This document shows positions 1 through 64,000 of a stretch of DNA of 64,000 nucleotides, piece by piece. The notes below the pieces were generated by a model. The model saw only the letters and a program-made list of their open reading frames with translations. It searched no databases and was not told where the DNA came from. Each line of letters begins with the position of its first letter. Within the stretch, counting starts at the first letter, position 1. Where the stretch lies: positions 28,976 to 92,975 of the forward strand of contig CBDCNM010000001.1 in the NCBI GenBank assembly GCA_965219385.1. The letters are read 5' to 3'. This stretch comes from Candidatus Latescibacterota bacterium. Lineage in GTDB: Bacteria > Latescibacterota > UBA2968 > UBA8231. A program made the translations under genes and the position numbers.

Positions 1-2397
1 GGGTACTGGTTGGGCGGCAGCGGTCAGACGGAAGCCCTGTCAGCCGCATCCGGCGACGAGGGCCACTTGAAGAATGCGGATGGTTCGTGGAAATACACCA
101 ACGCCCTCGTCCACGAGACCAGCCCGTACCTGCTGCTGCACGCCCACAACCCGGTGGAGTGGTATCCCTGGGGACCCGAAGCCTTGGAGCGGGCCCGCCG
201 AGAGGACAAGCCCATTTTCCTGTCGGTAGGGTACTCCACCTGCTACTGGTGCCACGTCATGGAGCGGAAGGTCTTCGCCAATCCGCAGATCGCCGCCTTG
301 ATGAACCAGTGGTTCGTCAACATCAAGGTAGACCGGGAGGAACGGCCGGATCTGGATCAGATCTACATGACCGCCACCCGGCTGTTGAATCGCGGCCATG
401 GCGGCTGGCCCAATTCGGTCTTCATGAATCCGGACTTACAGCCCTTCTTCGCCGGCACCTATTTCCCACCCGAGGACGCCCACGGCCGTCCCGGCTTTCC
501 CCGCTTGCTGCAGGTGCTGCACCAGGCATGGCAGAAGCGCCGCGACGAGGTGGAAGAAAGCGCCGCCCAGATAACCGCGGCGATCCGCGAGGAGGTGGCG
601 AGCCGGCGGCAGACGCCGGCCATGGCGCCGGATACCGTACTGGTGAACCGGTCCCTCGCAGCTGTAAAGGGCCGCTACGACGCCTACTACGGCGGGTTTG
701 GGGGGGCTCCCAAATTTCCTCCCTGCATACGGTTGGAGTTTTTGCTGGGCACCTGGGAAAGAGAAAAGGACGAATCTTCTCTGAAGATGGTAGCCCACAC
801 CCTGGTTGCCATGGCCCGCGGCGGAATATACGACCAGGTGGGAGGAGGGTTTCACCGCTACGCCACCGATGCCCAGTGGCAAATCCCTCACTTCGAAAAA
901 ATGCTCTACAACCAGGCGCATCTAGCGCATCTGTACCTGAGTGTGTATCGGGCCACGGGAGAAGAAGCCTGGAGGTGGGTGGCCGAGGATATCTTCCGGT
1001 TTGTAGCTCGCGAGATGACGGATGCGGACGGAGGCTTCTATTCGGCCCTGGACGCCGAGACCGAAGCGGTGGAGGGCAAGTACTACCTGTGGACCGAAGA
1101 GGCCATTTCCGAAATCCTGGGCGACGAAGCCGTGTTGTTTTTCGAGGTTTACGATCTGGTCGCCATGCCCGAGGGAGAAGGCATGGTGCTCTTCGTGCCC
1201 AGGTCGCTGGAAGAAGTCGCCGTGGACCTGGAGATGGCGCTGCCGGCCCTGCGGAGCCGGGTAGAGGGGTTGCGCGCCCGTCTGCTGAAGCAGCGCTCGA
1301 CGCGCCTGTACCCCCTGCTGGACGATAAGATCCTGACTTCCTGGAACGGCATGATGATCGCTTCCTACGCCCTTGGCTACGAGGTCCTCAAGGAGGAGTC
1401 CTACCGCCGAACAGCCGAGGCTGCTGCCGAATTTGTGCTCGAACGCATGCGCACGGCGGATGGGGGATTGAAGCGGTTGTACCGTCATGGCGCCGTCAAG
1501 TACGAAGGCTACCTGGAGGACTATGCCTTTTTCGCTCAGGGCCTGCTGAGCCTGTACCGCGCCACGGGCGACGAGCGCTGGCTGCGGGAGGGACGGGCCA
1601 TCGTCGACCAGATGGTCTTGCGGTTCTGGGACGGGGAAGACGACGGATTTTTCTTTACCGAGAGCGGAACCGACCTGATCGTGCGCATCAAGGACGCCCA
1701 GGACTCGGCCCTGCCGGGGGCGAATGCGGTGGCCGTGCACAGCCTGCTCGACCTGGTTCAGTGGACCGGAGAGATGGCCTATCTGGACCGGGCGCGCCAG
1801 ACCCTGCATGCCTTTGGCAGCATGATGCAGGGCAGCCCCAGCGCCTTCACCCATCTGGTTGCCGCGGCGAGGAAGTACCTGGAGATTGCGGCGCTACGGC
1901 CGGTTGCCGTGGGCTTGCCGGCCATGCCCGCAGCCCTCCAGGGGAAGGCCCCGCTGATTCCCGCAGTGCTGTTGCGGACCCGGGTGGACCTCTCGGTGGA
2001 CAGGCCGGCGCCCGGTCAGGACTTTCAGGTCGCGGTCCATCTCGATATCAGCAAAGGCTGGCACATAAACGCCAACCCCTCTTCCAGCGAGATGCTGATT
2101 CCCACCTCTTTGACTTTGAATGCGGATCTGCCGCTCGAGGTCCTCGAGATCGACTATCCCGGGGCCACCGCTTTCTACTCTGCCGCTCTGGACGAGACCT
2201 TGAAGGTGTACCAGGACCGGGTTACCTTGCGGGCAGGGGTGCGGCTGAAGCCGGAGGCCGCGATGGGCCAGCAGGGCCGGCTGAATCTGCTTTTGCAGTA
2301 CCAAGCCTGCGACGACACCCGGTGCCTGCCGCCGGCCGAAGTGCTGGAAACGATTGATCTGGAAGTGGCGTCCGCAGGGGTTGCAGGGGGACGTTAG
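1..2397 (+). CDS. Thioredoxin-domain protein of the DUF255/YyaL (SSP411-like) family with a C-terminal DsbD-N-like domain; 5' end probably runs off the window
   Basis: Frame 1 is open from nt 1 (track ORF 10..2397 begins at TTG). Motifs [20 protein letters not shown] and [13 protein letters not shown] (DUF255 thioredoxin-like CxxC). Long central alpha-helical region. C-terminal GWHINANP...[13 protein letters not shown] resembles the DsbD N-terminal domain. Confidence 0.8.
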
Positions 2398-3425
2398 TTC
2401 AACTGCCCGCCGCAGGAACTGCCGGCACCGGCAGTGCAGCCGTAGCAGTGATCAGCCAGGGCGATGGGGCCTTGGTTGAACCCTTGCAACGAGGCGATGT
2501 CCCAGATCGTCCTCTGGGTTGAGGCCACGGGGATTTCCAGCATCTGATTGAAATCGCAGTCGTAGAGCCGTCCATCCCAGCCGATCGAGATGAGATCCCG
2601 GCACATCACATCGTCCAGATTGTGGACATTGAAGCTGTTTACCAGGAGCGTCATGTACTCCTCCAGCGCCTCCATGTGTTTGAGGTCGTAGAGGAAGCGC
2701 TTGATCGGCATGTTGGTAATGGTGAAGAGGTGGTTGAACTCGATGCCAAAATCCTCCCGAAGGCGTTCGTGGTAGTCGCCTTCAAGCTCTTGCTGGTCGG
2801 GTGGCAGGGAGGGGCCCACCGGGTTGTAGACCAAGTTGAGGATCCGGCCGCTGTCCGCTTTGCCGTATCCCAGAGCGTTGAGTAGTTGGAGGGCGCGAAT
2901 ACTCTGGTCGAATACCCCCTGACCGCGCTGTTTTTCCACGTTTTCCCTTGAGTAACAGGGCATGGAGGCCATGACCTCGATGGAGTTTTGAGCGAGGAAC
3001 TGGGCGGTGTCCTCCTGGCCGGGCTGGAACAGGACGGTGAGGTTGCAGCGATCGATGACCCGCAGGTCTCGCTGGCGAGCCCGGGTGGCCAGGTAGCGGA
3101 AGTGGGGATTGAGCTCGGGGGCGCCGCCGGTTATATCCATGGTCTCGAGGTCCTCGGATCCGGGCATATCCATGAGTCCCACGATGCGTTCGGCGGTTTC
3201 CCGGGTCATGATTTCGCGGCGCCGGGGACCGGCTTCGACGTGGCAGTGGCGGCAGGTCTGGTTGCACAGCTTGCCCACGTTGACCTGCAGGGTGCGCAGG
3301 GTGCGCCGCGTCAGGGAGAGGTTGTGTTCGGTCAGGGTGCGGGCAAAAGGGACCCAGTTGCCAACCAGGGCATCCTTGTCCGGCTTTTGGTCTACTGAGA
3401 TGACCAGGGGCAGGGTATCGTTCAT
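2394..3425 (-). CDS. Radical SAM/Cys-rich domain protein (ArsS-like family)
   Basis: CNQTCRHCH radical-SAM CxxxCxxC motif; C-terminal Cys-rich tail [15 protein letters not shown]. The track ORF starts at TTG 3491, but ATG 3425 is preceded by AAGGAAG about 5 nt upstream. Its stop codon overlaps the stop of the convergent gene 1..2397. Confidence 0.75.
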
Positions 3426-3509
3426 AATATCTTCCTTGAGCGTGCTCTCACCCGGAGTGAGAATCCTCGTTTTTATAGGCTGTTTTCCCAACAGATCCTT
3501 TTTCCGTAT

Positions 3510-4604
3510 CTACTTGAGCTGCGGCGGACCGCTGTAGCCGATGCTCTCCCAGCCGGCCTCGTCCCCGCCGTAGAGGCGGTAGGGGTGGGGGTAAATTTTG
3601 AGCGAGCGGTCTTTCAGGGGCAGCGCCATCCGTTCGTGGTTGCAATGGGCCGACTGGACCAGGGCAATGGCGATTTCCAGGGCCTGGAGGTAGTCGCGGC
3701 CGCTGCACTCGCACTCCTCGCCGGTGTCAAAGGCGCGCATGAGCTGCTCGATCACGGGCACAAAGAAGCTCTCGGGCGGGGGGGCGTCGAAGAAGGCGGG
3801 AAAAACCGGGGTCAACTCAGCGCCCTTTCCCTGGACGAGCACCGGCCGGGGCCGCGTCATCCACACCTGGCCGTTCTCGCCGGTGACCGCGCTCTGGCAG
3901 ACGGCCTTGGGCTCAGTCGGTGGTTTGCAGATCCGGCAGACAATGCCGCCGGAAAGCCCCAGGCGACCCCAGGCCGGACAGTCGACCTGGGTGTCCAGGG
4001 TGGCTTCCCGGGCCCGGTAGCCCGGCTTCGGGGGCAGGGTCCAGCCCTCGACCCACTCCACCTCCATGTCGGTGAGAAAGCGCATCTGGGTGAGCTCGGC
4101 GCAGCCCCCGCCCGCGACCTCGTCCACCAGCCCGCGGGGAATGGCCGCAGCAGTGAGAGGACCGATATTGCCCGCGCGGATCCACTCCACTGTTTCCTGC
4201 AGATAGGGGGCGTTCCAGTGGCCGGTGCCACAGCCAAAGGCGGTACCGCGCTCGCGGCAGACGCGCACCATTTCGTCGGCCCGGGCCAGTTCCACGGCAA
4301 TGGGTTTTTCGCACGAGACCACCCTGACCCCGGCCTCGGCGCAGGCGATCACCGCATCGTGGGTGTAGGCCACGGGCAGGATGGCCGAGACAATGTCGGG
4401 AACGTCCCGGGCCAGAAGCTCGTCCACGGTGTCGTAGACGGCCTCGACCCCGTAGTGCTGGGCGAATTGCTGGCGGCGGTCCCGGGCCCGATCCACCAGG
4501 GCGATGACCTCGCAGTCCGGGTGTTCGGCGTAGGCGCGCAGGTAGTGGCGGCCCCAGGTGCCGGCACCGCCCACCACGGCGACTCTGTATTTTTTTTCTG
4601 ACAT
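3510..4604 (-). CDS. Gfo/Idh/MocA family oxidoreductase
   Basis: N-terminal Rossmann VAVVGGAGTWG and family-typical SCEKPIA (EKP) motif; ATG start. Confidence 0.8.
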   Translation of the reverse strand: MSEKKYRVAVVGGAGTWGRHYLRAYAEHPDCEVIALVDRARDRRQQFAQHYGVEAVYDTVDELLARDVPDIVSAILPVAYTHDAVIACAEAGVRVVSCEKPIAVELARADEMVRVCRERGTAFGCGTGHWNAPYLQETVEWIRAGNIGPLTAAAIPRGLVDEVAGGGCAELTQMRFLTDMEVEWVEGWTLPPKPGYRAREATLDTQVDCPAWGRLGLSGGIVCRICKPPTEPKAVCQSAVTGENGQVWMTRPRPVLVQGKGAELTPVFPAFFDAPPPESFFVPVIEQLMRAFDTGEECECSGRDYLQALEIAIALVQSAHCNHERMALPLKDRSLKIYPHPYRLYGGDEAGWESIGYSGPPQLK

Positions 4605-4832
4605 GGTACAATTCCTTGGAAGTTTGCCGGTACCGAGTATAAAGGATCAGACCGCGTCCATTGGTCCTCACCGCGGTTGGTTACCAGGACACGACAAGGC
4701 CAAACTCGTCGGCCAGCTTTTCCAGCGACTCCACGGTGGAAGGTTCATAGCCTTTGGATTTCTCCTGGCCAGAGAAATGATGAGTTTTATACTGCAAACG
4801 GGCACAAACTGAAATTACCCAGGCCCAGCGGC

Positions 4833-5996
4833 TCATCCACCGGCGGCGCGCTGCGGCACTGCGCCGGAAATAGCGGCGAAGCTGCGCAACCCATCGATGA
4901 CCCGATCCTGCTCGGCGTCGGTCATTTGCGGATAGAGGGGCAGGGTAAGGATGCGCTGCCACACGCGTTCGACAACGGGCAGGGGCGCGCCGAGGAAGGG
5001 TTGGTAGACGGGCAGGAGGTGGTTGGGGTAGAAGTGAACGCCAGACTGGATATTGCGCCCTTCCAGAAAATCGCACAGGGCGTCGCGCTCGTCCAACTGG
5101 ACGACCATATGATAGCAGGCATTCTCGGCGTAGGCGCGCTGAGCCAGCGGCTCTATGCCCTCCACCTCGGCAAAGGCTTCTTCGTAGCGCCGCACCCGGC
5201 GGCGGCGCAGCTGGTTGGCGCGTTCCAGTTTGTCCAATTGGACCAGGCCGAGCGCGGCGGCAATGTCGTTCATTTGGTACTTAAACCCCACCTCTTCGAC
5301 ATCGTATTGCCACGAGCGGGCCGCCTGGCCAGCGCTGAAGCGCTCCCAGGTGCCGCGCGAAATGCCCATCCACTTGAGTTTGCGCACGCGATTGGCCACG
5401 GCGCCATCGTTAGTGACCAGCATGCCACCGTCGCCGGTAGAGAGGTTTTTCTTTGATTCGAAACTAAAACAGCCAATATCGCCCAGGGTGCCCAATTTGT
5501 GGCCCTTGTAAGAACCACCGCAGGACTGGGCCGCGTCTTCGATCACTACGAGATTGTGTTTGGCCGCCCATTCGACAATGGGGTCCATATCGCACGCATG
5601 TCCGCCGTAGTGGACCACGACGATGGCGCGCGTTTGCGGCGTTATGCGCGCTTCGAGTTCGCGCGCGTCGATATTGAGCGTATCGGCTTCGACATCGCAG
5701 AACACGGGGCGCCCGCCGGCGTAGAGGATGGCGTGGTTGGTAGACACAAAAGTCATGGATGTAGTAAGAACGTCGCAGTCATCCACCTCAGCTGCCAACA
5801 TGGCCAGATGCAGCGCAGCCGTGGCTGAATACAGCGCGATGGCGTGTTCGACGCCGATGTATTCGGCAAAGCGCTTTTCGAATTGGGCTACCTTGGGTCC
5901 GGTGCCCACCCACCCTGTTTGCAAAGGCGCGTGCAACGCCTCGTATTCGGCTTCTTCGAACCAGGGTTTAAAAATCTGAATGACGGCTTCTGGCAC
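4833..5996 (-). CDS. DegT/DnrJ/EryC1/StrS family PLP-dependent aminotransferase
   Basis: Full-length family-like sequence including SFESKKNLSTGDGGML (PLP-lysine region); GTG start. Confidence 0.85.
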   Translation of the reverse strand: MPEAVIQIFKPWFEEAEYEALHAPLQTGWVGTGPKVAQFEKRFAEYIGVEHAIALYSATAALHLAMLAAEVDDCDVLTTSMTFVSTNHAILYAGGRPVFCDVEADTLNIDARELEARITPQTRAIVVVHYGGHACDMDPIVEWAAKHNLVVIEDAAQSCGGSYKGHKLGTLGDIGCFSFESKKNLSTGDGGMLVTNDGAVANRVRKLKWMGISRGTWERFSAGQAARSWQYDVEEVGFKYQMNDIAAALGLVQLDKLERANQLRRRRVRRYEEAFAEVEGIEPLAQRAYAENACYHMVVQLDERDALCDFLEGRNIQSGVHFYPNHLLPVYQPFLGAPLPVVERVWQRILTLPLYPQMTDAEQDRVIDGLRSFAAISGAVPQRAAGG

Positions 5997-6015
5997 TAGT
6001 TTCTCTCCTCGGCGC

Positions 6016-7263
6016 TCAACGCGCTCGAACTCCGAAATGGAACGGGTGCCACCGCCAGCCCTTTAGGATGTTCGCACGCGTCAAGGCTCGGATCTTCAGG
6101 GCCCGCGCTCTCGCGATGTGTGCGGGAACCTTCCCGGGCAGTTCGGCAGAGGGGGTGAAGCTGCGCTCCGAGTACACCGTCGCGAATACGGAGTCGACAG
6201 GGAGGTCTTTTACGAAGCGGCAAGTCTCTGCGAAATCGTCCTCGGTCTCGCCCGGAAAGCCTAGCAGGATGTGGGTGCGCAGGACGGTTTCCGGTGATAT
6301 CTCGCGGATCTCGCGCACGAGTGCCTGGTACTCGGCTGCCGTGTGATTTCGCTTCATCAGCGCCAGGATCCGGTCGCAACCCGACTGCACGGGCACGACC
6401 ATGTAGCGGATCTTCCCCCGGGCGAAGATCGGCTTGAGATCCTGCCAGTACCTGATCAGCCACTCGGAGTGAACGTTCCTCAGAGTCAGCCCGAACTGTT
6501 CAGGAAGGGCGCTGAGCGCGTCGAGCAGCGCAGCGATGTTGGTTCCCAGATCCTGCCCGTATGACGCCAGCTCGTCGCACGACAGTGCCACAGACCTCTT
6601 GCCTCGCCGGATGGCATCTTGTACTCGCTCGACGACAATCTCCAGAGGCACGCTCTTCGTGCGACCTTTTGCCCGGAGGATCGAGCAAAAGCTGCACTGG
6701 TTCATGCAGCCTACACTGATGTGAACGAACTCTGTGTGCTCGTCGGGGTAGTAGCGGTATTGCCAGAGCCACCGGGGCACCGGGATCACGGGCAGTCGGT
6801 CGAGCACGTCGTAGATGGTTCTCAGGGTCCTTTGCAGCTTCCCTTGCCAGGGATTTCGGAAGCTCATGCCGACCCGATCGGCGCTGACGGGCACGCAACC
6901 GGATCGGACCTCGTCGATGGGGACGCGAGCATCCGTGAGCGTATCGAGCCTGTGCAGACTTCGGGGGGTGACCAAGGCACCGTCATAGCCAGCAGTGCGC
7001 ACCGCCTGATTATGGATTGCAGGCAGACACCCGGCAAAGACAACCTGCGCATTGGCGTGCTCGATCTGCTCCATTCGCTTGTAGACGGCCAGGGACTCCT
7101 GCTCCAACGCTTCCGTCACAGCGCAGCTGTTGACGATAATCAGGTCTGCCTCTTCGGGACGGTCCGTGAGCTTCCAATCGTTCGTCTCCAGGTACCGGGT
7201 GATGAGTGCTCCGTCAAGGGCGTTCTCACTGCATCCAAGATTCACGCAGTGCGCAGTCTTCAT
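6016..7263 (-). CDS. MiaB/RimO-like radical SAM protein (MTTase N-terminal domain plus radical SAM core, no TRAM domain)
   Basis: N-terminal three-Cys pattern (GCSEN, NSCAV, AGCL), radical SAM CMNQCSFC, ATG start at 7263. Confidence 0.7.
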   Translation of the reverse strand: MKTAHCVNLGCSENALDGALITRYLETNDWKLTDRPEEADLIIVNSCAVTEALEQESLAVYKRMEQIEHANAQVVFAGCLPAIHNQAVRTAGYDGALVTPRSLHRLDTLTDARVPIDEVRSGCVPVSADRVGMSFRNPWQGKLQRTLRTIYDVLDRLPVIPVPRWLWQYRYYPDEHTEFVHISVGCMNQCSFCSILRAKGRTKSVPLEIVVERVQDAIRRGKRSVALSCDELASYGQDLGTNIAALLDALSALPEQFGLTLRNVHSEWLIRYWQDLKPIFARGKIRYMVVPVQSGCDRILALMKRNHTAAEYQALVREIREISPETVLRTHILLGFPGETEDDFAETCRFVKDLPVDSVFATVYSERSFTPSAELPGKVPAHIARARALKIRALTRANILKGWRWHPFHFGVRAR

Positions 7264-7466
7264 CGTATCCTCCTGTCTCCAGAGGAATGCTTTGGAATTT
7301 CGGCGCTCTTATCATTAAAAAATAAACACTTAGGATTATCTACAGCACATCCTCTATGTAGGGTGTAGTATACTACGCATAGAGAAGGGCGTCAAGCCAA
7401 AATGGGGGCCAGAGGTTACAGACCGACCCGCAGGATCGGCGACCTCTCCTTTGCAAAAGTCATTTT

Positions 7467-10013
7467 TTAGACTTCTTCTCCCATCCCCGCTTCCCGCAAA
7501 GCCCCCAGCAGGCAGGGCACTCCGAAGAATAGCAGGCTCACGTACATGGGGCTCAGGCCCACGGACCCTCTGCGTTTGGGATCGTCGCTCCAGTCCTGAA
7601 GGGCAATCAGGTGCTGCAGGACGGCGCGGCCAACCTTTAGGTAGCGCGGGTTTTTTCGCAGCCGGTAGGCGTGGGCCAGGTGGCGACATACAATGCCGCC
7701 GTAGCTGTGCTGGATGGCCGTCTCTGCGTCAAAGTTCTGGCCGCAGAACCAGTCCACTGCCCTGCAGTAGACCGTGGCCACGTCCGCCCGCCCCGTCATC
7801 CGGTGCAGCAGTTCCAGGCCGATCATCAGGTAGTGCGTCTGGTAGCCTTTCTGTTCCGATGCCGGCAACACCCGAATAAGCGGGGCGTCCTCTCCCCGCA
7901 GCCTCAGGTGTTCCTGGTCGGTAAAGGGAGGAGCCGTGCCCATTTCCACGGCCAGGGTGGTGCCCTCGGTCGCCATCCCGTAGGGCGCCTGATCGGGCAG
8001 CCGGTCCGGGGTTGAAATCTGGAAGCGCTTGTGCCAGCTGCCGTCTTCGTTCTGCCCCCGGGCAATCGCGTCGTAGACCTCCTCGGCGCGCTTTTTGAAG
8101 CGCTCTTCGCCGCTCATCTCGTAGACGTAGAGCAGGCCGCGCAGGGTATTGGCAATGCTTCGCAGGCTGAAACTATAGGTCGGGTCCTCGGTCCAGCGAT
8201 AGCGCAGGAAAAAGCCGCCGGTCTCGCGCAGTACTTCGGCGGTGCGCAAATCGCCGGTCAAGTAGTAGTAGTCCATCCAGTTGTCCACAAAGGTGTGCGA
8301 GGCGCACGGCTCATCCCCGTAGTGGTCGACGCTGTGGCGAAAACAACCACCCACCATGTAGGGACGGAAGGGATGGAAATGGCAGGTATCCACGTCCATG
8401 GAGTGTCGGGTCATGGCTTCCCCCAGGCGGAAATAGCGATCTTCTCCCGTGCGCAGGTAGTGTATCCAGACCCCGTGGCGAGGGTCCCATTCACTGTTGC
8501 ACCAGCCCCAGCGGCCGTAAAAACGCCAGTTGTTGCGGGCTTCTTCCCAGGCCACCAGCATATCTCCCCAGTCGAAAAACCCGTACCACCCGCCCAGCTG
8601 TATGCTGCGTTCCACCCAATCCAGAAAACCCCGCATCATGCGCTCCGAAGCGGGAAAGGTCTCGGGGTCGAGCGGTGCAAATCCGCCCGTCACGTCGCAC
8701 CGGGCGGTCCAGGCCGGGTCCACAGATACATGGGGAAAAGCCAGCAATCCGCGCAGGACGTCCGTGGTTTCCGCATCCTGGTCGGACCGGTAGAAAGAGA
8801 TGAAAAATTCGCTGGTCTTGGCCGTACCCGCACCATCCGCGTACACCCCTTCCCCCTCGCCCCACGACACCTCTTCGCTGTAGCGCCTAAAGTTCAGCCG
8901 CCCGCCGTCCGGGTCGCGCCACAGATAAACATCGATGCCCCGTCCGCTGCCCGAGGTCCCCAGGGCCTTGGGGTACTCCTCGGCCATGGCGCGCAGCGCG
9001 ACCCCTACGCCGGCCCGGTCGTTCTCCAGCGCCATCCAGCCCGCGGTGCGCTCGCCCTCAGCCGTGGTCTTTTTCCGACCGGCCGTCCGGCGTTCCAGGC
9101 GAAAGTGGTTGACCTGGCGCTGGGACAGCAGCAGGTAGTCGTCCGCAGCCAGGGAGCCCTCTTCGGAGCGGACCGATGAGACGCGGTAGCGCAGGGGGCC
9201 CTCCAGTGCCGCCGGCACCTGCACGGCGATCTCTTCTACTTCGGTCTGGCGCGGGTTGCAGGCCACGACCACCGTGGGCAGGACCCGCACAAAAGGCTGG
9301 CCGGCATAGGCGTAGAGGCGCACGATGTAGCGGAAGGGCCGGTAGCCTGAATAGTGGTGCATGGGCACATCGGCCTCAAAACTTCCCGCACAGCGGATCA
9401 CCGCCCGCAGGGGACCGGACTCTTCCACCTCTACCCGATAGTCGTCCTCTGCCAGCGAGGCCAGACAATCGCCGCCCATGCCGTAGATCTGCCGTCGACC
9501 TTCCTGGGTGGAGAAGGATTCGCAGATTCTGATCCATGCTTCGCCGCCTTTTCCCGGGGGAACTATTTCGCACTCGGCGACAAAACCACCGTCTTGCTCC
9601 AGTCGGCCCAGTTCGACGGATTCGACCAGGCCGAAGCGCCGCCGGTCAATTGAGAAACGCAGCGGGCCGCTGCACACAGTGATGTACTGGTCGTCTTCCT
9701 CAATCTGTAGTCCAGGCCCTCCTTCAATGTCCTTGCTCTCTCCTCCATAACGCAGATTGTACACGGCTGTCCCACCTGCCGGCACATCCGCCTGAAAATC
9801 GGTCAGTACCCACTTCGTGCTTCCGTCGGGCCAGTAGCTCAATACCCGCAACTGGGATGCTACGGGCTCGCCCTGGGGATCCGCCACCCACACTGTATCC
9901 AGGTTTTGCAGCTCGCTTTCGGGCAGAGGCACACCCCGGGTAATGGGCCAGCGCCGACGGGAGATGCCCTGACTTTCCGTTACTCTGAGTTCAACTTTTT
10001 GCCCCTCTGCCAT
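7467..10013 (-). CDS. Large (848 aa) uncharacterised protein, possibly PcRGLX-like (exo-rhamnogalacturonan-lyase-like: beta-barrel N-terminus plus alpha/alpha-toroid C-terminus)
   Basis: Long uninterrupted ORF. ATG at 10013 (MAEGQKVEL...) is preferred over the alternative-codon start at 10157. N-terminal RRRWPITRGVPLPE...WPDGSTKWVLTDF and central WGWCNSEWDPRHGVWIHYLRTG recall that family from memory only. No signal peptide seen. Confidence 0.6.
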   Translation of the reverse strand: MAEGQKVELRVTESQGISRRRWPITRGVPLPESELQNLDTVWVADPQGEPVASQLRVLSYWPDGSTKWVLTDFQADVPAGGTAVYNLRYGGESKDIEGGPGLQIEEDDQYITVCSGPLRFSIDRRRFGLVESVELGRLEQDGGFVAECEIVPPGKGGEAWIRICESFSTQEGRRQIYGMGGDCLASLAEDDYRVEVEESGPLRAVIRCAGSFEADVPMHHYSGYRPFRYIVRLYAYAGQPFVRVLPTVVVACNPRQTEVEEIAVQVPAALEGPLRYRVSSVRSEEGSLAADDYLLLSQRQVNHFRLERRTAGRKKTTAEGERTAGWMALENDRAGVGVALRAMAEEYPKALGTSGSGRGIDVYLWRDPDGGRLNFRRYSEEVSWGEGEGVYADGAGTAKTSEFFISFYRSDQDAETTDVLRGLLAFPHVSVDPAWTARCDVTGGFAPLDPETFPASERMMRGFLDWVERSIQLGGWYGFFDWGDMLVAWEEARNNWRFYGRWGWCNSEWDPRHGVWIHYLRTGEDRYFRLGEAMTRHSMDVDTCHFHPFRPYMVGGCFRHSVDHYGDEPCASHTFVDNWMDYYYLTGDLRTAEVLRETGGFFLRYRWTEDPTYSFSLRSIANTLRGLLYVYEMSGEERFKKRAEEVYDAIARGQNEDGSWHKRFQISTPDRLPDQAPYGMATEGTTLAVEMGTAPPFTDQEHLRLRGEDAPLIRVLPASEQKGYQTHYLMIGLELLHRMTGRADVATVYCRAVDWFCGQNFDAETAIQHSYGGIVCRHLAHAYRLRKNPRYLKVGRAVLQHLIALQDWSDDPKRRGSVGLSPMYVSLLFFGVPCLLGALREAGMGEEV

Positions 10014-10050
10014 TATTTCATTTGTTCCTGATGGATTCCAAGAAGGTTTC

Positions 10051-10791
10051 TTAAGGATATTTGAGGAAACCCGTATTCGGGTGCTTTGCCTTCCAGTTGT
10101 TCCAGCGGGTGTGGATGGATTCGAATTCCGGCAGTTTCCGGTCGGCGTAGAAACCACTGATGCAGGTCAGACCGGTGTCGCCTGGCAGGTGGTACCACAG
10201 GCTTTCTGTCTCGTAGTCGAAGAGCACAAAGGTGTAGTTGTAGGTCCATCCACTGGCGCTCAGGGTCAGAATCTTGCCATTGATCTCGCGACTGTACACG
10301 GCAGTCAGGTTGGCCAGTGGTCAGAAGGCCACGGCTACGTGCGTCTCCCCGAAGACCTCGTTGGCGACTTCGTGCCAGGTCAAGGCACTATCCCAGGTGG
10401 GATAGGCGCGGATGAAACCGCTCAGGCTGACCCCCAGCACCGGAAAATCACTGGAATCGGACGGATAGTTCGGATGGCCCGGGGACAGCATCTGGGGATT
10501 CACGATAGGCTGGATGGCGTAGGGACCCAGGCCGAACTGGTACCCGGATGGAACCAGACCGTACCTCAGGGCATGGGTCACGTCCCAGGACTTGCCGGTG
10601 CGGTCAGTGATGATGGCCCGTCCACCTTTCTCAGCGTAGCTGTCCGTCCCCTGGTTGTCGTTCCCATAGTTCCTCTGGCTGCCCTCCTCATAGTAGCGGG
10701 AAGGGGTGTTGTAAATGCTGTCGCCGCTGCAACCACTCGAAAGCAGGCCGGCGAGACAGCCGAAAAGCGCGAGCAAGAGTGCGTGTATCAT
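10051..10791 (-). CDS. DUF3179-family lipoprotein with in-frame TGA (10321..10323) at the conserved Cys position; candidate selenoprotein (paralogue A, 246 aa)
   Basis: Track ORFs 10321..10791 and 10051..10299 share one frame and are separated only by a TGA. The joined product aligns along its length with the DUF3179 core of 12087..13547 (AYP, WHEVAN, VAVAF-U-PLANL vs VTL-C-PLTG, VLFDYETESLWY vs VMYDRRNDRTLY). Lipoprotein-type signal MIHALLLALFGCLAGLLSSGC. SD-like AGAGG lies 7 nt upstream of the ATG. Confidence 0.7.
10290..10306 (-). promoter_or_regulatory. Candidate bacterial SECIS hairpin for paralogue A
   Basis: mRNA GACUG-CCGUGUA-CAGUC starts 14 nt after the UGA. It has a 5-bp stem and a 7-nt loop containing GU. 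The same structure occurs in paralogue B with an A-U to G-C compensatory change. Confidence 0.5.
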
Positions 10792-10815
10792 ATGCTTGCC
10801 TCTACGGAGGAGAGG

Positions 10816-11631
10816 TTAGAAGCGCATCAGGTTCGGGTAGAGCATGAACTTGGTCTGGGGATGTTCCTGGCGCCACTGCTGCCAGCTCGCTCGCTTGGAG
10901 CGGAATTCCGGCAGGTGGCGGTCCCTGTGCGGACCGGAAATCCCGGTGAGTCCTCTGGTCCCGGGCAGGGGGTACCACAGGGTACCGGTCTCCTGGTCAT
11001 AGAGCACAAAGGTCTGGCGGTAGGTCCACCCGCTCGGCGCCAGGGTCAGGGTCTGTCCATCCAGTTCGCGGCTGTACACGGCAGCCAGGTCCACCAGGGG
11101 TCAGTAGGCCACGGCGAACGGGGTCTCGCCGATGGTCTCGTTGACGATCTCGTGGCGTGCCAGCGGGCGAATGGGGTAGCTGCGCACATCGCCTTCGATC
11201 TCGGTGCCGATGACCGGGATGGTGTCCCAGGCCCCCGGATAGGCGGGCTCGCCGGGGGCGATCATCTCGGGATGGTCGAGGGGACGCATGGCGTTCTTGC
11301 CGATGCCGTACTCGAACCCGTGGCGGCTCATGCCGTAGTTTTGGACCGCATGGGTGATATCGAAACGCTCACCGCGGCGATCGGTGATGTAGATGCGCTC
11401 GGAGCCTTGCCGGCTTTCCCCGGCGGCCGCCCGGGTATCCATGGCCGGTGGCATTGGGGCGCAAGCGACAAACACAGTCAGTAGAGGCCAGGCAAAGGAT
11501 CTAAGAAGCCATCTCAAAACCCCCGGCGGCCGTCGCCCGGCTGCAAAGGCGGAGGCCGGCATTGCCCAAAAGCAGCCATACCCCGGCGATCTAAGAAGCC
11601 TTCTAAAAAAATCGAAGCGCATGGGGAACAT
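10816..11631 (-). CDS. DUF3179-family lipoprotein with in-frame TGA (11101..11103) at the conserved Cys position; candidate selenoprotein (paralogue B)
   Basis: Track ORFs 11101..11631 and 10816..11094 share one frame and are separated only by a TGA (FAVAY-U-PLVDLAAVYSRE). Homologous to paralogue A throughout. The start is uncertain: ATG 11631, 11622 or 11562, or TTG 11517. TTG 11517 would give a classic lipoprotein signal, MRWLLRSFAWPLLTVFVAC. Confidence 0.65.
11070..11086 (-). promoter_or_regulatory. Candidate bacterial SECIS hairpin for paralogue B
   Basis: mRNA GGCUG-CCGUGUA-CAGCC starts 14 nt after the UGA. The loop is identical to paralogue A; the second stem pair is G-C instead of A-U. 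Confidence 0.5.
11502..11514. promoter_or_regulatory. Palindromic motif site a (TAAGAAGCCATCT)
   Basis: One mismatch to the core AGAAGSCTTCT. Part of the 22-nt near-duplicate GATCTAAGAAGCCWTCTMAAAA, repeated exactly 90 nt away. Confidence 0.5.
11592..11605. promoter_or_regulatory. Palindromic motif site b (TAAGAAGCCTTCTA)
   Basis: Exact core, in the 5' region of DUF3179 paralogue B. Confidence 0.5.
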
Positions 11632-11715
11632 TCTCCTGTCTACCTACTAATATAAGAAACATGAAACATGTACAAAATCACCATTATCAGTACCTTGATG
11701 AACCCACGTGAAGAA

Positions 11716-11884
11716 CATGCCGGGATCAAGGTCGGAAGGGGATGTTGCCGGGGGCGTTTTGTGGGGGGGTAGTGGCCGGGAATAGACTAAGGAGGCCGGC
11801 CGATCTTTGGGGTGGCACCTGAGGCGAGCCCGACAACCAGAGAAAGGTCGCTCAACCATCTGGGACTCATAAAACGCCAGAGGC
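11716..11884 (-). repeat. Intergenic repeat family, copy 1 (about 169 bp, full length)
   Basis: Read on the minus strand it begins GCCTCTGGCGTTTTATGAGTCCCAGATGG and ends ...CCCACAAAACGCCCCCGGCAACATCCCC...GGCATG. Both ends match copy 3, and 105 bp matches copy 2 nearly base for base. Contains the internal 8-nt complement GGCGTTTT/AAAACGCC. Confidence 0.7.
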
Positions 11885-12024
11885 GGCATTCCCTTTCGGC
11901 CGTTCGCCGATTTCGCTCGGGCTCGGGGCGCAGCAGCAGGGAGGGATGAGACGGATATCCGCTTGGAGGGCGAATGAGCATACTTTACGGAAGGATCTGA
12001 AAATATTATTTTTGCAACTTGGGC

Positions 12025-12058
12025 AGAGTTGGTATCGTCTAAGAGTTGGTATCGTCTA
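12025..12058 (+). repeat. Perfect 17-bp tandem direct repeat (AGAGTTGGTATCGTCTA x2) about 30 nt upstream of the DUF3179/T9SS gene
   Basis: 12025..12041 and 12042..12058 are identical when read directly. Confidence 0.9.
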
Positions 12059-12086
12059 TAAAATAAACATCCAGGAGAACCCAGCC

Positions 12087-13547
12087 GTGAAGCACAAAAC
12101 CATCTTTGTCGGATTGATCCTGGGACTGGCGGTCAGCCAGGTCCAGGCCGGGGTTTTCGACCAGTTCGAAGATATCGAAGTCCTGATAAAAATGCACATG
12201 CTCTCGGGCGGCCCGGGGAAAGATGGGATCCCGGCCATGACCAACCCCGAGTTCGTGGATCCGGACCAGGTCGAATACGTGCGGGACGACGAGTTGGTGA
12301 TGGGGGTCTACATGCATGGAGAGGTCAAGGCCTATCCGGAGAATCTGGGCTGGTGGCACGAAATCGTCAACGACCAGATCGGCGACCAGTTCATCTCGGT
12401 CACCCTGTGTCCGCTCACCGGTACCGGCATGGTCTTCAATGCCACGGACGCGGACGGCAGCCAGATCGAATTCGGGGTGTCGGGTTTTCTGATCAACACC
12501 AACCTGGTGATGTACGACCGCCGCAACGACCGGACCCTTTACCCCCAGATGATCTACACCGGCCTCAACGACGATTTCAAGAACCAACAGCTGGAGTTGC
12601 TGCCGGTGGTGGAGACCACCTGGGGGATGTGGAAGCAGATGTACCCCGAAACCAAGGTGGCCCAGTTCGGGACGGGCCTGGAGCGCTACTCCGAGCGGAA
12701 ACAGCAGAGTTACCTCGATGTTGATCGCTTCCGCAGTTATCCCTATGGAAACTACCGGACCGACAACAACAACCTGTTTTTATATGCCCGGCCTACTTCC
12801 TCTATGGATCTGAGAACCCTCGAAGTCAAGGATGTGGTGCTGGGGTTGTGCCAGAACGACCAGCTCAAAGCCTACCCCTTCCCGGATATGCCGGACGGGG
12901 CCGTGATCAACGACGAACTGGGGGGCGTGCCCCTGCTGGTGGTCTTCGAGCGGGAGGCGTCCCTGGCCATACCCTTTTATCGCGAGGTGGACGGCCAGGT
13001 ATTGACCTTCTACGAGGTTGAGCCCGAGGGGAATCTGCCGGTGGAGTTCATGGACGCGGAGACCCGCTCGCGCTGGAATTTGCGCGGCGAGGCCGTCTCC
13101 GGTCCGCTGGCGGGCCAGCGCCTGCGGCAGATGCCGGGCTACAATTCGATGTGGTTCGCCTGGGCCACCTACTGGCCTGAAACCGACTTGTGGACCTTTG
13201 GAGAAGGCATCATCGAACCACCGCCCACGACCGTAGAGGAAGAGGATATCGCCGCCCTGCCGGAGCACTTCGTCCTGAGCCAGAACTATCCGAACCCCTT
13301 CAATCCGACCACCCACATCCAGTACGCCCTGCCGCAGGACGGCCTGGTGCGTCTGAGCGTGTACAATGCGGCCGGCCAGAAGATCCGCACCCTGGTGGAC
13401 GGGTATCGGGCCCAAGGGCTCTACCTGCAGGACTGGGACGGTCGCGATGAAAGCGGGGCCCAGGTGTCCAGTGGCACCTACCTCTACCGTCTGGAAATGC
13501 CCGAACAGGGGCTGTGTCAGACCCGGAGTATGACCCTGATGCGCTAG
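12087..13547 (+). CDS. DUF3179 domain protein (Cys form) with signal peptide and T9SS type-A C-terminal sorting domain
   Basis: GTG 12087 is preceded by AGGAG (12073..12077). Signal VKHKTIFVGLILGLAVSQVQA. DUF3179 core GGPGKDGIPAMTNPEF, AYPENLGWWHEIVND, VTLCPLTGTG, VMYDRRNDRTLYPQ. C-terminal NYPNPFNPTTHIQYALP...VYNAAGQKIRTL...GTYLYRLEM matches the Por secretion tail. Confidence 0.85.
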   Translation: MKHKTIFVGLILGLAVSQVQAGVFDQFEDIEVLIKMHMLSGGPGKDGIPAMTNPEFVDPDQVEYVRDDELVMGVYMHGEVKAYPENLGWWHEIVNDQIGDQFISVTLCPLTGTGMVFNATDADGSQIEFGVSGFLINTNLVMYDRRNDRTLYPQMIYTGLNDDFKNQQLELLPVVETTWGMWKQMYPETKVAQFGTGLERYSERKQQSYLDVDRFRSYPYGNYRTDNNNLFLYARPTSSMDLRTLEVKDVVLGLCQNDQLKAYPFPDMPDGAVINDELGGVPLLVVFEREASLAIPFYREVDGQVLTFYEVEPEGNLPVEFMDAETRSRWNLRGEAVSGPLAGQRLRQMPGYNSMWFAWATYWPETDLWTFGEGIIEPPPTTVEEEDIAALPEHFVLSQNYPNPFNPTTHIQYALPQDGLVRLSVYNAAGQKIRTLVDGYRAQGLYLQDWDGRDESGAQVSSGTYLYRLEMPEQGLCQTRSMTLMR

Positions 13548-13669
13548 AGCTACAGGTCCATCGGGTAGAGATTGGTAAGCAGCTGGCCTTTGAGTCGGAC
13601 GCTTATTATTTTTTTAGAATGTCTCCCGGGTAGATTTACACGATCCATCAACAGAGGATTGGAAAAACC

Positions 13670-16048
13670 ATGCTGAATTTCATTGGCCAATACACCAAAT
13701 GGCTCCACACCCGGTGGCCGGCCGGCGTGGTGGAGAAGCTGCCTCAGGTCGACGAAAACGGCCGCAGCAATATCCCAGGGCTCTATATCGTCGGCGACCT
13801 GACCGGGATTCCCCTGCTCAAGTTTTCCTCGGATTCGGGGGCGCGGGCCGTGCAGCACATCGCCGCCGACCAGGATTTTCACCGCCTGCGCCAGGCGCAG
13901 GCGGACGAGGATATCCTCGACGTGGCCGTTGTCGGCGCCGGAGTCTCGGGCATGGCCGCGGCCCTGGCGGCCCGCAGCGCCGGGCTTTCCTTCGAGATTA
14001 TCGAGGCCACCGAACCCTTTTCCACGGTGGTCAATTTTCCCAGGGGCAAACCCATCTACACCTACCCGACCGAAATGCTACCGGCGGGCGATCTGCAGTT
14101 CACCGCCGAGGTCAAAGAGCCCCTGGTCGAAGAACTCAGAGCCCAGACCCTGGAACAGGGCATCGAGCCGCGTATGGCCCGCGTCGAACAGGTGCAGCGG
14201 CGGGGAGACCTCTTCGAACTGGTGATTCCGGGCCAGGAAAATTTGCGGGCCCGGCGGGTGATTGTGGGCATTGGCCGCTCGGGCAACTTTCGCAAACTGG
14301 GGGTCCCTGGCGAAGACCTAGACAAGGTCTACAACCGCCTGCACGACCCCAAAGATTACGGCGACAGAAAGGCACTGGTGGTGGGCGGCGGCGACAGCGC
14401 CCTGGAGACGGCCATTGCCATTGCCCTGGCCGGAGGGCAGGTCACCTTGTCCTACCGCAAGCCGGAATTTGCCCGTCCCAAGCCGGAGAACATCGAAAAG
14501 CTCGACCAGTTGGCGGCGGATCCTATGGCCGACGTAGCGGTCGAAACGCCCACCTCCGAACGGGTGACCACCTCCAGCGGCCACTTCCTGGAAGAGGGCC
14601 GCAAGGCCGGCAGCATCCGCCTGATGATGGGCAGCACGGTCCAGCGCATCGAGGCAGAGGAAGTGGTGATCAAGGATGCCCAAGGCGAGGAGGTCCGCCT
14701 GCCCAACGACGCGGTCTTCAGCATGATCGGACGCGAGGCTCCACTCGATTTCTTTCGCCGCGGCGGGGTTGCGATCAGGGGAGAAATGAGCGGCAAACAG
14801 TGGGTCGGACTGGCGCTGTTCGTGGCTTTTTGCGCCTTTGTGTACAACTGGAAGGCCGGAGGGCAACTCACCCAGGTCTTTGAGCAGAACGGGTGGTTTC
14901 CCTACCAGATCCCCGCTCTGCTCAAAGGACTCGGGACCGGACTGTCGGCCCGGGCGGCGGAGCCTTCTACCTTTGTGGGCACCCTGATCCTCAATCTTGG
15001 ACAACCCGGGTTCTACTACAGCCTGGTCTACTCGCTGCTGGTGGCCGTCTTCGGGTACCGCCGCATCCGGCGCCGCCAAACCCCCTATATCAGGGCGCAG
15101 ACTCTGTGCCTGACCGCGGTGCAGATTCTGCCCCTCTTTCTGCTGCCCTACCTGATTTTGCCTTACCTAGGGTACAACGGCTTTTTCGACGCTGGTTTTG
15201 CCCGGAGCGTTGCAGATGCGCTTTTCCCCCAGGTAGACTACGGCCACGGCCGCGAGTACTGGCGCGCCTTCGGTCTCGTCTTGGCTTGGCCGCTGTTTAT
15301 CTGGAACGTGTTCACCTACCAGCCCCTGTGGTGGTGGCTGGGGATCAGCCTGGTGCAGACCGTTGTGCTCATCCCCCTGATCATCTATTTCTGGGGCAAG
15401 GGGTCCTATTGCGGCTGGATCTGCTCCTGCGGCGCCCTGGCCGAGACGCTGGGGGATCAGCACCGCCACAAGATGCCCCACGGGGCCTCCTGGAACAAGG
15501 TGAACATGGTGGGGCAGGTCATCCTGGGGTTGTGCGTGGTACTGCTGATTGGCCGGATTTTCAGCTGGGTATGGCCCGATACCGGCGCCGGCGGAATGTT
15601 GCGCGGCCTGTACGAAGGGCTGCTCTACGACTGGAAACCCTTCGGGATACAGCTCAATTACAAGTGGGTCGTAGACCTTTTTCTGGCCGGTATTATCGGG
15701 TACGGGGCCTATTTCTGGTTCAGCGGCCGGGTCTGGTGCCGCTTTGCCTGTCCCCTGGCCGCGCTGATGCACATCTATGCCCGCTTCAGCCGCTTCCGCA
15801 TCCTGGCCGATAAGAAGAAGTGCATTTCCTGCAATGTGTGCACCTCGGTCTGCCACCAGGGGATCGACATCATGAACTTTGCCAATAAGGGGTTGCCCAT
15901 GGCCGACCCGCAGTGCGTGCGCTGCAGCGCCTGCGTGGAATCGTGTCCCACGGGCGTGCTCGAATTCGGCCAGGTCAATCCGGGTAGTGGCCAGGTTTTG
16001 AAACGGGACGGGCTGGCGGCCTCGCTGGTGCGCCAGCACGAGGCTTGA
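13670..16048 (+). CDS. Fusion protein: FAD/NAD(P)-binding pyridine-nucleotide oxidoreductase domain plus NapH/NosR-like polytopic membrane 4Fe-4S (polyferredoxin) domain
   Basis: DVAVVGAGVSGMAAALAA and LVVGGGDSALE dinucleotide-binding motifs. Hydrophobic segments follow, with CGWICSCGALAE and WCRFACPLAAL (NapH-type CxxCP motifs). C-terminal ferredoxin motifs CISCNVCTSVC and CVRCSACVESCP. GAGGA RBS lies before ATG 13670. Confidence 0.8.
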   Translation: MLNFIGQYTKWLHTRWPAGVVEKLPQVDENGRSNIPGLYIVGDLTGIPLLKFSSDSGARAVQHIAADQDFHRLRQAQADEDILDVAVVGAGVSGMAAALAARSAGLSFEIIEATEPFSTVVNFPRGKPIYTYPTEMLPAGDLQFTAEVKEPLVEELRAQTLEQGIEPRMARVEQVQRRGDLFELVIPGQENLRARRVIVGIGRSGNFRKLGVPGEDLDKVYNRLHDPKDYGDRKALVVGGGDSALETAIAIALAGGQVTLSYRKPEFARPKPENIEKLDQLAADPMADVAVETPTSERVTTSSGHFLEEGRKAGSIRLMMGSTVQRIEAEEVVIKDAQGEEVRLPNDAVFSMIGREAPLDFFRRGGVAIRGEMSGKQWVGLALFVAFCAFVYNWKAGGQLTQVFEQNGWFPYQIPALLKGLGTGLSARAAEPSTFVGTLILNLGQPGFYYSLVYSLLVAVFGYRRIRRRQTPYIRAQTLCLTAVQILPLFLLPYLILPYLGYNGFFDAGFARSVADALFPQVDYGHGREYWRAFGLVLAWPLFIWNVFTYQPLWWWLGISLVQTVVLIPLIIYFWGKGSYCGWICSCGALAETLGDQHRHKMPHGASWNKVNMVGQVILGLCVVLLIGRIFSWVWPDTGAGGMLRGLYEGLLYDWKPFGIQLNYKWVVDLFLAGIIGYGAYFWFSGRVWCRFACPLAALMHIYARFSRFRILADKKKCISCNVCTSVCHQGIDIMNFANKGLPMADPQCVRCSACVESCPTGVLEFGQVNPGSGQVLKRDGLAASLVRQHEA

Positions 16049-16094
16049 TTGACATTTGATCTTCGGCGAATTAACTTCTTGAAACCTGATTTCC

Positions 16095-16107
16095 AAGACG
16101 GCTTCTA
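16095..16107. promoter_or_regulatory. Palindromic motif site c (AAGACGGCTTCTA)
   Basis: One mismatch, about 90 nt upstream of the MBL-hydrolase ATG. Confidence 0.5.
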
Positions 16108-16197
16108 AAATTAGCTTCTGCGCGCAAGGAGGCGTGGAGATGAAGGTGCTGTAGTCTTTTTCCGTTCGATTCACCTTTCAACCCAGGAGGCAGGTTT

Positions 16198-16971
16198 ATG
16201 GCATCGGTGAAAATCACCTTTATCGGGCACGCGTCTTTCCGCTTCGAATCCGACAAGGGCACTGTAGTGTACTTCGATGCCTGGCTGGACGACAACCCCA
16301 CGGCCAAGATGAAGCTGGCGCAGGTCGACAAGGCCGACATCGTTATCGCCACCCACGGACACCAGGACCATATCGGGGATTCTTTCGCCATCTGCAAGCG
16401 CACCCGGGCCAAGTTTGTGGGCAACTACGAGTTGTGCGTGGTGGCCGAAGCGCATGACCTCAAGATGGGCTCTCGAGCCCTGTCCATGAATCCGGGAGGC
16501 ACGGTCAAGGTCAAAGACGCGACCATCACCATGACCCAGGCCCACCACTCCCAGTCCATGTCCCCGGCGCTGGCCTATGGTCCGCCGCCCGAGGGCCACT
16601 ACTTCAGGCCGGACAGCGCAGTCAGCGGCTTTGCCATTGCCTTTGCCAACGGCATCACCATCTACGACACTTCGGATACCTGTGTGTTCAGCGACATGCA
16701 GTTGATCAGTCAGATGTACGGACCGCAAATTGCCATTTTGCCGGTGGGCGGCCAGTACACCATGGGGGTGCGCGAGGCAGCGCGAGCTGCCGGTTTCATC
16801 CGGCCCGATATCGTCATTCCGTGTCACTACGGCGAGATCATGGGGCAGCCGGCCGATATCGACGAGTTGAGTCGAGAGGTGCGTTTCCTCTCGCCCAATA
16901 CCCGGGTGGTGCCGCTCAAGCCGGGACAGAGCGCGACCTACACGGCCAGTAGTCTCAAGGTGGGACGTTAA
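16198..16971 (+). CDS. MBL-fold metal-dependent hydrolase (UPF0173-like)
   Basis: HGHQDHIGD metal-binding motif, about 257 aa, AGGAGG RBS upstream of the ATG. Confidence 0.8.
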   Translation: MASVKITFIGHASFRFESDKGTVVYFDAWLDDNPTAKMKLAQVDKADIVIATHGHQDHIGDSFAICKRTRAKFVGNYELCVVAEAHDLKMGSRALSMNPGGTVKVKDATITMTQAHHSQSMSPALAYGPPPEGHYFRPDSAVSGFAIAFANGITIYDTSDTCVFSDMQLISQMYGPQIAILPVGGQYTMGVREAARAAGFIRPDIVIPCHYGEIMGQPADIDELSREVRFLSPNTRVVPLKPGQSATYTASSLKVGR

Positions 16972-18082
16972 AGCCAGCGCATGACCAGGTCGCCGACGAT
17001 GTAGCCGGCAGCAGCCACGCCCATGCCCACGGCGAACATTTCCAGGCCGCTGCGCAGGAAGCGGCGCCCGGTGAAGATGCTCCGGGCGGCGCCCACGGCA
17101 AAGTGGGAGAGCATGGCCAGCGCGAACGAGAGCCAGATGGCTACGGATCCTTGTAAAAAGAGAAAGGGCGCCACCGGGATCAGGGCACGGCCACGGCCGT
17201 GGCCGTGCCGGTGATCCAGCCTTCCCTGAGAGGGGGGGTATGGGCCTCGCCAATGTGCAACTCTTCGCGGACCAGTTCGTCGAGCGCGCGTTCGGGTACC
17301 TGCATGGTCTCGGCCGCCAGCCGATGGGCTTGCTCTTCGGTCATGCCCTTGCTTTGATAAATCAGGGCCAGTTCCTTCTCCTCCACCTCGGGCATCAGGT
17401 GGAGCTCCTGCCTTTCGATGGCGATCTCGTGGGCGTAGACCTCTTGCTCGCTCTTGGCGGCCAGATAGCCCGAGGACCCCATGGAAAGAGCGTCCGCCAG
17501 GGTTCCGGCCAGACCGGTTGCCAGGATGATATGGTCGCTGGCCTGGGCGCCGATGACGCCGGCCACCAGGCCGAAGTTGGCGGTGAGGCCATCGTTGAAG
17601 CCGTAGACCACGTTGCGCAGGAAGCCGCCCGACTTGGTATGGTGCCAGGACTCCCCGGTAACGCCAGCCATCTTGCCTAGGGTTTCCGCGTGTTCGGCCG
17701 ATTCTTTGCCCAGGGTGCGGGCCGCGTCCCCGGCTGGACCCGCGGAATTCTGGCGATAGAGGTCCAGGTAGCTCATCACCTCCTGGCCCTCTTCGCGCAG
17801 GAGCAGGGGGAGTAGGATGGAAGGGCTGAAGCGGCGGGCGATCCAGGCGAGCAGGCGGGCCTGGAAGGAGGGCTGCGGCGGAGCCAGCTCGATATCGCGC
17901 TCGGCGAAGACCTTGTGCCACAGGGCGGTGTGGCGATCCTCGACGTCGGCGAGGCGGGAGTAGATTTCCCGGCGCCTGGGGTCGGGTTCGACCTCGGCGA
18001 GGACCCGGTAGAGGTAGGCGGCGTCGACCTCGTCTTCGAGGTGGTGGCGCCACAGGGCAATGTCGTCGGGGGTATCGTTCAT
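16968..18082 (-). pseudogene. Ferritin-like/VIT1 (CCC1) family Fe/Mn transporter gene interrupted by a 1-nt frameshift
   Basis: Frame A (track 17180..18235, real ATG at 18082, MNDTPDD...) ends ...WITGTATAVAVP*. The missing C-terminal TM helices (ALIPVAPFLFLQGSVAIWLSF...VGDLVMRWL) continue in another frame (track 16968..18053). The switch lies inside the 26-nt palindrome GGCACGGCCACGGCCGTGGCCGTGCC (about 17185..17210). Confidence 0.6.
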
Positions 18083-18112
18083 TGCCTCAATGTACTCAAA
18101 AATCTTTTTTCG

Positions 18113-18218
18113 GCAATAGACCAAGGAGGCCGGCCGCTCTTCAGGGCAGCACCTGAGGCGAGCCCGACCACCAGGGAAAGGTCGCTCCGCCGTCTGGGAC
18201 TCATAAAACGCCAGAGGC
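18113..18218 (-). repeat. Intergenic repeat family, copy 2 (truncated, about 106 bp)
   Basis: Near-identical to 11779..11884 (…GGAGGCCGGCCG…CACCTGAGGCGAGCCCGAC…AAAGGTCGCTC…CTGGGACTCATAAAACGCCAGAGGC). Lies about 30 nt upstream of the VIT1 ATG. Confidence 0.75.
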
Positions 18219-18311
18219 AATGTTACCTTAAACATTAAACATTATTCTTCCGGGAAGGATCTAAAGATTATGGTCGGAGCAACCAGGCTTTAATCTAGGC
18301 ATGAGGGAGAG

Positions 18312-19601
18312 ATGAAAAGATATATTTTGCTAGGATTTGTTGCCCTGGCCGCTGGGCTGGGCGGGTGCGGCGGCGAGGAAAAGAAAGAAGGCGGCAGAGG
18401 CTGGGGCGGCCAGGGGGGTAGTGGGTTGCCCGGAGGAGAGGCCGCCATCCCGGTGCGGGTCGCAGCGGTGGAGCGCGGCGATATTTCCGCCTATATCCAG
18501 ACCTATGCCCGGCTGGAGGCCGAACGCTGGATCAACGTGGTAGCCCGCGCCGCGGGATTGGTCACGGAACTCCGGGTAGAAGAAGGAGATCGGGTCGAGG
18601 AGGGGGAAATCCTGGTGCGGCTGGACGAGGAGGAGCTGGCTTTGCGGGTGGAACAGGTGGAGGTCCTCCTGGAGCAGGCCCGCGCCTCCCACGCGCGCAC
18701 CCAAGCCTTGCACGCGCGCGCCTTGGTCAGCGAGGAAGAGCTGGAGGCAGCCAGGCACCAGCTGGAAAATGCCCAGGTGAGCCTCAAGGAGGCTCGCCTG
18801 GACCTGGCCTACGCGGATGTCCGGGCGCCGATCTCGGGCGTGGTGATGTTGCGCTCGGTGGAGATGGGGGATATGGTGGGACTGAACCAGGAGATTTTCG
18901 CTCTGGCCGATCTGGAACCGCTGCTGGTGCGGATCCAGATCCCGGAGAAGCGCATGCACCAGATCCGGGTGGGGCAGGAAGCCAGAATCATCATTGATTC
19001 CCTGCCCGATACCTCCTTTACAGGCAAGGTGCGCATGATCAGTCCGCTGGTGGATCGGCAGAGCGGCACGGTCAAGGTCACCCTCGAAACGTCCGCCGCC
19101 GGCCTTTTGAAGCCGGGCATGTTCGCCTCGGTGCAGATCATTACCGCGCAGCACCCCCGGGCCCTGATCATCCCCAAGAAGGCCCTGGTCTTGGAGACGG
19201 ACGAGGACGATGTATTTGCCCTTGCAGAGAACAAGGCGCGCCGGGCGCGCGTCAAATTGGGGTTTGTCGAAGGGGACCGGGTGGAGGTGCTGGAGGGCCT
19301 GGCCGAGGGGGATCAGGTGATCACCGTGGGGCAGGAAGGGCTCAAGGATGGCCAGGCCGTGCGGATCGCGGGCCAGGAGGTACAGACTGGAGAGCTTGCC
19401 GAGCAGAAAGGTCCGGGCGCCCAGGACGATCCGGGGGCCGGGCGCTGGGGCCGGGGCGGATCCGGCGGCAAAGGCCTGCCCGATTCGGCGACCGTGGTAC
19501 AGCGGATGCAGGAGCGCCTCGGCCTGAGCGAGGCCGCGGCGATCGAGCAGTGGAAGAGGAGGAAACAACGCTTTGAACAACGCCAGAGCGAAAGCGATTG
19601 A
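18312..19601 (+). CDS. Efflux RND transporter periplasmic adaptor (MFP/HlyD family)
   Basis: Lipoprotein-like signal LAAGLGGC, coiled-coil hairpin region, VRAPISGVV lipoyl motif, beta-barrel domains. Directly followed by RND permeases. Confidence 0.9.
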   Translation: MKRYILLGFVALAAGLGGCGGEEKKEGGRGWGGQGGSGLPGGEAAIPVRVAAVERGDISAYIQTYARLEAERWINVVARAAGLVTELRVEEGDRVEEGEILVRLDEEELALRVEQVEVLLEQARASHARTQALHARALVSEEELEAARHQLENAQVSLKEARLDLAYADVRAPISGVVMLRSVEMGDMVGLNQEIFALADLEPLLVRIQIPEKRMHQIRVGQEARIIIDSLPDTSFTGKVRMISPLVDRQSGTVKVTLETSAAGLLKPGMFASVQIITAQHPRALIIPKKALVLETDEDDVFALAENKARRARVKLGFVEGDRVEVLEGLAEGDQVITVGQEGLKDGQAVRIAGQEVQTGELAEQKGPGAQDDPGAGRWGRGGSGGKGLPDSATVVQRMQERLGLSEAAAIEQWKRRKQRFEQRQSESD

Positions 19602-19604
19602 GCC

Positions 19605-22769
<3,165 letters not shown>

Positions 22770-22772
22770 CTT

Positions 22773-25700
22773 GTGAAACTGGCTGAATTCGCCGTAGATC
22801 GGCCCATTACCGTGATCATGATTACCCTGTGCCTGCTGGTGCTGGGCATGGTCTCCCTGGGGCGTTTGCCCCTGGAGCAACTGCCCACTATTTCCTCGTC
22901 CGGGGTTCGGGTCTCCGCGACCTACAAATCCACCTCGCCCGAAGAGGTGGAGCGCCGCATCACCCTGCCCCTCGAAGAGGTCCTGGCCACCCTGAATAAT
23001 ATCGAGTCCATCAGCTCCACTTCTTCCCCCAACAGCGGCTCCGTGCGGGTGGACTTCAAGGCCGGCACGGACATGGACCTGGCCAATATGGAAGTGCGGG
23101 AACGAGTGGACCAAGTGAGAGGGCTGCTGCCCGAGGACCTGGACCGGATCCGGATCTGGCGCTGGCAGAGCGACCAGCGGGCCATACTCTACGCCAGCAT
23201 GGGCTGGCGGGGGGAGGGCGACCGCCTCTTCGACATTGCCCGCAAGGTGGTAGAGCCGCGTTTGCTGCGGCTGGATGGGGTGGCCAATGTGACGGTGGAG
23301 GGCATGGATGAGAAGCAGTTGATCGTCGAGCTGGACCAGGAGCGCCTGGAGGCCAACCAGGTCTCCCTGCCGAGCCTGGGCTGGCAGGTGCGCACCAACA
23401 ACGTGAATACCTCCCTGGGCTGGGTTGTGGACGGGGGGCAGCGCTACATGGTCCGGACCCTGGGAGAATTTGCCACCGTAGATGAAATCGGCCGCTTGCC
23501 CCTGATCGGTCGCAGTATCCGCCTGGAGGATGTGGGGGATGTGGTCTACGCCTACCCGGAGAAAAAGCGCTACGAACGGCTCAACGGCATGGACGCCGTA
23601 ACCGTGGAGGTGTTCAAGGCCCCCACGGCAAACGTGGTGGAAGTGGCCGACAGGGTGCGCCAGACCCTGGAACAAATCGAAACCGAGTACGGCGGGCAAC
23701 TCGAAATCGAGGTCGTCCGCGACCGCGCCGCGAGCGTGCTGCGGGAGGTGGACAACCTGAAGACGGCGGCTTTTATGGGCGCCTTCCTGGCCGTGGGCAT
23801 CATCTTCTTCTTCCTGAGGAATATCCGCAGTACCCTGGTCATTGCCGTGTCCATTCCAACCGCGGCGGTGTGCGTGTTTACCGGCATGTACCTGGCGCGC
23901 GAGTTCTTCGGCTCCACCATCACGCTCAACATGGTCTCCATGATGGGGCTGATGCTGGCCGTGGGCATGCTGATGGACCCGGCCGTGGTGGTGCTGGAAA
24001 GCATCTTCCGCAAGCGCGAGGAAGAGGATAGCGGGCCGCGCCAAGCCGCCCTGAGCGGCAGCAAAGAAGTGGGCATGGCCGTGGTCGCCTCTTCCCTGAC
24101 GACCATGTGCGTGTTCGTCCCTTTCTTCTTCCTCTCCGACAGTCGCACGACCCGGTGGTTGGGCGATGCGGGCATGAGCATCTGCCTGGCCGTTGTCGTG
24201 TCCATGGTGGTATCGCTTTCGGTCATTCCCCTGGCCACTTCCAGGCTGTTCAAGAAAGACTACGCCCGCTTCGATCCATGGCTGAAGAGGATGGTTGCGC
24301 TGGCGCTGCTGGCTACGGCCGGCTGGGTCCTCTACAGTACAGGTTGGGAAGAAAGTCGGGTCTGGGCGAGCCGCTGGCTGGAGCGCATCGGCGCCTCCTT
24401 CGCGGGCCTGGAGTGGACCCTGACCGATGGCCTAGCCGCGATCCTCGTGGTCCTGGGGCTGCTTGGGTGGAGGATGCTCTTCAAAGGAGAGTATCGCCGC
24501 TTCGCACCCTGGCATGGAGCCGGAGCCCTGGCGCTGCTGGTGGGCCTAGTCGGATGGGAGGGGTACGGCGCGGGCTGGCAGGCTGTATCGGAAGGGGCCT
24601 TCGGCGGGCTGGAGGGCCTGGCCGTTTTGCTGGAGGAGGAGGGTTGGAGGTGGATCCTCGCCGAGTGGAAGAGCGCGGCGAGCCTGCTGCTTTTAGCGGC
24701 CCTTCTGTGGAGGTTCCGCCGCTACTGGCCGCTGCTGGCCTCAACCGCCTTGTTGAGTGCGGGGGTTTACTTTGGACTGCTGACCGCGTCGGCGCAGGTC
24801 GCGCTGGTGGTTCTGTTGCTCTTGTCCGGGATAGGGTGGAGCTTTCGCCGCTACGGGATGCGTCGCTCCTACGCGAACCTGCTCAACTTGACCCTGGATC
24901 ACCGGACCGACATCCTGCTGATCACGGGCGCCCTGGTGGTCTTGAGCCTGCACCTTTTCGGACAAATCGAGCAGCGCGGCACTCCCTGGACGCCGGAGCG
25001 CCGGGTGGATGTCAGCGTGGAGGTGGACAGGAGCTATAGTCTGGAAGAAGTGCGGGCGATGTTCGAGGAGATGGAGCGGATGATCCTGGCGCACAAGGAG
25101 GAGCTGGACGTGGAATCTCTGTCGAGCAATTTCCGTCAGCGGCGCGGGCGCCTGACCGTGCGTCTGGTGGATGCGGACGACGGCCGGCTGTCCACCATGG
25201 AGGCCACCAACGCCATCAAGAAACGCCTGCCCGAGAAGGTGGGGGTCAAGTACAAGATGGGGCGGACCCGGAGCTGGGCCGGGCGCACCATGGGGGTGGA
25301 GGTCCAGCTCCGCGGCCGGGATGCCGAAGTGCTGGAGGTCCTGACCGAGGAGGTGGGGACCCAGCTGGCTCGCCTGCCCGGAGTGCAGGACGTGGACAGC
25401 AGCCTGGAGGAGGGCGAGGAGGAGATCCGGGTTCGGGTGGACCGGGAACAGGCCCTCGGTTACGGGCTTTCGCCCCAGGAGATAGGCAGCACCATAGCCA
25501 CGGCTCTGGGTACCCGGCGCACCACCTCTTTCAAGACCCAGGACCGGGAAATCGATGTGGTGCTGCAGCTGGAGAAAGCGGATCGGTTGAACCTGGAGCA
25601 GCTGCAAAACAGCCGCTTCGAGGGCCGCGACGGCACTCCGATCCAGCTGGCCAGCCTGGCGGATTTTCGCCTCCAGGAAGGTCCCAGGAATCTCCAGCGC

Positions 25701-26402
25701 GAGGATCGGCAGCTCACGGTCACGGTCTTTGCCAATACCAAAAGCCGCCAGCAGGCCTACGGGCTGACGAACCAAGTCAAACAGATGATGGGCACGGTGG
25801 CCCTGCCGCCGGGGTATTCCTGGGACCTGGGCCGTCAGGCCCGCTGGATGCAACAGGACACCCGGGACAGCAATTTCACCCTGATCTTCGCCCTGTTGCT
25901 GATCTATCTGATCATGGCCTCGCTCTTCGAATCGCTGATCCATCCCTTCACCATCATGCTGGCCATTCCCTTTTCCGTGATCGGCGTGGCCCTGGGTCTT
26001 TATGCCCTGGATGTCCCCATGGACAACAACGCCACGCTCGGGTTGCTGATCCTGTTCGGGATTGTGGTGAACAACGGGATCGTGCTGATCGATCACATCA
26101 ACCACTACCGGCGCGAGGGTCTGGAGCGGCGCCTGGCCATTGTGCGCGGCGGCCAGAACCGGATGCGCCCGATTTTGATGACGGCTTCCACCACCATCCT
26201 GAACCTGATGCCTCTGGTCCTGCCGATGATCTACGGCACGGCCGAGGGGTTTGCCAAGCGCTGGGGGCCGGTGGGGCTGGTGGTGGTCTGCGGCTTGACC
26301 ACGTCCACCTTTCTGACCTTGATTCTGGCGCCCACCCTCTACTCCTTGCTGGACGATGTGGCGCTGTGGGCGCGGCGGGTGATGAGGACGGCGCGGGGTT
26401 GA
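22773..26402 (+). CDS. Efflux RND permease, subunit 2, with an approximately 190-aa repetitive hydrophobic insertion between TM6 and TM7
   Basis: 1209 aa, GTG start 3 nt after the previous stop. RND hallmarks at both ends. Extra segment roughly residues 490-690 (KKDYARFDPW..., KGEYRRFAPW..., RFRRYWPLL..., SFRRYGMRRSY). Confidence 0.85.
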   Translation: MKLAEFAVDRPITVIMITLCLLVLGMVSLGRLPLEQLPTISSSGVRVSATYKSTSPEEVERRITLPLEEVLATLNNIESISSTSSPNSGSVRVDFKAGTDMDLANMEVRERVDQVRGLLPEDLDRIRIWRWQSDQRAILYASMGWRGEGDRLFDIARKVVEPRLLRLDGVANVTVEGMDEKQLIVELDQERLEANQVSLPSLGWQVRTNNVNTSLGWVVDGGQRYMVRTLGEFATVDEIGRLPLIGRSIRLEDVGDVVYAYPEKKRYERLNGMDAVTVEVFKAPTANVVEVADRVRQTLEQIETEYGGQLEIEVVRDRAASVLREVDNLKTAAFMGAFLAVGIIFFFLRNIRSTLVIAVSIPTAAVCVFTGMYLAREFFGSTITLNMVSMMGLMLAVGMLMDPAVVVLESIFRKREEEDSGPRQAALSGSKEVGMAVVASSLTTMCVFVPFFFLSDSRTTRWLGDAGMSICLAVVVSMVVSLSVIPLATSRLFKKDYARFDPWLKRMVALALLATAGWVLYSTGWEESRVWASRWLERIGASFAGLEWTLTDGLAAILVVLGLLGWRMLFKGEYRRFAPWHGAGALALLVGLVGWEGYGAGWQAVSEGAFGGLEGLAVLLEEEGWRWILAEWKSAASLLLLAALLWRFRRYWPLLASTALLSAGVYFGLLTASAQVALVVLLLLSGIGWSFRRYGMRRSYANLLNLTLDHRTDILLITGALVVLSLHLFGQIEQRGTPWTPERRVDVSVEVDRSYSLEEVRAMFEEMERMILAHKEELDVESLSSNFRQRRGRLTVRLVDADDGRLSTMEATNAIKKRLPEKVGVKYKMGRTRSWAGRTMGVEVQLRGRDAEVLEVLTEEVGTQLARLPGVQDVDSSLEEGEEEIRVRVDREQALGYGLSPQEIGSTIATALGTRRTTSFKTQDREIDVVLQLEKADRLNLEQLQNSRFEGRDGTPIQLASLADFRLQEGPRNLQREDRQLTVTVFANTKSRQQAYGLTNQVKQMMGTVALPPGYSWDLGRQARWMQQDTRDSNFTLIFALLLIYLIMASLFESLIHPFTIMLAIPFSVIGVALGLYALDVPMDNNATLGLLILFGIVVNNGIVLIDHINHYRREGLERRLAIVRGGQNRMRPILMTASTTILNLMPLVLPMIYGTAEGFAKRWGPVGLVVVCGLTTSTFLTLILAPTLYSLLDDVALWARRVMRTARG

Positions 26403-26428
26403 CAGTGGGCGGTCAGGAGGGGACCTGG

Positions 26429-26596
26429 CCTGTAGCGTTTTACGAGTCCCAGATGGCTAACCGGTCTTTTTTCACCGTCTGAGTCTATTGCAGTTGACCC
26501 AGTGAATTTCGGCAGGGTTCCTTGTCTATTCCTCAACTCCACCCCCCCCACAAAACGCCGCCGGCAAAATCCCCTCCTGGCCTCAAACGGCGCATG
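26429..26596 (+). repeat. Intergenic repeat family, copy 3 (about 168 bp, full length, opposite strand to copies 1 and 2)
   Basis: GCCTGTAGCGTTTTACGAGTCCCAGATGG...GTCTATTCC...CCCCCCCCACAAAACGCCGCCGGCAAAATCCCC...GGCGCATG. Both ends match the reverse complement of copy 1; the middle has diverged. Confidence 0.7.
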
Positions 26597-26654
26597 TACG
26601 CTATCTTGTGATTGATTGCCGCTTTTCCATGTTTTTTCTCGATGGGGACCTCAT

Positions 26655-28007
26655 ATGATACGATCGAGCCTTCTTTTGCTGTTGCTGTTGCCTGCCGGGC
26701 TGGCAGCCCAACCCTTGACTCTGGAGCAGTGCATAAAACGGGCGCTCAAACAGAATACCGGTGTCCTGGTCGCCGAGCAGAGTCTGCGGCGCTCCGAAGC
26801 CGATGTGAAGTCGGCCCGGTCCAGCCGCCTGCCCTCGGCCAACGCCACCCTCTTCGGATTCGGGCGTTCGCGCACGGGGCCCGCCGTCAGGATCCAGGAA
26901 AACCCCACGGGCGAGCTTGATTCCGATACCGGCCAGCGGATTTTCCAGGAGGAGAAAACCCGCATCCCGGCCATAGATCGAAATTCCTATTCCTTCAGCG
27001 CCTCGCTGAGCCACACCTTCTACGATGCCGGGCGCCGGGCCAACGACCACAAGGCAGCGCGCCACAACCTGGATAGTTCGGAGAGCAACTTCCAGGCGCG
27101 CCGGGCAGAAGTGGTGGCCAGTGTGAAACGACGCTACTACGAGTTGCTCAAGGCCGCGGAGCTGGTGCAGGTCCAGGAAGAGTCGTTGAAGCTGAGTGAA
27201 AAACAGCTGGAGAACGCCCGGGTCCGGCTGCAGGTGGGATCGGGCACGGAAGTGGATGTGCTGCGGCTCCAGGTGGCCCTGGACAATGCGCAATCGCAGT
27301 TGATCAATGCGGAGCAGGGCGTGTTCCTGGGCAAGGCGCAGTTGAACCACGTCATGGGAGAGGATGTGCGCGCTCCTCTGAAGGTGGCGCGGCTGCAGGA
27401 AGTAGAGTGGAAAATGCCGGTGGCGCAGGACAGCCTTCCCAAAATCGTGGCTCGGGTTGCGACGCGCAACCCCGCCCTGCAAAGCCTGAACCAGGCGGTG
27501 GTGGCTTCCGAGTACAACCTGAAGGCGGCCCGGGCCGCCTGGTACCCCCGGGTGTCGGGCAGCCTCAGCTACAGCCGCAACAACGAGGTATTCGACCGGG
27601 TCTACCAGGACCTGGACCAGAACTATCGCCTGAACCTGGGGATGTCCCTGACCTACAACATGTTCGACGGGGGCCTCAGACAGGCCAATATAGACCGTTC
27701 CTGGGTGGCCCTCGAAAGCGCCCGGATGAACGCCAGGCAACAGGAGCGGGAAATCGCCTTGCAGATCGAGACGGCGTACCTGGAACTGGTCCGTCTGGAG
27801 AAAATCCTGCGCCTGGGCGAGCGCACCGTGAAACTGGCCGAGGAGGATCTGCGGCTGGCCGAGGAGCGCTACCGGGTGGGCAAAGGACGGCTCCTGGAGG
27901 TGCTCGACGCCCACGTGGGTTTCACCGAGGCGCGCAGCAACCTGGTGCGGACCCGCTACGATTTGAAGATCGCCGAGGCCGATCTGGAGTACCTGACAGG
28001 AGGGTAG
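26655..28007 (+). CDS. TolC-family outer membrane efflux protein
   Basis: ATG 26655 gives the signal MIRSSLLLLLLLPAGLAAQ. Two TolC-type repeats. Last gene of the MFP-RND-RND operon. Confidence 0.85.
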   Translation: MIRSSLLLLLLLPAGLAAQPLTLEQCIKRALKQNTGVLVAEQSLRRSEADVKSARSSRLPSANATLFGFGRSRTGPAVRIQENPTGELDSDTGQRIFQEEKTRIPAIDRNSYSFSASLSHTFYDAGRRANDHKAARHNLDSSESNFQARRAEVVASVKRRYYELLKAAELVQVQEESLKLSEKQLENARVRLQVGSGTEVDVLRLQVALDNAQSQLINAEQGVFLGKAQLNHVMGEDVRAPLKVARLQEVEWKMPVAQDSLPKIVARVATRNPALQSLNQAVVASEYNLKAARAAWYPRVSGSLSYSRNNEVFDRVYQDLDQNYRLNLGMSLTYNMFDGGLRQANIDRSWVALESARMNARQQEREIALQIETAYLELVRLEKILRLGERTVKLAEEDLRLAEERYRVGKGRLLEVLDAHVGFTEARSNLVRTRYDLKIAEADLEYLTGG

Positions 28008-28031
28008 TAGGCGCGACAAACTGGAGCTAAA

Positions 28032-28070
28032 CAAGGGGCCGGTCGTCGGGAGACAACCGGCCCCTTGTTT
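28032..28070 (+). terminator. Rho-independent terminator after the TolC gene
   Basis: 12-bp perfect stem CAAGGGGCCGGT/ACCGGCCCCTTG (28032..28043 and 28056..28067) followed by TTT. Confidence 0.8.
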
Positions 28071-28169
28071 GGGCGCTACGTTGCCCGGAAGAGGGGAAAG
28101 GGTTAGATTGTTTTTTGTAGATTGAAGGCACGTTCGCCTTCGTGAATTCTGATACCTAGGTAACGGTTC

Positions 28170-29420
28170 ATGGAAATACTAGGCGGGCCCCTCTTCGGGG
28201 TGGCAGGAGCCGGCGAGTCGCACGGGCCGGCCATCACAGCCATTGTATTCGGCTGTCCTCCCGGCCTTGAGATAGAACGCTCCGAGGTGCAAAGCTACCT
28301 GGACCGGCGCAAGCCGGGCAGCAACAAGCATGGCACCCCACGCCGTGAGGAGGACCAGGTCGTCTTTGTCTCGGGGCTCTACGCCGAGAACCACGATGAG
28401 TTGCTTGCCGGCCCCGAAATTCAGGTCGGGAGCGGAGAAGAGGGAAGCGGGGTCCGGTCCTATGGAAAAGGCTACACCACCGGCGAACCCATCGCCGCGC
28501 TGGTGCTCTCGGCCGCCAGGCGCTCGGAGGACTACGCCCAGTTCGCCGGCCCGCGGGGGGAGGTCCGGCCCGGGCATACCGACCTGGTGAAGCACTACAA
28601 GTCCGCAGGGTTCGCGGATGTGCGGGGGGGCGGGCGCTCCAGCTACCGGTCGACCATTTCGGATGTGATTGGCGGATCCATCGCCCGCCTTTTCCTGGCA
28701 GAGCACTTCGGCACCGCCATTCTGTCTTCGATTTACCAGGTGGGGCCCCTGCAGACCGCCTGCCGACTGGCGGATCGGGTCGAAGAACTGATGGGCAAGA
28801 CCGGGAACAGCCGCCTGTCCCCAGAGCAGGTTCGACAGCTCGAGAACAAGCTGGAAGCGGCCGAGATCCACGCCTTGGACGCGGACTTCGCTGCCCGGGC
28901 CGGAGAGTTGATCAAGGCCACCCGCAAACAGGGCGACTCCCTGGGGGCGGCCCTAGAGGTGGTGGCGGTGCAGGTTCCGCCGCTGGCGGGCGAACCCCTG
29001 TACCAGAGCTTGAAGCTGCGCTTGATGGGCGCTCTGGGGGGCCTGCACGCGGTGCAGTCCTGCGAGATCGGCTCGGGTCTGGAGGTGGTGGAGCGCCGGG
29101 GCAGCGAGAATAATGATCCCATTCGCCACAGCGGCTACCAGAGCAATCGCCACGGCGGCTTGCTGGGCGGCGTCACCACGGGGATGCCACTGGTTTTTCG
29201 GGTGGGCTTCAAACCCACTTCCACGATTGCCCGGCCCCAGCAATCCGTGCGCAAGAATCTGGAAGATATCGAGTTTGAACTGAAGAAGGGCAGGCACGAT
29301 CCGTGCGTGGGGGTGCGCGCCGGGGTCACGCTGGAGTCGCGTCTGGCGATCGAATTGATGAACGCGGTCCTGATGCACCAGGCGGGACGGATCGATGAAA
29401 ATGATTTTAAGATTTTCTAG
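28170..29420 (+). CDS. Chorismate synthase-like protein (divergent, 416 aa)
   Basis: GAGESHGPAITAIVFGCPPG, LDRRKPGSNKHGTPRREEDQV, GGGRSSYRST and GRHDPCVGVRAG correspond to the three chorismate-synthase signature regions. Each carries substitutions (e.g. SYR instead of S[AG]R), and there is an internal insertion. Confidence 0.7.
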   Translation: MEILGGPLFGVAGAGESHGPAITAIVFGCPPGLEIERSEVQSYLDRRKPGSNKHGTPRREEDQVVFVSGLYAENHDELLAGPEIQVGSGEEGSGVRSYGKGYTTGEPIAALVLSAARRSEDYAQFAGPRGEVRPGHTDLVKHYKSAGFADVRGGGRSSYRSTISDVIGGSIARLFLAEHFGTAILSSIYQVGPLQTACRLADRVEELMGKTGNSRLSPEQVRQLENKLEAAEIHALDADFAARAGELIKATRKQGDSLGAALEVVAVQVPPLAGEPLYQSLKLRLMGALGGLHAVQSCEIGSGLEVVERRGSENNDPIRHSGYQSNRHGGLLGGVTTGMPLVFRVGFKPTSTIARPQQSVRKNLEDIEFELKKGRHDPCVGVRAGVTLESRLAIELMNAVLMHQAGRIDENDFKIF

Positions 29421-29431
29421 AGAACAAACCC

Positions 29432-32134
29432 ATGACGCGGACCTACGAGTTCGATGAAGTCGGCAGACTGCCCCTGCCCAGCGATAATGTAGCCATTGCC
29501 ACGCGCAGGCTGGAGGCCGGCACCACCATTCGCTCTGCCGATCAGAGCTTTGGCCTGGACTACACCATCATGGAGGGCCATCGCTTTGCCGTCCGGCCCA
29601 TCGCCACCGGCGAGTTCCTGCTGTCCTGGGAACTGTCCTTTGGCGTGGCCACGCGCCCTCTAGCTCCGGGGACCTATGTGTGCAACCAGAGCATGCTCGA
29701 GGCGCTCGGGATCCGCAGCCTCGACTTCGAGCTGCCGGTCGAGCCCAACTTCGAGGACAGGATCGAAAGCTTTCAACTGGACGAGGCAGGGTTTCAGCCC
29801 GGACAGCAGGTAGAGCGCTACGCCGAGCAACAAACCTTCTCCGGGTACGGGCGGGGCCCCAACCGGGGCGTGGGCACCCGCAACTACATCGTGGTCCTGG
29901 GCACCAGTTCGCAGACCGCCAGCTACGCCCGGCTGCTGGCCGAGCGCATGCAAGAGGCGGCGGGCGCCCACCCCAGGGTCGACGGCGTGGTGGCCGTGGC
30001 CCATACCGAGGGCGGGGGCCTGGAGGCGCCCAACAACAAGGAACTCCTGCTCCGCACCCTGGCCGGCTTTGTGGTCCACCCCAACGTCGGGGCGGTGCTG
30101 GCCGTGGACCGCGGCACCGAGGCCGTCACCAACCAGATGTTGCAGGACTACATGGCCGCACAGGGCTACCCCCTGGATCAGGTGGTGCACTACTTCCTGA
30201 CCTTGAAAGGAAACCTTGAGGCCCATCTGAGCGAGGGAGAAAAGCTGCTTGGGAAATGGCTGGAGGGGTTGAGTCGCGCCCGGCGCCAGGCGCGTCCCCT
30301 GGCCGATCTGAAACTCGCCCTCCAGTGCGGCGGCTCGGATGCCTTTTCCGGGATTTCGGGCAATCCCCTGATTTCCTGGGTGGCCCGAGAGGCGATCCGC
30401 TACGGCGGGGCCGCCAACTTGGCCGAGACCGACGAGTTGATCGGCGCCGAGTCCTATCTACTGCAGAATGTCAGGGACCTGGATACGGCGCGGAAATTCC
30501 TCCACATGGTCGAGCGCTTCAAGGAGCGGGTGTCCTGGCACGGTTCCTCCGCCGAGGGCAATCCTTCCGGGGGCAACAAATTCCGCGGGCTCTACAATAT
30601 CGTACTCAAGTCCATCGGCGCGGCCATGAAGCGCCACCCGGAGGTGCGTCTGGACTACGCCATCGACTACAGCGAGCCCATCCGGGAGCCGGGCTATTAC
30701 TTCATGGACAGTCCGGGAAACGACCTGGAGAGCATAGCCGGACAGGTGGCCTCCGGGTGCAATATGATCTTCTTCGTCACCGGCAACGGCTCGATCACCA
30801 ACTTTCCCTTCGTGCCCACCATCAAGGTCATCACCACCTCTCAGCGCTACCAATTGCTGTCCGACGACATGGATGTCAATGCCGGGGCCTACCAGGACGG
30901 CACCCCCATGGACCAACTGGGGCAGCAGCTGTTCGAGCGGACCCTCGAGGTGGCCTCTGGCCGCCGTTCGCTGGGGGAGCAGGCCGGTCACTCCCAGGTG
31001 TCGATCTGGAGAAACTGGCGGCAGAGCGATGCCAGCAACCTCGAAAGATTGCTGCAGGTAAGCCCGACCGACGGCCACAGCCTGGCCATCCAGGAAGAGG
31101 CCGGTCCGGATCTGCGCTTCGAGGCCTTGCGCACCGTCAGGGGGCATGCGACCAACCAAGTCGGTTTGATCCTGCCCACCAGCCTGTGCGCCGGTCAGAT
31201 CGCCCGCATGAGCGTCGAGCGGCTCAATGCCAAGGGTCTGGGACGCGCCCAGGGGATTTCCCGCTTTGTGGCCCTGGTGCACACCGAAGGCTGCGGCCTC
31301 ACCTCCCCCGGTTCCGTCGAACAGGCGCATTTGCGCACCATGGTGGGCTACCTGACCCATCCGCTGGTGCGGCGCGTCCTGCTCCTGGAGCACGGCTGCG
31401 AGAAGACCCACAACGACTACTTCAGGAGCGAAATCCAGGCGCTGGGGCTGGATACGGACTACTTTGGCTGGGCCAGCGTGCAACTGGACGGGGGCATAGA
31501 CAAGGTCATGGACCGGATAGAAGAATGGTTCGGAGCCGCTCTTTCTGGGGTGCAAGTCCCCGAACCCGAAGAAGTGGGGCTGGAAGGGCTGCACCTGGGC
31601 TTGCAGAGCGCGGGGCCGGTTTGCGAGGAGGTGGCCCAGTACCTGGCCCATCTCACCCGCTGGATCGTGGGGGCCGGCGGCACCGTGGTGGTAGCGGAGA
31701 ACGCCGAGCTTCTGTCCGCGCCGGCCTACGCGCAAGGGGTTCTGGGCGAGCAGCCCGCCCGGGCTTCTCTGGCCTACGGTCAGTTTCTGGAGACGACCGG
31801 GTTCCACATCATGGAAACCCCCACCGATCACTGGGTCGAGACCCTGACCGGGCTGGGGGCGACCGGCGTGGAGATGGTGCTGGTGCACGTGAGTGAGCAT
31901 CCCGTACAGGGGCATCCCCTGGTGCCGGTGATTCAGGTGGCATCGGACCCGGGAGTCCAGGAATTCTACGGCCAGGATCTGGATCTGGCGCTGGAAGGGT
32001 CGGCCGCTCAGTGGGCGGACCAGGTCCTGCGGTTGCTGGTCGACGCTGGTGCGCGCACCTACGTGCCCAGGGCCGTGGAACAGGGCAACATCGATTTTCA
32101 GCTCACCCGCGGGCTGCTGGGGGTTTCGACTTGA
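29432..32134 (+). CDS. UxaA-family (altronate/galactarate dehydratase-like) protein, unusually long (900 aa)
   Basis: N-terminal SAF-like DNVAIATRRLEAGTTI. UxaA-type segments GTRNYIVVLG...AHTEGGG, GNPSGGNKFRGLYNIVLKSIGAAMK and DSPGNDLESIAGQVASGCNMIFFVTGNGS. A second N-type module carries intact LVHTEGCG and LEHGCEKT. Confidence 0.7.
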   Translation: MTRTYEFDEVGRLPLPSDNVAIATRRLEAGTTIRSADQSFGLDYTIMEGHRFAVRPIATGEFLLSWELSFGVATRPLAPGTYVCNQSMLEALGIRSLDFELPVEPNFEDRIESFQLDEAGFQPGQQVERYAEQQTFSGYGRGPNRGVGTRNYIVVLGTSSQTASYARLLAERMQEAAGAHPRVDGVVAVAHTEGGGLEAPNNKELLLRTLAGFVVHPNVGAVLAVDRGTEAVTNQMLQDYMAAQGYPLDQVVHYFLTLKGNLEAHLSEGEKLLGKWLEGLSRARRQARPLADLKLALQCGGSDAFSGISGNPLISWVAREAIRYGGAANLAETDELIGAESYLLQNVRDLDTARKFLHMVERFKERVSWHGSSAEGNPSGGNKFRGLYNIVLKSIGAAMKRHPEVRLDYAIDYSEPIREPGYYFMDSPGNDLESIAGQVASGCNMIFFVTGNGSITNFPFVPTIKVITTSQRYQLLSDDMDVNAGAYQDGTPMDQLGQQLFERTLEVASGRRSLGEQAGHSQVSIWRNWRQSDASNLERLLQVSPTDGHSLAIQEEAGPDLRFEALRTVRGHATNQVGLILPTSLCAGQIARMSVERLNAKGLGRAQGISRFVALVHTEGCGLTSPGSVEQAHLRTMVGYLTHPLVRRVLLLEHGCEKTHNDYFRSEIQALGLDTDYFGWASVQLDGGIDKVMDRIEEWFGAALSGVQVPEPEEVGLEGLHLGLQSAGPVCEEVAQYLAHLTRWIVGAGGTVVVAENAELLSAPAYAQGVLGEQPARASLAYGQFLETTGFHIMETPTDHWVETLTGLGATGVEMVLVHVSEHPVQGHPLVPVIQVASDPGVQEFYGQDLDLALEGSAAQWADQVLRLLVDAGARTYVPRAVEQGNIDFQLTRGLLGVST

Positions 32135-32145
32135 GAAGGCTTCTC
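32133..32145. promoter_or_regulatory. Palindromic motif site d (GAGAAGGCTTCTC)
   Basis: Exact core; overlaps the TGA stop of the UxaA-like gene. Confidence 0.5.
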
Positions 32146-32271
32146 AGAAGTTGAAATCGACAGGTTTGCCGTGAAACAGCACATCCAACTTTACCCAGAC
32201 TCGCCTGACGGACCGGATCCGCACAGAGCTGCACCGACCCAACACCAGGCTTACAACCCGTCGAATTCAAG

Positions 32272-32284
32272 TAAGAAGGCTTCT
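32272..32284. promoter_or_regulatory. Palindromic motif site e (TAAGAAGGCTTCT)
   Basis: Exact core, 27 nt upstream of ATG 32311. Confidence 0.5.
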
Positions 32285-32310
32285 GACGCGATTCCTGAAA
32301 GAAGGGGGAT

Positions 32311-33312
32311 ATGGATCAACTCAAGATAGGCGTAATCGGCTGCGGCGCCCACGCCCAGTCCCATTTCAGCATGATTGCCGCGGAGCCCAGACTGCGGCTC
32401 GAGGCCATCGCCGAGATCGATGCCCAACGGCGCGAGCGCGCCCGAACCGAGTGGGGTCCGGCGCAGGTCTTTGAGGACTATCGGCGGATGCTGGATTCCT
32501 GCGACCTGGACCTAGTCCACGCGATCACCATGCCCGGGCATCTGCTGCCGATCGTGCTCTCTTGCCTGGAGCGGGACCTGCACACCTCGGTGGAGAAGTC
32601 CCCGGGGATGAATGCGGCGGAGACCGTCCAGATGGCCGCGGCGGAACACCAGAGCAAAGCCAAGGCCATAGTCTCGCTGAACCGCCGCTATATCCCTCAG
32701 ATTCTGGCCGCGCGTCAGGCCGTACAGGAGCGCGGCGGGGCAGTGCACTGCGCGGCGACCTACAACAAATGTCTCATCGATATAACGGGGCCGAAGTGGG
32801 CCGGGATCGCCCCGGATCCGCTCATCTGCGACGCCATTCACCACGTCGATCTGCTGCGCTGGCTGGCGGGCGGTTCCCAGAGCGCGTCGGCGCTTCCTGT
32901 TGCGGTGTACGCGGAAGTGGAAGACGGGGAAAGGGTGGGAGCACACCGCCACAATGCCGTGATCCACTTTGACACCGGAGCGATTGCGGCGATGATGTCT
33001 CACTACGGGGTAGGCTACCGGATCCAGCGGGCCGAGGTCCACGCCGAGGATCTGTCGGTGTACATGGATATGACCAGCGGGCCGCGCGTCGAGTTCTACG
33101 ACGCGCGGCCCGCCGAGAGGGCCCCGGAAGAGCCGCTGGATCTGGATCCGGTGGGCGGCCCGGACTTCAACGAGGTGCGCCACTTTGTCGACTGTATCCT
33201 CGAAGACCGAACGCCTTGGTCCACCCTGGACGACGCCATCCACACCATGCGGTTGTGCGAGGCCATACGGCGCGGGCACAAGGGCGAGTTGAATCCCTGT
33301 AATGGCTATTGA
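32311..33312 (+). CDS. Gfo/Idh/MocA family oxidoreductase
   Basis: KIGVIGCGAHAQ Rossmann start, VEKSPG (EKP-like) motif, AAGGGGGA RBS. Confidence 0.8.
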   Translation: MDQLKIGVIGCGAHAQSHFSMIAAEPRLRLEAIAEIDAQRRERARTEWGPAQVFEDYRRMLDSCDLDLVHAITMPGHLLPIVLSCLERDLHTSVEKSPGMNAAETVQMAAAEHQSKAKAIVSLNRRYIPQILAARQAVQERGGAVHCAATYNKCLIDITGPKWAGIAPDPLICDAIHHVDLLRWLAGGSQSASALPVAVYAEVEDGERVGAHRHNAVIHFDTGAIAAMMSHYGVGYRIQRAEVHAEDLSVYMDMTSGPRVEFYDARPAERAPEEPLDLDPVGGPDFNEVRHFVDCILEDRTPWSTLDDAIHTMRLCEAIRRGHKGELNPCNGY

Positions 33313-33351
33313 TCCTCACTGATACCGCCCCAAACTTCGGCCAGGCCGCCA

Positions 33352-34392
33352 CTAGATCTGGGGCATGTCCACGCCCAGTTCCGCGGCCACTGCGCCGATT
33401 TCGGCCCAGGTGGGCTCGGGGATTTCAATGCCTTCCCGCAGCCGGTGCTGGTGGGTCTCCTCTTCGATCTCGCCCGGTGCGTAGATCCGGTCGAAACCGG
33501 GAAGCGGCCGGGCCGAACACACCCACTCCGCCAGACCCTCGACCTCTTCCTTGTAGGTGTCCAGGTCGGTGAAGGCCGCGATGTCGATGGCCAGAACCAT
33601 GACCCCACCACCACCTTGTTCCCCTTTGGTACAGCCGGCGTGGGACAGAGGGCCCACCAGCATCTCGACCATCATCGCCAGGCCATACCCCTTGTGCCCG
33701 AACTGCCGTCCGCCCAGAGGGGGTACGCCGGTCTCGTCGACGTTGCGGTAGCGTCGGTGGTCGGTGACGTAGTTGCCCTCCTGGTCAATGAGCCAGCCTT
33801 CGGGGAGGGGTTCGTCGCGGATGATTTTCTGCTCGATCTTGCCGCCGGCTACCACGGTCATGGTCATGTCCAGCATGAAGGGCGGGCCGTTGCAGCGAGG
33901 GGCCGAAAAGGCGATAGGTTCGGGCCGCAGGCGGCGGTCCGCGCTGCCGAAGGGGGTCAGGAAGAGGCCGCCGCCGTTGAGCCACACCATACCGATCATG
34001 CCCTGGGCGGCGATCCGGGGGGGGTAGTCGCCCAGGCGGCCGATGTGGGAGGTGTTGTGCAGGCCGACAAACCCGAAGGTGGATTGGCGGGCTTTTTCGA
34101 CCGCCAGGTCCACAGAACGGGTAACGGCCACAATCCCGTTGGCGCCCTTGCCGTCGATGATGACCAGGGAGGGGTTTTCGCGCACTACTTCGCGCTTCTC
34201 CCAGGAGACGTAGTTTTCTTTCATGCCCCGGGCATAGCCCGGCATAAACCAGGTTCCGTGCGAGTCGTGGCCGGCCAGGTGGCTGCTCACCAGATGGTCG
34301 GCCACAATGCGGGCGTCATCCTCGGGGATGCCGGTGGCCTTGAAGATTTCAAAGCTCAATCGGCGCAGGGTGTCTTGCTGGACTATGGGCAT
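33352..34392 (-). CDS. Ldh_2 family (malate/L-lactate/sulfolactate dehydrogenase-like) oxidoreductase
   Basis: From ATG 34392: MPIVQQDTLRRLSFEIFKATGIPEDDARIVADHLVSSHLAGHDSHG..., typical of type-2 malate/lactate dehydrogenases. The track ORF is extended upstream into carA. Confidence 0.75.
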   Translation of the reverse strand: MPIVQQDTLRRLSFEIFKATGIPEDDARIVADHLVSSHLAGHDSHGTWFMPGYARGMKENYVSWEKREVVRENPSLVIIDGKGANGIVAVTRSVDLAVEKARQSTFGFVGLHNTSHIGRLGDYPPRIAAQGMIGMVWLNGGGLFLTPFGSADRRLRPEPIAFSAPRCNGPPFMLDMTMTVVAGGKIEQKIIRDEPLPEGWLIDQEGNYVTDHRRYRNVDETGVPPLGGRQFGHKGYGLAMMVEMLVGPLSHAGCTKGEQGGGGVMVLAIDIAAFTDLDTYKEEVEGLAEWVCSARPLPGFDRIYAPGEIEEETHQHRLREGIEIPEPTWAEIGAVAAELGVDMPQI

Positions 34393-34400
34393 GGCACTCC

Positions 34401-35495
34401 CTAATTCGCGTGTTGTTCCATCAATTCGGTGAAATAACGGAAGAGGTGGAAGCTGTCGTGCGGGCCGGGCGAGGCCTCGGGGTGGCACTGGATGGAGAAG
34501 ATGGGCAATTCCTTGTGGTGCAGGCCTTCGACGCAGTTGTCGTTGAGGTTGATCCGGGTGATTTCCAGACACTCCAGCAGGGTATCTCCCGCGATGCCCC
34601 AGCCGTGGTTTTCAGAGGTGATCAGGATGCGGTTGGTGGCGCGTTCGAGGATGGGCTGGTTGGAGCCCCGGTGGCCGAATTTCAAGTGGAAGATCTTCGC
34701 TCCAAAGGCCAGTCCGAGGATTTCGTGCCCCAGACAAATGCCGAATATGGGTTTTTTGCCGATGAGTTGTTTGCAGGTTGCAATGGCGTAGTGCAGGGGC
34801 CGGGGATCGCCCGGGCCGTTGGACAGAAAGATGCCGTCCGGATTTAGGGCCAGGGCTTCTTCGGCCGTGGTCGTCGCCGGCACCACCGTCACCCTGCAGC
34901 CTTCCTCCACCAGCTTTCTGACGATGTTGCGTTTGATGCCGTAGTCGAAGGCCACTACGTGGAAGCGGGGATCAGCGGCGCTTTGTTCGTAGGGCGCGGC
35001 ACAGGTCACGTCTTTGACCAGGTCGACGCCTTCGAGGCCCTCCCAGGTCCGGGCCTTGTGCACCAGGCTGTCCGGGTCCAGATCCTCGGTGGAAATGGCG
35101 GCGTTCATGACCCCCTGGATGCGCACCCGACGCGTCAGTTCCCGGGTATCGATGCCCTCTACGCCCAGGATACCGTGCTCCTCCAGATAGGCCGGCAGGC
35201 TCTGGGCCGAGCGCCAGTTGCTCGGTATGCGGCTGCACTCCTTCACCACAAAGCCTCGCACCTGGGGGCCGATGGATTCGTCGTCCTTGAGGTTGACCCC
35301 GTAGTTGCCGATGAGGGGATAGGTCATGGTGAGGATCTGGCCGGCGTAGGAGGGGTCGGTGAGGATTTCCTGGTACCCGGTCATACTGGTGTTGAAGACC
35401 ATTTCCCCCAGGGACTCGCCACCGGCGCCAAAGGCGCGGCCTGCAAAGGTGGTGCCGTCGGCGAGGGCGACAAGGGCTTTCATCGAAAGGGGCAC
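34401..35495 (-). CDS. carA: Carbamoyl-phosphate synthase small (glutamine amidotransferase) subunit
   Basis: FNTSMTGYQEILTDPSY, GICLGHE catalytic Cys, CHPEASPGPHD. Confidence 0.92.
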   Translation of the reverse strand: MPLSMKALVALADGTTFAGRAFGAGGESLGEMVFNTSMTGYQEILTDPSYAGQILTMTYPLIGNYGVNLKDDESIGPQVRGFVVKECSRIPSNWRSAQSLPAYLEEHGILGVEGIDTRELTRRVRIQGVMNAAISTEDLDPDSLVHKARTWEGLEGVDLVKDVTCAAPYEQSAADPRFHVVAFDYGIKRNIVRKLVEEGCRVTVVPATTTAEEALALNPDGIFLSNGPGDPRPLHYAIATCKQLIGKKPIFGICLGHEILGLAFGAKIFHLKFGHRGSNQPILERATNRILITSENHGWGIAGDTLLECLEITRINLNDNCVEGLHHKELPIFSIQCHPEASPGPHDSFHLFRYFTELMEQHAN

Positions 35496-35571
35496 TCCTG
35501 TTGTGAGATTCGAAGATTGTATTTCGTAGCGAGTATAGAACCTATGGAAAATTCGCCTTGCTGAACAGAGC

Positions 35572-36615
35572 TCACTGATCGGAGGATGGAGGCAGCATGC
35601 GGCGCCTCTGCAGACGGGCGTGTTCCTGCATGTCCACGGTCGGATCCAGTTCGTCGACGATCTCCTCGCCGACGATCTCTTCGATCACATCCTCCAGGGT
35701 TACAATCCCCAGAAAGACCCCGTATTCGTCAATGACGATGAAGAGGTGCTCGCGGCGTTCCAGAAATTCCTGCAGCAATTGATTGAGCCGGGCCGATCCG
35801 GGAACCGCGTGGGGCGTTCGCTCCAGATCGGCCAGTCTGGTATCGTCCTTGCCCTCGGCCAGGGCGGCGAGCACATCCCGGCGCAAGACCAGGCCGACGA
35901 TGTGGTCCTTGTCGTCTCCGTACAGGGGCACCCGGCTGTGGGGCCAACTCCCTGCTTCCCGGCGCAAAGCGGCCACGCGCAGCTCCCTGTCCTGGGAAAA
36001 AACCACGGTGCGATGGGTCATGATGTCGCGGGCTCGCAGGTTGTGCAGGTTGAGTATGTTGCTGATGACCCGCTCCTGCTCCGGGGCAATGGCGCCCGCC
36101 TGTCGGCTCATCCGAGCGATGGTCTCGATTTCTTCGGCGGAGATGTCCGGAGTCCCACTGACATTGCGGGTGATCAGCCGGGTGACGAACTGGTTCAGCC
36201 AGATGAAGGGAGTGAAGACCCAGACTAGGCAGAGAATGGGACGGGCGATGAGAGGGCCGAGGGAACGGGCGTAGACCACGCCGGCGGTCTTGGGAAGCAC
36301 CTCGGAGAAGACCAGGACGGACAGAGCCAAGGCGCCGGTGAAATAGGCTTCATTGCTTCTGCCAAAGGCACCGGCAAAGGCGGCGCCGGCGATGGCCGCG
36401 CCGCCGGTATTGGCCAGGGTGTTCAAAGAGAGGATGGCGGAAATGGGACGCTGGATATCCTCGTGCAGCTTTTTGAGGATCTTTCCGGATGAGCGGCCCT
36501 GGTCGGCCAGCATCTCGATCTGGCTCTGGGGCAGGGAATAGAGTGCTGCTTCCAGCAACGAGCATATGCAGGATACAAGTAGAACCACGCTTGTGGCCAG
36601 GATCAATTCCGTCAT
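35572..36615 (-). CDS. CNNM/DUF21 plus CBS-pair membrane protein (hemolysin C/CorC-like transporter family)
   Basis: ATG 36615 (MTELILATSVVLLVS). DUF21 TM region followed by two CBS-like motifs. Confidence 0.75.
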   Translation of the reverse strand: MTELILATSVVLLVSCICSLLEAALYSLPQSQIEMLADQGRSSGKILKKLHEDIQRPISAILSLNTLANTGGAAIAGAAFAGAFGRSNEAYFTGALALSVLVFSEVLPKTAGVVYARSLGPLIARPILCLVWVFTPFIWLNQFVTRLITRNVSGTPDISAEEIETIARMSRQAGAIAPEQERVISNILNLHNLRARDIMTHRTVVFSQDRELRVAALRREAGSWPHSRVPLYGDDKDHIVGLVLRRDVLAALAEGKDDTRLADLERTPHAVPGSARLNQLLQEFLERREHLFIVIDEYGVFLGIVTLEDVIEEIVGEEIVDELDPTVDMQEHARLQRRRMLPPSSDQ

Positions 36616-36703
36616 GGTTGCGACCCAATGGGTAGGCGTTCGAAGAGGGGTACTGAAAGGGATGTATATTCGAGGAAATCCAGTCTGGGACATTCAGTCT
36701 ATA

Positions 36704-36742
36704 TAAAAGAGAGGGATTCCACTGGATCGGGAACCCCTCTCT
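36704..36742 (-). terminator. Rho-independent terminator downstream of the SWIB gene
   Basis: Minus strand: AGAGAGGG...CCCTCTCT 8-bp stem (36708..36715 and 36735..36742) followed by TTTT, 55 nt after the stop. Confidence 0.65.
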
Positions 36743-36797
36743 TCAAAGCAGGCCAGGCAAGTGCATCAGAGTGAGCGCAAAGCTCGTTCCGCGCTCC

Positions 36798-37205
36798 TTA
36801 GCTCAGGTGCTGGCTGACCAGTTTGGTCATCTCGAACATGCTCACCTGCTTTTTGCCACCGAACACGTCCTTGAGTTTGTTGTCCGCATTGATCATGCGC
36901 TTGTTCTGGGTGTCCTGCAAGCCGTTCTTCTTGATGTAGGCCCAGAGCTTTTTGACGACCTGGGTGCGCGGCAAAGCCTTGGAGCCCACCACGGCACCAA
37001 GAGCGGCATCGGGCTGCATAGGTTTCATAAAAGCAGGATTGGGCTTGCGTTTGCTCTTTTTCTTGGGGGCAGCCTTCTTGGGGGCAGCCTTCTTGGGGGC
37101 AGCCTTCTTGGGGGCAGCCTTCTTGGGGGCAGCCTTCTTGGGGGCAGCCTTCTTGGGGGCAGCCTTCTTGGGGGCAGCCTTCTTGGGGGCAGCCTTCTTG
37201 GCCAT
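36798..37205 (-). CDS. SWIB/MDM2 domain protein with N-terminal histone-H1-like (KKAAP)x9 tail
   Basis: MA(KKAAP)9KKKSKRK followed by [22 protein letters not shown]...[12 protein letters not shown] (SWIB fold signature). AAGGAG RBS 7 nt upstream. Confidence 0.85.
37066..37200. repeat. Nine perfect tandem copies of a 15-bp unit (GGGGCAGCCTTCTTG) encoding KKAAP
   Basis: Read directly from the sequence; lies inside the SWIB CDS. Confidence 0.95.
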
Positions 37206-37546
37206 GAGTTTACTCCTTGAGTTATGCGCAGTTTAAGAGGTGATCAAAACCTTCGAAATCATTCGCGATACCGGTCTACCTTCCTCGTCAATCACCTCCT
37301 CCCTCACGGAGAGGTCGTGTGCGCAGTTCACGAATCCCTACCTGACGCAAAATTTCTCTCTACGGATCTTCACTCTAAGGGGAGTACACAACACTAAGTT
37401 TAAGATAGCACGACAACAACTGATTCGTCAAGAAAAAATTGCACCATTCAGACGGGTATTTACAGGAAAGCGCAGAGAGCCTTTTGCAAAGGGAAAAATT
37501 CCAGATCCAGGGCTGCAAGAGCAGATGGTGAGAGCGGTTGTGAGGT

Positions 37547-37591
37547 GTGCCAGCACAGGGTGTGAAACCGCGCAACAACCTGTGCTGGCAC
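37547..37591. other. Isolated perfect 13-bp-stem hairpin in a 575-bp gene-free region
   Basis: GTGCCAGCACAGG (37547..37559) and CCTGTGCTGGCAC (37579..37591), 19-nt loop, no flanking T-run on either strand. Confidence 0.6.
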
Positions 37592-37652
37592 GAGGATTAA
37601 TGCGGGTGCAATACCGAGGTCTTAAGACCCGGGAAAGACGACTTGCGAAGAT

Positions 37653-37681
37653 TTGACAGAAGTGATTAAGTATTCTATTTT
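37653..37681 (+). promoter_or_regulatory. Candidate sigma70-type promoter of the proC-hisH-hisF-proB operon
   Basis: TTGACA (37653..37658), 17-nt spacer, TATTTT (37676..37681), about 100 nt upstream of the proC ATG. Confidence 0.4.
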
Positions 37682-37714
37682 AGAGCACTTAGAGTCTATC
37701 CTGAATGTCGGTTA

Positions 37715-37728
37715 TAAGAAGGCTTCTA
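37715..37728. promoter_or_regulatory. Palindromic motif site f (TAAGAAGGCTTCTA)
   Basis: Exact core, between the candidate proC promoter and the proC ATG. Confidence 0.5.
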
Positions 37729-37780
37729 AGGGCCGGACATGCGCGCATGAGTGAGACTGCGGGCTCCGTGGAGCAGAGCC

Positions 37781-38593
37781 ATGCTTGAAGAGTGTAAAAT
37801 AGGGCTGATCGGAGCCGGGAACATGGGCGGGGGGCTGGTTCTGGGGCTGGTGGGAGCCGGCCGCGTCGCCGCGGCCCACATCGCCGCGACCGATCCGTTC
37901 GCGCCGGTTCTCGAGCCTTTGAGCGAGCTGGGCGTCCAGACCAGCAGCGAAACCCTGGCCGCGGTACAGGGCCGGGATGTGGTCGTCCTGGCCGTCAAAC
38001 CACAAACGGCGCCCGAAGTGCTGCGGAACATCGCTCCCCATCTCGATGGAGACCAGGTGCTGGTGTCCATTATGGCGGGCGTCGCCACGGAGAGCATCGA
38101 GGCTCAGCTCAAAACAGCCGTGCCAGTGGTTCGGGTCATGCCGCAGATGCTGGTGAGGATAGGTGCGGCCGCCTCGGGAGTCTGTGCTGGTCGACACGCT
38201 ACAGAGGCGCAGGTAGACCTGGTCCGCGCCCTCTTCGATCAGGTCGGCACTACGGTTGTGGTACCCGAAAGCCAGATGGACGCAGTGACCGGCCTTTCCG
38301 GGAGCGGCCCGGCCTATGTATACACCATCATCGAGGCCCTGGCCGATGGGGGAGTACGGGTGGGACTCTCCCGGGACACTGCCCTGAAGCTGGCGGCGCA
38401 GACCGTGCTCGGAGCCGCCGGCATGGTACTCGAAAGCGGGCAACATCCGGCCCTCCTCAAAGACCAGATCACTTCGCCGGGGGGAACCACTATTGCCGGC
38501 CTGCACAAACTGGAGGAAAAGGGCCTGCGGGATGCGCTGATCAGCGCGGTGCAGGCGGCGACGCAGCGCTCGGTGGAGCTGGGCAAACCGTGA
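37781..38593 (+). CDS. proC: Pyrroline-5-carboxylate reductase
   Basis: KIGLIGAGNMGGGL, SGSGPAYVYTIIEALADGGV, ITSPGGTTIAGL. Confidence 0.9.
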   Translation: MLEECKIGLIGAGNMGGGLVLGLVGAGRVAAAHIAATDPFAPVLEPLSELGVQTSSETLAAVQGRDVVVLAVKPQTAPEVLRNIAPHLDGDQVLVSIMAGVATESIEAQLKTAVPVVRVMPQMLVRIGAAASGVCAGRHATEAQVDLVRALFDQVGTTVVVPESQMDAVTGLSGSGPAYVYTIIEALADGGVRVGLSRDTALKLAAQTVLGAAGMVLESGQHPALLKDQITSPGGTTIAGLHKLEEKGLRDALISAVQAATQRSVELGKP

Positions 38594-39192
38594 TTGCGAT
38601 CATCGACTATGGCATGGGCAACCTGCGCAGCGTGCAGAAGGCCTTCGAATACCTGGGATACCAGGCCGTGATTACCGAGGATCCCGGGCGGGGGAAGGAT
38701 GCCAGCCATCTGGTGCTGCCCGGGGATGCGGCCTTTGGCGATGCCATGCGCAATCTGCGCGAGGCCGGCTGGATCGAGACCATTCTCAAAGCCGTCGAGC
38801 AGGGCAAACCCTTCCTGGGGATCTGCGTGGGACTGCAGCTGATGTTTACTGAAAGCCAAGAGCGGGGGCAGCACCAGGGTCTGGACCTGCTGCCCGGTAA
38901 GGTCGTGCACTTCCCCTCTTCAGAGCGGGTGCCGCAGATCGGCTGGAACCAGATTGCCATCAAAAGGCCGGTGGAGATCCTCGAAGGGGTGCCGGAAGGC
39001 AGCTTCTTTTATTTTGTCCATTCTTACTACGTGGACGCGGCCGTGGAGGAGGATTGCGTGGCCACGACCGAGTACGGGCTGGAATACACCTCCATAGCCC
39101 GGCGCGACAATCTATTCGGCGTCCAGTTCCATCCGGAGAAGAGCCAGCATATAGGTCTGAGGATCCTGGATAACTTCAGCCAACTGAATTGA
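38590..39192 (+). CDS. hisH: Imidazole glycerol phosphate synthase, glutaminase subunit
   Basis: IAIIDYGMGNLRSV, GICVGLQ catalytic Cys, VQFHPEKS. The GTG start overlaps the proC stop (GTGA). Confidence 0.92.
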   Translation: MIAIIDYGMGNLRSVQKAFEYLGYQAVITEDPGRGKDASHLVLPGDAAFGDAMRNLREAGWIETILKAVEQGKPFLGICVGLQLMFTESQERGQHQGLDLLPGKVVHFPSSERVPQIGWNQIAIKRPVEILEGVPEGSFFYFVHSYYVDAAVEEDCVATTEYGLEYTSIARRDNLFGVQFHPEKSQHIGLRILDNFSQLN

Positions 39193-39201
39193 GGGTCAAA
39201 G

Positions 39202-39975
39202 GTGTTAGCCAAGCGCATTATTCCCTGCCTGGATGTGAAAAACGGCCGCAATGTCCGCGGCGTTAAATTCTCCGCTGACCGCGATGCCGGGGATCCCGTG
39301 GAACTGGCCACCCGATACGACCGCGAGCGGGCCGACGAACTGGTATTCTACGATATCACGGCTTCGGCCGAGGGGCGCGACATCGTGATGTACCTGGTCA
39401 GAGAGGTATCCGAGCAGGTCTTTATTCCGCTCACCGTGGGCGGCGGCATCCGCGCCTTTGCGGATATCCGCCAGATCCTCAAAGGCGGGGCCGACAAGGT
39501 GTCGATCAACTCCGCGGCCGTGAACGATCCAGATATCGTCCGCCAGGGAGCGGAAAGCTTTGGCAGCCAGTGCATCGTCGGGGCCATCGATGCCCTGCGC
39601 CGCCCCCTAGCCGAGGGGGAAGAGCCCACCTGGGAGATCTACGTCAATGGCGGGCGCAAGGCGACCGGCATCGACGCCCTCGAGTGGGTGGAGGAGCTGG
39701 TGGGGCGCGGGGCCGGCGAACTGGTCCTCAACAGCATAGACGCAGACGGCACCCGGGACGGCTACGATATCGAGCTGAATCGGGCCGTGGCCGCAAGGGT
39801 GGACGTGCCCATCGTGGCGTCGGGTGGTTGCGGCAGCGACGAGCACATCTACCAGGTCCTCACCGAGGGCAGGGCCAGCGCGGCCCTGGCCGCGTCCATC
39901 TTCCACTACGGAGATTACTCCATCCCTCAGGTCAAGGATTTCCTGAAGGAGCGCGGCGTGGTAGTGCGGGAATGA
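39202..39975 (+). CDS. hisF: Imidazole glycerol phosphate synthase, cyclase subunit
   Basis: KRIIPCLDVKNGR, PLTVGGGIR, DADGTRDGYD, ASGG. Confidence 0.92.
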   Translation: MLAKRIIPCLDVKNGRNVRGVKFSADRDAGDPVELATRYDRERADELVFYDITASAEGRDIVMYLVREVSEQVFIPLTVGGGIRAFADIRQILKGGADKVSINSAAVNDPDIVRQGAESFGSQCIVGAIDALRRPLAEGEEPTWEIYVNGGRKATGIDALEWVEELVGRGAGELVLNSIDADGTRDGYDIELNRAVAARVDVPIVASGGCGSDEHIYQVLTEGRASAALAASIFHYGDYSIPQVKDFLKERGVVVRE

Positions 39976-41153
39976 AGCGGTCACTGGATGCGGCGGCGGC
40001 AATGGACCGGAGCGTCCGCATGGGTCAGGTGAAGCGCTTGGTCGTCAAGATCGGCAGCAGCAGTCTCACAGACCGTGGCGGCAAGCTCGACCGCCGGGTC
40101 ATCAAAAAGCTCGTAGAAGACGTGGCAGTCCTGCGGGCACAGGGTGTAGAGGTTTCCATTGTCACCTCGGGCGCCGTGGTTGCGGGCATGGGCCGACTGG
40201 GACTGGAGCGGCGTCCCCGGGCCATCTCCGAATTGCAGGCGGTGGCCGCTGTCGGACAAAACCTGCTGATGCATGTGTACCAAACCCTGTTCGAACAGCA
40301 CCAGGTTCCCAGCGGCCAGGTTTTGCTGACCGCCGAGGACATTCTCTACGATCGCCGGCGCTACCTGAACCTGGAGAACACCTTTCGCTGTCTTTTCGCC
40401 TACAGAGCCGTGCCCATCATCAACGAAAACGACAGCGTGGCGGTGGCGGAACTCAGGCGCACCATCGGCGAAAACGATATGCTGGCCGCCTATGTGGCCA
40501 ATATGATCGGGGCCCAACTGCTGGTTATCCTCTCGGACGTGGAGGGGATCTACACCGGTTATACTTCCAGTGTCTCAAAGGGCGAATTGATGCGCCAGGT
40601 CGAATACGGCGATCCCCAGCTCGACCAGGTGGTCGGCAAGTCCACGAGCGCCTTCGGCAGGGGAGGGATGGAGACCAAAATCCGGGCCGCCAGGTTGCTG
40701 ATGGCCTGCGGCGAGATGACCGTAATCGCCCATGCGCGCAGGCATGGTTTGGGCGCTATCCTGGCGGGAGAAGAGTTGGGCACCCTCTTCGTCCCTTCCA
40801 GGAAGCGCTTGCGGAGCCGCAAGCGCTGGATTGCTTTTGCTTCGCCCTGCAAGGGAAGCGTGGTGGTGGACAAGGGAGCCAGACGCGCCCTTACCCAACA
40901 AGGCAAAAGCCTGTTGCCGGTCGGAGTCGTCGCCTGTGAAGGCCGTTTCAGAGCCGGTGAAATGATCCGGGTAGAAGACCAACAGAGCGCGGAACTGGGC
41001 CGCGGTCTGAGCCGTTATACCTCCGACGAGATCCGCCGAATTCTGGGCAAGAGTTCGGCGGAGACCGAAAAGGTGCTGGGCCGTCCCGCCCTGGAGGTGA
41101 TTCACCGGGACGATCTGGTGCTGTTCGACCAACCCCTGTTGCCCGGAAATTGA
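39972..41153 (+). CDS. proB: Glutamate 5-kinase with PUA domain
   Basis: KRLVVKIGSSSLTD, INENDSVA, C-terminal PUA-like GSVVVDKGARRAL. ATG 39972 overlaps the hisF stop (ATGA). The track ORF 39570.. is an upstream over-extension. Confidence 0.88.
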   Translation: MKRSLDAAAAMDRSVRMGQVKRLVVKIGSSSLTDRGGKLDRRVIKKLVEDVAVLRAQGVEVSIVTSGAVVAGMGRLGLERRPRAISELQAVAAVGQNLLMHVYQTLFEQHQVPSGQVLLTAEDILYDRRRYLNLENTFRCLFAYRAVPIINENDSVAVAELRRTIGENDMLAAYVANMIGAQLLVILSDVEGIYTGYTSSVSKGELMRQVEYGDPQLDQVVGKSTSAFGRGGMETKIRAARLLMACGEMTVIAHARRHGLGAILAGEELGTLFVPSRKRLRSRKRWIAFASPCKGSVVVDKGARRALTQQGKSLLPVGVVACEGRFRAGEMIRVEDQQSAELGRGLSRYTSDEIRRILGKSSAETEKVLGRPALEVIHRDDLVLFDQPLLPGN

Positions 41154-41211
41154 ACGCTGCCCCTGCTCCCCTGGCCCCGTGCTCCCGCGGGTTCCTTATT
41201 CAGCAGACCTG

Positions 41212-41556
41212 ATGCGTTCCAGAACGACTACCAGACAACGGTCCGCGGTGGCCCGTCTGATCCACTGGAAGTTCGTGCTCTTCCTGCTGGTCCTGACTTT
41301 TCTTTTCTTCGCCTTTGGCCGTGGGGATGAAGGTTTGTACCAGCTCTGGCAAGAATGGCAGGCGCTGGAGGTGGCCCAGCAACAGGTTGCCCGCTTGCAG
41401 GCCGAAAACGACAGCCTCAGGCAGGTCCTGTGGCGTCTGGAAAACGATCTTGAATACGTGGAAAAGGTGGCGCGCGAGGAATACGGCATGAGCAAGCAGG
41501 GCGAGCGGATTTACCGCCTGCGGCACTCGACGACAAAAAAGTCAAAAAAAGACTAG
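41212..41556 (+). CDS. Septum formation initiator family protein (FtsB/DivIC-like)
   Basis: Single TM (FVLFLLVLTFLFFAF) then a coiled coil ...LQAENDSLRQVLWRLENDLEYVEKVAREEYGM. The start could also be GTG 41179. Confidence 0.7.
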   Translation: MRSRTTTRQRSAVARLIHWKFVLFLLVLTFLFFAFGRGDEGLYQLWQEWQALEVAQQQVARLQAENDSLRQVLWRLENDLEYVEKVAREEYGMSKQGERIYRLRHSTTKKSKKD

Positions 41557-41565
41557 CATTGCACC

Positions 41566-42342
41566 ATGCCGCACCTGATTGTCAAGACAAAGGCCATCGT
41601 GATGCGCAGTTGGCGCATGGGGGAGACCAGCAAACTGGTGACCCTCTACACCGAGGACTACGGCAAGGTCAAAGTCACGGCCAAAGGGGCCCGCAAACCA
41701 AGGAGTAAGTACGGGGCCGCCCTGGAGTTGTTGAGCGAGGTCCAGGCCGTCTTCTACTTTCGCGACGAGCGGGATCTGCAGACCTTGAGCGAGTGCGCTG
41801 TAGTGCGCTCGTTTCCGGACCTGGTAAAATCCCTGGAACGGCTCTCCTTTGCCAGCGCGGCGTGCGAATTGATCGACCGCCTGACCATCGAGCACGAGGC
41901 CAACAAGCGCCTCTATGGGTATCTGGCCGGAATCCTGAAGGCTCTCGAAGAGGTGGATCCGGAGCAGGTGGAAGCCCTGTTCTGGTACTTCGAGTTGCGC
42001 CTGGCCGAGGCCCTGGGGTATCGTCCGGAACTGAATCACTGCGTTTCCTGCCGCACGGGCCTGGAGGGGACCTGGCTGTGGTTCAGTCCGGCCCTGGGCG
42101 GGGGACTTTGCGAGGCCTGTGGGCGCCAGGCGGGCAACCGCATTGCCGGCGACAGCCTGAGGTTGTTGCGCCATCTCCAGAACCTCGTGGCCTATCGCAA
42201 GGAAGTCATCCCGGCGACCCCGGCGCGGGACGCCGAGATTCGCACCATGCTGCGAGGTTTTCTGGAATACCACGCCGGCGGACACGGCCGCCTCAAATCC
42301 TTCGAGTTCCTGGAGTCCATCGCCAGGGAAAAACTGGTTTAG
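41566..42342 (+). CDS. recO: DNA repair protein RecO
   Basis: N-terminal OB-fold region (KAIVMRSWRMGETSKLVTLYTEDYGKV) and zinc-finger CVSC...CEAC. Confidence 0.85.
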   Translation: MPHLIVKTKAIVMRSWRMGETSKLVTLYTEDYGKVKVTAKGARKPRSKYGAALELLSEVQAVFYFRDERDLQTLSECAVVRSFPDLVKSLERLSFASAACELIDRLTIEHEANKRLYGYLAGILKALEEVDPEQVEALFWYFELRLAEALGYRPELNHCVSCRTGLEGTWLWFSPALGGGLCEACGRQAGNRIAGDSLRLLRHLQNLVAYRKEVIPATPARDAEIRTMLRGFLEYHAGGHGRLKSFEFLESIAREKLV

Positions 42343-42357
42343 AGACTGGAGAAGTAC

Positions 42358-43715
<1,358 letters not shown>

Positions 43716-43719
<4 letters not shown>

Positions 43720-43744
43720 CCCTCTATATTTTAAATACTATAAT
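43716..43744 (+). promoter_or_regulatory. Near-consensus sigma70 promoter upstream of tRNA-Leu (and possibly tig-clpP-clpX)
   Basis: TTGACC (43716..43721), exactly 17 nt, TATAAT (43739..43744). The tRNA starts 32 nt downstream. Confidence 0.6.
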
Positions 43745-43775
43745 ATAGCGAGGTAAATACACAGTGGACTGAAAT

Positions 43776-43859
43776 GCGAAAGTGGCGAAAGTGGTAGACG
43801 CGCCAGATTTAGGATCTGGTGCCCGAAAGGGCTTGGGGGTTCGAGTCCCCCCTTTCGCA
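43776..43859 (+). tRNA. tRNA-Leu (anticodon TAG), long variable arm, no encoded CCA
   Basis: Acceptor GCGAAAG/CTTTCGC, anticodon stem CCAGA/TCTGG with loop TTTAGGA, variable arm TGCCCGAAAGGGCTT, T-arm GGGGG-TTCGAGT-CCCCC. Confidence 0.9.
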
Positions 43860-43885
43860 TGTTTGAAAAACCCAGGGTTTTGCTG

Positions 43886-45139
43886 GTGAAGACAAACGTG
43901 GTAGAAAAAGGCAAGTGGGAACGCGAGCTGGAGGTGGAAATTCCAGCAGAACAGCTGGAGGCTGAGTTTACCAAGGCCTGCAGGAGCTACCAGAAACGTC
44001 TGGAGATTCCGGGATTCCGCAAGGGTAAGGTGCCCCTGAACCTGGTCCGGAGGCGTTTCGGCGATGCCATCCGCGGCAATGTCATCAACGACATGCTGCC
44101 CAGCTGGGTGGAAGAGGCTGCCCGCGAGACCGGCCTGGTGCCGGCGGCACCGCCCCAAATAGACAAGCTGGAGTACCAGCCCGGTCAGCCTCTCACCTTC
44201 ACGGCGGTTCTGGATATCTGGCCCGAAATTGACCTGGAGAAGTACGAAGGGTTAGAGATCACTAAAATGGTCCACGAAGTGACCGAAGAAGATATAGAAA
44301 GGCAACTGGCGGAAATCCAGAACGGCCAGACGACCGAACGCTCGGTGGAGCGGTCCCTGGAAAAAGGCGATGTTCTGATCGCCGACCTGCAGCGGCTCGA
44401 CGAGGGCGGACTGCCGATCATCGGTGAAAAATTCGAAGAACGCAGTTTTATCATCGGCTCTGAAGACGCGCCCAGCCCCGAGTTCGAGGAGGAGGTACTG
44501 GGCATCCGTGCGGGCGAGGAGCGCCGGGTGCGCTTTGTCTACAGGAAGGATTTTCCAAACGAGGGGCTGGCCGGCCGGCAGGAGTTCTTCAGCGTCAGCG
44601 CCCGGGAAGTGCGGGAGCGCGAGGCGCCCGAACTGGACGATGAGTTCGCCGTGGATCTGGGAGCGCAGTTCCAGAGCCTGGAGGATCTGCGCCAGCACAT
44701 TGCCCGGGAGCTGGGACAGCAATGGGAACTCATAGGACGGCAAAAAATGCGCGGCGACCTAATCGCCGAATTGATCAAGAAGAATCCCTTTGATCTGCCC
44801 GGGAGGATAGTCGAGAACTACCTGCGCTCGCTGCACGAAGAGAGCGAGCACGGCCATAGCCACGACCACGATCGCGAATTCAGCCCTGATGAACGCACTA
44901 CAGCCGTGCGCCGGCTCAAGGGGTACCTGCTTATCGAAGCGGTGGGCAAGAAGGCCGGAATCGAGGTCAACGAGGAAGAATTCGACCAGTATCTCCAGGA
45001 GCGGGCCGAGCAAACCGGTGTAGAACTGGCCGATCTGAGGCGCTCGGGCAGGCTGGACGACCTGCGCCGGGAGTTGCGGGAGAACAGGATTTACGAGTTC
45101 CTCGGCAAACGGGCAAAAATCACGGAAGAGCCCGTCTGA
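43886..45139 (+). CDS. tig: Trigger factor
   Basis: KGKWERELEVEIPAEQLEAEF...GFRKGKVPLNLVRRRFG (ribosome-binding GFRxGxxP motif), PPIase-like middle, C-terminal arm. The start is uncertain: the track ATG 43859 overlaps the last base of the tRNA, and the in-frame GTG 43886 is chosen instead. Confidence 0.85.
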   Translation: MKTNVVEKGKWERELEVEIPAEQLEAEFTKACRSYQKRLEIPGFRKGKVPLNLVRRRFGDAIRGNVINDMLPSWVEEAARETGLVPAAPPQIDKLEYQPGQPLTFTAVLDIWPEIDLEKYEGLEITKMVHEVTEEDIERQLAEIQNGQTTERSVERSLEKGDVLIADLQRLDEGGLPIIGEKFEERSFIIGSEDAPSPEFEEEVLGIRAGEERRVRFVYRKDFPNEGLAGRQEFFSVSAREVREREAPELDDEFAVDLGAQFQSLEDLRQHIARELGQQWELIGRQKMRGDLIAELIKKNPFDLPGRIVENYLRSLHEESEHGHSHDHDREFSPDERTTAVRRLKGYLLIEAVGKKAGIEVNEEEFDQYLQERAEQTGVELADLRRSGRLDDLRRELRENRIYEFLGKRAKITEEPV

Positions 45140-45193
45140 ACGACGCGGATACCCGGGCCCTATCCGGCGCCGGGCGAGAGGATCACCCAGCAT

Positions 45194-45811
45194 ATGTCTT
45201 TGATACCTATGGTCATCGAGCAGACGGGACGGGGCGAACGCTCCTACGATATTTACTCCCGCTTGCTGAAAGAACGCATCATCTTCGTGGGCACTCCCAT
45301 CAATGACGCGATCGCCAATCTGGTGATTGCACAGATGCTATTCCTGGCTTCCGAGGACCCTCAGAAGGACATTTCCATCTATCTCAACACGCCTGGAGGA
45401 GCGGTGACTGCGGGCATGGCCATTTACGACACCATGCAATACATCAACACCGATGTCGTCACCATTTGCATCGGCCAGGCTTCCAGCATGGGCGCTGTGC
45501 TGCTGGCCGGGGGCGCCAGGGGCAAACGCCAGGCCTTGCCCAACGCGCGCATCCTGTTGCACCAGCCCATGGGAGGGATCGGCGGCCAGGCCGCGGATAT
45601 GGAGATTCACGCCAAGGAGATCATCAAGATCCGCCAGCAACTGAACGAAATTCTGGCCGCGTGTACCGGACAGTCTCTCAAACAAATCCAGCTGGACACC
45701 GAACGCGATTTTTTCATGAGTCCGGAGGCGGCCAGAGAATACGGCCTGATCGACGAAATCATAGCGCCGACGCCCAAGGTGGAATCCGAACCGGTCGGCG
45801 CATCGGGCTGA
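45194..45811 (+). CDS. clpP: ATP-dependent Clp protease proteolytic subunit
   Basis: [25 protein letters not shown] (catalytic Ser), LLHQPMGG. Confidence 0.95.
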
Positions 45812-45843
45812 AGCCCAGAAGTTTTTCGACAGGGGATATTGCC

Positions 45844-47091
45844 TTGCGACGACGGCCTACCAAAAACGAACCGCGTTGCTCTTTCTGCGGGCGCAGCCGG
45901 AGCCAGGTTGAAAAGATCATCGGAAGCACTTCGGTGCACATCTGCAACGAGTGCGTCAAGCTCTGCAATGATGTACTCAGCGAGGAGCAGCAGGGGACCC
46001 TGCCCTGGCTGAATAGAGAGATTCCCAAACCCACCGAGATCAAGGCCTTTCTCGCAGATTACGTGATCGGCCAGGAGCGCGCCAAGAAGATCCTCTCGGT
46101 TGCGGTCTACAACCACTATAAGCGGGTCCGTTCCACGGTCGCGCTCGAAGACATCGAACTGGAAAAAAGCAATATCCTGTTGATCGGCCCTACGGGTACG
46201 GGCAAGACCCTCCTGGCCCAGACTCTGGCCAAGGTGTTGCAGGTGCCTTTTTCAATTGCCGATGCCACCATTCTGACAGAAGCCGGATACGTGGGCGAGG
46301 ATGTGGAGAATATCCTGGTGGGTCTGCTGCAAGCGGTGGACTTCGATGTATCCCGTGCCGAAAAAGGCATCCTCTATCTGGACGAGGTGGACAAGATCGC
46401 GCGCAAAAATGCCGCCCCGGCCGTGAGTCGCGATGTTTCCGGCGAGGGGGTGCAGCAGGCCCTGCTCAAAATCATAGAGGGCACCACCGCCAATATTCCG
46501 CCCAAAGGGGGACGCAAGCATCCCGAACAGCCGATGATCCAGATGAATACCCGCAACATCCTCTTTATCTGCGGGGGCGCCTTTGAGGGGCTGGACAAGA
46601 TCGTCAGCCAGCGCGTGGGCCGGCGTACCATGGGTTTTGGCGCCGATATTGCAGCGTCCGGAGACGCGGATTCACCCGATGTTCTGACCGAGATCCAACC
46701 CGAGGATCTGCTTGCCTATGGTCTCATTCCCGAATTCGTCGGCCGCGTGCCCGTGCTCACAACCATGGATACCTTGGGCGGTGAGGATCTGTTCAAGATC
46801 CTCACCGAACCCAAGAACGCCATTGTCAAGCAAGTTCAGCGGCTGTTCGAACTGGACGGAGTGGAGCTTAAATTTACCGACGAAGCCCTGCACAAAGTGG
46901 TCGAATTGACCGCTAAAAAGGGCACGGGCGCTCGCGGCCTGCGCTCGGTGCTGGAGCAGGCCATGATGGATATCATGTACGATATTCCATCGCAAGATGG
47001 CACCAGCGAACTGGTGGTCACCGACGCGATGATCGAAGAAGGGGCGGACGATTCCGGCAACGAGGATGAGTTGCTGCGCAAGCGGGCCTGA
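45844..47091 (+). CDS. clpX: ATP-dependent Clp protease ATP-binding subunit ClpX
   Basis: Zinc finger CSFCG...CNEC, Walker [22 protein letters not shown] 45844 is preceded by AGGGGA. The track ORF 45466.. over-extends into clpP. Confidence 0.92.
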
Positions 47092-47097
47092 TCCACC

Positions 47098-47694
47098 ATG
47101 CACATTTGCTCCGCCGAATTCGTCCTGGGCGCTGCCAGCCAGGCCGACCTTCCCGCCGATGGCTTGCTCGAGGTTGCCTTCTCTGGACGTTCCAATGTAG
47201 GCAAATCCTCGCTGATCAACCGGTTGGTACAGCGCAAGAACCTGGCCCTCACCAGTTCCACGCCGGGCAAGACCCAGCAACTCAACTACTACCGCGTCAA
47301 TCACCAGTTCTACCTGGTCGACCTGCCCGGATACGGGTATGTCAGCGGAGGGGTTGGACTGCGCCAGAGGCTGGGGCGGCTCGTCGAGACCTACGTGAAG
47401 AGCCGCAGCGAACTGGCCGCCATTGTCCAGCTGGTGGATGCCCGGTGCGGTCCGACCGGGTTGGACATGCTCATGATCGAATGGCTCTTGAATCATCAGA
47501 AGCCTTTTCTATTGGTCTTCACCAAAGCGGATAAGCTGTCGCGCAACAAGTTGAACAAACAACTGAACCGGCTCGAAGCCGAGGGCAGGCTCGCAGGTAT
47601 TTCTTTTGCGCCCTTCTCGGCGGTAAGCGGGTTGGGGCGGGAGGATATCCTGGAGTGGATTTGCACCGAGACCGGGTTGCCGTCCGGCGCCTGA
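47098..47694 (+). CDS. engB: Ribosome biogenesis GTP-binding protein YsxC/EngB
   Basis: GRSNVGKSSLIN (G1), DLPGYGY (G3), TKADK (G4). Confidence 0.9.
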   Translation: MHICSAEFVLGAASQADLPADGLLEVAFSGRSNVGKSSLINRLVQRKNLALTSSTPGKTQQLNYYRVNHQFYLVDLPGYGYVSGGVGLRQRLGRLVETYVKSRSELAAIVQLVDARCGPTGLDMLMIEWLLNHQKPFLLVFTKADKLSRNKLNKQLNRLEAEGRLAGISFAPFSAVSGLGREDILEWICTETGLPSGA

Positions 47695-47715
47695 CCCAAC
47701 AAACATTAAGCAATC

Positions 47716-49296
47716 GTGAAAGTCTTGATCAGCGATAAGATGGATCCTCAGTGCGTGGAGATCCTCGAAAAGAATCCCGGTATCGAGGTGGATGTAAAGG
47801 CCGGCCTGTCCGCGGATGAGTTGAAGGCCGTCATCGGCGATTACGAAGCCCTGATCGTGCGCAGCAGTACCGTGGTGAGCGAGGAAGTTCTGCAGCAGGG
47901 GAAGCGGCTGCGGGTCGTGGGGCGGGCCGGAGTCGGGGTGGACAATATCGACGTCGAGGCGGCGACGCGGTCCGGCATCATCGTGATGAATACCCCGGGC
48001 GGCAATTCCATCTCCACGGCCGAGCACAGCTTTGCCATGCTGATCGCGCTGGCCCGCAATATTCCGCAGGCCACGGCTTCGATCAAGGACGGCAAGTGGG
48101 AGCGCAGCCAGCACACCGGCGTGGAGCTGATCGGCAAGACCCTGGGCGTCTTCGGGCTGGGCAAGGTCGGGCGCGAAGTCGCCAGTCGGGGAGTGGGGTT
48201 CAAGATGAGGGTGCTGGGCTACGACCCCTTTGTTTCCGAGGAGATGGCCCTGTCCTATGGCGCTCACCTGGCCACCCCGAAGGAGATATACGCCGAGGCG
48301 GATTTCATCACCGTGCACCTGCCTCTGACCGAGCAGACGCACCATCTCATTTCCGACGAACAGTTGAACCAGTGCAAAAACGGGGTGTACTTGATCAACT
48401 GCGCCCGCGGCGGCATTATCGACGAGGCCGCCCTCCTGCACGGCCTCGATTCGGGCAAGGTGGCCGGTGCGGCGCTGGATGTTTTTGAGCAAGAGCCGCC
48501 CACTGCGGCGGAGCTGATTGCCCACAAACGCTTGATCTGCACCCCCCATCTGGGCGCATCCACCCGGGAGGCCCAGGCCAATGTGGCCGAGCAGGTGGCC
48601 GAGCAGGTGAGCGATGTGCTCTTAGATCGGGTCATTCGCAATGCGGTGAACGTGCCCTCCCTGGAACCGGAGATCTACCAGTCCCTCCAGCCTTTTTTGA
48701 TTCTGGCGGAGCGCATGGGTCGCCTCCTGGCCCAACTCAACGAGGGACAATTGGAGCGGGTCACGATCGAGTACCACGGCGATGTAACCGCCCATCCGAC
48801 TTCGCCGCTGACCGCGGCCGTGCTCAAGGGCATCATGGAAACCTTTTCGGACGAGGCAGTCAATTTTGTCAATGCGCCGCTTTTCACCCAGGAAAGGGGG
48901 GTGCGGGTGGACGAGCTGAAAAGCAGCGAACACGAGGATTACGCCAGCCTGATTACGGTGGTATACCAGACTACCGTCTCCAGGGTAACCCTGGCCGGCA
49001 CCATTTTCGGCAAGAACGACCCGCGCCTGGTACGGCTCGATGAGTACGATTTCGACGCCGTGCCCGCCGGGCATATGCTGTTTTACGCAAACGACGATAT
49101 TCCCGGCATTATCGGGCGCATCGGCACGGTGATGGGCACCCATCAGGTGAATATCGCCCAGATGTCGTGCGGTCGCAACGAGGTGGGAGGCAAAGCGCTG
49201 ACCATCCTCAATGTGGACAGCCCGATCCCCGATGAATTGCTCGGGGAAATCGTTTCACAAAACCATATCAGCTGGGCCAAGAAGGTCAGCCTATAA
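47716..49296 (+). CDS. serA: D-3-phosphoglycerate dehydrogenase (long form with ASB and ACT domains)
   Basis: GRAGVGVDNID, GLGKVGREVA NAD motif, C-terminal ACT-like region, 526 aa. Confidence 0.9.
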   Translation: MKVLISDKMDPQCVEILEKNPGIEVDVKAGLSADELKAVIGDYEALIVRSSTVVSEEVLQQGKRLRVVGRAGVGVDNIDVEAATRSGIIVMNTPGGNSISTAEHSFAMLIALARNIPQATASIKDGKWERSQHTGVELIGKTLGVFGLGKVGREVASRGVGFKMRVLGYDPFVSEEMALSYGAHLATPKEIYAEADFITVHLPLTEQTHHLISDEQLNQCKNGVYLINCARGGIIDEAALLHGLDSGKVAGAALDVFEQEPPTAAELIAHKRLICTPHLGASTREAQANVAEQVAEQVSDVLLDRVIRNAVNVPSLEPEIYQSLQPFLILAERMGRLLAQLNEGQLERVTIEYHGDVTAHPTSPLTAAVLKGIMETFSDEAVNFVNAPLFTQERGVRVDELKSSEHEDYASLITVVYQTTVSRVTLAGTIFGKNDPRLVRLDEYDFDAVPAGHMLFYANDDIPGIIGRIGTVMGTHQVNIAQMSCGRNEVGGKALTILNVDSPIPDELLGEIVSQNHISWAKKVSL

Positions 49297-49308
49297 GAAG
49301 CCGTCTTA
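49294..49308. promoter_or_regulatory. Palindromic motif site g (TAAGAAGCCGTCTTA)
   Basis: One mismatch. Begins with the serA TAA stop, 65 nt upstream of the purA ATG. Confidence 0.5.
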
Positions 49309-49372
49309 AAATTCCTGGTGCGCCTCGAGCGCGTTTAGCGGGGATTTTCGTATAGGCTCTAAGGGGAATCCA

Positions 49373-50677
49373 ATGCCGGCAAAGATCGTTTTAGGCGCTC
49401 AGTGGGGGGACGAGGGCAAGGCCAAGGTCGTGGACTACTTGACCCTCGAGGCCGATATCGTGGTGCGCTACCAGGGCGGGGCCAACGCCGGCCACACCGT
49501 CAAGGTGGGAGATACCACCTTTGTCTTTCACATGATCCCGGCCGGGATCATGCATCCGGGCAAGGCCTGTGTGGTCGGCAACGGGGTGGTGCTGGACCCG
49601 GATGCGCTTATCCACGAGATAGATGAGCTGGCCGAGGAAGGCATTTCCACCGCTGGACGTTTGTTCATCAGCCAGAGCGCCCACCTGGTTTTGCCCTATC
49701 ACAAGGCCCTGGAGAAGGCCAGCGAAAAGAGCCAGGGCAGCATCGCAATCGGCACCACCTTGCGGGGTATCGGGCCCTGTTACCGCGACAAGGTGGAGCG
49801 CACCTATGGCCTGCGGGTCATGGATCTGCTGCACCCGGCCTCTCTGCGCGAAAAATTGCAGGCCGCGATTCGGGCCAAAAACGAGATCCTGACCCGGATT
49901 TACGCTCGGGACCCTCTGCCCGAGCAGGACATCATCGACACCTATACCGGCTACGCGGAACGTCTGAAGGGGTACGTTGCGGATACTTCGGTCCTGCTCA
50001 ACAAGGCCCTGAATGCCCGCAAGATCGTGCTTTTCGAAGGGGCCCAGGGCACCCTGCTGGACATCGACCACGGTACCTATCCCTTTGTCACTTCCTCCAA
50101 TACCACCGCCGGAGGAGCCTGTACCGGCTCGGGGATCGGTCCCACCCGCATCGACGAAGTCATCGGGGTGGCCAAGGCCTATACCACGAGGGTGGGCAAT
50201 GGACCCTTTCCCACGGAACTGCTGGACGAGACCGGCGAGCGCATCCGCAACCTGGGGCACGAGTACGGGGCCACTACGGGCCGGCCGCGGCGTTGCGGCT
50301 GGTTCGACGCGCCGATCCTGCGCCTGTCCTCCCGCATCAATGGGTTGACCAGCATCGCCCTGACGCGCCTGGATGTCCTGGATACCCTGGAGAGCCTGAA
50401 GCTGTGCGTGGGGTACGAATACGGCGACGCAATCCTCGACGAGTTTCCCTCGGACCCCCGGGTCCTGGCCGAGTGCAAGCCGATTTACGAAGAAGTGGAA
50501 GGCTGGTGCTGCTCGACGACCGAGGTGCGTCGCTTCGCCAATCTTCCCGAGAATGCCCGCAGGTACATAGAGCGCATCGCCGCACTCAGTCGCGCCCAGG
50601 TGTCCCTGGTCTCCGTGGGACCGGAGCGCGAGTCCACCATCGATAATATAGAGCAAGGCAGTTATGCTGCTGGCTGA
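49373..50677 (+). CDS. purA: Adenylosuccinate synthase
   Basis: GAQWGDEGKAKVVD, GGANAGHTV, GTTLRGIGPCY. Confidence 0.95.
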   Translation: MPAKIVLGAQWGDEGKAKVVDYLTLEADIVVRYQGGANAGHTVKVGDTTFVFHMIPAGIMHPGKACVVGNGVVLDPDALIHEIDELAEEGISTAGRLFISQSAHLVLPYHKALEKASEKSQGSIAIGTTLRGIGPCYRDKVERTYGLRVMDLLHPASLREKLQAAIRAKNEILTRIYARDPLPEQDIIDTYTGYAERLKGYVADTSVLLNKALNARKIVLFEGAQGTLLDIDHGTYPFVTSSNTTAGGACTGSGIGPTRIDEVIGVAKAYTTRVGNGPFPTELLDETGERIRNLGHEYGATTGRPRRCGWFDAPILRLSSRINGLTSIALTRLDVLDTLESLKLCVGYEYGDAILDEFPSDPRVLAECKPIYEEVEGWCCSTTEVRRFANLPENARRYIERIAALSRAQVSLVSVGPERESTIDNIEQGSYAAG

Positions 50678-51563
50678 AGATCCCGTCGACAAACCCGGCT
50701 GCCTGCGTCGACTCCTCAAGGAGAAGACCGTGGTTATGCCCGGCGTTTTCAACGCTCCGGTGGGCATGCTGGCCGAGCGCCTGGGGTTCGATGCCCTCTA
50801 CATCTCGGGCGCGGGTCTGATCAACGGCACGGCGGGCTACCCGGATATCGGCCTTCTGGGCATGGACGAGGTGGTCCGGGGGGCAGGTTATATCGCCCAG
50901 GCCACTAGGGTGCCGTGCCTGTGCGACGCCGATACCGGGTACGGCGAGGTGCTCCAGGTCATGCGCACCATCCAGGCCTTTGAGCGCGCCGGGGTAGCCG
51001 GGGTGCACCTCGAGGACCAGCAGGCGCCCAAGCGCTGCGGGCACCTGGAGGGCAAGACCTTGATCTCCGCGGTGGAGATGGAGCGCAAGCTGGCCGCGGC
51101 GGTCGAAGCCCGACAGAATCCGGACTTCGTGCTTGTAGCACGGGTAGATGCGCGCGCCGTGGAAGGTTTTGAAAAGAGCGTCGAGCGCGGTCTGCGCTAC
51201 CTGGAGGCCGGGGCGGACGCGATCTTCCCGGAAGCTATGCAGACCGCCGACGAATTCGGTCGTTACGCCGAACAGGTGCAGGCTCCTTTGCTGGCCAATA
51301 TGACCGAGTTCGGCAAGACCCCCTACATCTCGGTGGCGGAGTTTGAGGCCATGGGCTACAGGATGGTGATTTTTCCCATGACCACCTTCAGGGTGATGAT
51401 GAAGGCCGTAGAGGGCGCTCTGCGGGCGATCAAGGACAAGGGCACGCAAAAGGACTACCTGGAACACATGCAGACCCGCAAGGAATTGTACGAGTTATTG
51501 CAATACGACCAGTACGCGAAAGTGGATGCGGAGATTGCCGCGCGTTTCCCAGAGCGGGAGTAG
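50664..51563 (+). CDS. prpB: Methylisocitrate lyase / PEP-mutase superfamily enzyme
   Basis: GVFNAPVGMLAERLGFDALYISGAG, DADTGYG, EDQQAPKRCGHLEGK. Overlaps the purA end by 14 nt. The adjacent citrate-synthase homologue supports the methylcitrate cycle. Confidence 0.75.
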   Translation: MLLAEDPVDKPGCLRRLLKEKTVVMPGVFNAPVGMLAERLGFDALYISGAGLINGTAGYPDIGLLGMDEVVRGAGYIAQATRVPCLCDADTGYGEVLQVMRTIQAFERAGVAGVHLEDQQAPKRCGHLEGKTLISAVEMERKLAAAVEARQNPDFVLVARVDARAVEGFEKSVERGLRYLEAGADAIFPEAMQTADEFGRYAEQVQAPLLANMTEFGKTPYISVAEFEAMGYRMVIFPMTTFRVMMKAVEGALRAIKDKGTQKDYLEHMQTRKELYELLQYDQYAKVDAEIAARFPERE

Positions 51564-51571
51564 AAATAGCC

Positions 51572-52705
51572 ATGGAAAGCAAACCTGAATACAGTCCGGG
51601 ACTGGAAGGGGTCATCGCCGGTGAATCGGCCATTTCGCGCATCGATGTCGAGCGCAACCGACTCATCATTCGGGGCTACGATCTGGTGGAGTTGACCCAA
51701 CAGGTTTCCTACGAGGAAGTCGCCTATCTGCTGCTCCACGACGACCTTCCCAATCGCGGAGAACTCGACCGCTTCAACGGCCAGCTCCGGGTGGCGCGCA
51801 ACCTTCCAGACCAGATCGTGGAGTTGCTGCGCCAGGCGCCCCCTTCAGTGCACCCCATGGCCCTGCTGCGAACCGGGGTTTCGGCCCTGTCGTTCTTCGA
51901 CGAGGAGGCCCAGGACAACAGCCGCCAGGCCAATGTCCGCAAAACCGTCCGCCTGTTGGCCAAGATTCCGCTCCTCATCGCGGCCGGTCACCGCCTGGCC
52001 AGCGGTCGGGAGCCGGTGGAACCGCGTCCAGAGCTGAGCCAGGCCGCTGGCTTGCTCTACATGCTGCGCGGCGTCGAGCCGCCCTCCTACGAGGTCGAGG
52101 CCATGAACGTGTCCCTGATTCTCTACGCCGAGCACGGCTACAATGCCTCGGCCTTTGCCGGCCGAGTCGCGGCCTCCACCTTGAGCGACCTGCACGCGGC
52201 CATCACCGGGGCGATCGGCACCCTGGCCGGTCCCCTGCACGGCGGCGCCAATGAAAAGGCCATGGAGATGTTGCTGGAGATCGGCGGGGCGGAAAAGGCC
52301 GAGCAGTGGGTGCTGGATGCCCTGGGGGAAAAGAAGAAGATCATGGGGTTTGGTCACCGGGAGTACAAGAAGGGGGACTCCCGGGTGGCCTCGATGAAAA
52401 AGTTGGCCCGCCAGGTCGCCGACCGACTGGGCGATACCCGGTGGGTCGAGGCCGCCGATATCGTGGAGGAGACCATGGATCGCGAGAAGGGGATTTTCCC
52501 GAATGTGGACTTTCCCTGTTCGTATACCTACTACATGATGCGGATCCCCATCCCGCTCTACACTCCGATCTTCGTGTCGAGCCGGGTGGCGGGCTGGGCC
52601 GCCCACATCATCGAGCAGCTCGACAACAACCGGCTGATTCGCCCCAATCACATCTATACCGGCTTGGAACAGCTCGAGGTCAAGCCGATGGATGAGCGGG
52701 GGTAA
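51572..52705 (+). CDS. Citrate synthase family protein (probably 2-methylcitrate synthase, given the prpB neighbour)
   Basis: GLEGV.AGES.IS, LYAEHGYNAS, GPLHGGANE, GFGHREYKKGD. Confidence 0.85.
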   Translation: MESKPEYSPGLEGVIAGESAISRIDVERNRLIIRGYDLVELTQQVSYEEVAYLLLHDDLPNRGELDRFNGQLRVARNLPDQIVELLRQAPPSVHPMALLRTGVSALSFFDEEAQDNSRQANVRKTVRLLAKIPLLIAAGHRLASGREPVEPRPELSQAAGLLYMLRGVEPPSYEVEAMNVSLILYAEHGYNASAFAGRVAASTLSDLHAAITGAIGTLAGPLHGGANEKAMEMLLEIGGAEKAEQWVLDALGEKKKIMGFGHREYKKGDSRVASMKKLARQVADRLGDTRWVEAADIVEETMDREKGIFPNVDFPCSYTYYMMRIPIPLYTPIFVSSRVAGWAAHIIEQLDNNRLIRPNHIYTGLEQLEVKPMDERG

Positions 52706-52709
52706 AGGG

Positions 52710-53273
52710 TCATTTGACCCGGTTTTGCAGAAGGTGGGTGCGAACCTGCAGCAAAAACTCCTGCACCTCATCGGTCTGGTAGTCCGGGTAGGTCCACTCG
52801 AAGGGGCGGTAGCGGCCCTTCCTGAAAAGCAGGGTGGTCTCGGCGTAGAGACCCGGGGCGATGCAGATGCGGTGGCCGCTGTACTTGGTGCTGGCCAGGA
52901 CCAGGCTCTCGATGGAGACAAGGCCTGGATCGATATTGGCTTGTCGCAAGATCTTTCCTTGGGCGCGTTCTGCGAGTTCCTTTTCTACTTCCATGGTCTG
53001 ATGTTTGAGGTGGGGCAGGGCGGCCGGGTCTACCTGTTCGTCGAACCAGATGGGTTGTTTGATCAGTTCCGGGCCCATCTCTTCCGTATAATAGGTGGTG
53101 TAATCGAAGGGGAAAATCGGGCCTTGCAGGCGAATGGATCCGAGCCTGGCCGCGAGCTGGTCGCGGGCCCGGGCGAGGATCTCCTGGTCGCGGGCCGTGA
53201 TGGCGCAGATCAGGGCCATGGATTGGGGGGGCTGGATATGGAGGGGCATAATGGAGGTATGCGTATCTTTCAT
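52710..53273 (-). CDS. Conserved hypothetical protein, probably DUF4416 family
   Basis: 187 aa with FPFDYTTYYTEEMG...; the family assignment is from memory only. Confidence 0.5.
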   Translation of the reverse strand: MKDTHTSIMPLHIQPPQSMALICAITARDQEILARARDQLAARLGSIRLQGPIFPFDYTTYYTEEMGPELIKQPIWFDEQVDPAALPHLKHQTMEVEKELAERAQGKILRQANIDPGLVSIESLVLASTKYSGHRICIAPGLYAETTLLFRKGRYRPFEWTYPDYQTDEVQEFLLQVRTHLLQNRVK

Positions 53274-53399
53274 AACGCCTCCTAGTAGTTGACCAGCTAA
53301 ATTGGGCTAGCTGACGGGGTCGGCCTCAAAATCAACGCGGTCGTCTACTAGGCGCAATAGCAAGGTTTTGTTAGAACTTCTAATATAGGAAGGACGGAA

Positions 53400-54116
53400 A
53401 TGGTACACACAGTATCTCGGGAAGTCCTCGACCAATTGTTGATACCCAGCACCGCGACCTTGACCTCGGCATTGAAAAAGCACGGACTAAACAACACCTT
53501 CATGCAAGGGGTCGCACCCTTGGGGCCCAGCATGAAGATGGCCGGACAGGCTTTTACTCTGCGCTATATCCCCGCGCGCGAGGATTTAAATGCAGGTGAG
53601 GTCGACAACCTCAAAGACGTGCAGCGCATCGGCATAGAACAAATCGAAGCAGGCGAGGTGCTGGTGATTGATGCGCGCGGCCATAACGGGGCCGGGACCA
53701 TGGGCGCCATCCTGGCCACCCGTATCCAGGTGCGCGGTTGCGTCGGCATTGTCACCGACGGCGCCTACCGCGATACCCCTGAGATCGTGGGGACCGGCAT
53801 GGCCGCGTACGCCGCGTCCATGAATGCCCACGCCAACAAAACCGTCCACTACCCCAGCGAGATCCAGGTGCCGATTGCCTGCGGTGGGGTAGCGGTCTTC
53901 CCGGGGGATATCATCGTGGGGGACGGCGAGGGCGTGGTGGTGATCCCGGCTCATCTGGCCGCGGAGGTGGCCCGGGACGCGGTGGAGCAGGAGGAGAGAG
54001 AAGCATTTATCCTGGAGAAGATCCGCGCCGGCGCCAGCATCGTCGGCAACTACCCGCCGGATGAAAAGACCCTGGCCGAGTTCGAAGCGTGGAAGAGGAA
54101 CAAAGAGGGGAAGTAA
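53400..54116 (+). CDS. RraA family protein (RNase E regulator-like / 4-hydroxy-4-methyl-2-oxoglutarate aldolase-like)
   Basis: GEVLVIDARG..GAGTMGAILATR...GIVTDGAYRD...GDIIVGDGEGVVVIP. Confidence 0.75.
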   Translation: MVHTVSREVLDQLLIPSTATLTSALKKHGLNNTFMQGVAPLGPSMKMAGQAFTLRYIPAREDLNAGEVDNLKDVQRIGIEQIEAGEVLVIDARGHNGAGTMGAILATRIQVRGCVGIVTDGAYRDTPEIVGTGMAAYAASMNAHANKTVHYPSEIQVPIACGGVAVFPGDIIVGDGEGVVVIPAHLAAEVARDAVEQEEREAFILEKIRAGASIVGNYPPDEKTLAEFEAWKRNKEGK

Positions 54117-54171
54117 ACTCGAATGAATCCTCCCCACAGCAAGCCGCAGAGTATCAGACCCGAGGTATGAA

Positions 54172-55071
54172 TCAAGCCACCAGCATGGCCGCGCCAAAGA
54201 CCCCGGCACTGTCGCCTAGTTTGTATTTGACGATGCGGGTTTCGAGCCGGTCGTTGAAGACGTAGAGCTGGACTTCCCCCACCCCCTCTGTGTACAGCAA
54301 ATCAATATTGCTGACCCCGCCGCCCAGGACGACCACGTGCGGGTCCAGGATGTTGATCACGCCGGCCAGGGCCTTGCCGAAGCAGGAGATCAGGTGCTCC
54401 ATGGTGGCGCGGGCATGGGGGTCGTCGCCCCGGGCGTGGCGCCGGACGATTTCCTGCAGAGAGAGGGCCTGGCCCGACAGCGCGGCGTAGTATTTTTGCA
54501 GGAATGGCCCCGAGAGGAAGGTCTCTACGCACCCCTTGCGGCCGCAGTAGCACTCCGGACCGCCCGGATCGAGAATGTTGTGGCCCCACTCACCGGCAAT
54601 GCCCTGACACCCGTAGAGCGCCCGATTCTGGACCACCACCCCGCCGCCCACCCCGGTTCCCATGATGACCCCGAAAACCGTCTCAGCGCCCTGGGCGGCC
54701 CCCAGCCGGGCTTCGGCCAGGGCAAAGCAATTGGCGTCGTTGGCCAGGGTGAAGGGGATCTTCAGGGTTTTCTCCAGGTCCTGCTGCAGGGGCTGGCCGA
54801 GCAGACAGGCGATGTTGCTGTTTTTGAGGGTCCGGGTGCGGGAGTCCAGGACGCCGGGGGTGCCCATGCCGATGGTTTCGGGGCGGAGGCCGCTTTTCTG
54901 GCTCATCTGCTCGACGAGGAGGCCAATTCGCTCGACGATGTGCTGGTAGCCTTTGTCGGCTTCGGTATTGATGCGAATGCGGCAGAGGGGGGCGGGTGTC
55001 GTGGTCGATTGCAGGATGACGCCTTCGATCTTGGTGCCGCCTAAATCTATGCCCCAGTAGTGCGTGCTCAT
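54172..55071 (-). CDS. ROK family sugar kinase
   Basis: WGIDLGGTKIEG, ANDANCFALAE, GTGVGGGVV, GEWGH...C.CG..GC zinc motif. Confidence 0.85.
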   Translation of the reverse strand: MSTHYWGIDLGGTKIEGVILQSTTTPAPLCRIRINTEADKGYQHIVERIGLLVEQMSQKSGLRPETIGMGTPGVLDSRTRTLKNSNIACLLGQPLQQDLEKTLKIPFTLANDANCFALAEARLGAAQGAETVFGVIMGTGVGGGVVVQNRALYGCQGIAGEWGHNILDPGGPECYCGRKGCVETFLSGPFLQKYYAALSGQALSLQEIVRRHARGDDPHARATMEHLISCFGKALAGVINILDPHVVVLGGGVSNIDLLYTEGVGEVQLYVFNDRLETRIVKYKLGDSAGVFGAAMLVA

Positions 55072-55081
55072 GGTTCGCCTT

Positions 55082-56227
55082 TCATAGCTGTAGCAACAGC
55101 GCGGTCAGAAGGGCGGCTCGTTGCGGCAGGGAATCGATGAGGATGTGCTCGTCTTCCGCATGGGCGCCTCCTCCCGGCGCTCCCAGGCCGTCCAGAGTAG
55201 GTATCCCCAGCGCCGCGGAGAAATTCCCGTCGCTACCGCCCCCGGTCGAGCCTTCCTGGAGGTCCAGCCCGAGCCGGACGCCGATTTCCCGGGCGCGCTC
55301 GAAGAGGGCGCCCGTGGCGGGATTCCGTTCCATGGGGGGACGTTTGAAGCCGCCGTTGACTTCGAGCGCTATGCCGGGGGCTACGGGTTGGACCCCCAGA
55401 ATGGCCTGCTCGAGGCGCTCGGCTTCGGCCGTGGTCCACACCCGCACGTCGATCTCGGCAGTGGCCTGGGCGGCCACCACGTTGGAACGAGTTCCGCCCC
55501 GGACGATACCCACATTGACGGTGCTGCCGGCCGCCGCATCGTTCAAGCCGTGCAGGTAGTGGATCTGATGCGCCAGTTCCTGGATGGCGCTGATGCCTTT
55601 TTCAGGTTCGATGCCGGCGTGGGCGGCCCTTCCTTCGACCTCCATCGCAAAGTAACCCGTGCCCTTGCGGGCGGTTTTGAGGACGCCGCCGGGCAGGGGC
55701 GGTTCCACTACCAGGACGTACTCGGCCTGGCGAGCGTGCTCCTCGACGAGCGGGCGCGCGGTCGGGCTGCCTATTTCTTCATCCGCGACCAGGAGGACCA
55801 CGGCCGGCCGCGGCATTTTCAGATCCAGATCAGCTACCGCCCGCAGCGCGAACTCGGCCAGGACCAGGTTGGCTTTCATATCAAAGATGCCCGGGCCCCG
55901 AGCCTGGCCGTCCTGGATCTCGAAGGGGCGCCGGTCCAGGGTGCCGGCCGGCCATACCGTGTCGAAGTGGCCCAGGATCACAGCCGGCCGGGCCGCGGCA
56001 TTTTCAGACGCCGGGAAAACAGCGCGCAGATGGTCGCCGTGGGTGGGGTTGGGCAGGATGCTCGCCGCGGCACCGGCCTTTGCAAAGCGTCCCTGCAGGT
56101 AGCGAGCCAGTTCGTCCAGCCGGGGTTTTTCCATGCTGGGCGATTCGCGCTCCACCAGTTCCCGGATGGATTCCAGCATGGCCGGACGGTGCTGGAGAAA
56201 ATGATCTTTCAGGGTTGTGGAGTCCAT
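55082..56227 (-). CDS. M20 family metallopeptidase (desuccinylase/carboxypeptidase-type)
   Basis: ILGHFDTVWP, VADEEIGS, HAG..PE.G.SA. Co-oriented 7 nt downstream of the racemase gene. Confidence 0.8.
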   Translation of the reverse strand: MDSTTLKDHFLQHRPAMLESIRELVERESPSMEKPRLDELARYLQGRFAKAGAAASILPNPTHGDHLRAVFPASENAAARPAVILGHFDTVWPAGTLDRRPFEIQDGQARGPGIFDMKANLVLAEFALRAVADLDLKMPRPAVVLLVADEEIGSPTARPLVEEHARQAEYVLVVEPPLPGGVLKTARKGTGYFAMEVEGRAAHAGIEPEKGISAIQELAHQIHYLHGLNDAAAGSTVNVGIVRGGTRSNVVAAQATAEIDVRVWTTAEAERLEQAILGVQPVAPGIALEVNGGFKRPPMERNPATGALFERAREIGVRLGLDLQEGSTGGGSDGNFSAALGIPTLDGLGAPGGGAHAEDEHILIDSLPQRAALLTALLLQL

Positions 56228-56233
56228 GAGCTC

Positions 56234-57337
56234 TCAGGGCAGTGAAAGGGTTCGGATGGTGTGTTGGGCTATGCGCTCCTGGTTGGGTGCGTACCCCAGA
56301 CCTGGAGTGTGCGGCACTGCAATCGCGCCGTCGACGGTCCGGATCGGGGGATCGACCAGGTCCTCGGCATAGTACTTGTCGGAGCCGGATACATCGCCGG
56401 GCATGGTGAAACCGGCAAGGCTCGAAATGGCCACATTGGCGGCGCGCCCGATGCCGTACTCGTGCATGCCGCCGCACCAGACCGAAATCCCGCGGGCATG
56501 GCAAAGATCGTGAACCCGCCTGGCCTCGCGCAGGCCGCCCAGACGGCTGACCTTGATGTTGATAACCCGGCAGCTGCCCAAGTCCAGGGCCTTGCGGGCG
56601 TCCTCGGCGGAGAGGATGCTTTCGTCCAGACAGATGGGGGTCTGGAGTTGGCGCTGGAGTTTGGCGTGGTCGATGATATCGTCGTGGGCCAGGGGTTGTT
56701 CGATCAGCATCAAATCGAAGGCGTCGAGTTGCACCAGGGTGGGCAAATCGGACAGGATATAGGCCGAATTGGCGTCGACCATGATCCGGGTATCCGGGTA
56801 GCGCTCTCGGACCTTGCCGACGACCTCGACGTCCTTGCCGGGTCCAATCTTCAGCTTGATGCGGCGGTAGCCCTCGTCCAGGTACTGGTCAATGAGGCCG
56901 AACAAACGGCCCGTGTCCTCCTCGATCCCCAGGCTGACACCCGAGAGGATTTCGCCGCGGGTGCCGCCCAGGAGCTGGTGCAGGGGTTGGTCCTGGGCCT
57001 GGGCGAGCAGGTCCCAGCAGGCCATCTCAAGTCCGGCTTTGGCAAAATTGTTGCGTTTGACGTTTTGATACGATTTTGCAAATTCGTCGATGGTCTCGAA
57101 GGGTTTGTCCAGGACAGAGGGGACGAGGAAGTCCTTCAGGATGTGCCAGCAGGTTTCCGTGGTTTCTTCGCAGTAGTAGGGGTTGGGGGGGACGGCGCAT
57201 TCTCCCCAGCCGACCAGGCCGTCGGTGTTTACTTGTACGAGGATGTGGTCCAGGTGGTTCCTCTTGCTGGAGCTGGTTACAAACGAGCGGATGAGAGGCA
57301 TCCGCACGATCGAAAGCTCTACGCGGTCTATTTGCAT
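56234..57337 (-). CDS. Enolase-superfamily o-succinylbenzoate synthase / N-acylamino acid racemase homologue
   Basis: From ATG 57337: MQIDRVELSIVRMPL..., GWGEC, KLKIGPG, MVDANSAY, IEQPL, LDES, NIKVSRLGG, WCGGM. Confidence 0.8.
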   Translation of the reverse strand: MQIDRVELSIVRMPLIRSFVTSSSKRNHLDHILVQVNTDGLVGWGECAVPPNPYYCEETTETCWHILKDFLVPSVLDKPFETIDEFAKSYQNVKRNNFAKAGLEMACWDLLAQAQDQPLHQLLGGTRGEILSGVSLGIEEDTGRLFGLIDQYLDEGYRRIKLKIGPGKDVEVVGKVRERYPDTRIMVDANSAYILSDLPTLVQLDAFDLMLIEQPLAHDDIIDHAKLQRQLQTPICLDESILSAEDARKALDLGSCRVINIKVSRLGGLREARRVHDLCHARGISVWCGGMHEYGIGRAANVAISSLAGFTMPGDVSGSDKYYAEDLVDPPIRTVDGAIAVPHTPGLGYAPNQERIAQHTIRTLSLP

Positions 57338-58638
57338 TGTCGTTCCTTTACGGTCTGTTCGGTACGCCCTAGCCTTTCCAGCAGGGCCAGGTCTGCCCTC
57401 TCGGCAATCAGGTATTTTCGCTCTCCGTCTTCGCCGACCCCGGTGATTGCATAGCGGCCCTCTTCGCAACCAAGATAACAACCAAAAAGTTCGTCCGTGG
57501 ATATCCGCCAGCGGGCCGCCCGTTCAGGGTCGTTCTTTTGCAGGGAAGCCCAGTGGGCCGGTATTTCGATGGCCATCTCACGCGGCTCTTCCCCGAGCTG
57601 GGCCTCTGTCCGATTCTCGTCGAAACGCTGGATCGAGGCCCCACCGCGCAGATCCCGGACCACGGGTCCACTCTCAAGCCCCTGGTGCACCCGCTCTGTA
57701 TCGATGAGCCAGGTAATACCCAGCCTGGACGCGGCGGTTTGATTCAGCTGGTTTCTGAAGGGGTAGTAGTCCGGATAAAAGTCAAAGGCCAGGGCTCGCA
57801 AGTGGCCGAAATTCAGCCGGGCATTGGCGTATTGCAACGGATCGACCGTCCAGTGGATGAGACCGATGCCCTCTTGCCGGGCGCTTTCCGCCTGTGCTTT
57901 TTTGAGAGCGGCACCCAGATTGCGGCCCCGGCACGCCGGCAGCACGCCCAGCAGCTGCGACTCCAGGCGGAAAGCGCCCGGGCAGGTGCGGCTCCACGCT
58001 GCGGGGAGATGGGGCCCGTCGAAGCTACAGAAGCCGAAGAGGAAGCCCACGGGATCGCGGCCCAGCCTGGCTATCAGGGAGGTTCCCGGGCGGAAGCTGG
58101 TCGAGTGGATATCGGCCGGGTAGAGGAAATCCGCTTCACTGCCCCAGATGCGTCGCTGCAGCTCGCGGATGGCCAGGGCTTCCCCGGCAGCGGGCCTGTC
58201 TATGGCGGGCTCTTCGCCCTCCTGCGTGGTTTTTGTAGGGTAGGGCTGCTCCGCATGCGGGTCGTAGAACACCACCTTGTCTCCTCCCAACAGATCTTCG
58301 ACTTTGCCCATCAGGTGCTGTGGATCGAGATTCTCACCGGCCTGGTGAAAGCGCAGGGTGAAGGTGCGGGTAGCCTCTTCGAAGGCACGCGGGAACAGGA
58401 AGCCGGCCCCCGCGATATGGCGTTTTTTTTTAAATACCGAGATCCGGCCGCCTATCTTAGGGAAGGTGGTTTTCAGGTAGTGTGGGGGGAAAAGGGTGGG
58501 ATTGTTCGGAGCGCCCAGGAGGGCGCGCAGGTGGTCGACATCCGCGTCCCACGAATCGCTCCGCGGTTCCAGCAAGACTGCTTCTACTTGGGCATCCATT
58601 ATTATCTTGCTATTTCGCACAACGCGCGCCACTTCCAT
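57328..58638 (-). CDS. GNAT-type acyltransferase-like protein (436 aa, multi-domain)
   Basis: LGVLPACRGRNLGAALKKAQ matches the acyl-CoA-binding R/Q-x-x-G-x-G/A motif. Overlaps the racemase start by 10 nt. Confidence 0.55.
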   Translation of the reverse strand: MEVARVVRNSKIIMDAQVEAVLLEPRSDSWDADVDHLRALLGAPNNPTLFPPHYLKTTFPKIGGRISVFKKKRHIAGAGFLFPRAFEEATRTFTLRFHQAGENLDPQHLMGKVEDLLGGDKVVFYDPHAEQPYPTKTTQEGEEPAIDRPAAGEALAIRELQRRIWGSEADFLYPADIHSTSFRPGTSLIARLGRDPVGFLFGFCSFDGPHLPAAWSRTCPGAFRLESQLLGVLPACRGRNLGAALKKAQAESARQEGIGLIHWTVDPLQYANARLNFGHLRALAFDFYPDYYPFRNQLNQTAASRLGITWLIDTERVHQGLESGPVVRDLRGGASIQRFDENRTEAQLGEEPREMAIEIPAHWASLQKNDPERAARWRISTDELFGCYLGCEEGRYAITGVGEDGERKYLIAERADLALLERLGRTEQTVKERQCK

Positions 58639-58749
58639 TTCGTCCTCTGTCGGCAGACGATACAGCTTTTCGCCCCGCCGCTTCCGGTGCGGCCCACAAT
58701 TCCTCCAGATAAGACAATGTAAAGAATGTCGATAATTATAAAAACCTTC

Positions 58750-60165
58750 TTATACCATCTGTTCTACTTCGAGAGGTTGCTCCTCGATCACCCGCATGTC
58801 CTTCCACTTGCCCTGGCGGAAGCGGAAGTAGAACACCAGGGCCAGGACGATGACGTAGGCGCACAGAAACCCCCATATCAGGAAGATCCCGGCATTGAAG
58901 TAGGCTTGCGCCACAAAGGCGGGGATGACCATGAGGACCCAGGCCAGGGGGACCGAGACCCACATGATGAAACGGGTGTCGCCGGCGCCCTTGAGAGTGG
59001 CGGTGAAGGTCATGTAGAAGGCGTCGAATATGCAGTAGAGGGCCACGATGCGAAGCAGGGGGATGGCGATGGCGTAGGCCGCGGCAAAATCCGCTCCCTG
59101 GGCGCGCGCCTTGAAGGGTTTCAGGAAAAGTTCCGGCACCGCGATATAGGCCAGGGCCATGACCAGGGTGTAGAGCAGGGCCAGATGGAACCCCGTCCAG
59201 GTGCAGTACTCGGCCGCGGCCGGCTGGTTTCGTCCCAGGCGCTGGCCCACCATGGTGGTCACGGCAATCCCGGAGCCGATCAGCGGCATGAAGGCCAGGC
59301 TGTTGATGTGGGAAGCCAGGTTGGTGGCGGCCAGCGCGATGGTGCCCAGCCGACCCGCGATCAGGATGAAGAGCGAAAAGGCCATGATATCGAGCATGAA
59401 GGTCAGCCCGCTGGGGCCGCCGAAGCGCAGCAGCCGGCCGAAGAGTTCGGGGTCCGGTTTCCAGCCGCGCAGGGTAGCGTATTGCGCCCGGTAGGAACGA
59501 CGCACGATCAGGACAAAGAACAAAGTCGCCGAGAACAGTCCGGCCAGGTTGGTGGCCCAGGCCGCGCCCTCGATGCCCCACTCGGGCAGGCCCCAGCGAC
59601 CGAAGATGAGGGCGTAGTCCAGGACGATGTTGAGGAGGGTCGCGGCGATGTTGACCCCCAGCACGGTCCAGGTCCTGCCGCGCCCGCTGAAAAAGCACGA
59701 AGCCGAGGTCGACAGCACGTGCAGGCCAATGCCGTAGCAGAGGACGCGGAAGTAGGTGGTCTCGGCCTGGCGTATGGCCGGGTCGTGGCCGATCAGGTCG
59801 AAGAGGGGCGCGCTCAGGGCGGCCGGCACCAGGGCCAGCAAACCGCTGAAAAGGGCCAGGTAGACCCCCTGCCAGACCGCGGGACCGACGCGCTCGGGAC
59901 GGCGGGCGCCCGTGTACTGGGCCACGAAGGTGTTGACGTACTGGGCAATGCCGAGGAAGAAGCTGAGGAAGATGAAGTTGGTCATGCCGGCCGGAGCGGC
60001 GGCGGCCAGGGCCTCGGTGGAGTACCAGGAGAGAAAGACCCGGTCGACAAAGTGCTGGATGCTCCAGCTGGCGGTGCTGAGAATGAGCGGAAAGGCAAGC
60101 CCCAGGAATTCGCGGTAGCCGCCCTCTGATTGCCACCTGTGGCTCAGGTACCTGAAAAGCTCCAT
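58750..60165 (-). CDS. MATE family efflux transporter
   Basis: From ATG 60165: MELFRYLSHRWQSEGGYREFLGLAFPLILST..., 12 hydrophobic segments, 471 aa. The track ORF 58750..61071 over-extends through the upstream gene. Confidence 0.85.
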   Translation of the reverse strand: MELFRYLSHRWQSEGGYREFLGLAFPLILSTASWSIQHFVDRVFLSWYSTEALAAAAPAGMTNFIFLSFFLGIAQYVNTFVAQYTGARRPERVGPAVWQGVYLALFSGLLALVPAALSAPLFDLIGHDPAIRQAETTYFRVLCYGIGLHVLSTSASCFFSGRGRTWTVLGVNIAATLLNIVLDYALIFGRWGLPEWGIEGAAWATNLAGLFSATLFFVLIVRRSYRAQYATLRGWKPDPELFGRLLRFGGPSGLTFMLDIMAFSLFILIAGRLGTIALAATNLASHINSLAFMPLIGSGIAVTTMVGQRLGRNQPAAAEYCTWTGFHLALLYTLVMALAYIAVPELFLKPFKARAQGADFAAAYAIAIPLLRIVALYCIFDAFYMTFTATLKGAGDTRFIMWVSVPLAWVLMVIPAFVAQAYFNAGIFLIWGFLCAYVIVLALVFYFRFRQGKWKDMRVIEEQPLEVEQMV

Positions 60166-61184
60166 CAGGCGCTCATGAAGGCGGCGACATCCATACACTC
60201 GCCGTGGCGGCGGGCCGACTCCCGGCCGGCCAGCACCGGGCCCAGGGAGAACAGGCCGTCGTGGTAGTCGTTGAGGATGGCGCTGCCGTCGTTGTTGCGG
60301 ACCGCTTCGATGAAGATGCGGTCCTGTTCGAACCAGGGATCGAATTCCTCGGCCTGGTAGACCTTTTCGCCGTTCATTTCGATGTAGTCGTAGCGCTGCA
60401 CTCCCAGGTAGCCGCCCTCGAAGTAGAGGAGGAAGTAGGGCTCGCCTTGGCGGGATACGGGCGTAGTGGAGAGGAAGCTCAGGGTCATGGTGGCGCCGTT
60501 GCTCAGGCAGAAGTTGAAGGAGCAGGACAACGGCGTATTGTAGGGAGGGGGGTGGTGGTAGAAGGCCTGGGCGCGGACCACATCCAGGCCGCTCATGAAG
60601 CGGGCGTAGTCCACCGCGTGCACCCCCCAGCCAAAGGCGGCGCCCCCGGCCTTGTCCATCTGGTAGTGCCAGTTGTCCTCCTGACCGGGGGGCACCTGTG
60701 TTGCGGGCAGTCCCGCCGTGCTCTGGAAGCGGATGTGGGTGATTTCTTTGTCCCGCAGGAGCCGGCGGGCCTCCTGGAAGATGGGCCGGTAGCGCTCGCG
60801 GAAACACACCGTGCTGAGGACGCCGGACCGCTGTACGGCCGCGTTGATGCAACGGGCCACGGCCATGGTGGTGGACTGGGGTTTTTCGCTGAAGAGGTGG
60901 ATGCCTTTGGAGGCGGCGGCGGCTTCGACATCGGTGCGGGCAAAGGCCGGCACTACCGAGTAGAGGACATCGAGTTCTTCCCGTGCCAGCATGTCGTGGC
61001 CGTCCTGGTAGGTCCTGGGGATGGAAAAGCTCGCGGCCGTGGCTTCGAGGGCCTCTGAATTGATGTCGCACACGGCGACGATTTCGACGCCGTCAAGTTT
61101 GAGCAGGTTGGGAATATGGGTCCTGTTGGCCCAGGAGCCGGTGCCGTACACCCCCACGCGCAGGGCGCGTTCTCTTGTTCCCAT
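60165..61184 (-). CDS. Gfo/Idh/MocA family oxidoreductase
   Basis: LRVGVYGTGSWANRTH Rossmann start, FSEKP motif. Its stop overlaps the MATE start (TGATG). Confidence 0.8.
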   Translation of the reverse strand: MGTRERALRVGVYGTGSWANRTHIPNLLKLDGVEIVAVCDINSEALEATAASFSIPRTYQDGHDMLAREELDVLYSVVPAFARTDVEAAAASKGIHLFSEKPQSTTMAVARCINAAVQRSGVLSTVCFRERYRPIFQEARRLLRDKEITHIRFQSTAGLPATQVPPGQEDNWHYQMDKAGGAAFGWGVHAVDYARFMSGLDVVRAQAFYHHPPPYNTPLSCSFNFCLSNGATMTLSFLSTTPVSRQGEPYFLLYFEGGYLGVQRYDYIEMNGEKVYQAEEFDPWFEQDRIFIEAVRNNDGSAILNDYHDGLFSLGPVLAGRESARRHGECMDVAAFMSA

Positions 61185-61200
61185 GGATTAATTCCTTAGT

Positions 61201-61216
61201 TTAGAAGCCTTCTTAG
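61201..61216. promoter_or_regulatory. Palindromic motif site h (TTAGAAGCCTTCTTAG)
   Basis: Exact core, in the divergent region between 60165..61184 (-) and 61304..61942 (+). Confidence 0.5.
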
Positions 61217-61303
61217 AGCGCCTGACACAATGACGAGCGTCGGCCCAGACGCGAAATTGACGATGTGCCGATAGTATATAAAACCAACCCTTCCAGGGGT
61301 GCA

Positions 61304-61942
61304 ATGGCCAAGAAGAAGAAAGGCGAAAAGACGACCAAACGCGAGGCCTACGGGATCACTGTGCTCAAGGCCTCTCACAAAAAAGTGCGGCAACTTAAAA
61401 AGGAATACGAACCGGAGATTCACGGCGACAAGTTCTGGAACTCCAGCTGGCTGCTCATGGACTACCTGGAACACCAGGGACTGCCCTACCAGGCGCGGGT
61501 CATGGAGGTGGGATGCGGTTGGGGGCTGGCCGGCATGTACTGCGCCAAGCACTACGGCGCCGTGGTCACCGGGGTAGACGCGGACGACACGGTATTTCCC
61601 TACCTGGATTTGCACGCCGAGGTCAATGGCGTCCAGGTAAAAACCATGAAGTCCCAGTTCGAGAATCTGAAGAAAAAACTCTTGGCCAAACAGGATGTGG
61701 TGCTGGGATCGGATATTTGTTTCTGGGACAACATGGTGGATCCTCTCTACAAGCTCGTCAGAAGGGCGGTCAAGGCCGGGGTGCAGCAGGTGGTCTTGGC
61801 CGATCCGGGGCGACCGCCCTTCGAGGAGGTGTGCCAGCGTTGTACGGAAAAATTGGGGGGAGGCACCAAGGAGTGGTCCGTGGAGGAGCCGGTCCGGGCC
61901 AGCGGTACCCTGTTGATCGTGGGCTCGCTGCCTCAAAAGTAA
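61304..61942 (+). CDS. Class I SAM-dependent methyltransferase (Methyltransf_16/lysine-MTase-like) with a Lys-rich N-terminus
   Basis: VMEVGCGWGLAGMYCAK motif I, DVVLGSDICF. ATG 61304 (MAKKKKGEK...). Confidence 0.65.
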   Translation: MAKKKKGEKTTKREAYGITVLKASHKKVRQLKKEYEPEIHGDKFWNSSWLLMDYLEHQGLPYQARVMEVGCGWGLAGMYCAKHYGAVVTGVDADDTVFPYLDLHAEVNGVQVKTMKSQFENLKKKLLAKQDVVLGSDICFWDNMVDPLYKLVRRAVKAGVQQVVLADPGRPPFEEVCQRCTEKLGGGTKEWSVEEPVRASGTLLIVGSLPQK

Positions 61943-61948
61943 GCATTT

Positions 61949-62908
61949 TCAAAACCAGTTTTCCTTGTCCACCACATTGATCAGTTCCCGGCCCTGGGCT
62001 AGGCGCCGGCAGTTTTCGATCAGGAGATCGCGCCGGCGTTCTGCCAGATAGGGACCGGAAGCGGCCACGTGGGGAGTCATCAAGAAGTTGGGGGCCTTCC
62101 ACAGGGGGTGGTCCTCCGGCAGGGGTTCGGTCTCGAAGACATCCAGGGCCGCACCGCCTATGGCGCCGGCGCGGAGGGCCTGGTTCAAATCATCCAGCAC
62201 CACATTGGAACCGCGGCCTATGTTGATGAATACGGCCGTTTTTTTCATCTTGCTCAGACGCTCCTCGTCGATGAGCCGCTGCGTGCCGGGGGTCTGGGGG
62301 GCGGTCATGATGACGAAATCGGCCCGGTCCAGTTGCTGGTCCAATTCCTCCGGTCGGTACAGCTCGTCGACCCCTTCGGGCGCTTGAGGGACGCGCGGGT
62401 CGACGCCGATGACGTGCATGCCGAAGTAGGAGCAGTGCTGCGCCGTGGTCCCGCCGATGCCGCCGACGCCGATGATGAGGGCGGTGGATTCGGGCAGGTA
62501 GATGGATTCGCTGGCTTCGCCGCGCCCGATCCACTCGCCGCGAAACTGCGCCGGGAAATAGTGGTGCATGCCGCGGGCAAAGGCCAGGACAAAGGCCAGG
62601 ATGTGGGCGCTGATGTGGTCGTTGTAGATGCCGCGCACATTGGTCACGGTGACCGGGCTGGCGATCAATTCGGGAAAATAAAAGCTCGGATCGGGACCAG
62701 CGGCAGGACAGGCCAGCCATTCCAATTGGGAGGCCGCGGTCAGGAGTTCGGGGTCCATGGTGCCAAAGGCGCCCCTGGCCGTGGGCAGGGCTTCGAGGGC
62801 TTCCGCGCGCGTGGCGTAGGTGACGACTTCGATCTCGGGAACGGCCTGGCGGACCGAGGTTGCCAGATCCTGGGAGGGGGGTGGAAGAAAAACGAATCTT
62901 GCTTTCAC
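61949..62908 (-). CDS. D-isomer-specific 2-hydroxyacid dehydrogenase family protein
   Basis: IIGVGGIGGTTA NAD motif, INIGRG, PHVAAS catalytic His region. Confidence 0.85.
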   Translation of the reverse strand: MKARFVFLPPPSQDLATSVRQAVPEIEVVTYATRAEALEALPTARGAFGTMDPELLTAASQLEWLACPAAGPDPSFYFPELIASPVTVTNVRGIYNDHISAHILAFVLAFARGMHHYFPAQFRGEWIGRGEASESIYLPESTALIIGVGGIGGTTAQHCSYFGMHVIGVDPRVPQAPEGVDELYRPEELDQQLDRADFVIMTAPQTPGTQRLIDEERLSKMKKTAVFINIGRGSNVVLDDLNQALRAGAIGGAALDVFETEPLPEDHPLWKAPNFLMTPHVAASGPYLAERRRDLLIENCRRLAQGRELINVVDKENWF

Positions 62909-62985
62909 GAATGACCTTCTTTCTGGTTTAACATCCCGATAACATCAGTACTTCACGGAATCGGCGGGCGGGCGGCGGGGCTTGT

Positions 62986-63010
62986 GCCTCTGGGGTTTTA
63001 TGATGCCCAG
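62986..63010 (+). repeat. Intergenic repeat family, copy 4 (short fragment of the 5' end)
   Basis: GCCTCTGGGGTTTTATGATGCCCAG compared with GCCTCTGGCGTTTTATGAGTCCCAG in copies 1 and 2. A second AGCCCAGATGG follows at about 63021. Confidence 0.45.
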
Positions 63011-63211
63011 GCGCTCTTAGAGCCCAGATGGGGGTTTTCGCATGGACTCTTATCAAACCGCTGAATATACGGCGTCGGCGCGGGACATACAACCTTTGCA
63101 GAACAGATCAACGGCCTGGCGACCTGAGTCGGGCTTGGTCGTTTGCCCGGGATATTTTAGTTTCTTGAAAGCTGCCAATACCCGTTTCTCAATGTCGGAA
63201 AAGGAGAGCAC

Positions 63212-63562
63212 ATGGCCCCAGTGAAAATCTACCACAACCCGCGTTGCAGCAAGAGCCGGCAAACCCTCGAACTCCTCCGCGCCCAGGGCATCGAGCCGGA
63301 GATCGTGGAGTACCTGAAAAACCCACCGGACGAGAAGACCCTGGAGCAACTGCTGGCGCAATTGGGCATGGAACCCGGGGAAGTGATGCGCACCAAGGAG
63401 GACGAGTACAAAGAGCTGGGCCTGGATGCACAACAGGGCGACCGCGCGGCACTGATTCGCGCCATGGTGGAAAATCCCATCCTCATTGAGCGGCCCATCG
63501 TGGTAAAGGGCGCAAAGGCGCGTTTGGGCCGTCCCCCCGAACAGGTCCTGGAGATCCTGTAA
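63212..63562 (+). CDS. arsC: ArsC/Spx-family arsenate reductase (glutaredoxin-coupled type)
   Basis: KIYHNPRCSKSRQTLELL...EIVEYLKNPP...ERPIVV, closely parallel to the R773/E. coli ArsC N-terminus. AAGGAGAG RBS. Confidence 0.8.
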   Translation: MAPVKIYHNPRCSKSRQTLELLRAQGIEPEIVEYLKNPPDEKTLEQLLAQLGMEPGEVMRTKEDEYKELGLDAQQGDRAALIRAMVENPILIERPIVVKGAKARLGRPPEQVLEIL

Positions 63563-63572
63563 GAACGCACCC

Positions 63573-64000
63573 ATGGGGGAGAAAAGGCTGAAACTCGGGT
63601 TTCTGGCCTCGCACGGTGGCACCAATATGCAGGCCATCATCGACGCCTGCAAGGAAGGCCGCCTGCAGGCCGAGCCGCGGGTGGTGATCGGCAACAACTC
63701 GCGCTCCGGCGCCCTGGAGCGGGCCCGCGGGGAGGACATCCCGGCCTGTCACCTGAGCAGCCGCACCCATCCCGATCCCGCCGAACTGGACGCGGCTATT
63801 CTCGCAACCCTGCGGCAACATCAGGTCGAGGTGGTCTGCCTGGCCGGGTACATGAAGCGGCTGGGCGCGGCCACTCTGGCGGCCTATCGGGGACGCATCC
63901 TCAACATCCACCCGGCGCTGCTGCCCAAATTCGGGGGCCAGGGTTTTTACGGAGAGGCCGTGCACCGGGCCGTGCTGGCCGCCGGCAAAACCGAAAGCGG
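63573..64000 (+). CDS. purN: Phosphoribosylglycinamide formyltransferase (3' end beyond the window)
   Basis: Own translation from ATG 63573: MGEKRLKLGFLASHGGTNMQAIIDAC...VCLAGYMKRL...ILNIHPALLPKFGGQG. Not in the ORF track because no stop lies in the window. Confidence 0.85.
   Translation, partial: MGEKRLKLGFLASHGGTNMQAIIDACKEGRLQAEPRVVIGNNSRSGALERARGEDIPACHLSSRTHPDPAELDAAILATLRQHQVEVVCLAGYMKRLGAATLAAYRGRILNIHPALLPKFGGQGFYGEAVHRAVLAAGKTES

Follow-up and report, generated by a model that had tools for sequence, protein, structure and literature searches.

Two tandem minus-strand genes at this locus, here called A and B, each carry a single in-frame TGA. The question that they raise is whether this codon ends a short protein, marks a decaying gene or is read as selenocysteine (Sec). 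We addressed it in the window (the whole 64-kb stretch of DNA that was analysed) and in a set of fetched homologous loci. The features considered are as follows.

10051..10791, minus strand: gene A, single-module DUF3179 lipoprotein (lipobox by pattern), 246 codons including one in-frame UGA
10321..10323, minus strand: UGA of gene A, the predicted Sec codon, context AVAF-U-PLANLTAVYSRE
10289..10307, minus strand: SECIS-like hairpin of gene A, UGACUG C-CGUGU-A CAGUCG, -5.5 kcal/mol
10816..11631, minus strand: gene B, single-module DUF3179 lipoprotein (lipobox by pattern), 271 codons from ATG 11631, one in-frame UGA
11101..11103, minus strand: UGA of gene B, the predicted Sec codon, at the conserved Cys column of DUF3179, AVAY-U-PLVDLAAVYSRE
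11069..11087, minus strand: SECIS-like hairpin of gene B, UGGCUG C-CGUGU-A CAGCCG, -7.6 kcal/mol
12087..13547, plus strand, divergent: gene C, long-form (two-module) DUF3179, Cys paralogue of A and B, Cys codon TGT at 12408..12410
13670..16048, plus strand: 792-aa fusion of a TrxR/YpdA-like flavoprotein and a NapH-like membrane 4Fe-4S protein, context only

Split DUF3179 genes and their neighbourhood

The initial annotation had proposed that each gene is one reading frame broken only by its TGA, and the coordinates bear this out. On the minus strand, ORFs 10791..10324 and 10299..10051 of gene A share a frame with TGA 10323..10321 as their sole separator, as do ORFs 11631..11104 and 11094..10816 of gene B with TGA 11103..11101. 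Neither downstream ORF has a start codon or ribosome-binding site of its own, again as first described; the 'M' of each is a GTG Val codon. Gene A starts 24 nt past the stop of gene B, with GAGG 7 nt upstream of its ATG, and the two probably form one operon. The true start of gene B is uncertain (ATG 11631, ATG 11622 or TTG 11517), and its 5' end contains a 22-nt direct repeat. The TGAs themselves are real: an independent assembly (L077, a 5.73-Mb contig, 99.6-99.9% identical) and a Logan contig (L078) show both genes split in the same way, which rules out an assembly error as their source.

When read through, both proteins match PF11376 (DUF3179) in Pfam with scores of 107.8 and 119.7 bits against a gathering cut-off of 27 (E 9e-31 for A, 2e-34 for B). 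They are therefore homologous to the DUF3179 core, as had been claimed, but not over its full length, the match spanning only profile positions 7-148 of 292 (the first module). DUF3179 consists of two homologous modules (N-half versus C-half of gene C, E 2e-5), and a short-form profile matched the C-half of gene C with 98% hhalign probability. A and B have a short N-terminal beta module and one ~140-aa module, the one that is duplicated in full-length DUF3179. Their signal peptides end in lipobox-like sequences, recognised by pattern only (...LLSSGC in A, ...TVFVAC in B); a strict lipobox-like pattern was found in 105 of 126 complete homologues, and most of the others have a Cys past the hydrophobic stretch. 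The AF2 model (pLDDT 87) is all-beta, with both parts in one domain. Foldseek of this model against the PDB returned nothing below E 0.08, and hence no PDB neighbour; weak partial similarities to a Rieske-type fold were not significant, and an L,D-transpeptidase-like His...Cys spacing was dropped, having no structural match. NCBIfam has no short-form model, and NCBI annotates the halves as separate proteins, with records named 'DUF3179 domain-containing protein' of ~136 aa.

Gene C encodes a signal peptide and a T9SS-type C-terminal sorting domain, and a PDB sequence search with it matched the FlgD-like Ig tail only. The arrangement of A, B and gene C is repeated in the Latescibacterota loci L006 and L010. 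The 792-aa fusion also lies near DUF3179 genes in four other loci from three phyla, and may be functionally linked to them. Members of the short-form clade often adjoin a ~300-aa protein that resembles an outer-membrane barrel; this conserved neighbour has no Pfam or NCBIfam match and no copy in the window.

TGA was also confirmed as an ordinary stop in the window, where ~20 of ~48 coding ORFs end in it, including those for trigger factor (followed by clpP), HisH (followed by hisF) and a racemase-like protein (followed by an M20 peptidase gene). Since TGA terminates many conserved genes here, the code is not reassigned. The same three junctions (tig/clpP, hisH/hisF, racemase/M20 peptidase) were considered as further read-through candidates and rejected as ordinary adjacent genes, each with its own start. 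Within the window and the fetched loci, no selA, selB or selD was found, and tRNA scans of the window and 46 loci detected no tRNA-Sec. A tblastn search for SelD with an approximate E. coli query had no match in the ~0.6 Mb formed by the window and all loci, a coverage at which this result is uninformative.

The TGA column and the hairpin downstream

The TGAs of both A and B align with the Cys of the CPLT motif in gene C (codon 12408..12410), as the initial annotation had noted. Tabulating relatives at this column, a check that it had proposed, gave TGA in 59 fetched homologous short-form genes and Cys in a minority. The 59 genes, all with the hairpin described below, come from loci of 38-68% GC in Latescibacterota, KSB1, Calditrichota, Krumholzibacteriia and Gemmatimonadota MAGs, and the TGA sites fall in at least five phylum-level groups. 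A-type orthologues (53-62% identical) were found in more than 40 loci, and B-type orthologues with TGA in L003, L006, L010, L039, L041, L043 and L044. Past the TGA the frame is open for at least 87 codons in 59 of 59 genes (87-104 in all but two; median 89), even in loci of 38-41% GC. No second stop occurs in any of them, and purifying selection on the two halves is strong. The ~89-codon downstream part is the most conserved region of the protein (SASGWTY, FVLYDxETxSLWY, GLTCISG).

A similar picture was obtained from the 150 best cluster representatives at 50% identity: TGA is implied in ~135, where the predicted protein stops immediately short of the column, and Cys is read on in only 2-4. 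Cys is found at the column in ~10 clusters of short forms and in almost every long-form DUF3179 protein, gene C among them; one Cys paralogue elsewhere (L001:1336) has a deletion and a frameshift. Database entries with 'W' at the column represent TGA translated with another genetic code (L079). One clade has Arg, which shows that the fold can persist without Cys or Sec. The residue at +3 after U is Ala in A (UPLA), Val in B (UPLV) and Val, Ala or Ile in the subfamily, whose motif is U-P-L-[V/A].

A hairpin of 6-7 bp with the loop CGUGU begins 13 nt past every TGA. In A and B it is built of six standard pairs, a C.A apposition and the loop, and an A-U pair in gene A is matched by G-C in gene B, a compensatory change. 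In all 60 sequences an interval of 19-20 nt, free of indels, separates the UGA from the apical loop (bSECIS allows 16-37). The hairpin was the sole helix predicted by RNAalifold (consensus folding term -6.97), and four of its seven pairs have changes on both sides among the 60 sequences, a number reached by 0 of 500 shuffles. Pair 28:42, for example, is GC in 39, AU in 17 and GU in 4 sequences, with no mismatch. The divergent L048 (44% identity) has GGUCAU-CGUGU-AUGACC at the same distance from its TGA. Synonymous sites are nearly frozen across the 5' arm and the loop, whose five codons have a third-position entropy of 0-0.15 bit; the covarying Ser codon of the 3' arm reaches 0.96 bit and flanking four-fold codons 1.4-2.0 bit. 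None of the four intact Cys forms (L017, L042, L080, L081) has the hairpin; their peptide here, L[T/V]AVY[S/D]R, is almost identical but written in different codons. The Arg form L082 lacks the hairpin as well. The TGA/Cys column, together with a covarying hairpin that is present with TGA and missing from Cys forms, supports the earlier view of A and B as candidate selenoproteins.

The hairpin lies within the bSECIS limits for stem (4-16 bp) and loop (3-9 nt), with six standard pairs and a loop of 5 nt, or 7 nt if the C.A is left unpaired. If only standard pairs are counted, the loop becomes CCGUGUA and its G falls at position 3 instead of 1-2; it reads CGUGU in L048, L036 and L045, where 32:38 is a U-A pair. 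In energy the hairpin is weak: against the cut-off of the bSECIS model, -7.5 kcal/mol or lower (PMC13188914), the hairpin of A lies above (-5.5) and that of B just below (-7.6). An Rfam scan of 9900..11800 at E <= 10 matched no family.

Proposed decoding and its alternatives

We consider it very probable that A and B are tandem selenoprotein genes for exported lipoproteins, with UGA read as Sec and the hairpin acting as a bacterial SECIS. Each gene would give a ~230-270-aa exported lipoprotein, its single UGA being decoded as selenocysteine when the hairpin recruits SelB with Sec-tRNA(Sec), and the genome would be expected to carry selA, selB, selC and selD. In the protein, the HE[IV]xNE motif is followed by a strand and then a turn, and it is in this turn that Sec would stand in for the family's invariant Cys. 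Its selenol, located outside the cytoplasm, could act as a nucleophile or in redox chemistry, in a setting where Sec would be less prone than Cys to irreversible oxidation. Two single-module proteins may associate into homodimers or A/B heterodimers and so mimic the two-module long form.

Alternatively, the UGA could be decoded by a tRNA for Trp, Cys, Arg or Gly, near-cognate or suppressor, or could be a sense codon in the lineage, with the hairpin as a read-through stimulator. Such recoding without Sec would agree with the lack of Sec machinery in the window and fetched loci, with a hairpin that is small and borderline under the bSECIS energy rule, and with the Arg clade at the same column. 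We nevertheless regard it as very unlikely, given that TGA terminates many conserved genes in the window, that Cys in the homologues makes a classical Sec/Cys pattern, that the loop G-U is typical of SelB-binding SECIS elements and lies at a permitted distance, and that selenoprotein catalogues already include the family. A further alternative is that translation normally ends at the UGA. In that case the working proteins would be the N-terminal fragments of 156 and 176 aa, and the hairpin and the frame beyond it would have a regulatory role or yield a longer isoform now and then; we judge this very unlikely. It is true that gene callers and NCBI annotate the halves separately and that UGA recoding is never 100% efficient. 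However, the ~89 downstream codons are the best conserved, are open in 59 of 59 genes and lack signals for separate initiation (start codon, ribosome-binding site), the Cys forms encode both parts as one protein, and the AF2 model folds both into one domain.

That A and B are two decaying paralogues, or products of sequencing or assembly error, and share a stop by chance is extremely improbable; the initial annotation had already found decay a difficult explanation for the shared stop. Apart from the frameshifted Cys paralogue found elsewhere, nothing speaks for this reading but the stop codons themselves, and it is refuted by the comparative data: the same TGA occurs in three independent assemblies of the organism, and the TGA recurs in 59 genes of many phyla that have no other stop and whose halves are both under strong purifying selection.

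Taking A and B as selenoprotein genes, we tentatively propose, with rather less than even confidence, that the short single-module forms make up a distinct and ancient clade that has not been explicitly described. It would be overwhelmingly Sec-using and multi-phylum, with its own minimal SECIS that fixes the peptide L[A/T]AVYSR, split by gene calling and often encoded beside the barrel-like protein. The clade comprises at least 290 clusters at 50% identity in Latescibacterota, KSB1, Calditrichota, Krumholzibacteriota and Gemmatimonadota, with TGA in both A-type and B-type paralogues. The frequent ~300-aa barrel-like neighbour suggests a cell-envelope selenol system.

Because public gene calls split these genes at the predicted Sec codon, hundreds of putative envelope selenoproteins of FCB-type phyla would be invisible in protein databases, and the candidate phyla, with up to three or more copies per genome, would appear to be heavy users of the Sec trait. 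The clade would also offer a remarkably clear-cut natural case of a minimal bacterial SECIS (6-bp stem, CGUGU), at or beyond the bSECIS limits and constraining the peptide, which would be useful for tuning Sec-gene finders. Judging from sequence, the key residue of DUF3179 may act outside the cytoplasm and profit from selenium, which narrows the search for the function of the family. No new category is opened, as the family and the Sec position have already been catalogued.

Relation to known selenoproteins and SECIS elements

The initial annotation did not recall any description of Sec-containing DUF3179 proteins, and in this it was mistaken. Two selenoproteome reviews already include the family, one by Zhang et al. 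in 2022 (PMC9312934) and one from 2026 (PMC13188914), and both credit it to Zhang & Gladyshev 2007 (PMC1976440). Going by table order only, DUF3179 is probably the 'OS_HP1' of the Olavius delta-1 symbiont in that paper. Our literature searches found nothing relevant on Sec use in Latescibacteria or Caldithrix or on DUF3179 function, and no selenium incorporation experiments for any DUF3179 protein.

A and B share with the published Sec-DUF3179 proteins the PF11376 domain, a single Sec at the conserved Cys, Cys homologues and the basis of prediction, i.e. Cys/TGA homology plus a downstream hairpin. The published examples (MBW1804167.1 and MDJ0986319.1), compared with A and B by the listed motif alone, are of the UxxC/T type, whereas A and B have U-P-L-A and U-P-L-V, without C or T at +3, and are single-module lipoproteins (lipobox by pattern) of FCB-type candidate phyla. 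The subfamily of single-module (half-domain), overwhelmingly Sec-using U-P-L-[V/A] lipoproteins is possibly undescribed.

Long-form genes with TGA were found in Chloroflexota/Dehalococcoidia (L065, L069, L070, L072). They have the same TGA column after ...LLITY, in the context HEIVNE...Y-U-PL. However, their U-PLC-GSG fits the published UxxC type, they align with the long-form (Cys) group, and their hairpin, GCUCAGGC-GUU-GCCUUUGAGC, is unrelated to that of A and B. The Cys long forms (gene C and the CPLC/CPLT proteins of Alphaproteobacteria and others) have a homologous module and share the active-site-like motif HE[IV]xNE...[YF]-C-PL; they differ in having two modules by internal duplication and Cys for Sec, and gene C has a T9SS sorting domain rather than a lipobox. 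The exported DsbA-like, DsbG-like and thiol:disulfide interchange selenoproteins listed in PMC1976440 are likewise extracytoplasmic with a single Sec for a reactive Cys. Unlike these proteins, A and B have neither a thioredoxin fold (the AF2 model being all-beta) nor a CxxC-type partner at +3.

At the RNA level, the hairpin resembles the canonical bacterial SECIS (E. coli fdhF type; bSECISearch model, PMC13188914) in being located in the coding sequence just past the UGA, with a permitted UGA-loop distance, a stem of at least 4 bp and a 5-7 nt loop with G-U. It departs from the canonical element in its very short stem (6 bp), in the C.A apposition beside the loop in most members, in a folding energy at or above the -7.5 kcal/mol cut-off, and in a sequence that hardly varies between phyla, since it coincides with the codons for the conserved peptide L[A/T]AVYSR.

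Tandem DUF3179 genes with one in-frame TGA each

Genes A and B are co-directional on the minus strand of 10051..11631, with 24 nt between them, and a Cys paralogue of the long (two-module) form, gene C, lies divergent from them.

10791..10051, minus strand: gene A, 246 codons open except one TGA at 10323..10321
11631..10816, minus strand: gene B, 271 codons open except one TGA at 11103..11101
12087..13547, plus strand: gene C, full-length DUF3179 with a T9SS-type C-terminal domain

The gene C residue aligned to the TGA of A and B is Cys (TGT, 12408..12410), and the initial annotation, which described two tandem DUF3179 genes with an in-frame TGA on the conserved Cys, was correct on re-check. 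The read-through products matched Pfam DUF3179 (PF11376) far over threshold (E 9e-31 for A and 2e-34 for B); the full-length alignment with the DUF3179 core claimed for them holds as a family match but covers only half of the core, positions 7-148 of 292 in the profile. The ORF-finder 'starts' of both downstream parts are GTG Val codons within the conserved peptide.

The true start of gene B is ambiguous (ATG 11631, ATG 11622 or TTG 11517), and its 5' end contains a 22-nt direct repeat (11498-11519 and 11588-11609, 91% identical, 90 nt apart) corresponding to a duplicated RRLLRS/RWLLRS segment. Locus L077, from a sister assembly of this organism, has an insertion sequence of 973 bp whose ORFs are DUF4096 and DDE_Tnp_1 (L077:8183-9155), placed 5 bp upstream of the first ATG of gene B; the window lacks it at 11636-11647. 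About 12 nt matched on both sides of the insertion may be a target-site duplication.

Conservation of the TGA and of a downstream hairpin

A, B and one metagenomic homologue were aligned and used to scan one genome per species, yielding 74 loci. Close relatives (41-62% identity) were detected in about 46 of them, from MAGs labeled Latescibacterota, KSB1, Calditrichota/Calditrichia, Krumholzibacteriia and Gemmatimonadetes (a few labels are doubtful). Tabulating the codons at the aligned column, as the initial annotation had proposed, revealed TGA in 59 homologous genes from loci of 38-68% GC, and Cys in a minority of the short (single-module) forms and in nearly all long forms. In the TGA genes the frame is open for 79-260 codons ahead of the TGA and, in all but two, for 87-104 (median 89) beyond it. 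Several genomes have two or three copies in tandem, or copies at separate loci, all with TGA. Both A-type and B-type paralogue lineages have the TGA, which is thus older than the A/B split. Short forms with Cys (L017:7251, L042, L080, L081 and L001:1336 among them) amount to about 10 database clusters altogether.

When the N-terminal half of A was run exhaustively against 1.84 billion cluster representatives with HMMER, 293 clusters were retrieved; in about 135 of the 150 best, the predicted protein stops exactly one residue before the column (...VAY), and only 2-4 read on past it with Cys. Four public entries have Trp at the column (P0156, P0157, P0162 and P0185), and the DNA of the one checked, P0156 (L079:40-768), has TGA there, the gene caller having applied a code that assigns TGA to Trp. 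A clade of short forms (P0167-P0182) has Arg (CGC) in a VVH-R-PLLG context, without the hairpin described below; one such gene (L082:6001-6735) adjoins ZnuA/ABC-3, ArsP_1 and YceI genes.

Downstream of every TGA is the segment YUG RCU GCC GUG UAC AGY CG, at which RNAalifold predicted a single consensus helix. In a 47-sequence alignment, pair 28:42 (columns of the hairpin region) is never mismatched, being G-C 29 times, A-U 15 times and G-U 3 times; gene A has A-U and gene B has G-C. Third-codon-position entropy is 0-0.15 bit across five codons from the 5' arm through the loop, 0.96 bit at the 3'-arm Ser codon, which covaries with column 28, and 1.4-2.0 bit at flanking four-fold codons. In L048, a divergent member (44% identity) whose peptide reads RVIVYDR, GGUCAU-CGUGU-AUGACC lies at the identical distance from the TGA. 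With L048 and further sites added (60 sequences), both-sided changes occurred in 4 of 7 pairs, a value matched by 0 of 500 shuffles and attained by no slid register of this alignment; the CGUGU loop does not vary. In four intact Cys paralogues an almost identical peptide, L[T/V]AVY[S/D]R, is encoded by codons (TTA/CTC, ACG/ACC/GTA, GCT/GCA/GCG, GTA/GTT, TAT) that destroy the helix, and the hairpin was absent from the Arg form in L082. Given the hairpin's conservation in TGA forms and absence from Cys and Arg forms, the RNA constraint is tied to the TGA, as would be expected of a SECIS. The hairpin agrees with the bSECIS model (PMC13188914) in the size of its loop, the length of its stem and its spacing of 19-20 nt, and also in having a G at loop position 1 or 2 when the loop is taken as CGUGU; the energies (A -5.5, B -7.6 kcal/mol) are borderline on the model's energy rule. 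No Rfam family matched the hairpin.

At L001:1336-1380, a Cys (TGT) paralogue lies beside a TGA paralogue and is missing about 16 codons, with a frameshift as well. The deletion spans exactly the region forming the hairpin in TGA forms, and the gene is a pseudogene or else misassembled.

About 20 other window ORFs terminate at TGA, among them trigger factor, hisH and a racemase-like gene; the gene after each is an ordinary one that has a start of its own. This rules out a reassigned genetic code, and TGA had indeed been described as a normal stop elsewhere in the window. The same split genes occur in L077, an independent assembly 99.6-99.9% identical, and in a Logan contig (L078), ruling out assembly error, while gene decay is ruled out by the conservation of the TGA column, open frames and hairpin across homologues. 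Non-Sec read-through of UGA is formally possible but improbable; no tRNA-Sec or selD-like sequence was detected within the 64-kb window or the fetched loci. Overall, UGA recoding in A and B is well supported and, in our view, very probable. In the most likely mechanism, the hairpin would direct SelB-dependent Sec insertion at the UGA, giving full-length lipoproteins whose selenol would stand in for the reactive Cys of the family, with a redox or nucleophilic role outside the cytoplasm. We infer this chemistry and a possible pairing of A with B; a less favored chemistry would be the binding of a metal or metalloid.

Protein architecture and gene neighborhood

BLASTP showed homology between the two halves of gene C (E 2e-5), and the short-form profile matched the second half (hhalign probability 98%), indicating that DUF3179 is an internal duplication of which A and B are single-module versions. 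The duplicated module is about 140 aa, and in gene C the HE[IV]xNE and Cys motifs are kept in the first module only; in A and B a conserved GKxWD[VI]THA...FGLGP element precedes the single module. Short-form N-termini are lipoprotein-like: by a strict pattern, 105 of the 126 homologues that are complete have a hydrophobic stretch that closes with [GAS]-C, and the family here is predicted to act outside the cytoplasm. P0158, a short form that naturally has Cys, was modeled with confidence by AlphaFold2 from 18 aligned sequences (pLDDT 87, pTM 0.79); the model is all-beta, with the Cys in a turn between two strands. It had no significant match among PDB structures (best E 0.087, TM 0.13), a sequence search of the PDB found no relative, and NCBIfam has no model for the short form.

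The probable A/B operon runs on into an 848-aa PcRGLX/GH127-like gene. Also nearby are a DsbD_N/thioredoxin-like protein, VIT1, RND efflux genes and the following two:

13670-16048, plus strand: 792-aa fusion of a TrxR/YpdA-like flavoprotein and a NapH/MauN-like membrane 4Fe-4S protein (ferredoxin)
2394-3425, minus strand: Cys-form ArsS, TIGR04167 'arsenosugar biosynthesis radical SAM (seleno)protein ArsS', 438 bits

Homologues of the fusion lie near DUF3179 genes in L004, L017, L041 and L044 (three phyla). The ArsS gene has no TGA interruption and stops at TAA, and is thus a non-Sec form of a selenoprotein-prone family. The commonest neighbor of short-form genes, at 19 of 46 loci plus L001, encodes a protein of about 300 aa that has a signal peptide and is barrel-like at its C-terminus (for example, L004:6685-7617, L008:6860-7789 on the minus strand and L001:1867-2769 on the minus strand); it matched no Pfam or NCBIfam family and has no copy in the window.

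Relation to the published Sec-DUF3179 family

The initial annotation tentatively took Sec-containing DUF3179 proteins to be undescribed, which is wrong at the family level. Two selenoproteome reviews (PMC9312934, PMC13188914) list the DUF3179 domain-containing protein (PF11376, motif UxxC/T, one Sec) as a known prokaryotic selenoprotein family and credit Zhang & Gladyshev 2007, on Olavius symbionts; by table order it is probably their OS_HP1. The family and its Sec position are thus already catalogued. Four Chloroflexota/Dehalococcoidia DUF3179 genes with TGA (L065:1165, L069:2677, L070:1123 and L072:6112) group with the long forms, and their U-PLC-GSG context is the published UxxC type; their downstream hairpin differs, with a GUU loop rather than the short-form CGUGU. 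The Sec-dominant short-form lipoprotein clade may not have been singled out before. By description it is set apart from the published family in having a U-P-L-[V/A] motif instead of UxxC/T, a minimal SECIS, and public gene calls that cut it in two (NCBI 'DUF3179 domain-containing protein', 136 aa).

Follow-up and report, generated by a model that had tools for sequence, protein, structure and literature searches.

Two neighbouring genes in a 64-kb window (the whole stretch of DNA analysed here) each carry, shortly after a single in-frame TGA, a small RNA hairpin that is very probably a bacterial SECIS element lying inside the coding region of a short exported selenoprotein of the DUF3179 family. 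The first-pass annotation had proposed this from the two paralogues, and the proposal now gains support from 152 homologous sites, from constraint at synonymous sites, from compensatory base pairs and from a comparison with cysteine-encoding homologues. It is the comparative data on the 152 homologous TGA sites, and not the stability of the hairpins, that raise the case above chance. In the mechanism that we envisage, SelB would carry Sec-tRNA(Sec) together with GTP, the spacing between hairpin and UGA would put this tRNA at the ribosomal A site on arrival of the UGA, Sec would be inserted where homologues have Cys, and translation would then run on for ~90 codons. We infer that SelB binds the hairpin, that Sec is inserted and that the genome carries selA, selB, selC and selD.

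Two DUF3179 genes with an in-frame TGA

The two paralogues, A and B, are tandem genes on the minus strand, and a full-length DUF3179 gene is transcribed divergently nearby (Table 1). Both reading frames of the paralogues are open from the start to a TAA, except for one in-frame TGA each. With the TGA read through, both products match the Pfam model PF11376 (DUF3179), A with 107.8 bits and B with 119.7 bits at a cut-off of 27, the match being limited to the N-terminal half of the model (~145 of 292 positions); none of the NCBIfam models matches either of them. The product of the full-length gene scores 265 bits with PF11376 and has extra FlgD_ig/CHU_C matches as well as a match to NCBIfam TIGR04183. 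A lipoprotein-type signal peptide with the lipobox LSSGC is present in A, and a lipoprotein-like N-terminal signal with a lipobox-like VFVAC in B, the true start of which may lie further downstream than the first ATG.

In a three-way alignment, the TGA codons of A and B fall exactly on the Cys in the L-C-P-L-T of the full-length neighbour, and the TGA aligns with Cys in eight distinct Cys homologues as well. Public gene calls cut both genes at this codon, giving products of 156 + 82 aa for A and 176 + 87 aa for B. TGA is the commonest stop in the window (G+C content 61.9%), where it ends 16 of the 29 genes checked, most of them Pfam-supported; it is therefore an ordinary stop codon here and has undergone no global reassignment. 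Judged by sequence comparison, the two genes almost certainly encode short exported lipoprotein-type DUF3179 proteins with Sec at the Cys-aligned site.

Table 1 Positions of the genes, predicted Sec codons and putative SECIS hairpins in the window.
Feature	Positions	Strand	Description
Paralogue A, predicted short DUF3179 selenoprotein gene	10051..10791	(-)	246 codons + TAA stop; single in-frame TGA
Putative SECIS hairpin of A	10289..10307	(-)	stem 10307..10302 / 10294..10289 (UGACUG/CAGUCG), loop 10301..10295 (CCGUGUA)
Predicted Sec-UGA codon of paralogue A	10321..10323	(-)	motif F-U-P-L-A; aligned with Cys of CPL
Paralogue B, predicted short DUF3179 selenoprotein gene	10816..11631	(-)	271 codons from first ATG + TAA stop
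Putative SECIS hairpin of B	11069..11087	(-)	stem 11087..11082 / 11074..11069 (UGGCUG/CAGCCG), loop 11081..11075 (CCGUGUA)
Predicted Sec-UGA codon of paralogue B	11101..11103	(-)	motif Y-U-P-L-V
Full-length DUF3179 protein with T9SS C-terminal sorting domain	11946..13547	(+)	Cys relative, LCPLT

The minus-strand sequences that had been given for the two sites were confirmed, namely UGA CCACUGGCCAACCU GACUG CCGUGUA CAGUC in A (TGA 10323..10321) and UGA CCCCUGGUGGACCU GGCUG CCGUGUA CAGCC in B (TGA 11103..11101). The 7-nt loop also stands as described, but the stem, put at 5 bp and 14 nt from the codon, has to be revised: an added U·G pair gives 6 bp and brings the start of the hairpin to 13 nt after the TGA. 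The reported change of the second stem pair from A-U in A to G-C in B is real, with ACU(Thr)/AGU(Ser) facing each other in A and GCU(Ala)/AGC(Ser) in B.

A comparison of folding energies with shuffled controls, which had been suggested as a check, showed the hairpins not to be exceptional. Their energies are -5.5 kcal/mol in A and -7.6 kcal/mol in B; compared with dinucleotide shuffles, these correspond to z-scores of -0.45 and -0.32, and with values this unremarkable we set stability aside as evidence. Minimum-energy folds over 60 nt reach lower energies but are built on non-conserved pairings, and those of A and B differ from one another. A longer 40-nt structure like that of E. coli was considered and ruled out, given that RNAalifold retains the 6-bp helix alone and that the single 60-nt folds disagree. 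An Rfam (release 15) scan of positions 9800..11800 on both strands gave no match at E <= 10. Two paralogues that have a hairpin in common and differ in one compensatory pair do not go beyond what homology gives, and the window alone makes a weak case.

Hairpin conservation in Sec and Cys homologues

In a protein search, ~90 clusters of 135-175 aa came up whose sequences stop precisely at ...HVAVAY/F, because gene callers cut them off at this TGA codon. The same search yielded a few full-length forms with C at the TGA-aligned position, some homologues with W there, which reflects gene calling of a TGA in the style of code 4, and, more distantly related, a group with R at the Sec-aligned position. 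At the nucleotide level, a scan of one genome per species provided 80 loci (Latescibacterota, KSB1, Calditrichota/Calditrichia, Krumholzibacteriia, Gemmatimonadota and other bins) and a metagenome scan 79 further loci. After removal of duplicates, the sample comprised 152 distinct TGA sites, eight distinct Cys sites and a single variant that has neither TGA nor Cys. Tandem arrays of two to three Sec paralogues are common among these loci (e.g., L010, L015 and L008), and the fourth residue of the U-P-L-x motif is mostly V, A or I and occasionally E or Q.

The hairpin is real and strongly conserved, and the RNA-level constraint is confined to it and specific to the UGA-containing genes. TGA homologues lacking a stem, one of two observations named in advance as speaking against a SECIS, were not encountered: all six pairs are kept in 146 of the 152 TGA sites and five in another four, the remaining two sites have three and four canonical pairs, and the loop sequence CGUG is present in every one of the 152. 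Among the six sites short of canonical pairs, the two with three and four pairs and one of those with five (together L039, L113 and L010_2615) form a register-shifted stem of 4-5 bp with an 8-nt loop, CGUGUAYA, and L126, the same sequence as L039, has the same shifted stem. This alternative register has a compensation of its own (U-A vs. G-C). Folding energies average -7.5 kcal/mol in the family, and 70% of the sites lie at or below -7.5 kcal/mol.

Synonymous positions within the hairpin hardly vary. Counting the T of the TGA as 0, the 152 TGA genes have a third-position entropy of 0-0.2 bit at +17, +20, +23, +26 and +29 and one that averages 1.66 bit at the 25 third positions outside +15..+35, with a flank GC3 that ranges from 0.17 to 0.92 among the same genes. 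Ala is encoded by GCC in 135 of 135 cases at +21 and by GCT in 103 of 105 at +18. Just upstream of the TGA, the V-A-V-A(-Y) codons of the same genes make use of all synonymous codons, including all four for Val. Conservation remains purifying and 3-periodic downstream of the hairpin, with entropies of 1.03 bit at the first, 0.73 bit at the second and 1.69 bit at the third codon position, which indicates that the frame is translated past the TGA. The RNA-specific signal rests on ~7 synonymous or near-synonymous positions, five of the seven loop bases being first or second positions of the A-V-Y codons. The caveats originally attached to the hairpin, namely its short stem, the two C as first loop bases and a loop that encodes the conserved residues A-V-Y, were fair ones.

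Covariation was assessed in an ungapped alignment of 89 sequences (A3), in which 98.9% of the cells of the helix are paired and four of the six pairs have changed on both sides. None of 500 shuffles of this alignment reached any of five measures, and moving the 3' arm by 1-3 columns lowered the paired fraction to 18-55%. RNAalifold, run unguided on 69 columns, recovered exactly these six pairs and no other helix. The pair that differs between A and B is G-C in 64 of the 89 sequences and A-U in 18, with intermediates that are G·U in six and A·C in one, and parsimony requires at least about 10 independent switches between A-U and a pair with G first, on a neighbour-joining tree built from the protein sequence with the hairpin-encoded residues left out. 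The next pair has turned from C-G to G-C in one clade, by way of GGU(Gly)/ACC(Thr), and another sequence has GCC/GGC. Non-synonymous changes are likewise coupled and remain complementary, in Ala/Ser, Thr/Ser, Gly/Thr and Ala/Gly codon pairs, so that even amino-acid replacements occur pairwise.

The Cys homologues provide a control in which the peptide is the same. The second observation named as counting against a SECIS was the same nucleotide hairpin in Cys homologues, and it was lost at seven of the eight distinct Cys sites: these encode L-(T/V/A)-A-V-Y-x-R with other synonymous codons, e.g., TTA ACG GCA GTA TAT. In L029 and L087, a Cys copy adjoins a Sec copy on one contig and spells L-T-A-V-Y in different codons; with both copies on the same contig, base composition is no explanation of the codon difference. 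An intact hairpin with CGUG occurs at 146 of 152 Sec sites vs. one of eight Cys sites (Fisher p = 2.8e-8, not corrected for phylogeny), and the loop Val codon is GTG at 152 of 152 vs. two of eight (Fisher p = 1.3e-9, likewise not phylogeny-corrected). In the Cys forms the Ser position is less constrained, with K, D or N, which fits an AGY codon that would be held by the stem in Sec forms only. Two homologues are exceptions: L084, where TGC is followed by an identical hairpin, plausibly as a result of a recent change from Sec to Cys, and L086, which has T-S-E in place of U-P-L, keeps the hairpin exactly and is flanked by transposase genes.

Alternative explanations of the hairpin and the UGA

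These comparisons bear directly on whether the hairpin could be a by-product of coding, arising where L-(A/T)-A-V-Y-S-R is written in self-complementary codons, with an RNA that has no function. The retention of A-V-Y in the Cys forms, which fixes five of the seven loop bases there too, and a hairpin stability no better than that of shuffles both suit this explanation. It is contradicted, however, by the Cys homologues themselves, in which the same peptide goes with free codon choice and pairing is lost, and by third positions that are nearly invariant inside the hairpin but not outside it, among genes with a broad range of flank GC3. Nor does it account for replacements of amino acids that go with complementary codons, as in GGU/ACC and GCC/GGC, and we consider a pure coding origin highly improbable. 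Read-through stimulators usually take the form of a hairpin placed soon after the stop codon, a layout that the present element shares, and the UGA might be decoded or bypassed without Sec, either through read-through by a near-cognate tRNA or through termination and re-initiation yielding two polypeptides, with the hairpin as a stimulatory or pausing element. Public annotations do show two ORFs per gene, and no Sec machinery turned up in the 64-kb window, which yielded no tRNA-Sec and no SelA, SelB or SelD domain (selA, selB, selD) among the ~30 ORFs scanned; tRNA scans of 60 related loci gave no tRNA-Sec either. Set against this are the position of the UGA on a conserved Cys, a hallmark of Sec sites, in a family listed as selenoproteins, and a loop G-U that lies about as far from the UGA as in E. 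coli. Re-initiation is further opposed by what follows the TGA, where the next codons are always CCN CUN and no start codon is conserved, and an AlphaFold model of the Cys homologue P0006 (pLDDT 88.3) is a single compact domain with the Cys inside its strand-rich core. Decoding without Sec is, on this evidence, improbable.

The 19-mer might also serve as a signal unrelated to decoding, for instance as a target of a small RNA or an RNase, as a transcription pause site, or as a hot spot of recombination or gene conversion among the tandem paralogues. Arrays of two to three paralogues are indeed common, so gene conversion could homogenise short stretches. Yet the 19-mer is kept between phyla and not just between tandem copies, neighbouring synonymous sites are saturated, and the compensatory changes indicate a folded single strand. 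The element is moreover tied to the TGA, and in the 1.1 Mb scanned it was found essentially only after DUF3179 TGAs; we give a role outside decoding hardly any credence. A SECIS that directs insertion of Sec remains the reading that we favour.

Relation to known SECIS elements and DUF3179 selenoproteins

The bSECIS model of Zhang and Gladyshev (2005), as outlined in PMC13188914, describes a loop of 3-9 nt, an upper stem of 4-16 bp, a UGA-to-loop distance of 16-37 nt and a minimum free energy of <= -7.5 kcal/mol, and also asks for a G in the first two loop positions. The same account, a 2026 review, acknowledges that some genuine elements do not satisfy the model and describes bSECIS elements as having little sequence in common (PMC13188914). 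The present hairpins resemble this model in being stem-loops in the coding region 3' of an in-frame UGA, with a start 13 nt after the TGA in both window genes and at the 152 sites, in their 7-nt loop, 6-bp stem and loop G-U, and in a UGA-to-loop distance of 19 nt (+3 to +21) that is identical in all homologues. As the functional definition of a bacterial SECIS asks, homologues have Cys at the site of the UGA, and conservation of the protein continues 3' of it. With canonical pairs alone counted, the hairpins depart from the model in the loop, where the window copies begin with C-C and have G at position 3, not 1 or 2; G occupies loop position 1 at six of the 152 sites. Treating loop positions 1 and 7 as a closing pair leaves CGUGU as the loop, in which G comes second; these two positions are C·A in 73 of 89 sites, U-A in seven, C-G in three and G·A in six. 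Measured against the energy threshold of -7.5 kcal/mol the hairpins are borderline, that of A being weaker and that of B just beyond it. There is no conserved lower helix here, and unlike in the bSECIS elements described, the primary sequence is almost invariant across phyla.

For E. coli fdhF, the minimal element is reported as an upper stem-loop of 17 nt that begins 11 nt after the UGA, with a bulged U17 and the loop bases G23/U24 (Liu et al. 1998, as cited in PMC8659212). Like it, the element described here is a small autonomous hairpin that keeps a constant, short spacing from the UGA (19 nt in size, at 13 nt), with an essential-looking G-U in the apical loop, at G25/U26 when the U of the UGA is counted as 1. 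Unlike it, the 5' arm has no bulged U, the loop is a 7-nt loop or a pentaloop and not GGUC, the spacing is longer by 2 nt, and a 40-nt extended structure is absent. By analogy, the element would appear to work like a minimal SECIS, but it is no sequence relative of the characterised ones.

It is possible, if on balance doubtful, that these hairpins constitute a distinct compact and sequence-invariant class of SECIS, with a 6-bp stem, a C-G-U-G-U pentaloop closed by C·A and neither lower helix nor bulged U, and that the SelB of Latescibacterota, KSB1, Calditrichota and related phyla reads a loop motif unlike that of E. coli or Moorella. In that event an RNA requirement would dictate the coupled Ala/Ser, Thr/Ser and Gly/Thr substitutions, and current bSECIS predictors would miss the class systematically, which would fit the splitting of these genes in every public record. 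The 19-nt hairpin offers a candidate minimal SECIS with which SelB specificity could be addressed outside Proteobacteria and Firmicutes.

DUF3179 is a listed prokaryotic selenoprotein family with the motif UxxC/T (PMC9312934, PMC13188914), and its selenoproteins are described as first reported from the symbiont metagenome of Olavius algarvensis (PMC1976440); this prior listing lowers the novelty of the present finding. The window genes agree with the catalogued members in their PF11376 match and in having Sec in place of the conserved Cys of C-P-L, but differ in their motifs, U-P-L-A and U-P-L-V as against UxxC/T, in being half-length with lipoprotein signals, and in coming from Latescibacterota-like bacteria, whereas the catalogued forms are from Deltaproteobacteria. 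From their sequences, we take them to represent an undescribed UPLV/UPLA subfamily with a compact SECIS and not a new selenoprotein family. That a SECIS follows a Sec-UGA is expected, and no new mechanism is revealed. A literature search on selenocysteine use in Latescibacteria returned nothing relevant. Sequence relatives of the protein were not found in the PDB, and Foldseek of the P0006 model against the PDB gave no fold match (best E = 0.04, TM < 0.2).

On the favoured reading, the annotation of the two window genes is corrected and, by extension, that of >150 distinct genes of public metagenomes, each now cut at this TGA and annotated as two 'hypothetical' or DUF3179 fragments. It would also add an exported lipoprotein-type U-P-L-V/A subfamily, in phyla for which we found no published selenoproteome analysis. 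Side-by-side Sec and Cys copies, together with at least 10 compensatory switches, amount to a clean natural experiment, and the dataset illustrates how a putative coding-region SECIS constrains the choice of codons and even of amino acids.

In the 1.1 Mb scanned for the same hairpin after TGAs, only DUF3179 sites qualified. Two other hairpin hits were rejected as being without support, one at ~37309 of the window, in a non-coding leader, and one on the minus strand of L012, though the frame there is open on both sides of its TGA. Neighbouring ArsS '(seleno)protein' homologues, considered as a second selenoprotein for a comparison of loops, proved to be Cys forms in the window as well as in L004, L005, L010, L015 and L065, as read from their C-terminal tails.

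Hairpin variants among the homologues

The candidate SECIS of the short DUF3179 family has a canonical register, i.e., the six-pair stem common to 146 of the 152 distinct TGA sites. This register is broken at four TGA sites in related loci (L039:3306, L126:894, L113:996 and L010:2615), all of which fold alternatively into a shifted stem of 4–5 bp closed by an 8-nt loop, CGUGUAYA. G occupies position 2 of this loop, and comparison of L113 with L039 reveals compensation within the shifted stem (U-A versus G-C).

The hairpin is also found at two sites that lack Sec. Every hairpin nucleotide is retained in a homologue with a Cys codon (TGC) at the aligned position (L084:1420), which possibly represents a recent Sec-to-Cys conversion. 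In a second homologue (P0002, L086:4420), T-S-E stands in place of U-P-L and the hairpin is still intact. This gene lies between transposase genes, and its contig comes from long reads at low coverage; the sequence may reflect decay of the copy or an assembly artifact.

The second Cys and public gene calls

Paralogue A and most homologues carry a conserved second Cys C-terminal to Sec, within the motif LTCISG. Paralogue B and the members of its clade from other genomes have LTGISG instead. If the second Cys acts as the resolving partner for Sec, the chemistry of the two paralogues would differ.

Public records of the window locus (L166/L167) cut both genes at the TGA, yielding fragments of 176 + 87 and 156 + 82 aa. 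For some homologues (P0003, P0004, P0010 and P0033), the ENA calls have W in place of the TGA, as would be expected under genetic code 4.

Gene neighborhood of the DUF3179 pair

The full-length DUF3179 gene and paralogue B are divergently transcribed, and the Sec-equivalent position of the full-length protein is a Cys in the motif LCPLT. The PcRGLX-like/GH127-like neighbor has a counterpart with 76% identity in one related locus (L001) and is not conserved in the remaining related loci. The oxidoreductase/NapH-like fusion adjoins DUF3179 genes in two Latescibacterota genomes (L004 and L005; 77–79% identity) and, together with the DsbH/DsbD_N-like protein, gives the neighborhood a thiol-redox flavor.

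The family matched by the radical SAM protein is described as 'arsenosugar biosynthesis radical SAM (seleno)protein ArsS'. Six related loci (L004, L005, L010, L015, L065 and L068) likewise have an ArsS homologue close to their short DUF3179 Sec genes, no more than a few kb away. Cys forms, with the C-terminal tail GSSCGG or GSSCAG, are present in the window and at all five related loci where this tail was read (L004, L005, L010, L015 and L065).

Features of the window discussed in the text
Feature	Position	Strand	Remarks
DsbH/DsbD_N-like protein	10-2397		
Radical SAM protein (ArsS)	2394-3491	-	NCBIfam TIGR04167, 438 bits (cut-off 300)
PcRGLX-like/GH127-like protein	7467-10019	-	850 aa; immediately downstream of paralogue A, same strand
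Paralogue B	10816-11631	-	Short DUF3179 Sec gene
Full-length DUF3179 protein	11946-13547	+	T9SS C-terminal sorting domain (FlgD_ig/CHU_C, TIGR04183)
Pyridine-nucleotide-disulphide oxidoreductase domain fused to NapH-like polyferredoxin membrane domain	13670-16048	+	792 aa
SWIB-domain protein	36798-37205	-	N-terminus of nine tandem KKAAP copies
Hairpin look-alike	~37325-37300	-	cctct-CCGUGAG-ggagg; loop start 37309; 21 nt after TGA

Hairpin look-alike and SWIB repeat

One further hairpin after a TGA in the window shares its loop core with rare variants of the family hairpin. It was rejected as a chance match because it lies in a non-coding leader with in-frame stops on both sides. The KKAAP array of the SWIB-domain protein corresponds to a perfect 15-nt repeat in the DNA, AAGAAGGCTGCCCCC.
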